NCBI GenBank assembly: GCA_965219085.1
Contig: OZ244720.1
Location: 1,056,001-1,120,000 of the forward strand
Source of the DNA: Dehalococcoidia bacterium
GTDB lineage: Bacteria > Chloroflexota > Dehalococcoidia > UBA2979
Reading direction: 5' to 3'
DNA length: 64,000 nucleotides
In this document: one piece after another, positions 1 through 64,000 of the stretch
How the letters are laid out: the number at the start of each line of letters is the position of its first letter
How positions within the stretch are numbered: position 1 is the first letter of the stretch
Notes under the pieces: model-generated
What the model saw: the letters and a program-made list of their open reading frames with translations, nothing else
Told to the model about the DNA's origin: nothing
Databases searched by the model: none
Position numbers and translations under genes: made by a program

Positions 1-5
1 AGGGG

Positions 6-416
6 ATGAGCGGGCCATCCGGTCCCGGGCTCATCGACGTCCAGCTCCAGGAGTGGGGAGTCATTCCCCTCAACATCGAGAAGAAGGACGGCGAGTTCAC
101 CGTCGCGGCGGGCACGTACGTGGTCAATGCGGAGAACATCGGCCCGATCGACCCACACGAGTTGGTCATCATCCGCACCGACCTCGACGAGTCGGAGCTA
201 CTGCAGGACGACACCGGTTTCGTCCTCGAGGATGGCGAGGGCATCCTCAAGTTCCTCGGCGAGATCGAGGAGTTTGACCCGGGTACTTCAATGGCCGGCG
301 TTTTCAAGCTCACGCCGGGCCGCTACATCATCTTCTGCAACATCGTCGAGCTCGAGGAAGGTGAGTGGGAGAGCCACTTCAACGAGGGCATGCGCACCGT
401 CCTCATCGTCGAGTAG
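6..416 (+). CDS. Cupredoxin/sulfocyanin-like blue copper protein (possibly 5'-truncated by window edge)
   Basis: HELVI motif and C-terminal PGRYIIFCN...H...GM type-1 copper ligand pattern. Confidence 0.7.
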   Translation: MSGPSGPGLIDVQLQEWGVIPLNIEKKDGEFTVAAGTYVVNAENIGPIDPHELVIIRTDLDESELLQDDTGFVLEDGEGILKFLGEIEEFDPGTSMAGVFKLTPGRYIIFCNIVELEEGEWESHFNEGMRTVLIVE

Positions 417-645
417 ACCGTCCCTCATCGTCGATGAGTAGCGCTTGCGGCGGGGCATCTCTGCCCCGCCGCTGCATTACGGCTCGGTGACGAGCGTCCC
501 TCCGAACCTCACGCACCCCCAACCCTACCGATCGCGGCTCGTACCCCCGCCCACGCGGCGCCGCACGCACCAATGCCTCGTACGGCGGGGTGCGCGATAG
601 CATGCGCCGGGTGGGAACGGCTGAGAACGGACGCGAGGGCTGTAC

Positions 646-1827
646 ATGCTGATCCGCAATCTGCGCCTCATCGACGGGGCCGGCGACATCCGCGACGGCG
701 TCGACGTGCGCATCCACGACGGGCGCTTCGCCGAGATCGGGCCCGGCCTCGACAGCGACGGCGAGGAGCTCGACGCGGGCGGGGCGACGGCGATCCCCGG
801 GCTCATCGACGCGCACACCCACCTCACGCTCGACGCGACGCCCGAGGCGCTCGACAACGCGCTCGACCTGCCACACGTCGAGCAGGCCGGGGGCGCGGCT
901 CAGCGCGCAGCGGCGCTGCTCGGGCACGGCGTCACGACGGCGCGCGAGGTCGGCGGGGTGGGCCCGCTCAGCGTCGACATGCGCGACTCGATTGCCTCGG
1001 GCTCCGCGCCGGGCCCGCGCATCTTCACGGCCGGCGCGTGGATGACCGGGCCGGACGGCCACGGCTGGCACGTCGGCCTGCACGCCGAGGGCCCCGACGG
1101 GGTGCGGCAGGCCGCCCGCGCGCAGCTCGACGACGGCGCCGACCTGCTCAAGATGATGGTCTCCGGCGGGGTGATCGGCACCGGTCACGGGCCGGGCGCC
1201 GAGCAGTACAGCGAGGACGAGGTGGCGATCGTCACCTCGATGGCGCACGCCGAGGGCAAGCGCGTCGCCGCCCACGCCCACGGCGAGCCGAGCATCCGCA
1301 ACGCCGTCCGCGGCGGCGTCGACACCGTCGAACACGCCTCGTTCGTCACCGCGGAGCTGATCGAGGAGATGCTGGAGCGCGGCACGTTCATCGTGCCGAC
1401 GTTGGCGGTGATCCACTTCGTGATCGAGAGCGGCTCGGAGGCGCTGGGCGAGGAGACGCTGCAGCGAGCGCGCGAGGTCTCGGCGGTGCACCGCGAGAAC
1501 ATCACCGCTGCATGGCGCGCGGGCGTGCCGATCGTCGCCGGCACGGACCTGGGCAGCCCCTTCACCGGCCCCGACGCCATCCACCAGGAGATCGCGCTGC
1601 TCACCGGCATCGGCATGTCGAACCACGAGGCAATCCAGGCCGCGACGCTGCAGGGCGCGCGCGCCATCGGCGTCGAGGACGACCTCGGCCCGGTGCGCCC
1701 GGGCCGCCGCGCGGACCTGCTCGTCCTCGACGGCGACCCGCTGACCGACATCACGGCGACGCGGCGCATCCGCCACCTCGTGCAGGACGGCGAGTTCCGC
1801 ATCCGCGACGGCGTCGAGGTCGCCTGA
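646..1827 (+). CDS. Metal-dependent amidohydrolase (prolidase-like subgroup)
   Basis: PGLIDAHTH, GADLLK, AAHAHG, EHA, AGTD and GRRADL motifs. Confidence 0.9.
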   Translation: MLIRNLRLIDGAGDIRDGVDVRIHDGRFAEIGPGLDSDGEELDAGGATAIPGLIDAHTHLTLDATPEALDNALDLPHVEQAGGAAQRAAALLGHGVTTAREVGGVGPLSVDMRDSIASGSAPGPRIFTAGAWMTGPDGHGWHVGLHAEGPDGVRQAARAQLDDGADLLKMMVSGGVIGTGHGPGAEQYSEDEVAIVTSMAHAEGKRVAAHAHGEPSIRNAVRGGVDTVEHASFVTAELIEEMLERGTFIVPTLAVIHFVIESGSEALGEETLQRAREVSAVHRENITAAWRAGVPIVAGTDLGSPFTGPDAIHQEIALLTGIGMSNHEAIQAATLQGARAIGVEDDLGPVRPGRRADLLVLDGDPLTDITATRRIRHLVQDGEFRIRDGVEVA

Positions 1828-1843
1828 GCGCCAGGGACGCCAC

Positions 1844-3034
1844 ATGACAGGCGACGCACTGTGGCGGCTCGCAAGCACGCGCGGCCTGAGCCGTCGGCGC
1901 TTCCTCGGGCTCCTCGCCGCCGGCGGCGCGGCTGCGGTGCTCGCGGCGTGCTTCGGCGAGCAGGACGGCGAGCCGTCCGGGCTGTTCAAGGATCCGGGCC
2001 CATTCATCGAGCACGGCGAGGCCGGCCTCGAATCCCGCCTCCAGCTCATGGAGGGGGTGATCACGCCCAACTGGCTGTTCTTCGTGCGCAACAACTCGCC
2101 CGCCAGCGTCGAGGTCGACGCGGGCGCGTGGCGGCTCACCGTCGAGGGCGACGCCGTCGAGCAGCCGTTGGAGCTGTCGTACGACGAGCTTCGCCGCCTG
2201 CCCGCGCGCACGCTCGTTTCGTACCTCGAGTGCGCCGGGAACCATCGAGTCATGTTCGACCGCGTGCAGGGGCGGGCGGCGAAGGGCACGCAGTGGGGGA
2301 CGGGCACCGTCGGCAACGGCGTGTGGCTCGGCGTCGCGCTGGCCGACGTGCTCACGCTCGCCGGTATCGCCGACGACGCCGCGAGCGTACTCCTCGTCGG
2401 CCTCGACGAGGACGCGCCCGAGGGCGGGTTCCGCCGCGTGGTCAGCGCGCAGAAGGCGATGCACCCCGACACGCTGCTCGCGTACGGCCTCAACGGTGAA
2501 CTGCTGCCACGGGACCACGGCTTCCCACTGCGCGCGCTCGTGCCGGGCTGGGTCGGCAGCACGAGCATCAAGTGGCTCGGCCGCATCGTCGTGACGCGCG
2601 AGCAGCTGTGGACACGCAACAACACCACCTCGTACGTGCTCATCGGCGACGACTACCCGCCCGAGCGCGAGGCGGGCGGGCAGGCAGTGACCGTGCAGTC
2701 GATCAAGAGCGCGCTCGGCCTGCCGTGGCCGGCGGAGCTGCCGAGCGGGATCCAGCGCCTGCACGGCTTCGCCCACTCGCCGCACGGCGCGATCACGAGC
2801 GTCGAGTGGAGCGCCGACGACGGCGCGAGCTGGCGACCCGCGCGCCTCGTCGAGCCGCAGGTGCAGTACTCGTGGGCGCGGTTCGAGTTCGACTGGCCCG
2901 CGCGGCCGGGCGACCGCACACTGCTGACGCGCGCGACCGACGTCGCCGGCAACACGCAGCCGGATGCGGTGCCCTTCAACGAGAAGGGCTACCTCTTCAA
3001 CCAGCCACTCCCCCACCCGATCCGGGTAACCTAG
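1844..3034 (+). CDS. Tat-exported sulfite oxidase-family molybdopterin oxidoreductase
   Basis: SRRRFL Tat signal; FFVRN, LECAGN, DHGFPLR, SIKWL motifs; C-terminal dimerisation domain. Confidence 0.9.
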   Translation: MTGDALWRLASTRGLSRRRFLGLLAAGGAAAVLAACFGEQDGEPSGLFKDPGPFIEHGEAGLESRLQLMEGVITPNWLFFVRNNSPASVEVDAGAWRLTVEGDAVEQPLELSYDELRRLPARTLVSYLECAGNHRVMFDRVQGRAAKGTQWGTGTVGNGVWLGVALADVLTLAGIADDAASVLLVGLDEDAPEGGFRRVVSAQKAMHPDTLLAYGLNGELLPRDHGFPLRALVPGWVGSTSIKWLGRIVVTREQLWTRNNTTSYVLIGDDYPPEREAGGQAVTVQSIKSALGLPWPAELPSGIQRLHGFAHSPHGAITSVEWSADDGASWRPARLVEPQVQYSWARFEFDWPARPGDRTLLTRATDVAGNTQPDAVPFNEKGYLFNQPLPHPIRVT

Positions 3035-3075
3035 CCGCGAGCCAACCTGGGCGATCTCTGGCGAAGGACGAGGAC

Positions 3076-3309
3076 ATGCAGAAGGTGCTCCATCAGAAGG
3101 TGACGGTGTTGCCAGGAGGCAAGGTGGAGTTCGCCAGCCCTGAGTTGGAGGCGGGGCAGACGGTGGACGTGGTGGTGCTGCACGAATCCAGGGGGGAGGG
3201 CCGGGCCGTCATGGAGATCCTCAACAGCGGGCCCGAGCACCGCCTGTTCCAGACGCCCGAAGAGGTGCGCGAGTACCTGGCGAACGAGAAGGCGTCGTGG
3301 GATCTCTGA
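3076..3309 (+). CDS. Putative antitoxin of a VapBC-like pair
   Basis: 77-aa ORF (MQKVLHQKVTV...) overlapping the start of the downstream PIN gene. Confidence 0.7.
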   Translation: MQKVLHQKVTVLPGGKVEFASPELEAGQTVDVVVLHESRGEGRAVMEILNSGPEHRLFQTPEEVREYLANEKASWDL

Positions 3310-3752
3310 CCCTGCCGCCGGGCGGTCTGGTTTGTATCGATGCCAGCAGTCTCATCTACAGCGTTGAACGAGTGGAGCCGTACCGCTCGCTGCTGGAGCC
3401 GATGTGGCAGGACGCCCAGAACGGGAACCTGACCCTTGTGAGCAGTCCCATCCTGGTACTCGAGGCCCTGGTGAAGCCGTTGCGAGACGGCAACACAGCG
3501 ATCGAGATGCAGTATCGCGAGCTATTCGACGCACATGCTGTACGACTCCTGGATGCCTCATATCAAGTGTTCGAAGATGCCGCTCGTCTGCGGGCCGCAT
3601 CAGGATTGAAAACGCCCGACGCTATCCATGCTGCGACAGCGCTTCGCGCCGCCTGCGCGCTCTTCGTCACCAACGATAGTGACTTCCGCCGCGTGCCGGA
3701 TCTCGCTGTCGTCGTCCTCGACGATGTGCTCGCAGAGGATGCTCCGGGGTAG
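3297..3752 (+). CDS. PIN-domain (VapC-type) toxin
   Basis: IDASSLIY, LKTPDAIHAATA, FVTND PIN motifs. Confidence 0.9.
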   Translation: MGSLTLPPGGLVCIDASSLIYSVERVEPYRSLLEPMWQDAQNGNLTLVSSPILVLEALVKPLRDGNTAIEMQYRELFDAHAVRLLDASYQVFEDAARLRAASGLKTPDAIHAATALRAACALFVTNDSDFRRVPDLAVVVLDDVLAEDAPG

Positions 3753-3781
3753 GTCGGGATGAGACACGGGAACTACCCCGA

Positions 3782-4673
3782 ATGACCTCGACGGGAGGGG
3801 GCTCGCGCCCCGCGTGGGTGTCGGACGCGATGTACCCGTTCGAGAGCCGCTTCTTCGCCACGCCCGACGGGCACCGCATGCACTACGTCGACGAGGGCGA
3901 GGGCTCACCCATCGTCTTCGTGCACGGCAATCCCGCGTGGTCGTTCGAGTTCCGCCACCTCGTCGCCGGGCTGCGCGACGAGTTCCGCTGCATCGCCCCC
4001 GACCACATCGGCTTCGGCCTCTCCGCACGCAGCGACCGTCGCGAGGACCACCATCCGATGGCGCACGCAGAGCGGTTCGCCGCGCTGCTCGAAGACCTCG
4101 ACGTGCGGGACGCGACGCTGTTCCTGACGGACTGGGGCGGGCCGATCGGCCTCGACTTCGCGCGCCGGCGCCCGGAGCGCGTGTCGCGGCTGGTGATCGC
4201 GAACACGTGGTGCTGGCCGGTCTCCGACGACCGGCACTTCCGGATGTTCAGCTTCATGATGCGCAGCCCGGTGGGGCAGTTCCTTATCAAGCGGTTCAAC
4301 TTCTTCGTGACCCAGGTGATGCCTCGGGCTGTCGGCGACAAGGGCGTGCTGACGCCCGGGGTGATGCATCACTACCGCAACGCGCAGCCGAGGGGGCGAG
4401 CGCGCGGCGTGCGCCGCCCTCCCCGGCCACATCATCGGCGCGAGCGACTGGCTCGCCTCGATCTGGGCGGACCGCGAGGCGTTCGCGGACAAGCGGGCGC
4501 TGCTCCTGTGGGGCCTGCGCGACATCGCGTTCCGCCGCGAGGAGCTCGATGTCTGGCAGTGGGCGCTGACCGACACCGAGGTGCATGAGTTCGAGGACTG
4601 CGGGCACTTTCTCGCCGAGGAGGCGCCGGAGCGGATCCTGCCCCTGCTCCGCGACTTCATGCGTCGCGCGTAG
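3782..4673 (+). pseudogene. Haloalkane dehalogenase-like alpha/beta hydrolase, frameshifted at a G run near 4391-4396
   Basis: HGNP, PDHIGFG, DWGG motifs; C-terminus (LWGLRD...CGHFLAEEAPE) continues in another frame to TAG 4671-4673; may be a sequencing error. Confidence 0.8.
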
Positions 4674-5472
4674 CTGCTCCGGCCTCGGCGATCCCCGCTG
4701 CGTCGAGGCGGTCGTGCAGCCGGCGCAGTTCGGCGAGCACCTCCTCGATCGGCTCGGTGGCGCGGTCATGGGACTGATCCTGCGCGGTCTCGACGAAGTA
4801 CGCCGCGACATTCGCCGTGAGCACGCCGAAGAGCCCGATGCCGATCAGCATCAGGAACGTCGCCACGCCACGGCCAATCAGCGTGACCGGATACGTGTCG
4901 CCGTAGCCGACGGTGGTGACGGTCGTGAAGGCCCACCACACCGCCGTGCCCAGCCCGTCGATCGACCCGCCCGAGCCTCGCTCGGCGAAGGTGATCACGA
5001 CCGCCGAAGCGATGAGCGCGCCCAGCGCGAACAGCAGCACGCCTTGCACACCTCGCCGGCCCATGATCGCTACCGTCGTGTGCGACGCCCGCACCAGGTA
5101 GACGAGCACGCGGACGACTCGCAACGCTTGCAGCGCACGCGCGGAGCGGAGGATGCGCAGCGGACGCAGGAAGGGCAGCACCACGATCAGCACGTCGAAC
5201 CAGTGCCGCCGCAGGTACCGCAGCCGGCGAGGCGCGAGGTAGGTGCGGATCGCCAGCTCGGCTGCGAAGGCCCCCCAGATGATCCAGTCGAGCGCGAGCA
5301 CGGCGCGCTCCACCCGCGCCGAGAGATCGAATGCGACTGGTGCGACCAGCAGCGGGATCATGATCAGCGCGAGCACGAGCAACGGGAGTTCCGTCATGTG
5401 CTCGAATCGATCGAGTCGCTCGGAGCGTCGTTCTTGCGTCGTCGTCACCTCGTCCTCCTCGCCTGCGATCAC
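4657..5472 (-). CDS. Voltage-gated-type K+ channel, copy 1
   Basis: TVTTVGYGD selectivity filter, S4-like RPLRILR; likely GTG start at 5448 after GAGGAGG. Confidence 0.92.
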   Translation of the reverse strand: MIAGEEDEVTTTQERRSERLDRFEHMTELPLLVLALIMIPLLVAPVAFDLSARVERAVLALDWIIWGAFAAELAIRTYLAPRRLRYLRRHWFDVLIVVLPFLRPLRILRSARALQALRVVRVLVYLVRASHTTVAIMGRRGVQGVLLFALGALIASAVVITFAERGSGGSIDGLGTAVWWAFTTVTTVGYGDTYPVTLIGRGVATFLMLIGIGLFGVLTANVAAYFVETAQDQSHDRATEPIEEVLAELRRLHDRLDAAGIAEAGAATRDA

Positions 5473-5547
5473 CCTCGGCCTTGGACGAGCCTACGTCGCG
5501 CGCGTCGCACTCGGCCCGCTGCGCGCTGCTGCGCGGCAGAACCGCGC

Positions 5548-5739
5548 GACGTTCCCGGACAAGCGGGCGCTGATCTTGTGGGGACTGCGCGACATCGCGT
5601 TCCGGCGGCAGGAGCTCGAACACTGGCAGTCGGCGCTCACGGTCGTCGAGGTGCACGAGAGGACTGCGGGCACTTCCTCGCCGAGGAGGCGCCGGAGCGG
5701 ATCCTGCCCCTGCTCCGCGCGTTCATGCGTCGCGCGTAG
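5548..5739 (+). pseudogene. Orphan 3' fragment of the alpha/beta hydrolase
   Basis: Encodes DKRALILWGLRDIAFRR...CGHFLAEEAPERILPLLRAFMRRA with an internal indel. Confidence 0.85.
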
Positions 5740-6538
5740 CTGCTCCACCTTCCACGATCCCCGCAGCGTCGAGGCGCTCATGCAGCCGACGCAGTTCACC
5801 GAGCACTTCCCCGATCGGGTCGGGAGCGGGGTCATCGGACTGATCCTGCGCGGTCTCGACGAAGTACGCGGCGACGTTCGCCGTGAGCACGCCGAAGAGC
5901 CCGATGCCGATCAGCATGAGGAACGTCGCCACGCCACGGCCAATGAGCGTGACCGGATACGTGTCGCCATAGCCGACGGTGGTGACCGTCGTGAAGGCCC
6001 ACCACACCCCCGTGTCGAACCCGTCGATGGAACCGCCTGAGCCTCGCTCAGCGAAGGTGATCACGACCGCTGAGGCGATGAGTGCGCCGAGCGCGAACAG
6101 CAACGAGCCCTGCACGCCTCGCCGCGCCATGATTGCGCGCGCTGTGTCCGTGGCCCTGAACAAGTAGGCGAGCAAGCGCGCGCCTCGCAGGAGTCGCAGC
6201 GCGCGCGCCGACCGGAACACGCGCAGCGGCCGCAGAAATGGCAACGCGACGAGCAGGACATCGAACCAGTGCTCCCACAGGTACCGCAGCCTGCCCGGTG
6301 CAAGGTACGTCCGAACGGACAGCTCCACTGCGAAGACGCCCCAAATCATCCAGTCGAGTGCGAACAGCGCCCGTTCCGCGCGCGCTGAGAGATCGAACAC
6401 GACCGGTCCGAGCAGCAGCGGAATCATGAGCAGCGCGAGCACCAACAACGGGAGCTCCGTGACGTGCTCGAATCGATCGAGTCGCTCGGAGCGCCGTTCC
6501 TGCGTCGTCGTCACCTCGTCCTCCTCGCGCGCGATCAC
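5723..6538 (-). CDS. Voltage-gated-type K+ channel, copy 2
   Basis: TVTTVGYGD filter; paralogue of 4657-5472. Confidence 0.92.
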   Translation of the reverse strand: MIAREEDEVTTTQERRSERLDRFEHVTELPLLVLALLMIPLLLGPVVFDLSARAERALFALDWMIWGVFAVELSVRTYLAPGRLRYLWEHWFDVLLVALPFLRPLRVFRSARALRLLRGARLLAYLFRATDTARAIMARRGVQGSLLFALGALIASAVVITFAERGSGGSIDGFDTGVWWAFTTVTTVGYGDTYPVTLIGRGVATFLMLIGIGLFGVLTANVAAYFVETAQDQSDDPAPDPIGEVLGELRRLHERLDAAGIVEGGAATRDA

Positions 6539-6618
6539 CCTCGGCCTTTGACGAGCCTACGTCGCGCGCGTCACACTCGGCCCGCCGCGCGCCGCTGCGC
6601 GGCAGAACGGACGGAGCA

Positions 6619-6957
6619 GTGACACCGCCAGACGACGCCGCGGACGCTGCCCCGACCCCCGAGGAGGCCCGAGCCGCCTCGGAGATCGGGCCGCACGAGA
6701 ACGTTCGCTACTACTTCGACGAGGACCTCGCCGGCCGCCGCTGCATCTGCGAGGGCGGCGAGGCGGTCGAGGGCACGCAGCTCGGCGGCCGCTCGACCTA
6801 CACGGGGGTGCTGACCGGCCGCCGCTTCGACCACGGCGACCCGCCCTGGCGCTGGATGGAGATGATCGGCCGCAGCGACGAGGATCCCGCCGCCGCCACC
6901 AACGCACTTGTATGGTGCGAGGAGAGCTTCGTCTTCCTCGAGGGCGAAGACTACTAG
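6619..6957 (+). CDS. Hypothetical acidic protein
   Basis: GC3-biased ORF with GTG start after GGAG. Confidence 0.6.
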   Translation: MTPPDDAADAAPTPEEARAASEIGPHENVRYYFDEDLAGRRCICEGGEAVEGTQLGGRSTYTGVLTGRRFDHGDPPWRWMEMIGRSDEDPAAATNALVWCEESFVFLEGEDY

Positions 6958-6994
6958 CGCCCACCCACCACACGGCGCCTTGGAGGAGGACCGC

Positions 6995-7786
6995 ATGCAC
7001 ATTGTGATCTGCGCGAAACAGGTCATCGACCCGGACGGCGTGAACAGCTACGCGCTGTGGGGCCAGCTCGAGGTCGACGACTCGGGGCGGGCGTTCAGCA
7101 CGCAGCTCCCGCTGATCATCAACGCCTACGACGACCAGGCCATCGAGGCCGCGCTGCGCCTGCGCGACGACGGCCACGACGTCACGATCACCGCCCTCTC
7201 GGCGGGCGGCGAGGACGTCAACCAGCTCCTGCGCCACTGCAAGGCGATGGGCTGCGATGAGATCGTGCGCGTCGACGATCCAGACGGCCCACCGGACGCC
7301 TTCCGCACGGCCCGCCTGCTCGCCGCCGCGATCCGCGACCTCGGCGACGTGGACCTCGTGCTGTGCGGGCGGCAGTCCTCGGACTACGACCAGGGCACGA
7401 CGCCCGCCGCACTCGCCGAGATGCTCGGCTTCGCCTACGTGACGATCGCCTTCGACGTGCGCGTCGAAGGTGAACGGTTCCGCATCAAGCGCGCGACGCC
7501 GCTGGGCGAGGAGCAGGTGCTGGCCTCGATGCCGACGGTCGTGACCATCAGCAACGAGCTCGGCATCCCCCGCTACCCGACCGGTCGCGGCATGATCGCC
7601 GCTCGCCGCCATCCCGCGACCGTGCGCACGCCGGCCGAACTCGGCGTCGAGGAGGGCGCGGGCGCGGAGCTGCTCGAGCTCGACATCTACGAGGTCGCCG
7701 GCGAGTGCGAGTTCATCGAGGGCGATGACCCCGCGGCGCAGGCGGCAGCACTGCTGAGCAAGCTGGAAGCGGAGGGCGTGCTGTGA
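6995..7786 (+). CDS. etfB: Electron transfer flavoprotein beta subunit
   Basis: MHIVICAKQV, INAYD, DLVLCGRQSSDYDQG, PRYP; GGAGGAGG RBS. Confidence 0.93.
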   Translation: MHIVICAKQVIDPDGVNSYALWGQLEVDDSGRAFSTQLPLIINAYDDQAIEAALRLRDDGHDVTITALSAGGEDVNQLLRHCKAMGCDEIVRVDDPDGPPDAFRTARLLAAAIRDLGDVDLVLCGRQSSDYDQGTTPAALAEMLGFAYVTIAFDVRVEGERFRIKRATPLGEEQVLASMPTVVTISNELGIPRYPTGRGMIAARRHPATVRTPAELGVEEGAGAELLELDIYEVAGECEFIEGDDPAAQAAALLSKLEAEGVL

Positions 7787-8763
7787 GCGGCATCATCGCC
7801 ATCATCACCCAACCCCCGGCCGAGGGTCTGACCGGCGGCGACCTCGAAGCTCTCGGCGGCGCCGGCGCGCTCGCCGCGGACACCGGCGAGCCGTTCCTGT
7901 GCGCCGTGATCGGCCACAACGCCGGCGCCGCGGTCGCCGAGGCGGGCGAGCGCGGCGCGGCGCGGGTCTTCGTCGCCGACGCCGAGCACCTCGCAACGTT
8001 CTCCGGCGATGCGGCCGTCGACGCGGCCGCGGCCGCCGTCGCGGCATCCGAGGCGAGCACGGTCATCGTCGGGCGTGGCTCGAACACGCTGGAGCTCGCG
8101 CCCCGGCTCGGCGCGCGCCTCGGCGGAGGCTGCGTGATGGGCGTGACGGAGATACGGCCCGACGACGCGGCGGGCTTCGTCGTGATCGCATCGGTCTACG
8201 GTGGGTCGGCGCGCGCCGCCTACCGGCTGGCAGCGACACCGCGCGTGATCGGGCTCTCGCCCGGCCTCGCCCCCGCTCCGGAACGCGAGGCGGGCCGCAG
8301 CGCGGAGGTCGTCGCCGTCGACGCCCCCGCGCCGGCCGAGCAGCGTGTCGTCGTCGACCAGCCCGCGGAGGCCACCGGCCCTCGCCTCGAGGAGGCCAAC
8401 GTCGTCGTCTCCGGCGGTCGCGGGCTGCAGAGCGGCGACAACTTCGCGCTCATCCGCGAGCTCGCGGCGAACCTCGGCGGCATGCCGGGCGCCTCGCGCG
8501 CGATCGTCGACGAGGGCTGGGCGCCGTCCGAGGAGCAGGTGGGCCTGACCGGCAAGATCGTCAGCCCGGACCTGTACCTGGCGGCCGGCATCTCGGGCGC
8601 GAGCCAGCACATGATGGGGTGCTCGACCGCGCGCGTGCTGGTCGGGATCAACACCGACCGCGACGCACCGATCTTCCGCTACGCCCGCTACGGCATCAAC
8701 GGCGACGCGCTCGCGGTGCTGCCCGAGCTGATCCGCCTCACCCGCGAACGCGCGGGCGGCTAG
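7783..8763 (+). CDS. etfA: Electron transfer flavoprotein alpha subunit
   Basis: VVSGGRG, ASRAIVD, QVGLTGK, GISGASQH, INTDRDAPIF. Confidence 0.95.
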   Translation: MSGIIAIITQPPAEGLTGGDLEALGGAGALAADTGEPFLCAVIGHNAGAAVAEAGERGAARVFVADAEHLATFSGDAAVDAAAAAVAASEASTVIVGRGSNTLELAPRLGARLGGGCVMGVTEIRPDDAAGFVVIASVYGGSARAAYRLAATPRVIGLSPGLAPAPEREAGRSAEVVAVDAPAPAEQRVVVDQPAEATGPRLEEANVVVSGGRGLQSGDNFALIRELAANLGGMPGASRAIVDEGWAPSEEQVGLTGKIVSPDLYLAAGISGASQHMMGCSTARVLVGINTDRDAPIFRYARYGINGDALAVLPELIRLTRERAGG

Positions 8764-8775
8764 GGCGGAGGCGGG

Positions 8776-9522
8776 TTGCCCCCAGGCACATCGAGGGACG
8801 GCGCGGCCGCGCCCGGCTCCGAACTCGGCGACATCGCCGAGGCTCGGCTGCCGGGCGGCGCCGTGGTCGACCTGCACTGTCACAGCTCGGACCGCTCGCT
8901 CGACAGCGGCGTGCGGGCGGGTGCGCTCGCGGCACAGGCCGCGGCGCGCGGCCTCGACGGCGTGTGCCTGACCGAACACAACTCGATATGGCCAGAGGCC
9001 GACGTGCGCGAGCTCGGCGAGCGTCACGGCGTCGCCGTGATCCGCGGCATGGAGGTCAACACCCAGGTCGGCCACGTGCTGGTGTTCGGCCTCGACCGCT
9101 ATCGCCCCGCGCTGTCCGACATTCACCGCCTGCGCGATATCGTCGTGTCCGAGGGCGGCGCGATGGTGTGGGCGCACCCGATGCGGCAGGGCGACTGGTC
9201 GCCGCCGGCGTGGAGCAACGTGCCGAACCTCTTCGAGGCGATCGAGGTCGTCAACGGCGACCACTCGGATCAGGTCGACGGCTACTGGGCGACGCTGGCC
9301 GAGGAGCTGGGCGTGGGCCGCACGGCGGGCTCCGACGTGCACTCGATCCCGGCGGTCGGGCGGGTGGGGACGGGCTTCCCGGAGCCCGTCCCGGACGTCG
9401 AGACGATGGTGCGGCTGTTGAAGGCGCACCGCCACGCCCCCCTCGATTTCCGCCCGGGCGGCGCGCACGGGTTGCCGCACCTGGCGGAGCCGCCGCGGTA
9501 CACGCCGCGGGAGCGACACTAG
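8776..9522 (+). CDS. PHP-domain phosphoesterase
   Basis: DLHCHS, TEHN, GMEV, AHP, GSDVH motifs. Confidence 0.88.
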   Translation: MPPGTSRDGAAAPGSELGDIAEARLPGGAVVDLHCHSSDRSLDSGVRAGALAAQAAARGLDGVCLTEHNSIWPEADVRELGERHGVAVIRGMEVNTQVGHVLVFGLDRYRPALSDIHRLRDIVVSEGGAMVWAHPMRQGDWSPPAWSNVPNLFEAIEVVNGDHSDQVDGYWATLAEELGVGRTAGSDVHSIPAVGRVGTGFPEPVPDVETMVRLLKAHRHAPLDFRPGGAHGLPHLAEPPRYTPRERH

Positions 9523-9656
9523 GCTTGGGCTCCCGAATGGCGCGAACGGCTAGCGTCCGGCATAGAACTGTTACGAACTACGTGTCGACCGCTCCTTAAC
9601 TTGCAGTAGTTTCCTGGCGTCTGATACGGTACTAGCTGCGGTATAGGTGCGAAGTC

Positions 9657-10886
9657 ATGGCAAACGAGGCGATTGAACAGGCTGAGGCGCTGCGGATCCG
9701 AGTCCAACTCGCAGACGCCTTCAATCCCGGCGGACCAGTGAGCAACGTTGATCTGCTGGTAGGGCGTCGTCAACAGATCCAGGAGGTGATGTCAGCGGTC
9801 CGGCAGGACGGACTCAGCGTCCTGCTCTTCGGGGACCGCGGTGTCGGGAAGACATCTCTGGCGAGCCTCATCCACGAACTGTGGACCGACGCGTTCAAGG
9901 ACTCCGACAGCGTGTTCGCACTCCGCACGAACTGCACCCCGTCCAGCACATTCGAATCGATCTGGGGCAATGTCCTCGAGCTCATGCAAGACGCGTACGA
10001 GAAGCGTAGGGAGCCATTCCCAGCGGGCGACTCATGGATCGAGATCTTCACCGAGATTCGCAACGAGGCCGCCACCCCGCATAACGTCCGGCGACTTCTC
10101 ACCCTTGCAGACAAGCGCTTCATCATCGTCATCGATGAGTTCGACCAGATCGAGGACTCGGACTGCACGCAGCTGTTCGCGAGCACCATCAAGGAGATCT
10201 CTGACTACCTTGTCGACGCGACTATCATCCTGGTCGGCGTCGCCGATACCGTCGATGATCTCATTGCCGATCACGCCTCGATCGATCGCGCGGCAGTGCA
10301 GGTCCTCATGCCAAGGATGCCCGAAGCGGAATTGCGAGACATCATCAGTGGTGGCTATCAGCATATCGGACTCAAGACCAGCCCGGAGATGCTGACGCGG
10401 ATGGCGCGCCTCGCCCAGGGCCTGCCTCACTACGCTCACCGGCTTGGCCAGGAGGCCGGATACGCGGCTGTGGAGCGTGAGAGCTTCGTAGTGGAGCAGC
10501 AGGATCTGGACTATGCGATCGAGCGAGCCATCAGCCTCACGCAGGAAAGCATCAAGGCCGGCCATCGTGCAGCGACGACGAGTCCGCGTCGAGAGAACCT
10601 CTATGGCAAGGTGTTGTTGGCTTGTGCGCGCACTCCAGCCGACGATTTGGGTTACTTCGCTGCTGGGGATGTCCGCGATCCGCTGGAGGCGGTCTCCGGA
10701 CGGCGCTACGACATCCCACAGTTCGTGCGCCACCTCAAGGCATTCTGCGAACCCGCGAGGGGTTCAGTCCTGGAAACGGCAGGCGAGGCTTGGCGGCGCC
10801 GCTACCGATTCGCCAACCCTCTCCTCCGCCCGTACGTCGTGTTACGCGGCATCCAGGACAAGGTCATCATGGCGCCAGATCCGTAA
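9657..10886 (+). CDS. AAA+ ATPase (Cdc6/ORC1-like architecture), accessory
   Basis: Walker A GDRGVGKT, Walker B IIVIDEFD, GLPHY motif; codon usage less GC3-biased than neighbours. Confidence 0.8.
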   Translation: MANEAIEQAEALRIRVQLADAFNPGGPVSNVDLLVGRRQQIQEVMSAVRQDGLSVLLFGDRGVGKTSLASLIHELWTDAFKDSDSVFALRTNCTPSSTFESIWGNVLELMQDAYEKRREPFPAGDSWIEIFTEIRNEAATPHNVRRLLTLADKRFIIVIDEFDQIEDSDCTQLFASTIKEISDYLVDATIILVGVADTVDDLIADHASIDRAAVQVLMPRMPEAELRDIISGGYQHIGLKTSPEMLTRMARLAQGLPHYAHRLGQEAGYAAVERESFVVEQQDLDYAIERAISLTQESIKAGHRAATTSPRRENLYGKVLLACARTPADDLGYFAAGDVRDPLEAVSGRRYDIPQFVRHLKAFCEPARGSVLETAGEAWRRRYRFANPLLRPYVVLRGIQDKVIMAPDP

Positions 10887-11085
10887 CTCGGGCGACGCGC
10901 GGCAGCCGTCGAAAGTGGCGCTGTCTTGGGAGTGACCGTGAGCGCCGGATCGCACACTAGCAGTCAGTAAGAGGCGTCAGACCTTAAACTAGCAGTTGAG
11001 GAGTGGCGACGGGTAAGCGATCGACCTCCATCCTGACGCACCACCACTTCCGCGGCACACGTGGATTGAGCGCCGCGGCGCGCCG

Positions 11086-11376
11086 GTGGTATCGTCCAGC
11101 GAGTCGCGAGTGCCGAGCCCCCGGAGCCCCACACTGGACCGTAGCTATCGCAAGGCGCTCTTCAAGCTCGTGCGCGAGGTCTCCGACGTCGACGACCTGA
11201 ACGCGCGCTTCGACGCGTTCATCGAGGACGTGCGTCAGGGACCTCCTGATATCCGCCCGTATCCCGACCAGGTCCTCGACACGCTGCGCGGCCTGAGCCT
11301 CCGGCGCGATCTGGCGCTACAGCTCCAGCGGCGCTACGAGGACGCACGAGTCGGCGTCACCCGCGAGCCCGCGTAA
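11086..11376 (+). CDS. Hypothetical protein
   Basis: GC3-biased helical ORF. Confidence 0.5.
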   Translation: MVSSSESRVPSPRSPTLDRSYRKALFKLVREVSDVDDLNARFDAFIEDVRQGPPDIRPYPDQVLDTLRGLSLRRDLALQLQRRYEDARVGVTREPA

Positions 11377-11520
11377 GCCTCGACCCCTATACGAAACGCA
11401 CTCCCCCGGCTCGCGGCAGCGCCGCGCGCTGCTATGATTCCCCCCGGTCCGGGACCAGCAGCCGAGCCAGCTCCCCCGGTGCAAGCGGGCGGGTCGTGGC
11501 CGCGAATGAAGGCGAGCAGC

Positions 11521-12312
11521 ATGACGACGACCGAGACGCACAGCGTCGAGACGACCGAGGTGGCCGGCGGTAGCGTGCAGTACCTGCACGGCGGCAGCGG
11601 CTCGCGCGTGCTCGTGCTGCACCACTCGATCGGCTCCACTGGCTGGACACCCTTCTATGAGGCCCTTGCCCAGTCGTTCGAGGTGTTCGCGCCGGACCTC
11701 CCCGGCTACGGGCAGTCCGACCGGCCCGAGTGGGCCAAGCACCCCCGCGACCTTGCGATCCTCTTCCACCAGCTCCTCCACAAGCAGGGTGGTGACGCGC
11801 CGATAGCCGTCGTCGGCCTGGGCCTCGGCGGCTGGATCGCCGCCGAGATGGCGACGATGAACCAGTCGCGCATCTCCTCGCTCGTGCTCGTCGGCGCGCC
11901 CGGCATCCAGCCCGAGGAGGGCGAGATCCTCGACCAGATGCTCGTCGACTACCACGAGTACGTGCGGGCGGGCTTCCGCGACGAGACGCGCTACGAGGAG
12001 GAGTTCGGCACGGAAGTGTCGCCGGAGCTGAAGGAGCTGTGGGACTTCAGCCGCGAGATGACGGCGCGCCTCTCCTGGAAACCGTACATGTACAGCCGAG
12101 AGCTCCCGCACCTCCTCCGGGAGGTGCAGACGCCGACGCTCGTCGCCTGGGGCGACGACGACCGCATCGTGCCGATCAGCTCGGCGCAGACGTACGAGCG
12201 CTCGATGCCGAACGCGCGCCTCGTCACCATCGAGGAGTGCGGCCACTTCGCTGACTTCGAGCAGCCGGCCGCGCTGGCGGCACTCGTCGCGGAGCACATC
12301 GGCGCAGGTTAG
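11521..12312 (+). CDS. Alpha/beta fold hydrolase
   Basis: PDLPGYG, PTLVAWGDDD, CGH; nucleophile elbow reads GLGLGG. Confidence 0.88.
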   Translation: MTTTETHSVETTEVAGGSVQYLHGGSGSRVLVLHHSIGSTGWTPFYEALAQSFEVFAPDLPGYGQSDRPEWAKHPRDLAILFHQLLHKQGGDAPIAVVGLGLGGWIAAEMATMNQSRISSLVLVGAPGIQPEEGEILDQMLVDYHEYVRAGFRDETRYEEEFGTEVSPELKELWDFSREMTARLSWKPYMYSRELPHLLREVQTPTLVAWGDDDRIVPISSAQTYERSMPNARLVTIEECGHFADFEQPAALAALVAEHIGAG

Positions 12313-12334
12313 GGTCCGGCCGCCGGCTCCCCGG

Positions 12335-12706
12335 TCAGGCCTCAGACCCGCTGACCGGGCGCTCCATGTATTCGGCCAGAGCAGTCACGACGAGGTAGTT
12401 GAGCGAGACTCCCTCGATCTTTGCTCGAGTGGCGGCGCGGGCGTGGAGCGACCGCGGCATGCGCACGCGCAGGTCGCCCGATCGCTCCCCCCCACCCCAC
12501 GGTCCCGGGATGGCGTTCTCGTGTGCGAGTTCGTGTTCGATCCAGAGGCCCATTGCCACGTTCAGGTTCCGGGCTGCTTCTTCGGCGGTCTCTCCTTCAC
12601 TGAACACCCCATCAAGTTCCAACACATGGGCGGACCACAGACCGCTCTCGTCGGGCTGGATGACGCGATGGTACGGAAGTTCCAGGTATTCGGCGGCCGT
12701 GTGCAT
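12335..12706 (-). CDS. hicB: HicB-family antitoxin
   Basis: SEGETAEEA N-domain; SG.L.VRMPRSLH...EGVSLN RHH C-domain. Confidence 0.88.
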   Translation of the reverse strand: MHTAAEYLELPYHRVIQPDESGLWSAHVLELDGVFSEGETAEEAARNLNVAMGLWIEHELAHENAIPGPWGGGERSGDLRVRMPRSLHARAATRAKIEGVSLNYLVVTALAEYMERPVSGSEA

Positions 12707-12708
12707 GT

Positions 12709-12942
12709 TTAGTCCTCCAAATCTCGTATCAGCCGGTTGATGATGCCCCGCGCCGTGTTCGCCGTGCGAGGCCGGTCAGGGATGACGATGGGCCTCGCGG
12801 AACCCTCGCTCGAGTAGATGTGATGACCACCGCTGGTGCGCACCGACTGGTATCCTTGCTCCTCAACGAGCGCCACGAGATCGCGAGCGCGCAGGTTCCC
12901 GGCCCGACGCCGGAGCGCCCGCAACTCCTCGATCGTCCTCAT
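12709..12942 (-). CDS. hicA: HicA-family toxin
   Basis: 77-aa basic ORF with SGGHHIY motif directly upstream of hicB. Confidence 0.8.
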   Translation of the reverse strand: MRTIEELRALRRRAGNLRARDLVALVEEQGYQSVRTSGGHHIYSSEGSARPIVIPDRPRTANTARGIINRLIRDLED

Positions 12943-13053
12943 GGTCCGTAGCCTACTTGACACCGTGTGTGGTGCCAACACCACTCCGCAGGCACACCCC
13001 CGAGACCGTCGCGCTATAGTGCGGCCGAGCCACGCAGGTCGAGGAGGGCGCCG

Positions 13054-14097
13054 ATGGATCATGAGTTCAACGAGGTCCAGGAACTGCTCGCCCAGACCGC
13101 GCGCGACTTCTTCGCGCGCGCCTTTCCCATGGACCGCATTCGTGACGCGCACCGCTCGGACGACGGCTTCGACGCCGGGCTGTGGCCCGCCCTGCAGGAA
13201 CTCGGCTGGAGCAACGCCCCCTTCCCCGAGTCGATGGGCGGCAGCGGCGGCGGCCTGCTCGACATCGCACTGGTGATCGAGGAGATGGGCAAGGGCTGCG
13301 CGGCCAGCCCGTTCGTGCATTCGACGGTGGCTGCGGGCCTCGCGCTCGTTGATGCCGACCCCGAGCTCGCCGGACAGGTGGCTTCGGGAGAGGCCACAGT
13401 CATCCCCGCACTCACCGGCCACGCGGAGGACCAACCGCAGGTGGCGGACGGCACGCTCTCAGGCCGCGCGATCGCGGTCCCATGGGCCAACCTCGCCACG
13501 CACTTCCTGGTCGCGATTGGGGACGACGACCGCATGGCCGTGGTCGCGGCCGACGCGAACGGCGTCGCGGCTCAGCCGATGCCGGCAGCCGATGGCGATC
13601 CGCTCTTCGACATCCGGTTCCGGGATGCCGCGTTCGAGATCGTCGCGGCGCAGGGGCTCGCGACGAACGTATTGGCGCTCGGCGCGGCCGCCGAGGCGCT
13701 GCTGATGCTCGGGCTCTGCCAGCGCTCGCTGGAGCTCGCCTCGGAGTACTCGAAGGGGCGGATCGCGTTCGGGCAGCCGATCGGGAGCTTCCAGGCGATC
13801 TCGCACAAGTGCGCCAACATGGCCGTCGACATCGAGGTCGGGCGCTACCTCTGCTACAAGGCCGCCTGGCTACAGGGCATCGGCGAGCCGCACGAGATGG
13901 CCGCGCGCTACGCGAAGGCGTTCATGGGCGAGGCCACGCAGCGGATCACCCGCGACGCGATCCAGGTGCACGGCGGCGTCGGCTACATCGACGACCACTT
14001 CGTGCTCTTCCCGTACCGCCTTGGCACGGCGGCCGCGGGGATGTACGGCACCGCCCACGAGCATCGCCGCGCCGTCGCCGACGCGGTCCTGGCATAG
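13054..14097 (+). CDS. Acyl-CoA dehydrogenase (short partner subunit)
   Basis: RIAFGQPIGSFQAISHK, QVHGGVG. Confidence 0.9.
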   Translation: MDHEFNEVQELLAQTARDFFARAFPMDRIRDAHRSDDGFDAGLWPALQELGWSNAPFPESMGGSGGGLLDIALVIEEMGKGCAASPFVHSTVAAGLALVDADPELAGQVASGEATVIPALTGHAEDQPQVADGTLSGRAIAVPWANLATHFLVAIGDDDRMAVVAADANGVAAQPMPAADGDPLFDIRFRDAAFEIVAAQGLATNVLALGAAAEALLMLGLCQRSLELASEYSKGRIAFGQPIGSFQAISHKCANMAVDIEVGRYLCYKAAWLQGIGEPHEMAARYAKAFMGEATQRITRDAIQVHGGVGYIDDHFVLFPYRLGTAAAGMYGTAHEHRRAVADAVLA

Positions 14098-14110
14098 CGG
14101 AGCGATCACC

Positions 14111-15268
<1,158 letters not shown>

Positions 15269-15305
15269 GCGCCGCCGACAAGGGCGAGGTGGCACGCGAG
15301 GCATC

Positions 15306-15336
15306 TTGACATCACGATGACCAGGCATCACGATGC
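15306..15336 (+). promoter_or_regulatory. TA promoter with two palindromic CATCACGATG operator boxes
   Basis: TTGACA at 15306; CATCACGATG at 15310-15319 and 15326-15335, just upstream of vapB. Confidence 0.6.
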
Positions 15337-15340
15337 CTGT

Positions 15341-15619
15341 ATGCGCACCACCCTCACCCTCGACGATGATCTCGCACGCGCTCTCAAGCAGCGCGCAAGG
15401 CTGCTCGACCAGTCCTTCAAGCAGGTCGTGAACGACACACTGCGCCGCGGCCTGTCGCCCACGTCCGGTGAGAGGCCACGACGCCCATTCCGGATCCGCA
15501 CGTTCAGCAGCGCGTACGCGCCCGGTGTTGACCGGTTGAGGCTGAAGGAACTTGCGGACGATATGGAAGTCGAGCACTTCCTGGAGGTTCAGCGGCGAGG
15601 CTCCGACGAGAGCGCGTGA
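15341..15619 (+). CDS. vapB: VapB-type RHH antitoxin
   Basis: MRTTLTLDDDL...SFKQVVNDTLRRGL. Confidence 0.88.
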   Translation: MRTTLTLDDDLARALKQRARLLDQSFKQVVNDTLRRGLSPTSGERPRRPFRIRTFSSAYAPGVDRLRLKELADDMEVEHFLEVQRRGSDESA

Positions 15620-16053
15620 TAGTTCCAGACACCAACCTGCTCATCTACGCCTACAACGAGCAGGATCCGGATCATGCCGCCGCTCGCCGTTGGTGGGAGG
15701 CGCTGCTCGGCGGCAGCGAGCTTATCGGCATCCCCTGGGTAGTCTCGACCGGGTACATCCGCATCATCACCCATCGAGGGGTGGCCGATCCGCCCGTCGA
15801 CCTTGCCCGGGCAGTCGACGACGTGGGGCGGTGGTTCGAGCTACCGCACGTCGTCGCGATCGACGCTGGCCCCGACCATCTGACTCACTTTCGTCGAAAC
15901 CTCGTCGCCGCAGGCGTCGGCGGGAACCTCATCACCGACGCCCATATCGCCGCGCTCGCGATGGAGTACGAGGCCGAGGTCCACTCCCACGACTCCGACT
16001 TCGGCCGCTTCCCCGGTCTGCGTTGGCGCGATCCACTCCGCGCTCCGCGCTGA
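15616..16053 (+). CDS. vapC: VapC PIN toxin
   Basis: PDTNLLIYA, DAHIAALA, DSDFGRFPGL. Confidence 0.92.
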   Translation: MIVPDTNLLIYAYNEQDPDHAAARRWWEALLGGSELIGIPWVVSTGYIRIITHRGVADPPVDLARAVDDVGRWFELPHVVAIDAGPDHLTHFRRNLVAAGVGGNLITDAHIAALAMEYEAEVHSHDSDFGRFPGLRWRDPLRAPR

Positions 16054-16056
16054 TCC

Positions 16057-17139
16057 ATGAGCGACCAATCGTCGCCCCTCGTTGTCCCGCACCGGGGTAC
16101 GATCGAGGCGCGCAAGCATGCCCACACGCATCCGGAGGTACTCGTGCCGCGCCCGCTCTCGTCGCGCTCGCTGGTCGCGTTCGTCACCGTGGCGCTCGTC
16201 ACGATCTGCCTCGCCGCCTGCGGTGGCGGCGAGGACGGCGCGCCGGCCGAGGTCGACTTCTCCGCGCAGGCGGTCGGCGAGGCGTTCAACCCCGACGTGC
16301 AGCCGCAGGTCATCAACTCCGCGCTCGCGCTCGGCGCCAACCGCGTCATCGTCGCGCTCTTCACCGCCGACGTCGACCTCGTGCACGACGCCGAGGGCGT
16401 CCTGCGCCTCTACCGTCTCGACGAGGCGGGCATGGGCACGTTCCAGAGCGAGCACCTGCTGCGCCGCGCCACCATCGCCGGGGAGTCCACGCACGAGCAC
16501 GCCGACGGCAGCGACCACGTCCACGAAGATCCGCTCGCCACGGTCTACCTCGCCCACGTCGACTTCCCCGAGACGGGGAAGTGGGGCGTCGCGCTCTCCA
16601 TCAAGGTCGAGGATGAGCGCTACGACCAGCTCCTCGCCTCGCCGGTCGTCGTGCTCGACCGCACTCCCGAGCCGGGCATCGGCGATGCGATGCCGGCGAG
16701 CACGCACCTCACGCTGCGCGATGTCGCCGACGTGTCGGAGATCAACAGCTCCCAGGAGCCGATCGCGGCGATGAACGAGCTGACCATCGCCGAGGCGCTC
16801 CAGACCGGCAAGCCGGTGCTCGTCGCCATCGCCACGCCCGCGTTCTGCCAGTCGCGCTTCTGCGGGCCGATGATGGACGGCGTCGTGCACCCGCTCTACG
16901 AGGAGTTCTCGGGCCGAGTGCAGTTCGTACACGTCGAGCCGTTCCTGCTGGACGAGGCGCGCGACAACCAGCGCCTGGCGCCGGCGCCGATCATGGCCGA
17001 GTGGCGCCTGCAGACCGAGCCCTGGATCTTCGTCGCCGACGCCGATGGCGCCGTCGTCGCCAAGTTCGAGGGCATCACCACCGTCGAGGAGGTGCGCGAG
17101 ACGCTGGCGGCGCTGCTTGCCTCCGACTCCGGCGGCTAA
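16057..17139 (+). CDS. Lipoprotein with C-terminal thioredoxin-like fold and His-rich insert
   Basis: Lipobox LAACG; TPAFCQSRFCGP; EPW; HEHADGSDHVHED; true start probably near 16144. Confidence 0.75.
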   Translation: MSDQSSPLVVPHRGTIEARKHAHTHPEVLVPRPLSSRSLVAFVTVALVTICLAACGGGEDGAPAEVDFSAQAVGEAFNPDVQPQVINSALALGANRVIVALFTADVDLVHDAEGVLRLYRLDEAGMGTFQSEHLLRRATIAGESTHEHADGSDHVHEDPLATVYLAHVDFPETGKWGVALSIKVEDERYDQLLASPVVVLDRTPEPGIGDAMPASTHLTLRDVADVSEINSSQEPIAAMNELTIAEALQTGKPVLVAIATPAFCQSRFCGPMMDGVVHPLYEEFSGRVQFVHVEPFLLDEARDNQRLAPAPIMAEWRLQTEPWIFVADADGAVVAKFEGITTVEEVRETLAALLASDSGG

Positions 17140-17162
17140 GCGAGCAGCGAGGCGACCAGGCC

Positions 17163-17894
17163 GTGCAGCCCGACTACACCACCCTCGAGTTCCCCGAGCC
17201 GCCGGACGACCGGCCGTACGTCATCGCCGACATGATCGCCTCGGCGGACGGCAAGACGGTGATCGAGGGCAACGAGGCCGGGCTCGGCTCGCGCACCGAC
17301 CGGCGCCTGCTCCACGAACTGCGGCTGCACGCCGATGTCGTGCTCAGCGGCGCGGGCACGCTGCGCGCCACGGGCGCCTCACCCCGCCTGCACGAGGACG
17401 ACCTGGAAGCGCTGCGACGCGAGCGCGGCAAGTCACGCACGCCCATCGGCGCGATCATCACGGCTTCGGGCGAGGTGCCGCTCGACGCGGGCTTCTTCAC
17501 ATCCGACGAGTTCGAGGCGTACATCTACCTCGCCGACAGCGCCCCACCCGGGCGCCGCACAGCCATCGAGGCGACTGGCCGCCCCGTCGTCGAGGTGCCG
17601 GCAGACGACGCCGTGACGGCGATGCTGCGCCACATGCGCTCGGAGCTCGGCGCGCGGCTGGTCATGCTCGAGGGCGGCCCGACGCTGAACGGCGAGTGCT
17701 TCCGCGCCGGCGTCGTCGACGAGCTGTTCCTGACCCTCGGCGGCGTCGTGGTCGGCGGTCACGGCCTGCCGACGGCCGTCGAGATGCCCGGCGTCGAGGT
17801 CACGCGCGAGACGGTGACGCGGCTCGAGCTGCTCACGGCCGCGCCGAACCCCGAGACCGACGAGGTCTACCTGCGCTACCGCGTCCGACGCTAG
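17163..17894 (+). CDS. RibD C-terminal / pyrimidine reductase-like protein
   Basis: MIASADG, GAGTLR, LEGGPTLN, VDELFLT. Confidence 0.85.
   Translation: MQPDYTTLEFPEPPDDRPYVIADMIASADGKTVIEGNEAGLGSRTDRRLLHELRLHADVVLSGAGTLRATGASPRLHEDDLEALRRERGKSRTPIGAIITASGEVPLDAGFFTSDEFEAYIYLADSAPPGRRTAIEATGRPVVEVPADDAVTAMLRHMRSELGARLVMLEGGPTLNGECFRAGVVDELFLTLGGVVVGGHGLPTAVEMPGVEVTRETVTRLELLTAAPNPETDEVYLRYRVRR
17814..17894 (+). repeat. 81-bp direct repeat copy A (ribD-like 3' end)
   Basis: Matches 19340-19420 with 5 mismatches, all in the first 30 bp. Confidence 0.95.
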
Positions 17895-17933
17895 GGTTCC
17901 GCCCTGTGGGCGCGCGAAGCCAGCGATGGTAGT

Positions 17934-19343
17934 ATGAACGGAATGAACGAGAATCTCATTGATGTCCCTGGTCAACCGTTTTCTTACGAGCGGTCGCTTG
18001 ACACGCATCTCACTCACCTAGATGAACGGGTTCGCTCCTTACGCTCATCTGGCCGACTCGATCACGCTGTTCTGGGCAAGATCAGCTCATTCTTCCGGGT
18101 TCGTAGTATCTTCAATTCGAACGCCATCGAAGGGAACGAGCTCAGTGAGGGTGAGACACGACTGGTCGTCGAGCAAGGAATAACCATCTCAGGTAGGTCC
18201 CTGAAGGACCACCTCGAAGCTCAGAGCCTTGCCCATGCACTTGACTTCTTTGAAAGCCTCGCGAGTGATAGCGATCCAATCACTGAAACTGATGTCAGAC
18301 AAGTGCACCAACTCATACTGAAGGGAATCAGTGACTCCGATGCGGGCCGGTACCGGACAGCCGACGTGATGATCACGGGATCGGCGTTCGCTCCTACGGA
18401 GCCTCACGATGTACCTAGAGAGATGCGTGACCTAGGAGAGTGGGTGCAGAAGGCGACCGTCGGCGGATTCGACTGCTCTCCCGTGATATTGGCTGCAGCC
18501 GCTCATGCACGATTCGCGCAGATTCATCCGTTCATAGACGGAAACGGGCGGACTGCCAGGATTCTCATGAACCTTCTCCTGATGCGAAACGGCTACCCTA
18601 TCGCCGTCATCACTCGAGACGAGCGTCAACGGTACTACGAGTCCCTCGAGGAGAGCCAGACTTCGAACCTTACACCCTTCCTATCGCTGGTGATCGATGA
18701 CGTGTCCGAAGCGCTCGACACATGGGAGGAAGCGGCGGAAGAAAGGGAGGAGGAGGTACAATCCTACGAAGGCCTCGCCGAACGCTTCAGGCGTCCTTCA
18801 GACGATCGTGAGGTGCGGGAATTTGAGGTGTTCCGGGCAGCCATGGAACTGCTTCGATCACAGTTCGCTCAAGCCGCAACTGATATGCGCGATGCTGGTG
18901 CCCTAGTATACTTCACAGATTTTGATTCGATCACTTCTGACAAATATATCCAAATTAAGAGGACGGGGCGGGCAAAGCGTACCTGGTTCTTCCGTGTTGA
19001 CTTTCGTTACGGCCCTAGACGCGTCCGGTACCTGTTTTGGTTTGTGAGGACACATTATCTTATGCGCACTTCTGTTCGTACGGTCTCGCCATTGTCAGTG
19101 ATTATCTCTAAGGAGGATCCGAGCGATTCTTTCTTCTACTCGACTCTGGACGATATTCGTCAGTCTGGACGCGAAGATGTTCCCGACTTGCGCGAGATAA
19201 CATTTGACCCGGACAGCGAGAGCTTCCTAAGTCGATACGCTGGAGGAATCACTAAATCAGAGCAGATATCGGACTTAGTTCGATCGTTCGTCGCCCAAGT
19301 CGTGCAGCGAAACTTCAGCAATCTCGAGAACGTTTCTCAGTGA
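17934..19343 (+). CDS. Fic-family protein with long C-terminal extension
   Basis: HPFIDGNGRTAR catalytic motif, SNAIEGN inhibitory motif; lower GC. Confidence 0.92.
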   Translation: MNGMNENLIDVPGQPFSYERSLDTHLTHLDERVRSLRSSGRLDHAVLGKISSFFRVRSIFNSNAIEGNELSEGETRLVVEQGITISGRSLKDHLEAQSLAHALDFFESLASDSDPITETDVRQVHQLILKGISDSDAGRYRTADVMITGSAFAPTEPHDVPREMRDLGEWVQKATVGGFDCSPVILAAAAHARFAQIHPFIDGNGRTARILMNLLLMRNGYPIAVITRDERQRYYESLEESQTSNLTPFLSLVIDDVSEALDTWEEAAEEREEEVQSYEGLAERFRRPSDDREVREFEVFRAAMELLRSQFAQAATDMRDAGALVYFTDFDSITSDKYIQIKRTGRAKRTWFFRVDFRYGPRRVRYLFWFVRTHYLMRTSVRTVSPLSVIISKEDPSDSFFYSTLDDIRQSGREDVPDLREITFDPDSESFLSRYAGGITKSEQISDLVRSFVAQVVQRNFSNLENVSQ

Positions 19344-19420
19344 CGCGCCTCGAACTGCTCGCCGCCGCACCGAACCCCGAGACCGACGAGGTCTACCTGC
19401 GCTACCGCGTCCGACGCTAG
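19340..19420 (+). repeat. 81-bp direct repeat copy B (orphan ribD-like 3' end)
   Basis: Supplies the Fic stop codon (TGA 19341-19343) and the stop of the convergent gene. Confidence 0.95.
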
Positions 19421-19896
19421 CCCGACCCGGCCGCCGCGACCGCTGCCTCGCAGGCGTCGACGGCGGACGTGGCGTCCTCGACGCGGTGGATGGGGGCCTC
19501 CTCGCCGTCGCCGTCGCGCAGCTCCCACGTGCCGAGGCCGATCACCGGCCGGCCGCTGATGAGCGCGAAGGCGATCTCGGAGAGCGTGCCGAACTTGCCG
19601 TCGATGGCGATCACCGCCTCGCCCGCACGCGCGACGAGCACGTTGCGCGTGTAGCCGATGCCCGTCGGCAGCGGGATGTCGACGAACTCGTTGACGTCGC
19701 CCAAGTCGTCGCCGGGCAGGATGCCGACGGTGAGGCCGCCCGACTCCTTCGCCCCACGGCACGCCTCGCGCATGACGCCCGTGCGCCCGCCGCAGATGAG
19801 CACGTGCCCGCGCGCTCCAATCTCGCGTCCGACCTCGAACGCCAGCCGCGAAGCCTGTTCGTCCGCTTCCTGCCCGCCGATCACCGAGATGCGCAT
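19417..19896 (-). CDS. TIGR00725-like SLOG/LOG-superfamily protein
   Basis: MRISVIGG, CGGRTGVM, TVGILPG, GTLSEIAFA. Confidence 0.85.
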   Translation of the reverse strand: MRISVIGGQEADEQASRLAFEVGREIGARGHVLICGGRTGVMREACRGAKESGGLTVGILPGDDLGDVNEFVDIPLPTGIGYTRNVLVARAGEAVIAIDGKFGTLSEIAFALISGRPVIGLGTWELRDGDGEEAPIHRVEDATSAVDACEAAVAAAGSG

Positions 19897-19997
19897 CGTC
19901 CGCCCTGCCCTTCCTCGTCGGCCCGTTCGCGGGCGAGGGTAGCGGGGGGCGGCGTCGAGCGCCTGCGGCACGAGGGCGATGGCGGCTGTCGGCGGCG

Positions 19998-20957
19998 TCA
20001 GCGCAGGGGCAGGTCGAGCACGGTCACCAGGCCTCGACGCGTGTTCGGGATCACTCGCGCGGCCCGCAGCACCGCCGCGGCCGTGGCGTCGTCGCCGAAC
20101 ACGCCCCCGTCGAATCGAAGCTTGAGGGGTGGCGTGCCGTCCACGACGATCTCGTCGTACTCCTCATCGACCCCTGCGTTCGCCTCGAAGTGCAAGTCGA
20201 CGAAGCGGCCGTCGGACGCCGTTCCCCGGAGCGTCTCGAGTGTGCCCTGCACCGACTCCCGTCCCGCGTCCTGGCACGGAACCATGGCGTGCTGCCAGTC
20301 GGTGAGCGTCCAGCCGAGCGCGGTGGCGAGGAGCCGGGCCGACTCCACGAGCCCGACATGGCCGAAGCCTTCCGCGTCGCGCTTCGCTTCCCACTGCGCC
20401 GGCGACAGTCCCATCCCGACCTTCTGCTGGAAGGGCACGCGCCGCTTCGACGGATCCTGCACACGGCGCACCGAGACCGACTGGATGCTGTGTGAGATCG
20501 AGGCCAGCGAGGCGGGGAGCGCGTCCATCAGGAAGCCGGGATTCACGCCCGTCGCGACGACAGTGCGCTCGGCCTGTTGCGCCAGCCGATCGATTGCAGC
20601 GGCGATCTCCGCGTGCCGTTCGAGGGGGAACGTCAGCTCCTCGCAGGTCGAGACGATGTGCAAGCCCTGTCGCAACCCCTCCTCGATCTGCGGAGCGACC
20701 TTGTCGAGGTACGACCCCGTGCAGTGGATGAGAATGCCGCCGTCCAACCGGGCATCGACCCGGGCCGCTTCGACCGAGGGTTGGACGGTGACGTCCGGCG
20801 CCCCCTCGACGAAGTCCGCGAGCGGCCGTCCCACCATGTCGGGGTTGATCTCCACCGCGCCCACGACCTCGAGGAAGGGGTCGCTCATGGCCGCCTCGGC
20901 GATGCGCATGCCGATGGGCCCCAACCCCTGCACGATGACGGGCAGCGGTCTGTTCAT
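19998..20957 (-). CDS. NAD(P)-dependent oxidoreductase (dihydrodipicolinate reductase-like / 2,4-diaminopentanoate dehydrogenase-like)
   Basis: GLGPIG Rossmann motif, STCEEL, TGVNPGFLMD, GDDATAA. Confidence 0.8.
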   Translation of the reverse strand: MNRPLPVIVQGLGPIGMRIAEAAMSDPFLEVVGAVEINPDMVGRPLADFVEGAPDVTVQPSVEAARVDARLDGGILIHCTGSYLDKVAPQIEEGLRQGLHIVSTCEELTFPLERHAEIAAAIDRLAQQAERTVVATGVNPGFLMDALPASLASISHSIQSVSVRRVQDPSKRRVPFQQKVGMGLSPAQWEAKRDAEGFGHVGLVESARLLATALGWTLTDWQHAMVPCQDAGRESVQGTLETLRGTASDGRFVDLHFEANAGVDEEYDEIVVDGTPPLKLRFDGGVFGDDATAAAVLRAARVIPNTRRGLVTVLDLPLR

Positions 20958-21094
20958 GTGCACCCTCCAGCGGTGGCGGGACGACACTCATAGTCTCCCC
21001 GCCCTCCGCCGAAGGCGCCAACGAGACCTCCTCGCCGGCCCGTTCGCGGGCGAGGGGAGCCGGGGGCGGCGGCGAACGTCTGTACCATGCAGCT

Positions 21095-21514
21095 ATGGTC
21101 GGCTATTCGGGGACACCGCTGCCGCGCAAGCTCGGCATCAAGCCCGGTCACCGGATGGCCCTGCTCCGCGCCCCCGAGGGTTTCGACGCCACGCTCGGCG
21201 AGATGCCGGAGGGCGTCGCGATGCGCCGCTCGGCGCGCGGGCCGCTCGACGTGATCGTGAGCTTCACCGGCAGCGAGCGTGAACTGCGGCGCCGCTTCGC
21301 CACGCTCGCGCGGGCGCTCGACCCGTCGGGCGGGCTGTGGATCGCGTGGCCGAAGCGCGCCTCGGGCGTGCCGACGGACCTCGACGGCAACGTGGTGCGC
21401 GAGGTCGGGCTCGCGCACGGCCTCGTCGACAACAAGGTGTGCGCGATCGACGAGACGTGGTCGGGGCTGCGGTTCGTGGTGCGCGTCGACCCGATGCCGG
21501 GCCGCCAGAACTAG
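21095..21514 (+). CDS. DUF3052-like protein
   Basis: GYSGTPL.RKLGIK, LWIAWPK, GLVDNKVCAIDETWSGLRF. Confidence 0.8.
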   Translation: MVGYSGTPLPRKLGIKPGHRMALLRAPEGFDATLGEMPEGVAMRRSARGPLDVIVSFTGSERELRRRFATLARALDPSGGLWIAWPKRASGVPTDLDGNVVREVGLAHGLVDNKVCAIDETWSGLRFVVRVDPMPGRQN

Positions 21515-22451
21515 TTCTGTCGTCGTCGGCCTTCTCGCTGCACACGCCACCGCAGCCACATCGCATATGCAATCAGGACGATGGGGACCAGCGCGACGGC
21601 CGCGACGACGGTGAACACGGCGGGCGGACTCGAGAGCCCATCCCACGGGCTGCTCTCGTCGCCGTCCCTGCCCGTTCCCCGCAGTGCCGATCCCGTTTCC
21701 GTCACCAGCTCGCTATCAGGCCCTTCAAGCACCAACACGCGAGTCATCAGCCGGCGCCTTCGGGCGACCAGACCAGAGGCCCGAACCCGCGGTCTACGCG
21801 CGATTCTGGCCCGCCCCTCCACATCCACCACGTACAGGTCCGTGCTGCCTGACTCCCCTTCCTCATCCCTCATGAACGCTATCCGCCGGCCGTCGGGTGA
21901 CCACGCCAACCGACTGCGCTGCACGCTCCACCCGGTCGTCCGTTCGGCCACCTGCCTCAGGTTCGAGCCGTCCGTACCAACGACATACAGCACCCCATCC
22001 AGCTCTCCCGGGAAGGCCAACCGCGTCCCGTCCGGCGACCACGCCGGCTCACTCTGCGAGACTCCGCCCTCCGTGAGCTGCTGCCGTGCCCTGTCACCCC
22101 CGCAGAAGAGCAGCCCAAGCCTGCCGTCGAGCTGCGCGGTCACGATGTCGTAGTTCCCCGCCCGCCCGCCGTTGCGCAGCGTGGCGTACGCCACCTGCGT
22201 CCCATCCGGGCGGATCACGTAGATGCTCCCGTCGCGCCCCCGCTGCCCGCCGTTCCACCGGAAGACGATCGCCGGCTCACCGCCAACGTAGCCCCAGGCG
22301 GGCCGTAGTGACCGGCGGCTTCTTCGCGACACGACCCGTAACCCGATTGGCCCCAGGGATCCGCCGGCTCGCCGCCACTAACCGTCGACAGCACCGGAAG
22401 CGCCATCACCGAGGCCGTCACCATCGCAACGATGTACACACTTCCCAGCAT
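21511..22451 (-). pseudogene. Degraded TolB/PD40 beta-propeller membrane protein
   Basis: PAWSPDGTRLAF and LAWSPDGRRIAF repeats; frame changes near 22300 and 21790; C-terminal TM helix. Confidence 0.6.
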
Positions 22452-22609
22452 CAGGCGCCGCTCCGCTGCGAACCTAGTCCCGCCACGGCCTCGCGCAGCC
22501 CCGCGGCCACGCGGAGCGCGCGCTCGCGGATGCGCAGGTCGGCGGGTTGTTCCAGGCTGATCGTGTGCTCCTCGGCGCGCGCCGATGCTACGCGAAGAGC
22601 CCGCCCACG

Positions 22610-24943
22610 CTAGTCCAGCCGCGCCCGCCGCAGCCGCAGCGAGTTCGCCATCACCGAGACCGAGCTGAGCGCCATCGCGCCCGCCGCCACGATGGGGTTG
22701 AGGAAGCCGTGCTCCCCGAACACCGGGCGCAGCACCGTCGGCGTCGAGGCGCCGTCGAACAGCGCCGCCAGCGCGACGTAGCCGAGCCCGGCGGCGACCG
22801 GGATGAGCAGCGTGTTGTAGCCGAACGCCCACAGCAAGTTCAGGCGCATCGTCCGCATCGTCGCGCGGCTGAGCGCGATCGCCGCCGCGACGCCGCCGAG
22901 GTCGGCGCGCATGAGCGTGACCGGTGCGGCCTCCAACGCAACGTCGGAGCCACCGCCGATCGCGATGCCGACGTCGGCCTGCACGAGCGCGGGGGCGTCG
23001 TTGATGCCGTCGCCCGCCATCGCGACGCGTCGGCCCTCGTCCTGTAGCGCGCGCACCGCCGCCGCCTTCCCGTCGGGCAGCACCTCGGCAATGACGCGCT
23101 CGATGCCGGCTTCGCGCGCGATCGCCTCGGCGGTCTCGCGACGGTCGCCCGTGAGCATCACCGTCTCGATACCGAGTACGCGGAGCCGCGCCACCGCGGC
23201 GCGCGTGGTCGGCCGCAGCCGGTCGGCGACGGTGACGAGGCCCGCCGGTTGGCCGTCGAGCGCGACGAGCAGCGGCGTCTCGCCGCGCGCCGCCGCGTCG
23301 GTGGCCGCCTCGCGGAGCGCGCCGAGGTCGACCCCCTCGGCTTCGAGCAGCGCGACCGTCCCGGATACCACCGCACGCCCCTCGACGGTCGCGACGACGC
23401 CCATGCCGGGCTCGGCGCGGAAGTCGTCCGGCCATGCGAGGTCGAGGCCTCGTCGCTCCGCCTCGCGCGCGAGCGCCGAGGCGATCGGGTGCTCAGAGCC
23501 GCGCTCGGCCGACGCGAGGAGCCGTAACAGCTCTTCCTCGCCCGCGAGCGCGCCGGCCAGCGACTCGACCGTGACGACCTCGGGGCGGCCCTCGGTGAGC
23601 GTGCCGGTCTTGTCGAGCGCGACGGCGTCGACCTCGTGCGCCTGTTCGAGCGCGCGGGCGTCGCGAATGAGCACGCCTGCCTCGGCGCCACGGCCGATGC
23701 CGACGGCGATGGCCGTGGGTGTGGCGAGGCCGAGCGCGCACGGGCAGGCGATGATGAGCACGGTGACGGCGTTGATCAGCGCGAACGTCAGCGCAGGCTC
23801 GGGACCGAGCACCCACCAGCCGGCGAACGTCAGCGCAGCGACGACCAGCACGGCGGGCACGAACACCGCCGCCACCCGGTCCACCAGCGCCTGGATCGGC
23901 GCCTTCGAGGCCTGCGCGAACTCGACGAGCTTGGTGATGCGCGCCAGCGCCGAGTCGGCGCCGACGGCCGTCGCACGGAGTTGCAGCGCGCCCGTTGCGT
24001 TCAGCGTCGCGCCGTAGACCGCGTCGCCCGGCCGCTTCGCGACCGCCATCGACTCGCCGGTCAGCATCGACTCGTCGACGGCCGACGCGCCCTCGACCAC
24101 CTCGCCGTCGACGGGGAGCCGCTCGCCCGGCCGCACGACGACGATGTCGCCGGGCTGCACGGCGGCGATGGGGATCTCGTACTCCTCGCCGTCCTCCAAC
24201 ACCCGCGCGAGCGTCGGGCGCAGCTCGATGAGGCGGCGGACGGCCTCGGACGAGCTCGCCCTGGCGCGCGCCTCGAGCAGCCGGCCGAAGAGCACGAGCG
24301 CGACGATGGCGGCGGCTGTGTCGAAGTAGACGTTGGCGCGCAGCCCTGCCTCGGGTGCGAAGAGGCCGGGGGCGAAGGTCGCGAGCACCGAGTACCAGTA
24401 GGCCGCGGAGGTGCCGATGGCGATGAGCGTGTGCATGTCGGCGGTGCGGTGTCGCGCCATGCGCCACGCGGCGGCGTGGAAGCGCCAGCCCGCCCAGTAC
24501 TGCACCGGCGTGGCGAGGACGAAGAAGAGCGGGTGCCATACCTGGTCCGGCACCGCGTCGAGGCCCGGCAGGCGCGTGTACGCCATCGAGCCGACGAGTA
24601 GCGCGGCGATCACGCCGGCGAAGATGGTGCGGGTGCGCAGCGCGCGGTACTCGGCCCGCCGTTCGGCGTCGAGGCTGTCTCGCGCCTCGTCCTCGTCGGC
24701 GCCCTCGCCGGGCAGCCAGACGTCGTAGCCGGCCCTGGTGACCGCCTCGCGGAGCGCGGCGAGCGGCGTGCCCGAGGTGGCGACCATGGCCTCCTCGGTG
24801 GCGAGGTTCACGCTCGCCGCCTCGACGCCCTCCACGGCGACAAGCGCGCGCTCGACGCGCCGCACGCAGGAGGCGCAGGTCATGCCGCGCACGGGCAGCC
24901 GCAGCTCCTCGAGCGTGGCGGGGGCGGGGTGCTCAGTGGTCAT
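22610..24943 (-). CDS. copA: Cu(I)-exporting P1B-ATPase
   Basis: [41 protein letters not shown]. Confidence 0.95.
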
Positions 24944-24997
24944 GCGAAGATGCTAACGGGTTGACCCATTGCGCGTGCGTCCGGTAGACACAATCTC

Positions 24998-25243
24998 ATG
25001 AGAAAGCGTCTCGAAGTCCTCGTCGATGACGGTGAATACAGTGCGATCCGCGAGGCTTCTTGGAAGCAGCGGCTGACCGTGTCCGAATGGGTGCGTCGCG
25101 CTTTGCGACAGGCGCTGGCCGGCGAAGCTGATGCGGTCGAGACGAAGCTGGCCGCGATCGCCAACGCGTCGCGGCACGGTTTCCCGACGGCGGATATCGA
25201 GGTCATGCTCGACGAGATCGAGCGAGGGCGAGCCCTCCGCTAA
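24998..25243 (+). CDS. Orphan CopG/RHH antitoxin-like protein
   Basis: RLEVLVDD...TVSEWVRRAL; no adjacent toxin, the IS follows directly. Confidence 0.7.
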   Translation: MRKRLEVLVDDGEYSAIREASWKQRLTVSEWVRRALRQALAGEADAVETKLAAIANASRHGFPTADIEVMLDEIERGRALR

Positions 25244-25472
25244 GCTAAGCCCGCATCCACCGATCGAAGCTTGACGGGGCGGGATGCCGGGCTACCCGAG
25301 AGTTCGGCGGGCGTGCCGGCGTTCGCCGGGCAGTGCCGGGGGCGGGCCGGAGCGAGGAGCCGTCGCTCAGCGCCGCTCGGGGGCGCTGAGGGCGCGGGCG
25401 CGAGGGTGCGCGAGGCGTGCGCGGGCATGCTGGCGCGAGGCTCGGACCCGGGGCCGGCGCTGTGAGCGGGCG

Positions 25473-25858
25473 TCAGGCCGGGAGCGGTATCGCCCGTAGT
25501 CGCGCGAGCGCGGCTGCCAGCTGCCCGGCCCAGGGCCAGCGCTTCGGGAGGTGCAGGGTCCAGCGCCGGGCGGAGTGGGTGAGCCGTCCGGCGAGAGCGA
25601 AGTAGCGCCGCCTGAGCGTCCTGGTCGTGACGATTCCCTCGCCGAGCCCCAGCCGCGCCGTCCAGCGGGCGAGGTTGTGCGCGATCACCTGCACCGCGAG
25701 CCACGCCGCGTTCGCGGCGAAGCGGCCCGAGGGGAGATGATTGAGCCCGACGCCGTACTTGAGGTCACGGATCGCGTTCTCGATCTCGGCGTGACGGCGA
25801 TGGTCGGCCTCGAGCTCCATCATCTCCCCCGGCGCGGTCGGTGATGGAGGCGTGGTAG
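25473..25858 (-). pseudogene. IS1380 transposase, C-terminal fragment
   Basis: YHASITDR...EIENAIRDLKYGVGLNHLPSGRFAANAAWL...LPKRWPW; frameshift in C run near 25826. Confidence 0.88.
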
Positions 25859-25950
25859 ACCGTATGGAGTGACCGGCTCCGAGTTCGCAAACTCGCGGGT
25901 TACAGACGCGAGGCCACAGAGCCGCATACGAAAGGGAGCCGGTCAGGAAC

Positions 25951-26898
25951 ATGACTACCACATACGCAGGGATGGATGCACACGCCGCGACGATCCGGGT
26001 AGCGGTGCTGGCGCCGGGGGCCGAGCGGCCCGAGGAGTGGCAGCTGACGAACGAGCGGCGGTCGGTGAAGCGGCTCGCGCAACGCCTGAAGCGCATGGCG
26101 CCGGGGCCGGTCGTGGCCTGCTACGAGGCGGGGCCGGGGGGCTTCGCGCTACAGCGCCAGCTCGAGGCCGAAGGCATCGAATGCCGGGTGATCGCGCCGG
26201 CGCTGATCCCGATGCGGCCCGGCGACCGCGTCAAGACCGACCGCCGCGACGCCAGGAAGCCGGCGGAGCTGCTGCGCGCGGACCTGCTCACGGCGGTGCA
26301 TCCCCCGACCATCGACCAGGAGGCGGTGCGCGACCTCTGCCGGGCGCGCGAGGACGCCGTGACCGACCGCACGCGGGCGCGCCACCGCCTGGCGAAGCTG
26401 CTGCTGCGGCGCGGCATCGCCTACGACGGGCGGAACTGGACGCTGCGGCACCGCCGCTGGCTGCTGACGCTGCGCTTCGAACACCGGGCCGCGCAGGCCA
26501 CCTTCGACGACTACCTGCGCGCGCTCGAGGGCGTGGAGGAGCGGCTGCGCACGCTGGAGCAGGAACTGGCCGCGTGTGCCGCCAGCGACGACTACCGCGA
26601 GGCGGTGGGGCTGCTGCGCTGCTTCCGCGGGGTCGACACGGTGACGGCGATGACGGTGGGGGCAGCGCTGCGCAAGCGCCGCGAGGGCCAGCCGGGCTGG
26701 GCCGTGGTGCTGGCCGACCGCGCGCAGGCCCGGCTCTATCGCCGCCACCGGCGGCTGGCCGCTCACGGCAAGCCGTCGGTCGTGGCGAACACTGCCGTCG
26801 CCCGTGAACTCGCGGGCTACCTGTGGGCGGTGCTGCGGCGTATCCCCGCATCCGCGGGCGGGCCGAAGGTCGGCGCCCGGGAGCAGGCGGCGGCCTGA
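25951..26898 (+). pseudogene. IS110-family transposase with in-frame internal deletion
   Basis: DEDD RuvC-like domain (GMDAH, CYEAG, KTDRRDA) intact; jumps from FRGVDTVTAMTV to GAALRKR, lacking the catalytic-Ser segment. Confidence 0.85.
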
Positions 26899-27115
26899 TA
26901 CCACGCGCCCGGTCCGTGGCGAGGGCGGAGACGGCGGTACGCCGTTCCGGAGCAGGAGAGGATGGATGAGCGAGGGCAGGCTCAGGAGGATGCGCGGTAC
27001 AGCTATGCGGCAGCGGCGCCCAGCGCCGTCAACCCGCGACGCTAGACGGCGACCCCTCCCGGCGAAGCACGGTCATGCGGCAAGGCCCGAGGCAACCCGA
27101 CGTTCCTATAGAGAG

Positions 27116-28375
27116 TCAAGGGAGCGATCCGGCAGCCTCCTGCGCGGCGTGAGCGGCGAGGCGATTCGGGACAGAGGGATGCCCCGCTTCCAACCCCGCC
27201 CGCGCTGATCCGGGATCCGTGGATGCCCGTGTTGGCTGCCGTGGGTGCTCGCCGTCCACAGACGCGGGGGGCCCGCCCTCACAGGCGCGGGGGGCGCCGG
27301 GAGTCGAGCCGGGCGACAGCTGCGTGGCGTATCGCGCCAGATCGGCAGTGAGCGTTCGATAGAGCTGGCGAGCGACATAGCGCTTCAGGCAGCGGATGAT
27401 CTCGCGTTTGGACTTACCCTCCGCAGTGCGCTTCGCCACGTAAGCTCTGGTGCGGGCGCAATAGCGCAGGCGGACGAGCACGATCCGGTACAGCGCGCTG
27501 TTGGCCTGCCGGTCGCCGCCCGGGTTCAGGCGATGTCGCTGCGTGCGCCCGGAGGACGCCTCGAGGGGCGCGGCGCCGCAGAGCCGTGCGAAGGCGGCCT
27601 CGCTCGACAGCCGTCCGATGTTCTCGCCGGGGGTGACGAGTAACTGCGCGGCGTTCACGATGCCGACACCGGGCAGTGCGAGGGAGCCGGGTGCGACCCT
27701 CTCCACAAGTGACCGCAGCGCCTGGTCGAGATCGGCGACCTCGCGGTCCAGCTCGGCGACGTGGTGAGCGACGCTGCGCAGCGCGAGCTTCGCGGCCTGT
27801 AGTGGTTGGTCGAGCCGGGCCCTGTCCGGACGGAATCGCGCGCACTGCCGCGCCTTCGCGGGCAGGGTCTGCTGCGGCAGCGCCTCGCGGAGTTCCGCCG
27901 GCGCCGTGGCGATCAGGTCGCGCAGCTGCAGCAGCGCCGCACTGCGGGCCTTGACCGCGGCTGAACGAGCATTTGCGAGGGTGCGGATCGACTCGACGAC
28001 ACCGTTCGTGGCCTTGGGCAGCACCTGCGCCGTACCCGCCAGCACCTGCCTCGCGGCGGCCTCGGCGTCGATCGGGTCTGACTTACCCTGGCGCCGGCGC
28101 GTGTGCCGGTGCGGCTGGCTGACCTCGCGCACATCCAGCCCCTGTGCGAGCAACCAGCGTGTGAGCCCGGCCCCGTAGGACGAGGCGCCCTCCACGGCGA
28201 TCGTCGCGATCGTGCCGAACGCCTCCAGCCACTGGTGCAACTCCCGGTAGCCCCGCGCGGTCGCTGGGAACTCGGCATCCCCGAGTCTCTCTCCTCGATC
28301 GTCGAGTGCGACTGCGTGGTGCGTGCGGGAGTGGGTATCCACCCCTCCGATGACACCGCTCCGCGTTTCCGGCAT
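27116..28375 (-). CDS. IS110-family transposase (bridge recombinase)
   Basis: GVDTH, VEG, KSDPIDA (DEDD); PLEASSG catalytic Ser; RLNPGGDRQAN; KREIIRCLKR. Confidence 0.95.
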   Translation of the reverse strand: MPETRSGVIGGVDTHSRTHHAVALDDRGERLGDAEFPATARGYRELHQWLEAFGTIATIAVEGASSYGAGLTRWLLAQGLDVREVSQPHRHTRRRQGKSDPIDAEAAARQVLAGTAQVLPKATNGVVESIRTLANARSAAVKARSAALLQLRDLIATAPAELREALPQQTLPAKARQCARFRPDRARLDQPLQAAKLALRSVAHHVAELDREVADLDQALRSLVERVAPGSLALPGVGIVNAAQLLVTPGENIGRLSSEAAFARLCGAAPLEASSGRTQRHRLNPGGDRQANSALYRIVLVRLRYCARTRAYVAKRTAEGKSKREIIRCLKRYVARQLYRTLTADLARYATQLSPGSTPGAPRACEGGPPASVDGEHPRQPTRASTDPGSARAGLEAGHPSVPNRLAAHAAQEAAGSLP

Positions 28376-28605
28376 GCTCGCCGTACCTTCCTGCGGGGAG
28401 GTGTGTGACCGGGTCGTGGTGGGCGGACAGAACAGCGATGAGGCAACTCTGAGCCAGGTTCCTATGAGGTCACGCCACCCGCGGCCCGGTCACTTGGTGG
28501 ATGCGAGGAGGGCGGAGCCGACACGTCGGATTGAGGACACCGCTCGCGGTGGGTCAGCGAATATCTAGGTCAGGCTCCGTCCTTCTCGCTGTGAGTATCT
28601 TCGCT
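28376..28605 (-). ncRNA. Bridge RNA of the inner IS110
   Basis: Target guides at 28557-28565 and 28523-28533; donor guides at 28458-28465 and 28430-28438; order LTG-RTG-LDG-RDG on the minus strand. Confidence 0.85.
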
Positions 28606-28726
28606 GCGAATATCAGAGTGACACGTCGTCGAAGCAGCGCCCTCGTTCGTCCATCTCCCCCCGTTCCGGAGCCGGATCGCCACGACCACCGCCGGTGCTG
28701 CTTGACAGCCGGTCACTCCATATCAG

Positions 28727-29486
28727 CTGTACGTCGCGAAGAGCGCGAGCTGTGAGCCGGGCGTCGGCTTCACGCGCCGCACGATGAGCCGCACCGCGCT
28801 GGCGTCCGCCATGTGCTGGAACGGCGTGTACGTCGTCTCGGCGACAGCGGCGCCGCCCGGCAGCCAGTACGGGATCGGCGTCCAGTCCGCTTCCGGTATC
28901 GCCTCGATCAGCGTGCGTACGTTCGGCTGCTGGCGAATCGTGACCGAGAAGCGGACGTCCTGCTTGCGGCAGGCGGCGACGACCCCGTGGTTGTAGAAGC
29001 CGCTGTCGGCTCGCATCGTGAGCTGCCCGCTCGCCCCGGCGTCGCGGACCCGCGCCACCGTCTCACGCAGGAAGTGGGCGGCGCCGCGCCGGGTCCCGCT
29101 CCGGCCGCCCATGCGCGGGCGAGCAATGCGCGGCTGAGGCGGTCGAGCTGGCGGACGTGGCCCCAGCGGAAGCTGCGCAGGAAGGTCCCGAGGGTGGACG
29201 GCGCCTTCACGGTGCAGCCGAGCACGCGCCCGGCGCCGCCGGCGCGCATCGCATCGGCGTCGTCGATGCAGTCGCCGCCGGCGAGCGCCGAGGCGACCAG
29301 GGTCAGCAGCTTGTCGCCGGCGTTCGCCCGCCCCGGCGCGTCACCGAGGTCGAGATAGCGCTCGGCAAGATCGGGGAGACCGAGACGACCGGCGAGCGTG
29401 GCGGGGAGCAGCAGGCCCGCGTGGTCCACGAGGCGGTCGTCGTCGAAGGCGATGTCTATCCGGTCGGGGTCGCTCGTTGGTAGCAT
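28727..29486 (-). pseudogene. IS1380 transposase, N-terminal fragment with internal deletion/frameshift near 29095
   Basis: FDDDRLVDHAGL, GGDCIDD, APSTLGTFLRSF; then RADSGFY...RLIVRR in another frame. Confidence 0.88.
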
Positions 29487-29627
29487 CGAATGGTTGCTCC
29501 CTGTGGCTCGGACGTGATTCGTACAAAACCATTGTCCCAGCTACAGCGAAGCACCCAACCTCAGCCGCTCGCGCGCCCTCCGCTAAGCTAAGGGACGCCC
29601 CCGGCAGCACGTCGGTAGGAACGTCCT

Positions 29628-30083
29628 CTACGCGTCCTCGATAATCCAGCGGTCCGTGTCGCGCTGCCAGCTCGGCAGCGGCTCATCACCGAAGAACAGC
29701 GCGATCTCGCGCTCCGCGCTCTCCGGCCCGTCCGAGCCATGCACCAGGTTGCGCCCCACATCGAGGCCGAGGTCGCCGCGGATCGTGCCGGGCGCGGCCT
29801 CCGTCGGGCGTGTCGCCCCCATCGTCTGGCGCGCGGCGGCGATCGCATCGGGGCCCTCGAGCACGGCCGCCACCAGCGGGCTCGACGTGATGTAGTCGAC
29901 GAGCCCGGCGAAGAACGGCTTCCCGTCGTGCTCCGCGTAGTGCCGGCGCGCGAGCGCTTCGTCGACGTGCACGAGCCGCAGCCCGACGATGCGCAGGCCG
30001 CGCGCTTCGAGGCGCCCCAGCACCTCTCCGATGAGTCCTCGTTGCACGGCGTCGGGCTTGACCAGGATCAGCGTGCGCTCCAC
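29628..30083 (-). CDS. ndk: Nucleoside diphosphate kinase
   Basis: [30 protein letters not shown]. Confidence 0.97.
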
Positions 30084-30153
30084 GGCGCCTTCCCTTCGAT
30101 GCGTCTCGATGCGGTTTCACTTCTTCGTCTGGCTGCTCGCGCGCTCGTGCGGC

Positions 30154-30840
30154 TCAGCGGCGCGCCGACCGCGTGATCGGGGGTGGCCGCAGGTACACCA
30201 CGTCGACAAGCGCGGGGTCGCCGTACGCCTCGTGCAGCCGCGCGAGGCGCACGAGGTCGGCGGCGCGGCGCACATTATCGTCGGGCGGCACGTCGGCGTC
30301 TCCCGTCCGCGCCGCGTCGCGCGCCACGGCCAGCTCGGCCGTCACCTCGCCACACCACAGCGCGCCCGCTGGCGCACCGCGCACGCAGTCCTCGATCGAT
30401 CCGAGCCGCGGCTCGACGAGCGCCGCGGGCACTCCCGCGGTGGCCAGGTACCCGGCCCAGGCCACACGGTTGCCGCCCGCGTCGTGTGCCGCGACGACGG
30501 GGCGAGCGCGGTCGAGGTGCGGGAACGCGGCCAGTTCGAGGCGGGAGACGCCCGCCAGTGGCACGTCGAGCGCGAACGCGAGCCCCTGCGCGGTCGCGAC
30601 GCCACTGCGCAGCCCGCCGTACCCCCCCGGCCCGGCGTCGACCACGATTGCGCCGAGGTCGTCGCGCGCCACGCCGGAGGCGCGCAGCACCGCGTCGATG
30701 CCCGCGAGCAGTTCCCGCGAGTAGTTCGTGTCGACGGTCCAGCGCCGCTCCGCGAGCACCGTGTCGCCATCGACCACACCGAGTACAGCGTCGACCGAGG
30801 CGGTGTCGATGGCGAGTTGGGGCCCGGCCGGGGGTGTCAT
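30154..30840 (-). CDS. tsaB: tRNA t6A biosynthesis protein TsaB
   Basis: LAIDTA, GPGGYGGLRSG (GPGSFTGLR-like), C-terminal YLR; adjacent to tsaE. Confidence 0.88.
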   Translation of the reverse strand: MTPPAGPQLAIDTASVDAVLGVVDGDTVLAERRWTVDTNYSRELLAGIDAVLRASGVARDDLGAIVVDAGPGGYGGLRSGVATAQGLAFALDVPLAGVSRLELAAFPHLDRARPVVAAHDAGGNRVAWAGYLATAGVPAALVEPRLGSIEDCVRGAPAGALWCGEVTAELAVARDAARTGDADVPPDDNVRRAADLVRLARLHEAYGDPALVDVVYLRPPPITRSARR

Positions 30841-31400
30841 CCGCGCCCGCCGAGGCCGTCGACGATGCGGTGATAGCGCTCGCCGATGGCGACGATGGTG
30901 AACCGCCGCTCGTCGGGCGCCTTCGCGTCGGGCTCGATCACGACGAGCAGGTGCTCCTCGGGCAGTGCCTCGAGGCCGCGCTCGGGCCACTCGATAAGGA
31001 GCGCGCCGTCGGCCGACTGCTCGGCGAGCGCGAGTTCGCGCACCTCCTCGACGTCCGTGAGGCGGTACAGGTCGGCATGGTAGAGGGAGCGCGGGCGCTC
31101 CGGCCGCACGTCCTCCTCGGGCAGATCGTGGCGCGCGAGCAGCACGAAGGTGGGGCTCGCGACGGGCCCCGGCACGCCGAGGCCGCTGCCGACGCCCTGC
31201 ACGAGCGTCGTCTTGCCCGCTCCGAGTGGCCCCTGCAGCAGCACGACATCGCCGCGACGCAGCAGACGTGCGAGCCGCCTGCCGAAGGCGCGCGTGCGTG
31301 CCGCGCCCTTCGTCGTCACGAGCATCCGGTTCGCGGTGTGCACGCTCGCCCTCCGGGGCGTCTCGCTAGCCTCGTGCGGTGCGGAGCTGGTCCCAGCCAC
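30837..31400 (-). CDS. tsaE: tRNA t6A biosynthesis ATPase TsaE
   Basis: GPLGAGKTT, SPTF, HADLYRL, IEW. Confidence 0.93.
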   Translation of the reverse strand: MAGTSSAPHEASETPRRASVHTANRMLVTTKGAARTRAFGRRLARLLRRGDVVLLQGPLGAGKTTLVQGVGSGLGVPGPVASPTFVLLARHDLPEEDVRPERPRSLYHADLYRLTDVEEVRELALAEQSADGALLIEWPERGLEALPEEHLLVVIEPDAKAPDERRFTIVAIGERYHRIVDGLGGRG

Positions 31401-32373
31401 CCGAGGGCTGCGCCAGCGGCCGGCCGTCGCTGCCGAGGACCACGACCTCGCCTGGGTGCGCGGCCACGACGCGGCCGATGGTGGTCAGCGCGGCTTCGGC
31501 GGGCGTCAGCGCGCCGAGCGTAGCAGCGGGCGCGGTGAGCGCCAGTTCGTAGTCTTCGCCCCCGCGCAGCGCGAGTTCCAGCGCGTTCTCGGCGTTCAGC
31601 AGCTCGACGGCTGCGGGGTGGAGCGGCACCGCGTCGGCATCCACCTCGATGCCCACGCGCGACGCGCGCGCAACGTGGCCGAGGTCCTGCAGCAGCCCGT
31701 CCGAGATGTCGATGGCGCAGCGCACGCCGGCTTCGACGGCGGCACGGCCAAGCTCGAGCCGCACTGGCGGCCGGCGGTGCGCCTCCACGAGCGGGGCCGC
31801 ACTCTGCTCGGCGGCTCGTCCTGCCTCGATCAGCGCGAGTCCGGCGGCTGCTGCGCCGGGTGTGCCGGACAAGGCGACAAGGTCGCCGGGACACGCCGCG
31901 TCGCGCCGGAGCAACTGCGGCACGCCATCCATGTCGGTCGTGGCGCTGCCGAAGGCGGTGGTGCTGATGCTCGTCGTGGTAGCGGCGGCGACGTTGCCGC
32001 CGGCGACGCGCACCGGGTGGCGCCTGCACGCCGCGGCGACGCCGTCGGTGAACGCGTCGACGTCATCGACTTCGATGTCGGCGCCAAGTTCGGCGGCGAT
32101 CAGCACGTAGCCGGGCTCGGCGCCCATCGCGGCGAGGTCGGAGATCGAGGTCGCCACGGCGCGCCAGCCCACATCGGCGAAGGACATCGTGTCGCGTCGC
32201 CAGTGCGTGCCCTCGGCGAGCGTGTCGACGGTCGCGACGGCGAGGCCGGCGTCGACGGCCCACACGGCCGCGTCGTCGCCCGGGGGGACGACGATATCGA
32301 GCGCGGCAGCCTCACCGAGCCGCGCGACGATGCGGTCGATCAGGCCGAACTCGCCCAGGTCGTCAACGGTCAT
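31366..32373 (-). CDS. thiL: Thiamine-monophosphate kinase
   Basis: GEFGLI, GDDAA, SDLAAMGA, IDISDGL, GGEDYEL. Confidence 0.95.
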   Translation of the reverse strand: MTVDDLGEFGLIDRIVARLGEAAALDIVVPPGDDAAVWAVDAGLAVATVDTLAEGTHWRRDTMSFADVGWRAVATSISDLAAMGAEPGYVLIAAELGADIEVDDVDAFTDGVAAACRRHPVRVAGGNVAAATTTSISTTAFGSATTDMDGVPQLLRRDAACPGDLVALSGTPGAAAAGLALIEAGRAAEQSAAPLVEAHRRPPVRLELGRAAVEAGVRCAIDISDGLLQDLGHVARASRVGIEVDADAVPLHPAAVELLNAENALELALRGGEDYELALTAPAATLGALTPAEAALTTIGRVVAAHPGEVVVLGSDGRPLAQPSGGWDQLRTARG

Positions 32374-32508
32374 GCCTGCAAGTCTAAGGCTCCTGTCCGG
32401 CAGGCACCGGGACGGAGCGCGATGTCAGGTGTTCACCCGCGGCCGCGAGGTCGTCAGCCGCAAGCGGCTCTGCGCAAGTTGCACATCGGCTCGTCAGGAC
32501 AACGGCCT

Positions 32509-32985
32509 CTAGGAGGTGGACTGCTCCTCGCTGCGCCTCCTCTGGACCTCCTCCTCAGCAACGCGGATCAACTCCAGACCACGCACGGCAGCTTCGAGTT
32601 GCTCGGCGTCGAGCAGTCTCACTGCCGGCAGGATCCGCTCCTGCCCAATGCGCCAGAACTGGTCCATGGCGTCCAGACCCGTGGAGGTCAGCTCGCAAAT
32701 CACGACCCTGCGGTCAGACGGGTACGATGCACGCTGCACCATGCGCTTCTCGACCAGGCGGTCCACAACCGAGGTCGTCGCGGAGAGAGACGTGCCGAGG
32801 TGGCTGGCGATCATCCCCATCCGGGCAGGGCCGTGCTCCTCAAGGAACGCCAGCGTCTTGATCTGGGGGTTGGTCATACCCAATTGCGCCCAGTCGTCCA
32901 GGCGGGCGCTCAGGGTTCGGCGGTTCAAATACTCGACCGCGTCCACGAATCGATCGACCAGCGCTTGATCGTTGTCTGTTTCCAC
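32509..32985 (-). CDS. MarR-family transcriptional regulator
   Basis: TSVVDRLVEKRMVQR...DRRVVICELT. Confidence 0.88.
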   Translation of the reverse strand: METDNDQALVDRFVDAVEYLNRRTLSARLDDWAQLGMTNPQIKTLAFLEEHGPARMGMIASHLGTSLSATTSVVDRLVEKRMVQRASYPSDRRVVICELTSTGLDAMDQFWRIGQERILPAVRLLDAEQLEAAVRGLELIRVAEEEVQRRRSEEQSTS

Positions 32986-33252
32986 GCGCTTCCCCCTCTG
33001 GAACCCGCCCGGCGCCGGCAGCCCAGACCTTGGACGCCGACCCCCGCACACTCTAGCGCCACTCACGGATATGGTGTTCGAGGCGGCTCATCGCTCAGGA
33101 TTGCTGCTGACCATCCGTAGTGAGCGACAGTAGCGTAGTCCGAAGGAGTGGACTGCGGAACCGCACAATCGAGCCATATGCTGCGAGCCCGCCGCCCCGA
33201 CGAAATCAAACCGTCCGTTCACTGGGCGGCAGGGCCTGACGCAGCCGATAAA

Positions 33253-36126
<2,874 letters not shown>

Positions 36127-36314
36127 TGGTCTGCCTCGGGCGTTGGGGGAGCGTGGAGGTTGCTCCGGGGAGTTGTCGCCATTCTACCAGTGCGGGCGGT
36201 TACACGGGTGCCTGCAAGGGCTCAATCGCCGTTGGCCGGGCCCGGTTTCCCGTCTCTCAGCGATGTCCCAGCGATCGCTTGTCACTGCGGGAGTGACGCT
36301 TCACCCGCAGCGAG

Positions 36315-37523
36315 CTACGCGGCTTGCTCGAACTGCCTCCGGACCTGGCCTGACCCAACAAAGTGAGAGAGCAGCCGGTGGTTTGCCGTCTCATGGCGGA
36401 TGCGTCCCGCGACGATCGCGGGATGCACTCCGATCCGGTGCGCGAGACCGATCACTGCCATCCCGGTGGGTGCCTCGAGCAGCCCACTCGCCTCCCATTC
36501 GGTCTGGGGAATCAGCGCCTCCTGCGCCCAGGCGTCGGCCTCTGCCTCACGGTCGTGGTATCCATCCCCAGGCCTGGACGGCAGCGCGAGGTCATCGATG
36601 AACGCGTCGTGCTCACCGCCGTCAAGGTGCAAGCCTACGTGGGCGAGTTCGTGGAGCAGCGTGAACCAGAAATTGTCGATGCGGTCATAACGGAGCGTGA
36701 GACCGATCACCGGGTGACCGTCGCTGAGCCGGAGCGCCGCGCCGTCCAGGTGCGTGCGCGGGAGATGCTCGACGATCTCGAGGGCGATGCCGTGTTCGCG
36801 CAAGAAGCCCCGCGCCTGCACAGGGCCGTCCTCGGCGGGGCTCAAACTCGCAAGCTCCTGCAGAAAGTCAGGTGTGACAGTGCCGGGGCCGCACGCGTGA
36901 TCTGGGGGGTGGCTGTTCGCCTCGGCCATGACTTGCCAGCACCACGCGCTCAGCGCGTACGCATCTGTCTTCGCGTTGATGCGCTGATGGTCGTTCTTCC
37001 GGTACAAGGCCGCGACGGCGGCCGGCTGCACACCCGCGCGCCCGGCGAGCTCGTGGATCAACTGCTCGGCATTGCCACGCAGATCGGCAACATCGCGAAT
37101 CCAGCTGCGCTTTGCCATCTGCTTGAGCGGGAACTTGCGGAAATCGATCGCGGTGGCGTCGCCTCCGGGCTCCCGGAGGAGCACCTCGGCGGGGATTCGC
37201 AGGTGATCGCGCAGGGCGCGTGCCATCGGCATGGTGATCGCGCGCTTCCCAGAGAGCACCTCGGAGACCCGGGCGGCGCTCCCGATCATCGGAACCAGGT
37301 CGCGACGACTCAGCCCGGCCTGGTCCATGCGGAACTCGATGGCGGCTACGGGATCCGGGTACCCGAACGTCTCTCGCTTCGACTCGTACAGCTCGACGAG
37401 ATCCGCGAGCACATCGAGCTCGTCGCTCTCCGGGGTGCCTTCCCCGGCATCGAAGATCTCCTCGATGCGGGCGAGCGCGCGATCCAGATCCGCGTCGGTG
37501 CGGATTGGCCTGAGGGCTTGCAT
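36315..37523 (-). CDS. higA: HigA-type HTH antitoxin fused to an ImmA/IrrE-like metallopeptidase
   Basis: PDPVAAIEFRMDQ, RVSEVLSGKR; RYDRIDNFWFTLLHELAH. Confidence 0.88.
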   Translation of the reverse strand: MQALRPIRTDADLDRALARIEEIFDAGEGTPESDELDVLADLVELYESKRETFGYPDPVAAIEFRMDQAGLSRRDLVPMIGSAARVSEVLSGKRAITMPMARALRDHLRIPAEVLLREPGGDATAIDFRKFPLKQMAKRSWIRDVADLRGNAEQLIHELAGRAGVQPAAVAALYRKNDHQRINAKTDAYALSAWCWQVMAEANSHPPDHACGPGTVTPDFLQELASLSPAEDGPVQARGFLREHGIALEIVEHLPRTHLDGAALRLSDGHPVIGLTLRYDRIDNFWFTLLHELAHVGLHLDGGEHDAFIDDLALPSRPGDGYHDREAEADAWAQEALIPQTEWEASGLLEAPTGMAVIGLAHRIGVHPAIVAGRIRHETANHRLLSHFVGSGQVRRQFEQAA

Positions 37524-37525
37524 TC

Positions 37526-37819
37526 CTACACCTCCTCGGCGTCTATGCGGTCATACTCCGCGTGCGTTCCGACGAACTTCACGTACAGAAGTCGCTTCGG
37601 GTAGTTGACCCAGGCCACCAACCGGTAGTCATTCCCCTTGATGCGGAAGACGACCCGGCCGCTCCCGATGATGCTGGCCCGCGGGTACCGAGCCAGGAGG
37701 TCCGTCGGCGTTGCCCAATCCTCCTGCTCGACTTCCCGGTACCACGCGAGGAGAGAAGCCTCCGCCGCAGCATGTCGCTCCCAAAATATTCTCAGTGTAC
37801 GTTTGGACAGTATACGCAC
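37526..37819 (-). CDS. higB: HigB (RelE-fold) toxin
   Basis: MRILSKRTL, VFRIKGNDYRL, FVGTHAEYD. Confidence 0.92.
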   Translation of the reverse strand: MRILSKRTLRIFWERHAAAEASLLAWYREVEQEDWATPTDLLARYPRASIIGSGRVVFRIKGNDYRLVAWVNYPKRLLYVKFVGTHAEYDRIDAEEV

Positions 37820-37942
37820 GTTCTATCAATTCCGCTACAGAGTTGCGCAGTACTCCACTCCCAACGGTTGATATTGTACTTGTGAGTGGACGCCTGAGCG
37901 AGAGGCTGGCAGTACGTGAGCCTCCTGAACCCGGATCGCACC

Positions 37943-38455
37943 TCATTCCGAACGATCTGCTGTCCACCCGGCTCCGACATCCCCGTGCCCGCCGGCCGCC
38001 GCCTCCATCCGCGCCACGTACCCCTCCGGCAACCCCGCCTCCGCCGCCCCTCGCAGCATCGTCCCGAGGTACGCCCCCGAGGGGGCGATGTGCGCCGCCT
38101 CCCGTGTCGCGACCTGGTAGGCGAGGCAGGCGAGGGCGGCGCCGTCAGGCGTGGTCACGGTCACCTCGATGCGGCGGTAGTGCGCCGGGTCGAGGTGCAG
38201 GCCCTCCTGGCGGTCGAGCGCGGCGCGCTCGGCGAGCGGGATGCGCCAGACGGCTCCCCACACCTCGGCGCCCGGCGCCTCGATGATGTCGGCCACGCCG
38301 CCGTCCCAGCGGGTGCTGCGACGCGTGAACGCGAGGCGGTAGCCGGGAAGCCGGGCGGTGGTGACGAAGACAGCCGAGGAGCAGCTCCCGCGCAGGCGCG
38401 ATCCGAGGAGGTTCGAGCCGTAGCCGAAGTACGCGAAGGTTCCGGCGTCAGTCAG
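37943..38455 (-). CDS. Gamma-glutamylcyclotransferase family protein
   Basis: YFGYGSNL, GGVADI, VWG, LDRQEG, PSGAY; start inferred from overlap with upstream stop. Confidence 0.8.
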   Translation of the reverse strand: MTDAGTFAYFGYGSNLLGSRLRGSCSSAVFVTTARLPGYRLAFTRRSTRWDGGVADIIEAPGAEVWGAVWRIPLAERAALDRQEGLHLDPAHYRRIEVTVTTPDGAALACLAYQVATREAAHIAPSGAYLGTMLRGAAEAGLPEGYVARMEAAAGGHGDVGAGWTADRSE

Positions 38456-39161
38456 CGGGCGCCTCGCGGCACGCCGCCACGAACGCCTCGAAGAGCGGGC
38501 GCTGGTCCGCGGCCTCGTCGCGCTCTGGGTGCCACTGCACCGACACGGCCCACCGCCTGTCGGGGCGCTCGAGGGCCTCGACGACGCCGTCCCCGGTGGT
38601 GGCGACGACGTTGAGTCCGTCCGCGACGCGGTCCGTCGTCACCGCCTGGTGGTGGCGCGAGTTGACCCGCAGGGTGCGGTCCCCAAAGACCGAGGCCAGC
38701 AGGCTGCCGGGCTCGACCGTCACGTCGTGCCACCCGGAGTCGATCGCGTCGCCCTCGCCGCGCCGGGCGCGATGCGGCTCACGCTCGTGGATGTGCTGGA
38801 GGAGCGAGCCGCCGGCGAAGACGTTGAAGAGCTGGTGGCCACGACAGATGGCGAGCACCGGCACGTCGCGCTCGAAGGCGTCGGCGAGCACCGCCGATTC
38901 GAAGTCATCGCGGTCGGGCGCGATCCCGCGCACGTACTCGCTCTGCTCCTCGTCGTAGCGGCCCGGGTCGACGTCGACTCCGGCGGTCACGACGACGCCG
39001 TCGTAGGCGGGCAGCGTGCGGTTGTCCTCCCACACCGCCTGGTCGTAGGCGACGGGCTCGGCGCCGGTCTCGGCGAGGCGGTCGGTGTAGTCCTCGAAGC
39101 GCTCGCCCATCACTTCCTCGGCGCGGGTCACCAGGATGCGCGGTCGGTCGGCGGGGCTCAT
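38448..39161 (-). CDS. Class I glutamine amidotransferase / gamma-glutamyl-gamma-aminobutyrate hydrolase (PuuD-like)
   Basis: PVLAICRGHQ, VNSRHHQ, VQWHPE. Confidence 0.9.
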   Translation of the reverse strand: MSPADRPRILVTRAEEVMGERFEDYTDRLAETGAEPVAYDQAVWEDNRTLPAYDGVVVTAGVDVDPGRYDEEQSEYVRGIAPDRDDFESAVLADAFERDVPVLAICRGHQLFNVFAGGSLLQHIHEREPHRARRGEGDAIDSGWHDVTVEPGSLLASVFGDRTLRVNSRHHQAVTTDRVADGLNVVATTGDGVVEALERPDRRWAVSVQWHPERDEAADQRPLFEAFVAACREAPAD

Positions 39162-39257
39162 CGGGCAGGTGCGGACGGGCGCATGGCCGGAATCCTCGCC
39201 GGGTCGCAACCGACGAGCAGCCTGCGAGGCGCTCGCCGGTCGGCTGGTACACGGGGA

Positions 39258-39334
39258 TGGTCGGGGTGCGCAGATTTGAACTGCGGACCTCGTCGTCCCG
39301 AACGACGCGCTCTTCCAAGCTGAGCTACACCCCG
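39258..39334 (-). tRNA. tRNA-Pro(CGG)
   Basis: CGGGGTG acceptor stem, anticodon arm CGTCG-TTCGGGA-CGACG, GTTCAAATC T-loop, encoded CCA. Confidence 0.97.
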
Positions 39335-39447
39335 GGGAGCGCGGAACCGCGCTCGCAGAACGATCGTAGCACCCGCGCGGAGACAGCGTCGAGGCGACGC
39401 GCGTATGATCCGTAGCGAATGGTGGGGGGAAAGGCCGCACTGCGCGG

Positions 39448-40992
39448 ATGCCCCCGGTTGCACTGTCCTCCCTTCGCAGGCTCATCGCATCGGCGTCGGC
39501 ACGGCGCGCGGCAGCCTTCGTCGCGCTTGGCACGGTCGTGGTGCTCGGCGCGATCGCCGGGTCGACGCCCGGCGAGGCGCAGCGCGTGGACCTCGGCGAG
39601 GAGAACTCGTGGCTGCGCATCCAGAATGTCGGCATCCGCCCGGCCACGATCGAGATCGAGTTCTTCAACCTGGACGGCCGCGCGGTCGCGCGCGACTACT
39701 GCCCTCGCGACGACGCGTGCGAGGCGTTGCCGCCCGGGTTCGGGTGGTCGTTCTTCCAGCAGGGATACCGGCCGCTCGAGGCGGGATACCGCGGCTCGGC
39801 CGTCGCGACGGTGGACCAGCCGTTCGTCGGCCTGCTGGCGCGCGACGTGTTCAAGGATGGGCTATTCCAGATCGGCGGCGACTCGTTGCGCCTCAGCGTC
39901 GGCAGTGCGGCGCAGTACGCACCTATCGTGCAGAACACTGCCGAGTACGTATCGCGCCTCTCCGTGGCGAACCTGAGCGACGAGCACGCCGCGTGCTTCC
40001 AGATCCTGTACTTCGACGAGGGCTCCACGCAGCCCATCCTCGACCCGCCAGGGCGGACCGCAGGCTGCTCGGCGGGAGGCTGGCTCGTCGCGCCGCGCGG
40101 CGCGCTGCTGCGCGACGAGCACGACCTGCCGGTGCCGATGGGCTTCGACGGCTCGGCCATGGTGATCGCGCTGCGGACGTCCGCGGGCGTGCGGGCGGAC
40201 GAGCAGTTGCCCTCGCTGATGGTCGACACGCGTGAGCGAAACGGGCCCGGCCTGGCGACGTACCGCGCCTTCGACGCCCTGGAGCTGAGCCGCGAGATCG
40301 TGCTGCCGCTGGTCGACCGCAACGCCAGCGAGGGGCGCACGACGTGGACCACGCGCTTCCGCATCTTCAGCAGCGTCGGCGAGGCGAACGAGGTGGAGCT
40401 GCTCTTCACGGGCCGTGACGACACGGGCGCCGAGATCGAGATCGAGCACAGCGTGCAGGTGGCCTCGGTGCTGACGTGCGACCAGCGTCTCGACGGCGCC
40501 GGGGGGTGCCTGCCGGACGAGGTAACGCTGCCGGACGTGTTCTTCGGGTCGGTGCGCGCGCGCGCCACCCATCCCATCGCGATCGTCGCCCAGCGACTCG
40601 CGGACGACGGCGCGCTGGCCGACTACCGGGGGTTCACCGCCGAGGAGGCCGCGCGGGAGGTCATGCTGCCGGTGCTCAACAAGAACTTCGGGCCGTGGGG
40701 CGACTTCGTGGGCTGGAACTCGTGGTTCCGGGTCGCCACGTTCGACGGCTCCGAGGGCTCCATGCACGTCATCTACTTCTCGAAGCAGTTCCCGAACGGG
40801 TTGCTCTCACGGGTGGTTAGAGTGGACGGGCAGCGGACGCTGCGCCAGTGGGAAGAGCGGCGCCTGCCCGACGGCTGGGTCGGCAGCGCGATCGTCATCG
40901 CCGACCGCCCCGTCGTCGCCGTCGCGAACCTTGAGAGCGACGTGTTCGAGGGCGACCCGGTGATGCTCTACAACGGCGTGAGCCTCAAGTAG
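39448..40992 (+). CDS. Secreted beta-rich hypothetical protein
   Basis: Signal peptide; repeated beta modules (SWLRIQN, SRLSVAN, TRFRIF, SWFRVA) with paired Cys. Confidence 0.75.
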   Translation: MPPVALSSLRRLIASASARRAAAFVALGTVVVLGAIAGSTPGEAQRVDLGEENSWLRIQNVGIRPATIEIEFFNLDGRAVARDYCPRDDACEALPPGFGWSFFQQGYRPLEAGYRGSAVATVDQPFVGLLARDVFKDGLFQIGGDSLRLSVGSAAQYAPIVQNTAEYVSRLSVANLSDEHAACFQILYFDEGSTQPILDPPGRTAGCSAGGWLVAPRGALLRDEHDLPVPMGFDGSAMVIALRTSAGVRADEQLPSLMVDTRERNGPGLATYRAFDALELSREIVLPLVDRNASEGRTTWTTRFRIFSSVGEANEVELLFTGRDDTGAEIEIEHSVQVASVLTCDQRLDGAGGCLPDEVTLPDVFFGSVRARATHPIAIVAQRLADDGALADYRGFTAEEAAREVMLPVLNKNFGPWGDFVGWNSWFRVATFDGSEGSMHVIYFSKQFPNGLLSRVVRVDGQRTLRQWEERRLPDGWVGSAIVIADRPVVAVANLESDVFEGDPVMLYNGVSLK

Positions 40993-41025
40993 GCTGCGGC
41001 TGCCGCTGAGGCGCCAGCCACACAG

Positions 41026-41525
41026 TTGACACAGAAGCACGCCGAGCCCGATGCCGACTGGAGCGCGAGGATCCTGCCGCGAGCACGCTTCTTCCCGGCG
41101 GCGCCCCGCGTCGGGCGCTGGCTGGTCAGCACCCCTCTGACGGTCGCTGTGCCGGAGGTCGCGGTGCTGGACTTCGTCGGCAGCCGGGAGTCGGATCGAG
41201 CGGCGCTCGTGGCGCTCTATGAGGCGACGAACGGGGAGAACTGGCGCACAAACACGAACTGGCTTACAGATTCGCGCTCGGTGAATGGTACGGCGTGACC
41301 ACGGACACCAGTGGCCGTGTCGCGTGGTTATTCCTCGGCGCGAACGAGCTCAGGGGGCCGATTCCGCCGGAACTTGGCGCCTCACCTCGCTCACTCGGCG
41401 CACCCAGCGGCCTCGACCATCTGGGGCTCGCCAACAACGTCGAACTCTCGGGTTGTGTGCCGCTCTCCCTGCAAGCCGTCAGCTACAACGACTTCCTCGA
41501 GCTCGGCCTGCCCTTCTGCGAGTAG
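41026..41525 (+). pseudogene. Collapsed remnant of an LRR surface protein
   Basis: Contains ILPRARFFP..VGRWLVSTPLTV, DRAALVALY..NGENW cap, one LRR and the GCVP...LGLPFC end; frameshifted. Confidence 0.8.
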
Positions 41526-41562
41526 CTCCCCCTCGCGCTGTGCTCGACGGCGGGCGCGCTCG

Positions 41563-41680
41563 ATGCCCGACAACAGCGTGATGACCACCGCCGAGGTCCT
41601 CGAGCGCTCCGCCGCGTGGCCTGCCAGCGGCGTCTGCGCCGACGGCTCGTGCAGCGGTAACCGCGGCTCCGGGCGGCGGG
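41563..41680 (+). pseudogene. Degenerate copy of the rnhA 5' end
   Basis: MPDNSVMTTAEVLE...ASGVCADGSCSGN versus MPDNGRMTTAEVVE...ASGVFTDGSCSGN at 46697. Confidence 0.85.
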
Positions 41681-41808
41681 GGCGCCGCGTGTCCTGGTCC
41701 CGCGACTCGGCCGCGACTCCATAGAGGCTCGCATCGGAGCGAGCCTGGAGTAGGCTGCCGCCGAGGGCTCGGCCGGACGGCTGGCGCAGCAGCGACACGG
41801 GAACGGCG

Positions 41809-43830
41809 ATGCGCACACGCCTGGCCGCGATCGCGGTGATCACCCTCTTCGCAACGCTGGGCGTGACCACCGTCGGTACCGTCGCCGCCCAGAGCACGAG
41901 CGTCGACATCGAGGTGCGCGTCGCCGCGCAGCGCCTCGCCGACGGGCGCACGGAGTTCGCACTCCAGCATCGCGAGCCGGGCGGCGAGTGGAGCGAACGG
42001 GCACTGCCGCGGGCGCGGTTCTTCCCCGCGACGGCCGATGTCGGGCGCTGGCTCACGAGCACGCCGCTGACGGTGCGCGCGCCGGGCGCGGACGCCGACG
42101 ACGACGGCACCGAGGTGCGCGTGACTGCTCGACGCCTCGCGGACGGTCGCACGGAGTTCGCGCTGCGGCACCACGAGCCTGATGGCGAGTGGAGCGGGCG
42201 CGTCCTCCCGCGGGCGCGGTTCTTCCCGGCGTCGCCGCGGGTCGGGCGCTGGCTGGTTAGCTCGCCGCTCACGGTGGCGGCGCCGCAGCCGGAGGCAGCG
42301 GCCGCCGGCGCGTTCACCTCCGTCGACGCCGGGTACGACCACACCTGCGCGATCCGCAATGACGGCACGGTCGCGTGCTGGGGCAGCGACCCCCATGGCG
42401 GCAGACCGCCTGGCGGCTCGTTCACGTCCGTCAGCGCCGGGTGGGGCCACATCTGCGGGGTCCGGACCGGCGGCACGGTCGTCTGCTGGGGCAGCGACCA
42501 GTTCGGCAAGGCCACGCCGGCCGGCGGCTCGTTCAGCTCTATCGACACCTGGTGGGACCACAACTGCGGGATTCGCGCCGACGGCACGGTCGCCTGCTGG
42601 GGCAACGACGAGTCCGGCCAGTCCACGCCACCCGCCGGCTCATTCACGTCGGTCAGCACCGGGTATCGTCACACCTGCGGTGTCCGGACCGACGGCACAC
42701 TCGCCTGCTGGGGCACCGACTACGGCGGCCAGTCCACACCGCCCGCCGGCTCGTTCTCCTCGGTCAGCACCGGGTACGACCACAACTGCGGGCTGCGGAC
42801 CGACGACACGGTCGCCTGCTGGGGCACGAACTACGATGGCGAGTCCGTGCCGCCTGAGGGTTCGTTCACCGCGGTCGGCGCGGGGTCGAGCCACACCTGC
42901 GGGATCCGGACCGATGGCACGGTCGCCTGCTGGGGCTCCGACTTCCACGGGCAGTCCACGCCACCAGAGGGCTCGTTCACCTCGCTCACCGCGGGAGGGG
43001 ACCACAGCTGCGGGCTGCGGACCGACGGAGCGATCACGTGCTGGGGCACCGATGCGGATGGCCGGGCGACGCCGCCCGGGGGCACGTTCGCGTCGATCAG
43101 CGCCGAAGTGTACCACACCTGCGGCCTCCTGACCGACGGCACGGTGGTGTGCTGGAGCGACGACCACCGGACGCCGCCGCCTGCCGGCTCGTTCACGTCG
43201 GTGAGCGCCGGAGCTGCCCACGGCTGCGGGATCCGTTCGGACGGCGCGGTCGCCTGCTGGGGGAGCAGCGACTATGGCCGAGCGACGCCGCCCGCCGGCT
43301 CCTTCACCGCCGTCAGCGCGGGGAGTGGCCACACCTGTGGGGTACGCACCGACGGCACGCTCGCCTGCTGGGGCAGGAACTACGATGGCGAGTCGGCCGC
43401 GCCCGAGGGTTCGTTCACCGCGGTCAGCGCCGGGTCGCGGTACGCCTGCGCGATCCGAACCGACGGCACGGTCGCGTGCTGGGGCGACGACTCCGATGGC
43501 AGGGCCACGCCGCCCGCCGGCGCGTTCACCTCGGTAAGCGCGGGGAGGGACCATACGTGCGGGATCCGCACTGACGGCGCGGCCGTCTGCTGGGGCGACA
43601 ACCTCTTCCACCAGACCAGGCGACCCGTCGGCTCGTTCACCTCAGTCACCGCCGGGGGTGGCCACAGTTGCGGGGTTCGCACCGACGGCGCGCTGGTCTG
43701 CTGGGGCCACGAGTCGGCCTGGCTCGAGCAACCCGCCGGCTCCTTCACGTCGGTCAGCGCCGGATCCCAGCACACCTGCGCGATCCGGACGGACGGCACG
43801 GTCACCTGCTGGGGCGGCGAGTTCCGATGA
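41809..43830 (+). CDS. Secreted RCC1/BLIP-II-like repeat protein with tandem N-terminal domain
   Basis: Signal peptide; about 14 repeats of F.SVSAG..H.CG.RTDG.V.CWG. Confidence 0.9.
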   Translation: MRTRLAAIAVITLFATLGVTTVGTVAAQSTSVDIEVRVAAQRLADGRTEFALQHREPGGEWSERALPRARFFPATADVGRWLTSTPLTVRAPGADADDDGTEVRVTARRLADGRTEFALRHHEPDGEWSGRVLPRARFFPASPRVGRWLVSSPLTVAAPQPEAAAAGAFTSVDAGYDHTCAIRNDGTVACWGSDPHGGRPPGGSFTSVSAGWGHICGVRTGGTVVCWGSDQFGKATPAGGSFSSIDTWWDHNCGIRADGTVACWGNDESGQSTPPAGSFTSVSTGYRHTCGVRTDGTLACWGTDYGGQSTPPAGSFSSVSTGYDHNCGLRTDDTVACWGTNYDGESVPPEGSFTAVGAGSSHTCGIRTDGTVACWGSDFHGQSTPPEGSFTSLTAGGDHSCGLRTDGAITCWGTDADGRATPPGGTFASISAEVYHTCGLLTDGTVVCWSDDHRTPPPAGSFTSVSAGAAHGCGIRSDGAVACWGSSDYGRATPPAGSFTAVSAGSGHTCGVRTDGTLACWGRNYDGESAAPEGSFTAVSAGSRYACAIRTDGTVACWGDDSDGRATPPAGAFTSVSAGRDHTCGIRTDGAAVCWGDNLFHQTRRPVGSFTSVTAGGGHSCGVRTDGALVCWGHESAWLEQPAGSFTSVSAGSQHTCAIRTDGTVTCWGGEFR

Positions 43831-43991
43831 GTGGCCGATGGCGCCCGGCGACACCTGTCAGAGCGTGATCGCTGGCCGGAGACCGTGCCCAAGAATCCCT
43901 CTCCCACAGTTGACCAGCAACACCCTGTCATAGAGTGATATTCTCCCGCGTGGAGCACCCCCGCCGACGGGCCTCGAGACTGGAGCAGAGC

Positions 43992-46619
43992 ATGCACGCA
44001 CGCCTGGCCGCAACGGTCGTCATCGCATTGCTGGCCGCGCTGGGCCTCGCCACGGCCACCGCCCAGAGCACGAGCACCGACGCCGAGGTGCGCGTCACCG
44101 CGCAACGCCTGGCGGACGCGCGCATTGAGTTCGCGCTCCAGCAACGCGAGGCCGATGGCGGCTGGAGCGAGCGGATGCTGACGCGGGCGCGATTCTTCCC
44201 GGCGGAATCGGATGTCGGGCGCTGGTTGAACAGCACACCGCTCACGGTGCGCGCGCCAGGCGCCAGCGCCGACAGCGACGGGGTCGAGGTGCGGATCACC
44301 GCGCAGCGCCTCGCCAACGGCCGCACGGAGTTCGCGCTCCAGCAACGCGAGGCCAGCGGTGAGTGGGGCGAACGGCTGCTGCCGAGGGCGCGGTTCTTCC
44401 CGGCATCAACCGCGGTCGGGCGGTGGCTGGTCAGCACGCCGCTGACGGTCAGCCCGCCGATTACCGAGGGATCGATGGCTCAGGGCGGCGCCGACGACGC
44501 CGCGCCCACTCCTGCATGCGGGAGCCGGGAACAGGATGCGCTGGTAGCCCTCTACAACGCGATGGACGGGGCGAACTGGCTCCGCAACACCAACTGGTCG
44601 AGCGAGGAGCCGCTCGGCAATTGGTACGGCGTTACGACCGACAGTGACGGCTGCGTCACTCACCTGGAACTTGCATCGAACCGGTTGAGCGGGGCGATGC
44701 CGGCCGAGTTGGGCAACCTGTCCCGGCTGAGAGTGCTGAACCTCAGCGAGAACAACGGGCTGAGCGGCGCGATACCGCCGGAATTGGGCAGCCTGTCCAA
44801 GCTGGAAACGCTGGATCTCTCCGACCAGACCGGGCAGCCCGACTACAACCACACGTTGACCGGCTCGATACCACCGGAATTGGGCAATCTCGCCAGCCTG
44901 AGAGTCCTGGACCTCTCGTGGCACCGGTTGAGTGGTTCGATACCGACCGAGTTGGGCAACCTCACCAATCTTGAATCGCTCCAACTGCATGGCAACTCGA
45001 CGTTGAGTGGGACGATACCAACCGAGTTGGGGGGCCTTGCGCGCCTGCGGTCGCTCTGGCTCAACCACAACGACCTGAGCGGCGGGATACCCGCGGAGCT
45101 GGGCCAGCTATCGGAGCTCCGACAACTGTTCCTTTCGTCCAACAGCCTGGACGGCGCGATTCCTGAAGAGTTGGGGGAACTGGCGCGGCTGGAGGGCCTC
45201 CATCTCGCCGGCAACGACTTGAGCGGGGCGATCCCCGCTGTGCTGGGGAGCCTTTCCCGGTTGGGGACACTTGATCTCGGCAACAACAATCTGAGCGGGG
45301 CGATCCCCGCTGTGCTGGGGAACCTTTCCCAGTTGGAGACACTCGATCTCAGAGACAACCAGTTGACCGGGGACGTTCCACCCGAGCTGTCAAACCTGTC
45401 CGTGCTGCGCTCCTACTACTTCCACGGGAACACCCTGACCGGCTGTATACCGGCCAGGTTCCGTGCCCTGGAGAGCAGATACGCAATATACCCGTTCGAC
45501 GACCCAAGGCCCGACCTTCCCCCCTTCTGCGAGGAGACGCTCTCGTGCGCAACCGGGGGCGCCGTGCCCGCCGCTGCCAGCAACCCGGGGCTCGTCTCCG
45601 ACTGCGATGTGCTGCTGGCGGCAGTGGACATCTTGGCGGCGGAGGCGACGCTGAATTGGGCTGTGAATAGCCCGATCACCCGCTGGCAGGGAGTCACCCT
45701 CGGGGGAAGGCCGCAGCGTGTCACGCGGCTGATCCTGGGTGGGTTGACCGGCGAGATACCGCCCGAACTGGGTCTCTTGTCGGCAGTGGAAACGCTCGAG
45801 CTCGATGGTGACCTGACCGGCGAGATACCGCCCGAGCTGGGCAACCTGGCCGCGCTGAAGGTGCTGGAGCTCGACTGGAATGCGCTGAGCGGAGACATAC
45901 CGCCCGAGCTGGGCAACCTCACCAACCTGCAAACGCTCACACTGGCCAGTAACCGGCAGTTGAGCGGAGACATACCGCCCGAGCTGGGTAACCTCTCCGA
46001 CCTGAGGACGCTGAACCTCGGGGGGGCTGACCTGGGCGGCCCGATACCGCCCGAGCTGGGTCTCCTATCGCAGCTGACGGAGCTGAACCTCAGCTTCAAC
46101 GAGTTGACCGGGGCGATACCTCCCGAGCTCGGCGGCCTCTCCAGGCTGCAGAGGCTCACGCTGCACGGGAATGGACTGACCGGCGCGATACCGGCTGAAC
46201 TCGGAGAGCTATCCCGGCTGCAACGGCTGGGCCTGGACTCCAACCGCCTGAGCGGCCCGATCCCGGCCGAACTGGGCAGCCTGGCCAATCTGGAGTCGTT
46301 GCTACTCCGTGACAACGGGTTGACCGGCGCGGTACCAGCGTGGATCGGGAGCCTCTCCGGTCTGACGCTGCTGTGGCTCGACAACAACGCGTTGACCGGC
46401 GCAATACCGACGGAGCTCGGCATGTTGTCGAACCTGACGCAGCTGTGGCTCGACGACAACGCGTTGACCGGCGCGATACCGACGGAGCTGGGCATGTTGT
46501 CGAACCTGACGAATTTGCGGCTCTCGGAGAACCAGTTCACCGGCTGCGTACCTGCCGGGTTGGAGGATGTGCGACGCAACGATCTCGATGACCTTGGGCT
46601 CCCGTTCTGCGCCCCGTGA
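43992..46619 (+). CDS. Secreted plant-type leucine-rich repeat protein with tandem N-terminal domain
   Basis: Signal peptide; two blocks of LxxLxLxxNxLxGxIPxELGxL repeats, each with an N-cap. Confidence 0.92.
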   Translation: MHARLAATVVIALLAALGLATATAQSTSTDAEVRVTAQRLADARIEFALQQREADGGWSERMLTRARFFPAESDVGRWLNSTPLTVRAPGASADSDGVEVRITAQRLANGRTEFALQQREASGEWGERLLPRARFFPASTAVGRWLVSTPLTVSPPITEGSMAQGGADDAAPTPACGSREQDALVALYNAMDGANWLRNTNWSSEEPLGNWYGVTTDSDGCVTHLELASNRLSGAMPAELGNLSRLRVLNLSENNGLSGAIPPELGSLSKLETLDLSDQTGQPDYNHTLTGSIPPELGNLASLRVLDLSWHRLSGSIPTELGNLTNLESLQLHGNSTLSGTIPTELGGLARLRSLWLNHNDLSGGIPAELGQLSELRQLFLSSNSLDGAIPEELGELARLEGLHLAGNDLSGAIPAVLGSLSRLGTLDLGNNNLSGAIPAVLGNLSQLETLDLRDNQLTGDVPPELSNLSVLRSYYFHGNTLTGCIPARFRALESRYAIYPFDDPRPDLPPFCEETLSCATGGAVPAAASNPGLVSDCDVLLAAVDILAAEATLNWAVNSPITRWQGVTLGGRPQRVTRLILGGLTGEIPPELGLLSAVETLELDGDLTGEIPPELGNLAALKVLELDWNALSGDIPPELGNLTNLQTLTLASNRQLSGDIPPELGNLSDLRTLNLGGADLGGPIPPELGLLSQLTELNLSFNELTGAIPPELGGLSRLQRLTLHGNGLTGAIPAELGELSRLQRLGLDSNRLSGPIPAELGSLANLESLLLRDNGLTGAVPAWIGSLSGLTLLWLDNNALTGAIPTELGMLSNLTQLWLDDNALTGAIPTELGMLSNLTNLRLSENQFTGCVPAGLEDVRRNDLDDLGLPFCAP

Positions 46620-46696
46620 GGTGATACTCGGCGCAGGCGGGGCACTCGGTCGCGTGACGCATCGTGGCGCGAAGAGGGCCGCCGGGAGTCGGCGCC

Positions 46697-47188
46697 ATGC
46701 CCGATAACGGCCGGATGACCACCGCCGAGGTGGTCGAGCACTACCGCTCGGGACCCGCGAGCGGTGTCTTCACCGACGGCTCGTGCAGCGGCAACCCCGG
46801 CCCCGGCGGCTGGGGCGTCGTGCGCGTACGCGACAGCAGCGTCGTCGCCGAGCAGCACGGCGACGACCCGGACACGACCAACAACCGCATGGAGTTCGAG
46901 GCGATGATCGCCGGCCTCGCGATGATCGATCCGTCCGAGGCGGAGACCGTCTACTCGGACAGCCGGCTCGTGGTGCAGACGCTCAACGAGTGGGCTGCGG
47001 GGTGGGCGCGGCGCGGCTGGAAGCGCCGCACCGGGCCCGTCAAGAACCTCGACCTGGTGCAGCGCGCCTACGCGCTCGCGCAGGAGCGGCCGTACGTGCG
47101 CATCGAGTGGATCGCGGCGCACGACGGCGCGCGATGGAACGAGTACGCCGACGCCCTCGCGACGGCGTACATGCGCGACGAGGTCTGA
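46697..47188 (+). CDS. rnhA: Ribonuclease HI
   Basis: FTDGSCSGNPGPGGWG, TTNNRME, YSDS, KNLDL, WNEYADALA. Confidence 0.93.
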   Translation: MPDNGRMTTAEVVEHYRSGPASGVFTDGSCSGNPGPGGWGVVRVRDSSVVAEQHGDDPDTTNNRMEFEAMIAGLAMIDPSEAETVYSDSRLVVQTLNEWAAGWARRGWKRRTGPVKNLDLVQRAYALAQERPYVRIEWIAAHDGARWNEYADALATAYMRDEV

Positions 47189-47230
47189 TCGCCGCTATCA
47201 TGGTCGCTGGGCACCGAAAGGGAGCGCGCC

Positions 47231-47630
47231 GTGACCACCTCAGCCGCAGCCGCCACCTTCGCCGACGCCCGCGAGATGCACGCGGCAGCCCTGGAGCGCC
47301 TCGACGCACGCGACATCCGCGACGCGGCCGAGAAGGCGTGGGGCGCAACCCTGCGCGCCACGAACGCATTGATCCTCACGCGCACCGGCGTGGAGCCGGA
47401 GAAGTCCCCGGCTACGAGCGGCGGGCTGAACGGGTTGGCCTCCCAGGATCCGGCCGTGAGGACGCTGGTGGGCCGCTATTACTCCCGGCAGATACTCCCG
47501 GCAGAGCCAGCTACACGGCGAATGCTTCTACCTGGGCCTGTGCGATCCCGTGCCGGAGACGGAACACCGCATCCGCGAAACCGCCGCGTACATCGACGAC
47601 GCTGAAGCGCTCGCCAACTCCAACCGCTGA
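47231..47630 (+). pseudogene. PaREP1/HEPN-like protein frameshifted by a 13-bp tandem duplication
   Basis: DIRDAAEKAWGA...LHGECFY; TACTCCCGGCAGA at 47480-47492 and 47493-47505. Confidence 0.72.
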
Positions 47631-47635
47631 CCCCA

Positions 47636-47680
47636 TACGCCGACACCCTCGCGACGGCGTACATGCGCGACGAGGTCTGA
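47636..47680 (+). repeat. 45-bp direct repeat of the rnhA 3' end (copy of 47144-47188)
   Basis: One mismatch; flanks the PaREP1-like gene. Confidence 0.92.
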
Positions 47681-47740
47681 ACGCCTCGCCCCGCCGACGC
47701 AAGGTCGGCGGGGTGTGCGCGGTGCGGTCGACGCCCGCGG

Positions 47741-48556
47741 TCAGCGGCCCCGGTATTGGGCCGGGCGCTTCTCGAGGAACGAGTTGACGCCCTCGCGGAA
47801 GTCCTCGGACTTGATCAGGTGGCCGAGCGCCAGCGCCGTGTAGTCCGTGGCGCGCTGCAGGTCGTCGTTGTCGTTGATGTACACGACGCGCTTGCTCGCG
47901 GCGATGCTCAGCGACGGCCCCGAGATGATCTCCTCGGCCAGCTCGAACGCGGTGTCCATGAGCTGGTCGTTCGGCACGATCTTGAGCAGCAGCCCGATCT
48001 CGTAGGCGCGCTGCGCGTCGATCATGCGGCCGGTGAGCATCAGGTCGAGCGCGGCCTGGTGGCCCGCCTGCTGCGTCAGGAAGTGGCCGAGGCCGAAGTC
48101 GGCCATGATCCCGCGCTTGAGCTGCGAGACCTGGAACTGGGCGTCCTCGGCGGCGATGCGCAGGTCGGTGGCGAGCGCGAGCCCCCAGCCCATGCCGACG
48201 CAGTGGCCGTTGATGGCGCTGATGAACGGGACGTCGCAGTCGCGGATGGCGCGCACGGCGTAGCGCTCCGGGTGGCCCGGCCGCCACGGTGGTTGCGGGT
48301 TCGGGTCGTTGCCCGGGATGCGGCGCGCGAGGCCTTCGCGGACGTCGGCGCCGGCGCTGAAGGCGCGGCCTTCGCCGGTGATGATCACGCACTTCGTGTC
48401 GAACTCACCCTCGTTCAGCGACTGTGCGTAGCGTCCGATGCTGTTGGCCATGTCGCCGGTGAACGCGTTGAGGCGTTCGGGACGGTTGAGCTTGAGGACG
48501 GTGATCTCCCCGTGCTCCTCGAAGATGACAGGTTCGGTAACAACTGCGGTGGCCAT
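47741..48556 (-). CDS. Enoyl-CoA hydratase/isomerase family protein
   Basis: LNRPERLNA, RAFSAGAD, AINGHCVGMG, DFREGV. Confidence 0.92.
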   Translation of the reverse strand: MATAVVTEPVIFEEHGEITVLKLNRPERLNAFTGDMANSIGRYAQSLNEGEFDTKCVIITGEGRAFSAGADVREGLARRIPGNDPNPQPPWRPGHPERYAVRAIRDCDVPFISAINGHCVGMGWGLALATDLRIAAEDAQFQVSQLKRGIMADFGLGHFLTQQAGHQAALDLMLTGRMIDAQRAYEIGLLLKIVPNDQLMDTAFELAEEIISGPSLSIAASKRVVYINDNDDLQRATDYTALALGHLIKSEDFREGVNSFLEKRPAQYRGR

Positions 48557-48691
48557 GGCCCCCTCCTCGGCGGTCGTTCGATAGCGCCATGCTAGCGCAC
48601 GCGTCGAGCCCGCCGGGCGTCCGTCACCATGTCTGTGGATTTCCCGAGCCGGGCAGGAGGGCGCTCGGACGGTGTCGCGAGGCGGGTGCCG

Positions 48692-48856
48692 CTACATCCA
48701 GAGCCGCATCGCGGCGAGGATGATGGCGAGGCCCGTGAGCTGGACCGCGACCAGGGTGAACTTGAGCCGCTCAATGTCTGCCTTGGTCGCGAGGTGCTCC
48801 ATCGCGCCCTCGATGCGCGCCACCCGCTCGCCGAGCGTCCCGCGCTGTGTCGTCAT
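48692..48856 (-). CDS. Small CCDC90/DUF1640-like coiled-coil membrane protein, copy 1
   Basis: ERVARIEG...LATKAD beta-layer motif plus C-terminal TM. Confidence 0.7.
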   Translation of the reverse strand: MTTQRGTLGERVARIEGAMEHLATKADIERLKFTLVAVQLTGLAIILAAMRLWM

Positions 48857-48891
48857 GGCCATGAGGTTCCGTCCCCTGGGTGGCGGTAGCG

Positions 48892-49089
48892 TTACATCCA
48901 GAGCCGCGTGGCGGCGAGGATGATGGCGAGGCCCGTGAGCTGGACCGAGACCAGGGTGAACTTGAGCCGCTGCATCTCCGTCCGCACCTCTGTCCGCAGA
49001 CGCTCGAGGTCGGCCCTGGTCGCGAGGTGGTCAAGCACACCCTCGATGCGCGCAACCCGCTCGCCAAGCGTCCCGGACCGCGTCGTCAT
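48892..49089 (-). CDS. Small CCDC90/DUF1640-like coiled-coil membrane protein, copy 2
   Basis: LATRAD motif; 11 aa longer stalk than copy 1. Confidence 0.72.
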   Translation of the reverse strand: MTTRSGTLGERVARIEGVLDHLATRADLERLRTEVRTEMQRLKFTLVSVQLTGLAIILAATRLWM

Positions 49090-49123
49090 GGCCGGTTCCC
49101 GCCCCGGTGCGGCCGCTGCGTCG

Positions 49124-49309
49124 CTACATCCAGAGCCGCATGGCGGCGAGGATGATGGCGAGGCCCGTGATCTGGACCGAGATCAGCGTGAACTTGAGAC
49201 GTTGCATCTCCGTCCGCAGACGCTCGAGGTCCGCCTTGGTCGCAAGGTGGTCAAGCACACCCTCGATGCGCGCGACCCGCTCGCCAAGCGTCCCGGACTG
49301 CGCCGTCAT
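49124..49309 (-). CDS. Small CCDC90/DUF1640-like coiled-coil membrane protein, copy 3
   Basis: LATKAD motif; 7 aa longer stalk than copy 1. Confidence 0.72.
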   Translation of the reverse strand: MTAQSGTLGERVARIEGVLDHLATKADLERLRTEMQRLKFTLISVQITGLAIILAAMRLWM

Positions 49310-49458
49310 GGCTGGTTCCATTCCGTCGTTGCGGACGTACGGCGTCAGTGTACGCATACGGTCCTTGGATATCCAACAACGATACGGATTGACGTAGCAC
49401 GAGAGGGCGCCGCGGGATTGCAATGCGCGCGCGCCGACGATTGATTGGGCCAGGGGGT

Positions 49459-49500
49459 TGACCTGGCCACCAACGTAAACTAGTTTGCACTGCAAACCTA
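49459..49500 (+). promoter_or_regulatory. Promoter with palindromic operator
   Basis: TTGACC...TAGTTT with overlapping inverted repeat GTTTGCA-C-TGCAAAC upstream of the membrane protein/regulator operon. Confidence 0.5.
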
Positions 49501-49523
49501 GCGGCGAGTCCCGGGGGTGAACC

Positions 49524-50153
49524 GTGGCATCCGATGCAGACCGGCAAGCGCTCACGCCCGAGGAGGGCCTGCTCGCCATTCACGCCACGATGGAGAGCGC
49601 CCGCAGCTCCATGTACCTCGCCGGGACGGCGACGATCCTGCTGCTGTGGGGGGTGATCGTCTCGCTCGGCTACCTCGCCGAATACGCCTTCGACACTGCT
49701 GTTGCCGATTTCGCCGAGGGTCGGCCGTGGCTGAGCGCGCCCCTGTGGGGCGTGCTTGTCGTGGTGGGGATGGTCGGCAGCTCCGTCATCGGGCACCGCG
49801 CGGGCCGCGACCTCGCGACGGGGGAGGCGGTGCGGGGCGCCGGCATCCGCGTCTTCGCGTTCTGGCTCGCGGTCGCGGCAGCGGCGTTCCTCGTGCCGGC
49901 CGCCGCCGGTCTGTGGACCGAGGAGCAAGCCGAGGCGGTACCGCGCGTCGCCATCGGTATTGTGGCGCTGGGGCACATCCTCTTCGGCATCATGCACCGC
50001 CCGGTGATTGCGGCCTTCGGCGTGGGCATCGCCGCGGCGTTCTACGTCCCGAGCTACCTCGCGGGCGACGCCGCGCTGGCGGTGTCGGCTGCGGCGACGC
50101 TGGTCGTCGTCGCGGTGGCCACGGCGTGGATCCGCCGGACCGGGGTGCTGTGA
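49524..50153 (+). CDS. Multi-pass membrane protein
   Basis: About 6-7 hydrophobic helices; overlaps start of the regulator. Confidence 0.8.
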   Translation: MASDADRQALTPEEGLLAIHATMESARSSMYLAGTATILLLWGVIVSLGYLAEYAFDTAVADFAEGRPWLSAPLWGVLVVVGMVGSSVIGHRAGRDLATGEAVRGAGIRVFAFWLAVAAAAFLVPAAAGLWTEEQAEAVPRVAIGIVALGHILFGIMHRPVIAAFGVGIAAAFYVPSYLAGDAALAVSAAATLVVVAVATAWIRRTGVL

Positions 50154-50494
50154 CCGACGAGGGCGCGTCGGCTGGCGCGATCGTCCTCAACGAGACGATC
50201 CACCAGCCGACGCGACTGCGCATCATGACGATGCTCGTCTCGGTGCCGGAGACGGATCGGCTCGCCTACGGGTTCATCCAACAGACGCTCGGGCTGACCG
50301 GCGGCAACCTGACCACGCACCTGCGCAAGCTCCACGACGCCGGGTACCTCGACACCACCAAGGAGTTCATCGACGCGAAGCCGCGCACGTGGGTGCAGGC
50401 GACGCCTGCCGGGCGCCAGGCGTTCGCCGACTACCTGTCCAACCTCGAGCAGGCGCTGAACTGGCGCCCGCCCAAACCGCCGGCGGAGGTGTGA
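50150..50494 (+). CDS. Winged-helix transcriptional regulator (HTH_34/ArsR-like)
   Basis: IHQPTRLRIM, LTGGNLTTHLRKL, KPRTW...T..G..AF..Y. Confidence 0.88.
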   Translation: MTDEGASAGAIVLNETIHQPTRLRIMTMLVSVPETDRLAYGFIQQTLGLTGGNLTTHLRKLHDAGYLDTTKEFIDAKPRTWVQATPAGRQAFADYLSNLEQALNWRPPKPPAEV

Positions 50495-50512
50495 GCCCGG
50501 GCTACGCGCCCG

Positions 50513-51175
50513 TCAGCCCTGCCCGTCGAGGAGCACGCGATCGAGCCACGATGAGAGGTCGCCGGCGCTGGCGGCGTTGACCTCGTGACCCATGGGGTAC
50601 TCGCGGTAGTCGGGGTCAAGGCCCAGCTCTTGCAGGCGGTCGCGCGCTCCGCGGCCTCCCTCGACGCCAGCGGTCGGGTCCTGTGCACCGTGCTGGATGA
50701 GCATCGGGAGCGCGGCGACGGCCTCCGAGGGCGGCTCGTCGCCGAGATCCGCGGGGAAGCCCGTGCTGAGCGCGGCGAGGCCGACCCAGCGCTCCGGGTC
50801 CGCGAAGGCGAGCCGGTACGCCATCCCGCCGCCCTGGCTGAAGCCGAGCAGCGCGACGCGGTCGCGCCGCACCGGGTACGCCTCGAGCGCGTAGTCGAGG
50901 AACTCGTCGATGAGGCCCATTGCCCGCTCGATGGCGGCGGGATCGGTGTTGCCGCCGGGGCCGGCGAAGTCGTACCAGCTGAAGCCGAAGTAGCCCGGCT
51001 GCACCTGGATCGGCGCCTGCGGGCAGAGCATGAGCATCCGTCCGGAGGCGAGGAACGGCCACAGGCCGAGCAGGTCCTGACCGTGCGCGCCGTAGCCGTG
51101 GAGGGCGACGAGCGTCGGCAGTCCCTCGTCGGGGACGTCACCTTCGGGGTGAGCGATGGCGTGGATGAGGGGCAT
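50513..51175 (-). CDS. Phospholipase/carboxylesterase
   Basis: LHGYG, GFSQGG, HGAQD, MGH. Confidence 0.9.
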   Translation of the reverse strand: MPLIHAIAHPEGDVPDEGLPTLVALHGYGAHGQDLLGLWPFLASGRMLMLCPQAPIQVQPGYFGFSWYDFAGPGGNTDPAAIERAMGLIDEFLDYALEAYPVRRDRVALLGFSQGGGMAYRLAFADPERWVGLAALSTGFPADLGDEPPSEAVAALPMLIQHGAQDPTAGVEGGRGARDRLQELGLDPDYREYPMGHEVNAASAGDLSSWLDRVLLDGQG

Positions 51176-51315
51176 TGGCTCTCCCGTCCGGCCCGCGGCG
51201 GGCGAGCACCATGCGAGTATACGCATCGCCCCCGGCGCAGCCGGGCTGCCCGCGAGGCGTCGGCGGCTGCTAACATCTCCGCGATAGGCGACAGGCACCA
51301 CGCTGGAGGATGCGT

Positions 51316-51801
51316 ATGGCGGACGAACCGACGACGCTCGTAACCCAGGAGATGATCGACCGCAGGGACGACTGGAGCGAAAAGGTCTACTCGCGGCCGA
51401 TCGAGCTGAACGACATCATCAAGTGGGCGATCGCGGTCTACTGGCCCGACGACCCGCCCCGCATCTACTGGGACGAGGAGTACGCGAAGACGACGAAGTA
51501 CGGCGGCATCATTACCCCGCAGGACTTCAACCCGTTCGCGTGGCCCGTTCCCCGTCCGCCGCGCCAGGAGCTGCCGAAGGACGCGGGCGTGGGCGAGCGC
51601 GTGATGAACGGCGGCCAGACGGACAGCTTCGGCGTGCCGATGCGGCCCGGCGACGTGATCAGCCAGTCCTCGGCGCTCGTAGACTGGAACGAGCGGCAGG
51701 GGCGGTTGGGGCTGACGATCTTCAGCTACACCGATACCCGGTGGGAGAACCAGGACGGCGAGCTCGTGAAGACCCGAACCTCGGTCGGGGTCCGCTACTA
51801 G
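51316..51801 (+). CDS. MaoC/hot-dog dehydratase N-type subunit, copy 1
   Basis: YWDEEYA..TKYGGII.P, MNGG, PMRPGDVI. Confidence 0.85.
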   Translation: MADEPTTLVTQEMIDRRDDWSEKVYSRPIELNDIIKWAIAVYWPDDPPRIYWDEEYAKTTKYGGIITPQDFNPFAWPVPRPPRQELPKDAGVGERVMNGGQTDSFGVPMRPGDVISQSSALVDWNERQGRLGLTIFSYTDTRWENQDGELVKTRTSVGVRY

Positions 51802-51810
51802 GAGAAGACC

Positions 51811-52245
51811 ATGGCCAACAACGTGTACTTCGAAGACGTGAGCGTGGGAGACGACATCCCCTCGTTCACCCGTCAGACAGACCTGATGCACTGGAACCGC
51901 TACGCGGCCGTCAACGACGAGTTCGTCTACATCCACATGGATGACGAGGCGGGCCGCCAGGCGGCCAACGAGCCGGGCGCCTTCGGGATGGGCAACCTGC
52001 GCTGGGCCTACCTGCTCAACATGCTCCGCGAATGGGCCGGCGACGAGGTCGACGTCCGCGAGCTGGGCGTGCAGTTCCGCGCCATCAACCAGAAGAACGA
52101 CGTGCTCACCTGCGTCGGCACGGTCACGGAGAAGACCGAGGACAACGGGGAGCACCTCGTCCGCCTCGACACGAACGTGATCAACCAGGACGGCGCCGCG
52201 ACGTGCCCCGGGCACGCCATCGTCGCGCTGCCGTCGCGCGGGTAG
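51811..52245 (+). CDS. MaoC dehydratase catalytic subunit, copy 1
   Basis: YFEDV.VG, IHMD, GMGN, VQFRA. Confidence 0.85.
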   Translation: MANNVYFEDVSVGDDIPSFTRQTDLMHWNRYAAVNDEFVYIHMDDEAGRQAANEPGAFGMGNLRWAYLLNMLREWAGDEVDVRELGVQFRAINQKNDVLTCVGTVTEKTEDNGEHLVRLDTNVINQDGAATCPGHAIVALPSRG

Positions 52246-52304
52246 CCAGCCGACGGTCGCAAGCCCGACGCCACAGGCGACGGGGACACATTGGAGGGAG
52301 GCGT

Positions 52305-52790
52305 ATGCCGGACGAACTGACGACACTCGTCACGCAGGACATGATCGACCGCAGGGACGTGTGGAGCGAGAAGGTCTACTCGCGGCCGATCTCGCTGAAT
52401 GACATCATCAAGTGGGGGATCGCCGTCTACTGGCCGGACGATCCGCCCCGCGTCTACTGGGACGAGGAGTACGCGAAGACCACGAAGTACGGCGGCATCA
52501 TCGCGCCGCAGGACTTCAACCCCTTCGCGTGGCCCGTCCCCCGTCCGCCGAGGCAGGAACTGCCGAAGAACGCCGGCGTGGGCCAGCGCGGCATGAACGG
52601 CGGCCAGACGGACAGCTTCGGCGTGCCGATGCGCGCCGGCGACGTGATCAGCACGTCCTCAGCGCTCGTCGATTGGAACGAGCGCGTAGGGCGATTGGGG
52701 CTGACGATCTTCAGCTACACTGAAGTCCGCTGGGAGAACCAGAACGGCGAGATCGTGAAGACCCGCACCTCCGTCGGGGTCCGCTACTAG
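52305..52790 (+). CDS. MaoC/hot-dog dehydratase N-type subunit, copy 2
   Basis: Paralogue of 51316-51801. Confidence 0.85.
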   Translation: MPDELTTLVTQDMIDRRDVWSEKVYSRPISLNDIIKWGIAVYWPDDPPRVYWDEEYAKTTKYGGIIAPQDFNPFAWPVPRPPRQELPKNAGVGQRGMNGGQTDSFGVPMRAGDVISTSSALVDWNERVGRLGLTIFSYTEVRWENQNGEIVKTRTSVGVRY

Positions 52791-52799
52791 GAGAAGACC

Positions 52800-53234
52800 A
52801 TGGCCAACAACGTGTACTTCGAGGACGTGAACGTCGGCGAGGACATCCCCTCGTTCACCCGTCAGACAGACCTGATGCACTGGAACCGCTACGCGGCCGT
52901 CAACGACGAGTTCGTCTACATCCACATGGACGACGAGGCGGGCCGCCAGGCGGCCAACGAGCCGGGCGCGTTCGGGATGGGCAACCTGCGCTGGGCCTAC
53001 CTGCTGAACATGCTCCGCGAGTGGGCCGGCGACGAGGTCGACGTCCGCGAGCTGGGCGTGCAGTTCCGCGCCATCAACCAGAAGAACGACGTGCTCACCT
53101 GCGTCGGGACGATCACGGAGAAGACCGACGAGAACGGCGATCACCTCGTCCGCCTCGACACGAACGTGATCAACCAGGACGGCGTCGCCACCTGCCCCGG
53201 CCACGCCGTCATCGCGCTGCCCTCGCGCGGGTAG
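52800..53234 (+). CDS. MaoC dehydratase catalytic subunit, copy 2
   Basis: Near-identical to 51811-52245. Confidence 0.85.
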   Translation: MANNVYFEDVNVGEDIPSFTRQTDLMHWNRYAAVNDEFVYIHMDDEAGRQAANEPGAFGMGNLRWAYLLNMLREWAGDEVDVRELGVQFRAINQKNDVLTCVGTITEKTDENGDHLVRLDTNVINQDGVATCPGHAVIALPSRG

Positions 53235-53320
53235 CCATACAGCCACACCACACGAACCCCTCGGGAGCGCGCGCTCCCGGGGGGGTCGAGTGCTGCCCGC
53301 TGCACGACGGTGGGTGAGCG

Positions 53321-54148
53321 GTGACGCAGCGCGTCCTCATGTGCGCGCCGCTGCACTACCGGATCGACTACGAGATCAACCCGTGGATGCGCCGCTCCAA
53401 CCGCGTCGACGGCGCACGCGCCCTGCGGCAGTGGCGGCGCCTGCGTGAGCGCATCGAGGGTCTCGGCGTCGCCGTCGAGCTGATCGAGCAGGCGCCCGAG
53501 ACGCCGGACATGACGTTCACGGCCAACGCCGGCGTCGTGATCGGCGACCGGTTCATCCCCTCGAACTTCCGCTTCGCGGAGCGCCAGCCGGAGGAGGACC
53601 ACTTCATCCGCTGGTTCCGCCACCAGGGCTACACCGTCGAGACGATCCACCTCCCGCACTACTGGGAGGGCGAGGGTGACGTGCTGCCCGCCGGGGACCG
53701 CGTCTTCGCCGGCTACCGCTACCGCACCGAGTTTCGCGCGCTCGACCACCTCGAGCAGGCGCTCGGTCCCGAACTGGTGCGGCTCGAACTGGCCGACGAG
53801 CGCTTCTACCACCTCGACACGTGCTTCGCGCCACTGGGCGACGGGCGCGCGCTGTACGAGCCCGAGGCCTTCACCGCCGAGGGGCGTGAGCAGCTCTCGC
53901 GCCACTTCGACGACCTGATCGCGGTCGAGCGCGAGGAGTCGCTGCGGTTCGCGTGCAACGCGCTGGTGGTGGGGCGGCAGGTGGTGATGAACACGGGCTG
54001 CCCGGCGACGGTCCTCGTCCTGCGCGAGCGCGGCTACGAGCCTGTCGAGACCGACACCGACGAGTTCATCAAGGCGGGCGGCAGCGTGAAGTGCCTGACC
54101 CTCATGCTCGACGCCTTCGCCCCGGCTCTCGCAGACGGCGGCGCATAA
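53321..54148 (+). CDS. Amidinotransferase / dimethylargininase-family protein
   Basis: YEINPWM, PDMTFTANAG, EGEGD, FYHLDTCF, GGSVKCL. Confidence 0.9.
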   Translation: MTQRVLMCAPLHYRIDYEINPWMRRSNRVDGARALRQWRRLRERIEGLGVAVELIEQAPETPDMTFTANAGVVIGDRFIPSNFRFAERQPEEDHFIRWFRHQGYTVETIHLPHYWEGEGDVLPAGDRVFAGYRYRTEFRALDHLEQALGPELVRLELADERFYHLDTCFAPLGDGRALYEPEAFTAEGREQLSRHFDDLIAVEREESLRFACNALVVGRQVVMNTGCPATVLVLRERGYEPVETDTDEFIKAGGSVKCLTLMLDAFAPALADGGA

Positions 54149-54170
54149 CCGACGGTCCGGGCGCGCGCGC

Positions 54171-54512
54171 CTACTGGATGTGGACGACTTCCTGGGCGCG
54201 CTGCCACAACCCCTCGAGGTCGTAGCGGGCGCGCTGCTCCATCGACAGCAGGTGCACGATCACGTCGCCGAGGTCGGCGAGGAGCCAGCCGTCCTCGTGG
54301 CGCCCCTCCCAGCGGGGGTGTGTGCTGTAGGAGTCGGCGGCGGTGTCCACGGCCTCGACGAGCGCGCGCATCTGGCGGTTGCTGCCGGAGGTGGCGATCA
54401 CGAAGTAGTCGGCGAAACCGGCGTATTCCTGGACATCGAGGAGCACCACGTCCGCCGCCTGGCGATCCGCCAGCGCGTCGACCACATCGTTCGCAAGTTC
54501 AATGCTCTGCAG
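54171..54512 (-). CDS. rsfS: Ribosome silencing factor RsfS
   Basis: ADYFVIAT, WLLADLGDVIVH, RYDLEGLW; CTG start after GAGGAGG. Confidence 0.92.
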   Translation of the reverse strand: MQSIELANDVVDALADRQAADVVLLDVQEYAGFADYFVIATSGSNRQMRALVEAVDTAADSYSTHPRWEGRHEDGWLLADLGDVIVHLLSMEQRARYDLEGLWQRAQEVVHIQ

Positions 54513-54825
54513 CCGATCCTCCTCGGTGGCGCTGCGAGTATAGCCGCCCGCGTGGCGTCAGAAGTGGTGTTACCGAAATCGTCCGCCGCGCATCGCAACC
54601 CTGTTACCGAACGGGCGCCTTGATGCGACGACGCCCTTCAGGAGCCGTCTCGCAGGTGTGACCAGGGTGATGCGTTACACGCGCGCGAGCTGAGGCGAGG
54701 GCCCCGTGTCACTCAAGAGATGGCGACGGCTTGCCGTCGGCGCGCTGTCGGCGGCGAGACCAGGAAACAGTCGGCAGCACTCTATCCGACTCGTGTGACC
54801 TTACTACTGAGGTTACTATGTAGCC

Positions 54826-55077
54826 ATGACGACGACGCGACTCAACATGCACGAGGCAAAGACCCATCTGTCGGAGCACATTGCACGCTTGAAGCCAGGC
54901 GACCGCATCATCCTCTGCCGCCGGAACCGCCCCGTGGCCGAGATCCGGCCGTTGGATGAACCCCTGGACGAACCCCGCCCGGTCGGACTCGGCAAGGGTC
55001 TCGCTGAGATCCCCGACTCCTTCTTCGACCCGCTCCCCGAGGAGATGCTCGATCTCTTCGAAGGGCGGGCCACCTGA
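54826..55077 (+). CDS. Phd/YefM-family antitoxin
   Basis: NMHEAKTHLS, PVAEIRP, FFDPLP. Confidence 0.88.
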   Translation: MTTTRLNMHEAKTHLSEHIARLKPGDRIILCRRNRPVAEIRPLDEPLDEPRPVGLGKGLAEIPDSFFDPLPEEMLDLFEGRAT

Positions 55078-55090
55078 GCCGCGAGGACAT

Positions 55091-55483
55091 ATGGGGCTCC
55101 TGCTCGACACCGTGGCGTTCCTCTGGCTGGCCGAGGATGATGCGCGCCTGTCGGCGGCGGCGCGCGAGGCGATCGCCGACCCGGCCAACGATGTGTTCCT
55201 GAGTGCAGCCTCGGCGTGGGAGATCGCCATCAAGCACGGTCTCGGACGCCTCCGCCTGCACGTGCCCCCGGACGAATACGTCCCACAGCAGCGCCTCCTC
55301 CATCGCATCGAGACACTCGGGATCGACGAGGACGCCACACTGCAGGCAGGCAAGCTGCCGGACCTCCACCGCGATCCGTTTGACCGGCTCCTCGTTGCAC
55401 ACGCGATTGTGCATGGGCTCACCATTGTCACTCCCGATCGCCTCATCAGGCGCTACACCGTCCCCATCCTCTGGTCGCGGTAG
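55091..55483 (+). CDS. vapC: VapC PIN toxin
   Basis: LLLDT..FLW, SAWEIAIK, HRDPFDRLL. Confidence 0.92.
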   Translation: MGLLLDTVAFLWLAEDDARLSAAAREAIADPANDVFLSAASAWEIAIKHGLGRLRLHVPPDEYVPQQRLLHRIETLGIDEDATLQAGKLPDLHRDPFDRLLVAHAIVHGLTIVTPDRLIRRYTVPILWSR

Positions 55484-55707
55484 CGCGCAGGCGACGCACA
55501 GCCGGGCACAGGTCGGCCTCAGCAGAGCAACAAGCAGATTCCGCTGGGGCCCGTGCTATTTCTGATGCATTGCGGCCGGCCCCCGCGTTCGGGCCGGCAA
55601 TGGACGCGTGAGCACATCGACATCTCGGTGACAGGCCCGCCTGCCGTAGACTCCTCTTCATCACCGCCGCGGGCGCGAGGTCCGCGGGTACTCGAAAGGA
55701 CTGAGCG

Positions 55708-56106
55708 ATGCCACTCACGAGCGAAGCAGCGCAACGCATGATCGCGGCGAGCCACGAGAAGGCGCGCGAGCTGGGCGTGGCCGTGTGCTCGGCGATTATC
55801 GATCCGGAAGGGCGCCTCTTCGCCTTCGGCCGCATGGAGGGCGCGCGCTGGCTCTCCATCGAGGTGTCGCAGGCGAAGGCGCTCACCGGGGCCATGCTCG
55901 GGCGAGACGGCCCCGAACTGGCGGACATGGACTCCGGCGTCCTGGCCGCGCTCGGCGCCATGCACGGCCGCTCGCTGCTCGCCATGGGCAGCGTCACGAC
56001 CCTGACCGAGGACGGCGAGCTCATCGCCGGCATCGGCTGCAGCGGCGCCACCGACGAGCAGGACGGCGAGTGCGCCCACGCGGCGCGCGACGCCTACACC
56101 GCGTAG
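55708..56106 (+). CDS. GlcG/HbpS-like heme-binding protein
   Basis: D..G.L.AF.RMEGA, KALT, GIGCSGA...QD. Confidence 0.82.
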   Translation: MPLTSEAAQRMIAASHEKARELGVAVCSAIIDPEGRLFAFGRMEGARWLSIEVSQAKALTGAMLGRDGPELADMDSGVLAALGAMHGRSLLAMGSVTTLTEDGELIAGIGCSGATDEQDGECAHAARDAYTA

Positions 56107-56209
56107 CTCGACGACTCGCGGCGGTGCGTCGCTCGCCGGAGGGCGGGCGCCGCCGCCCGCGTCGTGATCGCTTCGCATGCTCTCGGCCTGCCCGCGTAGG
56201 TCCAACCGT

Positions 56210-56581
56210 CTATTCGTCGGCCTCGACGATGACGCGTCCGCCGCCGCTGACGTGTACGTGCAGCGCATAGCCGTCGGGCAAGGAGATGCCCACGAGGGGC
56301 GCGACATCCGCCACAAAGGGGTCGACGTCCCGCGCCTGGCCATCCCGGAGCACGGTGACGTCATGCATGTCGAGGGTCTCCTCGCTGCCGTTGGCCAGGA
56401 CGACCCGGCTGACACCGATGAACGGGAGCGCCAGCTCCGCTACGAGCGTGGACGGGAGTGTCAGGAAGCGATTGAAACCGGTGTCGATCACGGCATCCAC
56501 CTCCCGCGTCTCCCCTGTCGGGCCTCGCACAGCCAGGGGCACGACGGGCTCGCAGGCGGCGTTTACCAGACCCTCGATCAC
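56210..56581 (-). CDS. Clan AA (retropepsin-like) aspartic protease
   Basis: AVIDTGFN, LANG, PLVG motifs. Confidence 0.8.
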   Translation of the reverse strand: MIEGLVNAACEPVVPLAVRGPTGETREVDAVIDTGFNRFLTLPSTLVAELALPFIGVSRVVLANGSEETLDMHDVTVLRDGQARDVDPFVADVAPLVGISLPDGYALHVHVSGGGRVIVEADE

Positions 56582-56847
56582 CCGGTACTCCGTGGCGACC
56601 CGCCTCCGATGCTGGCGATCGCCCGGTAGCCGACTCGGAGGAGCCAGACATCAACAGCCTGCGGGTGTTCCGCTCGCAGGTCTTCGCCAGCGCGGCGAAT
56701 CGTGTCGGCGATAACCCAACTTCCGCCGTCGACGTCGATAGCCACGTAGCGTCCGCGGTCGGACGACTCCACGTGCGGGCGGATGTCCCGCTCGTAGATC
56801 TCGTCTCCGAGACGGGCAGTCTCCTCGGCCGGGCGTCGGGTGGGCAT
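56578..56847 (-). CDS. Small partner protein of the aspartic protease
   Basis: RLGDEIYE..IRP.VE....G.YVAIDV...RVG; GTGA overlap with the protease. Confidence 0.75.
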   Translation of the reverse strand: MPTRRPAEETARLGDEIYERDIRPHVESSDRGRYVAIDVDGGSWVIADTIRRAGEDLRAEHPQAVDVWLLRVGYRAIASIGGGSPRSTG

Positions 56848-56943
56848 CGCGATGTGCTCCTCGTTGCGACCTTCGTCGTAACCGGCGAGCACTGGCGCGT
56901 GCGGAGTGCGCGCCCCCCGCCCCGTGGATCGCGTCGAGGCGCC

Positions 56944-58221
56944 CTACCCGCGCGCTTCGACCACGTGGGCGGCGACGAGTGCCTCGACCTCGGCTTCCGA
57001 CCAGCCTGCCTCGAGCAGCACCCCGCGGGTGTCGCGCGCCAGCGTCGGCGCGGCCCCGCTCGCTGCGGTCGGCGTCGCCGACATCTCCAGCACCGGCCCC
57101 ACGAACGACTGCGGGCCCGTCATGTCGTGCTCGAGGTCGGCGAAGATGCCCTCGGCCTGCACCTGCGGATCCATCCGGATCTCCTCCGGGAAGTTCACCG
57201 GCGCCGCCGGCAGGCCCTCCGCGTCGAAGATCTCGATCCACTCGGCGACCGTGCGCTCGCGCATCTTCTCGCGCATCACGCCGGCGAAGTACTCCATCTT
57301 GCGCTGGTTCTCGGCGTCGAGGATGTCGTAGTCGGGGTCGTCGCTGTCCTCGTGCTCCAGCCCGAGCACCTGCCGGAAGCCGTCGCGGTTGATGCGCGTG
57401 AGCGCGCCGAGGATGATGCCGCCGTCCTTCGCCGCGTAGCCGCCGTAGAACAGGCCGCCGGTGAGGATGCGCTGCTCGCGCACGCGGATCAGCTCCGGGT
57501 AGCTGCCGCCGGCCTCGCGCGTCGCGACGAGGTCCGCGCGCGTCAGGTCGTCGAAGTGCACGTCGGTGACCGGCTCGTAGTTGACGTTGTGGCTCTGCAG
57601 CCACACGCCGGTGCGCAGCAGCGAGGTGTTGATCTTCTGGCCTTCGCCGGTGCGCTCGCGGTGGAAGAGCGCCGAGGCGACGCCCATCGCGGTGGCCATC
57701 GCCGTGCCGTAGTCGGCGGGCGCCCCGAACGTGGCGGCGATGGGCGCGCCGTCGTCGGCGACCTTGCCGTCGCCGGCCATGATCCCGGAGTAGGCCTGCG
57801 CGACCACGTCCGAGCAGCCCCGCTCCGCCAGCTCGCCGCGCGTCCCGAAGCCGGTGCTCTCGACGTAGATGAGGTCCGGCCGGAACTGCTTGAGCGTCTC
57901 GTAGTCGATCCCGACCCGCTCCGCCACGCCGTAGCGGTAGTTCACGACCACCACGTCGATGGTCGGCATCAGCCGGTGGATGATCGCGCGCCCCTCGGGC
58001 TGCTGCAGGTCGACGACGATGTCGCGCTTGCCGCGGTTGAAGGTCTGGAAGGCCTTGCCCTCGTTGGGGACGACGGCGCGGGCTTGCCGCGTGGACTCGC
58101 CGCCGGGCGGCTCGACCTTGATCACGTCGGCGCCGAGGTCGGAGAGCAGCACTCCCGACATCGGGCCGGCGACCACCAGCGTGAACTCCAGTACGCGAAT
58201 ACCATCCAGTGGGCCGGGCAT
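56944..58221 (-). CDS. Family III CoA-transferase (CaiB/BaiF), copy 1
   Basis: GPL.G.RVLE, LGADVIKVEPP.G, NRGKR, TGEGQ, APTL. Confidence 0.93.
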   Translation of the reverse strand: MPGPLDGIRVLEFTLVVAGPMSGVLLSDLGADVIKVEPPGGESTRQARAVVPNEGKAFQTFNRGKRDIVVDLQQPEGRAIIHRLMPTIDVVVVNYRYGVAERVGIDYETLKQFRPDLIYVESTGFGTRGELAERGCSDVVAQAYSGIMAGDGKVADDGAPIAATFGAPADYGTAMATAMGVASALFHRERTGEGQKINTSLLRTGVWLQSHNVNYEPVTDVHFDDLTRADLVATREAGGSYPELIRVREQRILTGGLFYGGYAAKDGGIILGALTRINRDGFRQVLGLEHEDSDDPDYDILDAENQRKMEYFAGVMREKMRERTVAEWIEIFDAEGLPAAPVNFPEEIRMDPQVQAEGIFADLEHDMTGPQSFVGPVLEMSATPTAASGAAPTLARDTRGVLLEAGWSEAEVEALVAAHVVEARG

Positions 58222-58603
58222 GTCCCCTCCTTCGTGCTTCGTCGGACGTGCAGGCGCAGCCTGCCGCGAGTGTCGATGCTATACGAGCGTGGCGTGAGGG
58301 TGGATGGGGGCGGCGAAGTACAGGTTCGACTGATCCTCGATGCGAATCCAAGTCTTCATCTGGTCAATACGTAGACTCAAGTCGCCGATGAGTACTCCGT
58401 CCGTGCCGAGGCCCAGGGCAAGCAGTTCATCGCCATCCCAACGCGCCCAGGATCAGGTTCCGGGCCGCGACATCGAGGTGATAGGTATTCACCGACCCGA
58501 GGTCCGCGTCGGCTGAGCGCTGCCCGCCGAAGTGCGGCAGCATGGCCCCGGCGGTCGTTGCCAGGAACAGGAGCAGGAAGATGACTGAGGTGGTGCGGCT
58601 CAT

Positions 58604-60229
58604 CTATTCGGCTCCTCGCCACAGCGACTCGACGACCTGGTCCATGATCTCGTCGATCTCAGCGCGCTGGGCGCTGGTGAGATCGTCGTCGTACTGCCGG
58701 GGCCACTCCCCCAGCCAGTTGACGTCGATGACGAATCTCGCCCCGTCCTCGTGCCTGAACACGAGGCCCACCGACCCGTGCTTGGGCGTAGTGCCGGGGA
58801 ACAGGCGGCCGAGCAGCATCTCAGCCTCGAATACCAGCCGGGCGTTGGGCGGGATGTCGAAGACGACCCGCTCAAAGCTCGTTTCATACTGGTACGTGCC
58901 GGTCGGGAGGGGCTGGTCATTCTGTACGCCTCCGCGACGGAACACCGGCCCCGGCTCCCCGCAGTCGGCTTGGGTGACGTCGCTCGTCGCCGAGTCGCCA
59001 AGCACCCCGGGCGCACAACCAGTGAACGACGTACCTGAGATCGAAACGCTCGTCAGGTTCGTCAGCCGGGCCAGCTTCGACGGGATCATCCCCGTGAGTG
59101 CGTTCCCGCTCAGGTTCAGCGTCGTCAGTCCCTTGAGGTTTCCCAGCAGCCCCGACAGCTGTCCGTTGAGGCCGAAATTCGACAGGTTCAGGCCCGTCAC
59201 GCGCTGCGGCGTACCCGAGACCGTGACTCCCATCCAGTCGGATATCGCCTTGCCGGCCGTCCAGTTGAGCTTGCCGGTCCCGCGGATGGTGTCGCGGAGG
59301 CCCAGCAGTGCCTCGCAGTCTGCCACGAGTTCGCCGTTCGTCTCCGGGTTCATCACCGCGACCCCGGACGCGCAGTCACTTACCTCGAACTCGGTCTCGA
59401 CAACGGTGGCGCCAATGTGCGGCTTGCCGTCGGGCCGGGGCCGCACGACCGGCTTCGCAGCCTTCAGGTCGTAGGTGATGGTCGTGGCGGCCGCAGCCTC
59501 CTCGTTCACCGTGAAGGTGTACGTCGTGCCGACCGGCGGCACGAGCCTCGACTCCGAGACGGGTGCGGGGAAAGACGATGGCTCGAGGTAGAAGCGCGTC
59601 CAGCCGCCCGGCAGCCGCGCCGCCGTGACGACGGTGACCTCGAGCCCCGCGTCGACGTGGTACGTGCCGCCCAGGCCTGCGTTCAGTCGCATCGCGGCCG
59701 GGATGTCGGCGACCTGTCTGTAGTCGCCGGGCGCGCCGATGTAGGCGGCGCGGATGCACGTCGGGTCCGTCGGTGTCGCGCAAGAGCCGGGCGCGGCGGG
59801 CGCTGCTGCGGGCGTCGAGGTGGTCGGGGGTGGCTTGACGGCCGCGGGCGAACCCGCGTCGCCCTCCACGATCCCCTCGAGGGCCACGAGCGCCACCGCC
59901 ACCACGACCACCCCGGCCAGCGTCGCCGCCCCCGCCCCGACCCACACCAGCGGCCGCCCCACCGACCACAGGGCAGCCGGCACGGCCAGCACGCCACCAA
60001 GGCGGCGCCGAGGGGCGTCCGGGCGCCAGGCGGCGAGCGCGCGGCGGTTGCGCAGCTCCAGCTTCGCGAGCATGTTCGAGATGTGCGTCTTGACCGTGTC
60101 CGGGCTGAGGCCGAGTCGCGAGGCGATCTCCGCGTTCGTACCGCCCTCGCGCAGCGCGTCGAGCACGCGCCACTCGGCGGGGGTCAGCACGTCGGGGTGA
60201 CGCGGCCGGCCGCGACGGTTGCGCTGCAT
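58604..60229 (-). CDS. LuxR-type HTH + TM + ectodomain containing a short LRR block
   Basis: LTPAEWRVL...TNAEIA..L..S..TVKTHISNML.KL; TM helix; LRR N-cap and LSGNALTGMIP. Confidence 0.82.
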   Translation of the reverse strand: MQRNRRGRPRHPDVLTPAEWRVLDALREGGTNAEIASRLGLSPDTVKTHISNMLAKLELRNRRALAAWRPDAPRRRLGGVLAVPAALWSVGRPLVWVGAGAATLAGVVVVAVALVALEGIVEGDAGSPAAVKPPPTTSTPAAAPAAPGSCATPTDPTCIRAAYIGAPGDYRQVADIPAAMRLNAGLGGTYHVDAGLEVTVVTAARLPGGWTRFYLEPSSFPAPVSESRLVPPVGTTYTFTVNEEAAAATTITYDLKAAKPVVRPRPDGKPHIGATVVETEFEVSDCASGVAVMNPETNGELVADCEALLGLRDTIRGTGKLNWTAGKAISDWMGVTVSGTPQRVTGLNLSNFGLNGQLSGLLGNLKGLTTLNLSGNALTGMIPSKLARLTNLTSVSISGTSFTGCAPGVLGDSATSDVTQADCGEPGPVFRRGGVQNDQPLPTGTYQYETSFERVVFDIPPNARLVFEAEMLLGRLFPGTTPKHGSVGLVFRHEDGARFVIDVNWLGEWPRQYDDDLTSAQRAEIDEIMDQVVESLWRGAE

Positions 60230-60328
60230 GGAGCCATCGTAGGGCGCGCGCCCTACGATTTACCTCACCCGGCCCCCCTCGCACTCGCCCAAGGTTGCAG
60301 CGAGGGTCACTACGTGGTGCCCGGTGTG

Positions 60329-61606
60329 CTACCCGGCCTGGACGACGGCGCCGTTCGCGAGCAGGTCCTCGACCTCGGCCTCGGACCAGCCGGCCTCGAG
60401 CAGGACGCCGCGCGTGTCGCGCGCGAGCGGTGGCGCGGCGCCGCTCGCCGCGGTCGGCGTCGCCGACATCTCGAGCACCGGCCCCACGACCGACTGCGGG
60501 CCGGTCATGTCGTGCTCGAGGTCGACGTAGATGCCCTCGGCCTGCACCTGGGGGTCGAGCCGGATCTCCTCCGGGAAGTTCACGGGCGCGGCGGGCAGGC
60601 CGACCACGTCGAACGTCTCGATCCACTCGTCGACGGTGCGCTCGCGCATCTTGGCGCGCATGACTTCGCCGAAGTGCTCCGCGGTGCGCTGGCTCTCCGG
60701 GTCGAAGACGTTGTAACCCGGCTAGTCGCTGGGCTCGTCCTCAAGGCCGAGCACGCCCCGGAAGCCGTCGCGGTTCAGTTTCGTGAGCGCGCCGAGGATG
60801 ATGCCGCCATCCTTCGCCGCGTAGCCGCCGTAGTACAGCCCGCCCGTGAGGCGTCGCTCGTTGCGCACCTGCATCAGCTCGGGGTAGCTGCCCCCGGCGT
60901 TGCGCGTCGCGGCGAGCTCGGCGCGCGTCACGTCGTCGAACAGCGCGTCGGTGACCGGCTCGTGGTTGACGTTGTGGCTCTGTAGCCAGACGCCGGTGCG
61001 CAGCAGCGAGGTGTTGATCTTCTGGCCTTCGCCGGTGAGCGAGCGGTGGAAGAGCGCGGCGCAGACGCCCATCGCGGACGCCATCGCCGTGCTGTAGTCG
61101 GCCGGCGCCCCGAACGTGACGGCGATCGGCGCGCCGTCGTCGGCGACCTTACCGTCGCCCGCCATGATCCCGGAGTAGGCCTGCGCCACCACGTCGGAGC
61201 AGCCGCGCCGCGCCAGCTCGCCGCGCGTCCCAAAGCCCGTGCTTTCGACGTAGATGAGGTCCGGCCGGTACTGCTTGAGCGTCTCGTAGCCGATTCCGAT
61301 CCTGTCGGGGACGCCGTAGCGATAGTTCGCGACCACCACATCGATGGTCGGCATCAGGCGGTGGATGACCGCGCGCCCCTCGGGCTGCTGCAGGTCGACG
61401 ACGATGTCGCGCTTGCCGCGATTGAAGGCCTGGAAGAGCTTGCCCTCGTCCGGGATCACAGCGCGGCTCTGCCGCGTGGACTCGCCGCCGGGCGGCTCGA
61501 CCTTGATCACGTCGGCGCCGAGGTCGGAGAGCAGCACTCCGGACATCGGGCCAGCGACGACCAGCGTGAACTCGAGTACGCGAACACCGTGCAGTGGACC
61601 GGGCAT
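60329..61606 (-). pseudogene. Family III CoA-transferase copy 2 with a single in-frame TAG (60722-60724)
   Basis: Same 1278-nt length as copy 1 and collinear; TAG sits where copy 1 has GAC. Confidence 0.88.
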
Positions 61607-61758
61607 GTCCCCTCCTCCGTCGTCGGGCGGAGCGAGACGGCGTCGGCCGCGAGTGGTGATGCTATACGAGGGGGGCGTGAGGGGTGTGTAGGCGAGGGGG
61701 CGCGCGGTGCAATTGGCTGGGGATTACATACGGTAGTGCCCACGGCCCGCGTGCATAT

Positions 61759-63801
61759 CTACTCTCCGCCGTTCAGGATGCTGAGGGCGATCGCGATCGT
61801 GCCCTCGACGTTGCTTCCTCTGAGGCTCCCGTCATAAGCCTCTACCTTGTACTCGAGGTCCGTGTCCGGGTCGTACAGCCACACCTCAGTCCTGGCGAGC
61901 CTGGTCGGCCAGTCCAGAACGTTCTCCGGCCAGTACCACACCAGGGCCGGGTAGCCATCGATCACCCGGGCCTCGACGTACCCGTCGGTCGCGCCGGCGA
62001 AGTTGGGGGTGCGCCAGAACTGCCCGACGGAGATCTCCAGGGCCAGGCTGCCACTCTCGTTTTGGTAGACCTCGTAGTAGCCGTAGTACCGGAAAAACTC
62101 ACGATTATAGCCCCACCCGATGTGGGACTGGGTCCAGCCGGCCGGCACCGTCGGCGCCTGGTACAGCGGGTGCTCAGTCACTGTCTCTGCCGGGTCGTCG
62201 GGCAGATCGACCTCGACGGTGAGGTCCAACACCGTGGCCCAGTCGTCATCGGTCGGCACCACAATCCAGTCGCCGTAGCGGATCGGTTGCTTCATGGCGG
62301 TGTTCGGGATGTCGGCAGGGGCCCAGTCGAATTCGACGGTCGTGCTCGCGCTCACGTCGCCGCTGCACCCCAACCACGAGTACGCGTACGGGCGCACCGG
62401 GACGCTGCGTACAGCCCCGTCCCCGGTAGCAGCCCCGGTCACCATGTACCGGGCCCAGCAGTCGTCGGCCTCACGCCACTCGACGAGCTCCCCTTCGGCC
62501 AGGCCGTCGTAGAACCCACCCTGGGTCTTGTCGTCGCCGACCATCACGTTGACAACCAGCACCGTCGCTTTGGTGCGCAGGTCCTCGTACGTCGTCACGG
62601 CTTCCGTCGCGCCCTCGGTCTCCGAGTCATCGTCGGGCATCAGGAACCCGTAGCTGCCGGACGCCGTGGCGGCGCCCGTCGAGTCGAAGCTGTCGTACTC
62701 GAACTGCGCAGCCTGAAGGTCCACCGTCACGACCACGTCGCCCAGCGACAGCTTCCCGTCCGGCCGGGGCCGCACGAACGGCTTCGCAGCCTTCAGGTTG
62801 TAGCTGAACTGCGGCGGCGCCTCGTACGTGTACCCAGCGGGGAGTCCGAGCTCCGTCGGGGCCTCCGTCTCGGCGTTGACCGTGAACGTGAACGTCGTGC
62901 CGATCGGCTTGATCAACTGCGAGAAGCTCACGGGCGACGGCACCCCGAACGTCGGGCCTGGATCCCGCTCCAGGTAGAAGCGCGTCCAACCCTCGGGCAG
63001 CTGGGCAGCGGTCACCACCGTGTACTGCTGCCCGCGCTCGACGTGGTACCGCCCGTCCGGGGTCGCCGTCAGCAGCTTGTCCGCGGGGATGTCGGCGACC
63101 TGCGCGTAGTCGCCGGGAGCGCCCCGGTAGACCGCGTGGATGCACGTCGGGTCGGTCGGTGTCGCGCAAGAGCCGGGCTCCGGGGGCGCTGCCGCGGGCG
63201 TCGGGCTGGGGCGAGGCGCGGGCGTCCCCGTCGGGGTCGGCGAAGCCGCCAGCGCTGGGCTCGGCGACGGGGATATGCCCGGCGTCGCCGTCGGTGCCAC
63301 GGTCCATGTGGGCGTCGCGGTGGCAGACGTTGTCACGGTCGGAGCTGCCGTCGGAGCGACGGTCAGGGTGGGCATGGCCGTCGCGGTGGTCGCAGGCGCC
63401 GGCGCGACGGCTGCGGGCGGCTCGCCGTTCCCCTCCACGATCACCTCGAGCGCCACGAGCGCGACCGCCACCACGACGACGCCCGCCAGCGCCGCCACCC
63501 CCGCCCCGACCCACACCAGCGGCCGCCCCACGGACCACAGGGCAGCGGGAATCGCGAACAGCACGCCGCCGAGGCGGCGTCGCCCCGCGGCGGGGCGCCA
63601 GGCGGCGAGGGCGCGGCGGTCGCGCAGCTCCAGCTTCGCGAGCATGTTCGAGATGTGGTAGCGGACCGTGTTGGTGCTCACGCTGATGCGCGCGGCGATC
63701 TCGGCGTTCGTGCCGCCCTCGCGCAACGCATCGAGCACACGCCACTCGGCGGGCGTCAGGACGTCGGGATGGCGCGGGCGACCGCTGCGGCTGCGTTCCA
63801 T
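61759..63801 (-). CDS. LuxR-type HTH + TM + Pro/Thr linker + ectodomain
   Basis: Same HTH/TM as 58604-60229; shared CATPTDPTCI domain, then an unrelated C-terminus. Confidence 0.82.
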   Translation of the reverse strand: MERSRSGRPRHPDVLTPAEWRVLDALREGGTNAEIAARISVSTNTVRYHISNMLAKLELRDRRALAAWRPAAGRRRLGGVLFAIPAALWSVGRPLVWVGAGVAALAGVVVVAVALVALEVIVEGNGEPPAAVAPAPATTATAMPTLTVAPTAAPTVTTSATATPTWTVAPTATPGISPSPSPALAASPTPTGTPAPRPSPTPAAAPPEPGSCATPTDPTCIHAVYRGAPGDYAQVADIPADKLLTATPDGRYHVERGQQYTVVTAAQLPEGWTRFYLERDPGPTFGVPSPVSFSQLIKPIGTTFTFTVNAETEAPTELGLPAGYTYEAPPQFSYNLKAAKPFVRPRPDGKLSLGDVVVTVDLQAAQFEYDSFDSTGAATASGSYGFLMPDDDSETEGATEAVTTYEDLRTKATVLVVNVMVGDDKTQGGFYDGLAEGELVEWREADDCWARYMVTGAATGDGAVRSVPVRPYAYSWLGCSGDVSASTTVEFDWAPADIPNTAMKQPIRYGDWIVVPTDDDWATVLDLTVEVDLPDDPAETVTEHPLYQAPTVPAGWTQSHIGWGYNREFFRYYGYYEVYQNESGSLALEISVGQFWRTPNFAGATDGYVEARVIDGYPALVWYWPENVLDWPTRLARTEVWLYDPDTDLEYKVEAYDGSLRGSNVEGTIAIALSILNGGE

Positions 63802-63910
63802 GGAACCATCGTAGAACGCGCGGTGCGGGGGTTTCCCCGTCCACCCGCCGCCTCCCCGGTCCCGCGCGCCGCGAGGTAGCCGCCTCGGCGTGCGGACCTA
63901 CAATGGACGG

Positions 63911-64000
63911 GTGAGCGCTCCACGCATCCTTGTTGCCATGTCCGGCGGCGTCGACTCCGCCGTCGCGGCCGCCCTGCTGCACCGCGAGGGCTACGACGTC
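63911..64000 (+). CDS. mnmA: tRNA 2-thiouridylase MnmA (5' part)
   Basis: RILVAMSGGVDSAVAAALL..EGYDV. Confidence 0.9.
   Translation, partial: MSAPRILVAMSGGVDSAVAAALLHREGYDV

Follow-up and report, generated by a model that had tools for sequence, protein, structure and literature searches.

A probable IS110-group element with a bridge RNA programmed for the bridge-RNA gene of an IS1111-type element in Dehalococcoidia

Introduction

In a 64,000 nt stretch of a Dehalococcoidia genome (contig OZ244720.1), referred to here as the window, one IS110-family element lies inside the non-coding RNA gene of another, which raises the question of whether the inner element was guided there by its own RNA. 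Bridge and seek RNAs were described in 2024, and their natural targets include repeats and other mobile elements. An earlier note, made from the letters of the window, had proposed that the inner element is programmed against the guide RNA of its host. Here, the ends, guides and insertion sites of the inner element were examined, and 27099-28605 very likely constitutes an autonomous IS of the IS110 group whose bridge RNA is programmed for an IS1111-type bridge-RNA gene.

Results

The inner transposase gene (27116-28375, minus strand) encodes a protein of 419 aa with a RuvC-like DEDD domain at residues 11-155 (PF01548, 77.4 bits) and a Tnp domain at residues 234-313 (PF02371, 56.7 bits), each score exceeding the Pfam cut-off. 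The protein also matched NF033542, 'IS110 family RNA-guided transposase', at 158.2 bits (cut-off 140), in agreement with the earlier assignment of this gene to the IS110 family. The motifs GVDTH, VEGAS, KSDPIDA and ASSGR were spotted by eye in the unaligned translation, and weak PDB matches to the ISCro4 and IS621 transposases aligned with part of the protein.

The interrupted outer element (25859-28726, plus strand, core AG) is of the IS1111 type, and its 15-bp subterminal inverted repeats, ATGGAGTGACCGGCT (25864-25878) and AGCCGGTCACTCCAT (28707-28721), each 5 nt inside an end, fall within the 7-17 bp that define the IS1111 group. The outer transposase gene in the window (25951-26898, plus strand) encodes 315 aa and matches PF01548 alone in Pfam, the Tnp domain being absent because of an internal deletion, and the intact transposase at locus L002 has 370 aa and both the DEDD and Tnp domains. 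The outer guides at L002 disagree with its flanks, therefore rearrangement has occurred at that locus. The outer element itself splits an IS1380-family transposase gene (minus strand, identified with Pfam/NCBIfam), with the C-terminal part at 25240-25858 and the N-terminal and middle part at 28727-29486, and the corresponding empty site, GAAGGCGTGGTAGCTGTAGCT, was found 15 times.

The outer RNA, encoded 3' of the transposase gene on the plus strand, has a two-loop consensus structure. In the target-binding loop (26985-27055), the guide RTG (TACAGCT, 26998-27004) lies 5' of the guide LTG (CGCTAG, 27040-27045), so that the top-strand match comes first, and in four variants the RTG and the right flank change together (TACAGCT/CTGTA, CTCACCCT/GGTGAG, TACACCT/GTGTA and GCCTGCT/CAGGC). 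A paralogous site, CAACCCGCGA, is also present in this loop. The donor-binding loop is in two halves, a 5' half (27060-27098) consisting of the RDG (ACGGTC, 27069-27074), a stem strand (TGCGG, 27076-27080) and then the apical hairpin, and a 3' half (28606-28630) with the remainder of the stem strand followed by the LDG (ATATCAG, 28610-28616), which is identical to the outer right end CCATATC-AG (28720-28726). The cut position is in the stem of this loop, adjoining the guide for the host's own right end, and a compensatory pair at L049 (columns 230/252) backs the stem that holds it.

The ends of the inner element were located using empty sites and a contig joint. The 99 genomes of the family yielded 26 empty host sites; in 25 of these CAACCC is followed directly by GCGAATATC (GCAACCC-GC-GAATATCAGAG, GCAACCCGCGAATATCAGAG), and the remaining one has -AC- at the core. 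An extra GAC/GTC, i.e. CAACCCGACGCGAATATC, was found in none of these 26 sites. In contigs from public runs, position 27098 was joined directly to 28606 in all four runs, from four studies, omitting exactly 1507 nt (1 nt ambiguous), and a 1566-nt contig from a separate study covered the filled site (27070-28635). As the empty sites have no extra 3 nt and 27098 is joined to 28606, the insert is 27099-28605 (1507 bp, minus strand), which in its own sense starts AGCGAAG and ends ATAGGAAC-GTC. The GTC bases are therefore carried by the inner element, and the target core GC meets a donor core TC. The ends and reconstructed target in the earlier note were thus 3 nt off, its cores of GC and AC are replaced by GC (target) and TC (donor), and its circle junction, TATAGGA-AC-AGCGA, is contradicted by the insert. 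The target string it had expected in uninterrupted outer elements, CCGACGCGAATATC, was present in 0 of 26, an outcome that the note itself had listed as counting against it.

The right half of the target (CAACCC, 27093-27098, plus strand; GGGTTG in element sense) and the left half with the core (GCGAATATC, 28606-28614, plus strand) were placed by the empty sites, the joint and the outer consensus structure. The latter segment overlaps with both the stem strand of the outer RNA and the initial 5 nt of its LDG, in keeping with the earlier proposal that the target overlaps the outer donor guide. The target is 15 nt of an IS1111-type 3' bridge-RNA gene, read antisense and spanning the 3' strand of the donor-loop inner stem and LDG bases 1-5, and insertion parts the two halves of the outer donor-binding loop by 1.5 kb. 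The function of the outer RNA is presumably lost in cis through the insertion.

The 230-nt leader of the inner element occurs eight times in three genomes (two in G000, four in G076 and two in G004), with six full-length copies of 1507 nt in two genomes and two truncated copies plus one fragment in the third. All eight leader copies adjoin ...GCGA[A/G]TATCAGAG of the outer element, as predicted for an element programmed for the bridge-RNA gene of an IS1111-type relative. All six right ends adjoin GGCAACCC, and the fragment, L040, keeps the identical junction. Insertion is site-specific, with orientation constant in all copies and duplication limited to one shared nucleotide. In G076, the four inner copies are 100% identical across 1507 nt whereas their hosts are only 69-78% identical, with right-flank homology down to 18 nt. 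Hosts of different subfamilies are each found both empty and filled in the same genome (L065 and L052/56/59/62 are empty). These counts come from a small and related sample, three genomes of one family and perhaps five to seven independent events. The two inner copies in G000 have identical right flanks, L036 and L041 have hosts that are 99.9% identical to each other, and L021 and L030 resemble one duplicated locus.

The inner bridge RNA (28396-28581, minus strand) was delimited by folding, alignment and contigs from RNA libraries. The leader folds into two stem-loops (z = -2.48), a target-binding loop at ~28513-28579 and a donor-binding loop at ~28405-28493 (both minus strand), and 20 of 37 consensus pairs show compensatory change in a 16-sequence alignment of relatives. 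A search of 25800-28800 against Rfam at a permissive threshold gave no matches. Two metatranscriptomic runs, each from a different study, gave one contig apiece, of 187 nt for 28396-28581 and of 181 nt for 28400-28579, and both exclude the inner coding sequence. These are contigs given without strand or ends, and they are a weak hint of a discrete inner leader RNA; parts of the stretch left uncovered in the RNA runs do not count as absence.

Four guides had been reported in this leader, and their coordinates stand while the extents given to the RTG and RDG do not. The LTG, GAUAUUCGC (DNA GATATTCGC, 28557-28565, minus strand), matches the left flank at 9/9 as reported, and comprises target positions 1-9, namely the left arm GATATTC and the target core GC. 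The RTG is CAAUCC (28528-28533, minus strand), which pairs with GGGTTG in a register confirmed by relatives. Beside it are GA (28526-28527), which pairs with the donor core TC, and the handshake bases CGU (28523-28525), which pair with the donor ACG. The 11-mer at 28533-28523, described previously as an RTG with one G:U-compatible mismatch, does pair with the right junction at 11/11 if one G:U is admitted. The RTG has a G:U against every known target.

In the donor-binding loop, the LDG, AUAGGAAC (DNA ATAGGAAC, 28458-28465, minus strand), matches the right arm of the element at 8/8, also as reported, and ends 3 nt short of the cut, an offset that is equal in relatives. The RDG with its adjacent bases is UCGCU plus GU (28432-28438, minus strand), in which UCGCU (TCGCT, 28438-28434) is complementary to AGCGA, the first five bases of the element, and GU pairs with the target core GC with one wobble. 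The 9/9 match claimed for the RDG depended on the incorrect junction and falls with it. A 4-nt extension of the RDG, GUUC:GAAC, was rejected as a guide because GTC intervenes in the real donor and relatives are without such an extension. The fit of the loop to the real donor is imperfect, with the LDG 3 nt short and the UC after GU unpaired with both partners; this UC would pair with the shorter junction of the earlier note. In the loop sequences, the bottom-strand match comes first and the top-strand match lies 3' of it.

When the 230-nt leader was subjected to 20000 dinucleotide shuffles, matches as good were obtained in 6 for the LTG, 30 for the LDG, 309 for the RTG (any wobble allowed) and 2285 for a 6-nt RDG, and in 0 of 20000 for all four guides jointly.

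A protein-seeded scan of genome contigs gave at least 598 stretches and at least 199 relatives, the best 80 of which were taken. Among the matches listed, close relatives (93-97% identity) were found only in the Dehalococcoidia MAGs G076 and G004, and the next-best relatives, with at most 56% identity, were mostly from Actinomycetota. Guide parsing of the best 80 of the 199 loci, together with the inner element and one further relative, gave 61 parsed elements, 57 of which had a readable right end. In all 57 (from these sources) the donor ends NTC, and N can pair with the guide base that follows an invariant GA (44 A:U, 7 G:C and 6 T:A), a rule that holds in 43 of 43 distinct guide sets from the same source and confirms the corrected register. 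In this set of the best 80 of 199, an RTG and the right flank of its own element pair at 4.16 of 6 positions on average, compared with 2.27 for mismatched pairs. Of 42 elements, 22 have an LTG that agrees with the left flank at 7/7 and seven more have one that agrees at 6/7. Both the RTG and the LTG checks are noisy, and some elements pair at just 0-3 of 6 positions. Among relatives, changes in the RDG go together with changes in the left end, and the commonest core pairing among the best 80 of 199 is AC with TC. A close relative used as a calibrator (G002/G003), for which four empty sites were available, has the same layout as the inner element and lies downstream of an IS6-family transposase gene, at a distance of ~50 nt. 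An exact 25-mer from the target loop had no matches in metagenome contigs. Two metagenome contigs matching a 20-mer were rejected, as both are AT-rich, unrelated and dissimilar to the inner element.

The circle junction predicted for the inner element is ...ATAGGAACGTC joined to AGCGAAG, and no such back-joint was seen among the public-run contigs, which were available as contigs only. The junction would form a promoter, TTGACT-18 nt-GAAGAT, with geometry like that of the calibrator (TTGACA-18-GATGAT). The junction of the earlier note also gives -35 and -10 boxes with 18-nt spacing (TTGACT...GATACT), and the corrected junction has the weaker -10. This comparison favours neither junction.

Discussion

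Under the model proposed here, the inner target-binding loop would read GATATTC-GC followed by GGGTTG (element sense) through the LTG GAUAUUCGC and the RTG CAAUCC, and the donor-binding loop would read the joined ends, ...ATAGGAACG-TC followed by AGCGA, through the LDG AUAGGAAC and the RDG UCGCU. Top strands would be cut after C, the sole base common to both cores. The base preceding this C, which is T in the donor and G in the target (A in relatives), would be read crosswise, with the GA adjacent to the RTG pairing with the incoming donor TC, the GU adjacent to the RDG pairing with the incoming target GC, and CGU extending the handshake onto the donor ACG. The catalytic steps of the inner recombinase are presumed to follow those of IS621.

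The inner element resembles IS621 (PMC11208160; PMC11208158) in having DEDD RuvC-like and Tnp domains, a 5' leader RNA with target- and donor-binding internal loops, an LTG in top-strand sense that includes the core with an RTG complementary to the top strand, and handshake bases adjacent to the right guides, which form pairs with the DNA of the other partner. However, protein similarity is distant and confined to the Tnp domain (PDB 8wt6, E = 5e-4), there are 3 nt between the end of the LDG and the cut, and the natural target is the bridge-RNA gene of another element. In addition, IS621 has an identical CT core in both partners, whereas the inner element shares only the second base, C, with its target. 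The non-identical cores are a departure from IS621 and not from the IS110 family as a whole. Like ISEc21 with its seekRNA (PMC11187229), the inner element uses an RNA from an upstream non-coding region to direct insertion into a conserved sequence within another IS, and its bottom-strand match is 5' of the top-strand match, but its target is the non-coding guide-RNA gene of an IS110-family relative. In another known system, an IS110-family element of the IS1111 type has likewise specialised in a conserved, functional sequence belonging to a different mobile element; the target there is a protein-binding terminal repeat, and that of the inner IS110-group element is an RNA-guide gene. The target of ISPpu10 (bioRxiv 10.64898/2026.03.19.712850) is beside a GC-rich stem-loop-forming sequence and that of the inner element is in and beside the outer donor-loop hairpin; a structural contribution of the hairpin was demonstrated for ISPpu10 and may exist here. 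A full-text literature search found no description of a bridge RNA whose target is a relative's guide-RNA gene, and such cases may be among the many predicted targets tabulated in supplements to the 2024 papers.

The interpretation first given to this locus, with the target GATATTC-GC-GTCGGGTTG, the junction TATAGGA-AC-AGCGA and cores GC/AC, could be retained in exact form if all sites bearing GTC had been filled and the empty sites were escapees with a 3-bp deletion. On paper its four guides fit without gaps (RTG 11 nt, RDG 9 nt), but the 3 nt are present in none of the 26 empty sites, identical host subfamilies within the same genome are empty without these bases and filled with them, and the contig joint omits exactly 1507 nt in every one of the four runs. 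The earlier version would also leave the core complement of one loop 3 nt closer to the stem than that of the other loop, and in 57 of 57 elements (best 80 of 199 relatives) NTC belongs to the donor end and the neighbouring guide base covaries with it, leaving this version scarcely credible. It is also very improbable, if marginally less so, that no RNA-guided targeting was involved and that a single entry was followed by spread via homologous recombination or gene conversion, or by transposition of an outer::inner composite. The right flanks in the window and at L002 are identical, the mismatch of the L002 outer guides with their flanks is evidence of rearrangement, and the 99.9% identical hosts of L036 and L041, which are at different loci, could represent a composite that moved with help in trans. 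However, the hosts at L020, L029 and L036 are 69-78% identical and share ~18 nt rightward while their inserts are 100% identical, the 9-mer and 11-mer in the leader match precisely these junctions, and guides covary with flanks in relatives.

A further possibility, to which we give an even chance, is that the mechanism is the same but without antagonism, the outer RNA gene serving as a multi-copy, conserved and dispensable safe harbour, in the way REP sequences and other IS serve further IS110 members, with damage to the host incidental. Members of the IS110 family often target repeats and other mobile elements, such as ISEc21, which inserts into IS3-family transposase genes (PMC11187229). The outer element itself targets an IS1380-family transposase gene, and the calibrator sits downstream of an IS6-family one. 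Outer copies that are empty and seem intact are still found alongside filled ones (two in G000 and five in G076), and bridge RNAs can work in trans (PMC11208160). Nothing speaks directly against this explanation, and the need for the site to match the host's own end fits a site that is hard to escape and one that is merely conserved equally well. A selective benefit to the inner element, for example from disabling a competitor as the earlier note had suggested, may exist, and the idea that one bridge-RNA transposon parasitises another by RNA guidance, including the crosswise core as a handshake, is put forward tentatively, at somewhat below an even chance.

If RNA-guided parasitism is correct, the inner target loop has evolved to read the left-donor guide and stem of the outer RNA. 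The outer donor guide could not change without loss of own-end recognition, therefore the host could retarget freely, as its four target-guide variants illustrate, and would be unable to escape insertion. Every insertion would wreck the outer donor-binding loop in cis and, together with the preference of the outer element for an IS1380-family gene, would form a three-level chain of programmed IS-in-IS insertion. Across the clade, the first core base would be unshared, and each right guide would pair with the core of its partner instead of its own. A natural bridge RNA directed at a relative's guide-RNA gene would be a first case of RNA-guided transposons in conflict through their guides, and suggests a reason why a donor guide is an evolutionarily stable target. 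The comparison of 57 elements (from the best 80 of 199 relatives) shows that partners need only one common core base and that the first core position, along with the next base, acts in the handshake, which bears on the design rules for programmable bridge recombinases.

Nested insertion sequences

The region 25240–29486 was found to consist of three nested insertion sequences (IS). A minus-strand gene for an IS1380-family transposase (25240–25858 and 28727–29486) is interrupted by an outer IS1111-type element on the plus strand (25859–28726), which is itself interrupted by an inner IS110-type element on the minus strand (27099–28605). The inner transposase (27116–28375, minus strand; 419 aa) includes PF01548 and PF02371 and scores 158.2 bits against NCBIfam NF033542, "IS110 family RNA-guided transposase" (cut-off 140), and its only relatives of solved structure are the transposases of ISCro4 (E = 1e-4) and IS621 (E = 5e-4). 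Summed contig depth was very high at 27377–27437 of this gene in four of four runs. As the contigs there continue into unlike sequence, this segment is a conserved motif common to the IS110 genes of other organisms and no feature of the inner element.

The outer element has 15 bp subterminal inverted repeats and a programmed target within the IS1380-family gene, GAAGGCGTGGT-AG|CTGTAGCT, its AG core being deduced from 15 empty sites in three related genomes. Of the 24 outer copies whose left flank could be read, 13 occupy this target, so that targeted IS-in-IS insertion forms a chain of three levels in the window. The window copy of the outer transposase gene (25951–26898) encodes 315 aa, with no Tnp domain. 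The length of an intact outer element is ~1521 bp; the interrupted one measures 1361 bp once its insert is subtracted, indicating an internal deletion of ~160 bp.

Boundaries of the inner element

The 99 genomes of the family were searched for GCAACCC followed by 0–8 bases and GAATATCAGAG, which identified 26 uninterrupted outer sites, with a spacer of GC in 25 and AC in one. An earlier note had proposed that removing 27102–28607 restores a target with an additional GTC, but the five-base spacer this needs was present at none of the 26 sites in these genomes. Contigs from four of four public runs (four studies; compared over 26950–28750) join 27098 to 28606, omitting 1507 nt with one base ambiguous, and likewise contradict that excision. 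The insert is therefore 27099–28605. The filled site (27070–28635) is spanned by a single 1566 nt contig from a further study. Empty and filled copies of one host subfamily occur in a single genome (L065 empty, L036 and L041 filled), as do those of a second subfamily in the same genome (L052, L056, L059 and L062 empty, L029 filled).

In the sense of the inner element, the left junction is GATATTCGC|AGCGAAG, the right junction ATAGGAACGTC|GGGTTG and the empty site GATATTCGC|GGGTTG. A conservative exchange would need a donor ...ATAGGAACGT-C-AGCGAAG, in which C alone is common to donor and target.

The target in the outer bridge RNA

The 3' non-coding region of the outer element contains two paralogous loops, each arranged as [right guide]-AUGCGGCA-hairpin-CAACCCGCGA-[left guide]. 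In loop 1, the left guide follows the final bases of the left flank, and the right guide (7–8 nt; 26998–27004 in the window) covaries with the right flank, four variants each matching their own right flanks in the window and loci L051–L074 while the donor loop stays constant. This covariation shows natural retargeting and a functional outer RNA. In loop 2, ACGGUC base-pairs with the left end of the outer element, and AUAUCAG has the same sequence as the right end of that element together with the core.

The cut made by the inner element falls between CAACCC and GCGA in loop 2, on the 3' strand of a UGCGG/CCGCG stem that is backed by a compensatory change at one locus, L049. The inner left guide reads through GCGA into the AUAUC of AUAUCAG, bearing out the overlap between target and outer donor guide that was proposed earlier. 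No inner insertion was found in loop 1 among the copies found; this loop has CAACCCGCGA followed by different bases. After insertion, the halves of the outer donor-binding loop lie 1.5 kb apart, and from this structure it follows that the host RNA would be inactivated in cis.

L049 (G004:C1:1482601–1482620) is the sole empty site with AC replacing GC at the inner cut. The opposite strand carries the compensating change GCGG to GTGG, keeping the stem and altering the inner target core, and L049 could be an escape variant.

Copies of the inner element

The 230 nt inner leader was found in eight copies in three genomes and the inner 3' end in six copies, and all eight leaders and one further fragment lie at the same outer junction. 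In genome G076, four inner copies are 100% identical, whereas their host elements are only 69–78% identical and are homologous on the right-hand side of the insert over as little as 18 nt, which excludes spread by homologous recombination. We count at least three independent insertions in G076. G000 (the genome that includes the window) accounts for one or two more, and so does G004, which is from a different genus. Independence is qualified by an identical right flank in both G000 copies, by 99.9% identity between the hosts of L036 and L041, and by L021 and L030 in G004, which resemble one duplicated locus. G000 still holds two perfect empty targets. RNA-guided, oriented and site-specific insertion into the donor-binding loop of IS1111-type bridge-RNA genes is well supported at the level of sequence.

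L021 and L030 end at the equivalent of window position 27719, with unrelated sequence beyond, and their left flank, GATACTCGC, has one change relative to the guide. At L002 (G000:C1:3172864–3177369), the second G000 copy, the target guides of the outer element, AAGCACT and CATCAG, correspond to neither flank of that element, and the right flank is identical to the IS1380 flank in the window; L002 was probably rearranged via recombination between composite copies.

Bridge RNA and guide register of the inner element

The inner leader folds into two stem-loops with internal loops. This architecture recurs in an alignment with 15 relatives, where 20 of the 37 pairs show compensatory changes. Each loop begins with UGACCU and ends in GUC and a stem: UGACCUA-GAUAUUCGC ... 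CAAUCC-GA-CGU-GUC in the target loop and UGACCUC-AUAGGAAC ... UCGCU-GU-UC-UGUC in the donor loop. The register proposed earlier, with target core GC and donor core AC, puts the core complement of the target loop 3 nt nearer the stem than that of the donor loop, whereas in the corrected register the two distances are equal.

The register was checked in the best 80 of 199 relatives' loci, to which the inner element and one more were added and from which an inner-element copy (L083) was left out. This gave 61 parsed elements, 57 with a readable right end. Within this best-80 sample, the element end is NTC after the 8-mer matched by the left donor guide in 57/57, and the base following the invariant GA complements N in 57/57 (44 A:U, 7 G:C, 6 T:A), or 43/43 distinct guide sets. 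The target core is AC with a donor-loop GU at 38 of 43 left junctions, and GC with a donor-loop GC at one and with GU at two, including the inner element. Among 42 elements, the left target guide agrees with the left flank at 7/7 positions in 22 and at 6/7 in seven others, some matches being poor. Pairing of the right target guide with the right flank of its own element averages 4.16 of 6 positions (2.27 for mismatched pairs). A calibrator, a relative of ~50% identity in genomes G002 and G003 (L031 1–1206 and sisters L023, L048, L037, L046 and L038) for which four empty sites were found, has an identical layout. Several of its copies lie ~50 nt downstream of an IS6-family (DDE_Tnp_IS240) transposase gene, which suggests that it also targets the end of another IS.

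For IS621, bases beside the right guides are described as pairing with partner DNA once strands have been exchanged, and pairing to cognate DNA as preventing exchange (PMC11208158). The corrected register fits this handshake principle as described there, with the difference that here the first core base is also part of the handshake.

Single contigs of 187 and 181 nt, one from each of two metatranscriptomic runs belonging to two studies, cover 28396–28581 and 28400–28579, spanning both inner loops and nothing beyond. The inner coding sequence had no coverage in these runs save for short stretches continuing into unlike sequence, and the uninterrupted outer 3' region was also present as contigs. 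As contig-level data carrying no strand, ends or abundance, this is a weak hint that the leader occurs as a discrete RNA.

Relationship between the inner and outer elements

The insertion may represent antagonism toward the outer element, or the outer RNA gene may merely be a landing site that serves as a safe harbour. Empty, apparently intact outer copies alongside filled ones are consistent with a safe harbour, as are the reported action of bridge RNAs in trans (PMC11208160) and the habit of the IS110 family of targeting other IS; ISEc21 is reported to insert into IS3-family genes (PMC11187229), the outer element targets an IS1380-family gene and the calibrator adjoins an IS6-family gene. 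One point speaks for a special relationship between the inner and outer elements: the inner site is a section of the host RNA linked to the end of the host element itself, and it is invariant while the host target guides vary. In full-text searches of the literature and in the papers cited here, no bridge- or seek-RNA gene was found described as the target of an IS110-family element. Targeting of other IS by the IS110 family is known, and what appears to be new here is a bridge-RNA gene as the target.
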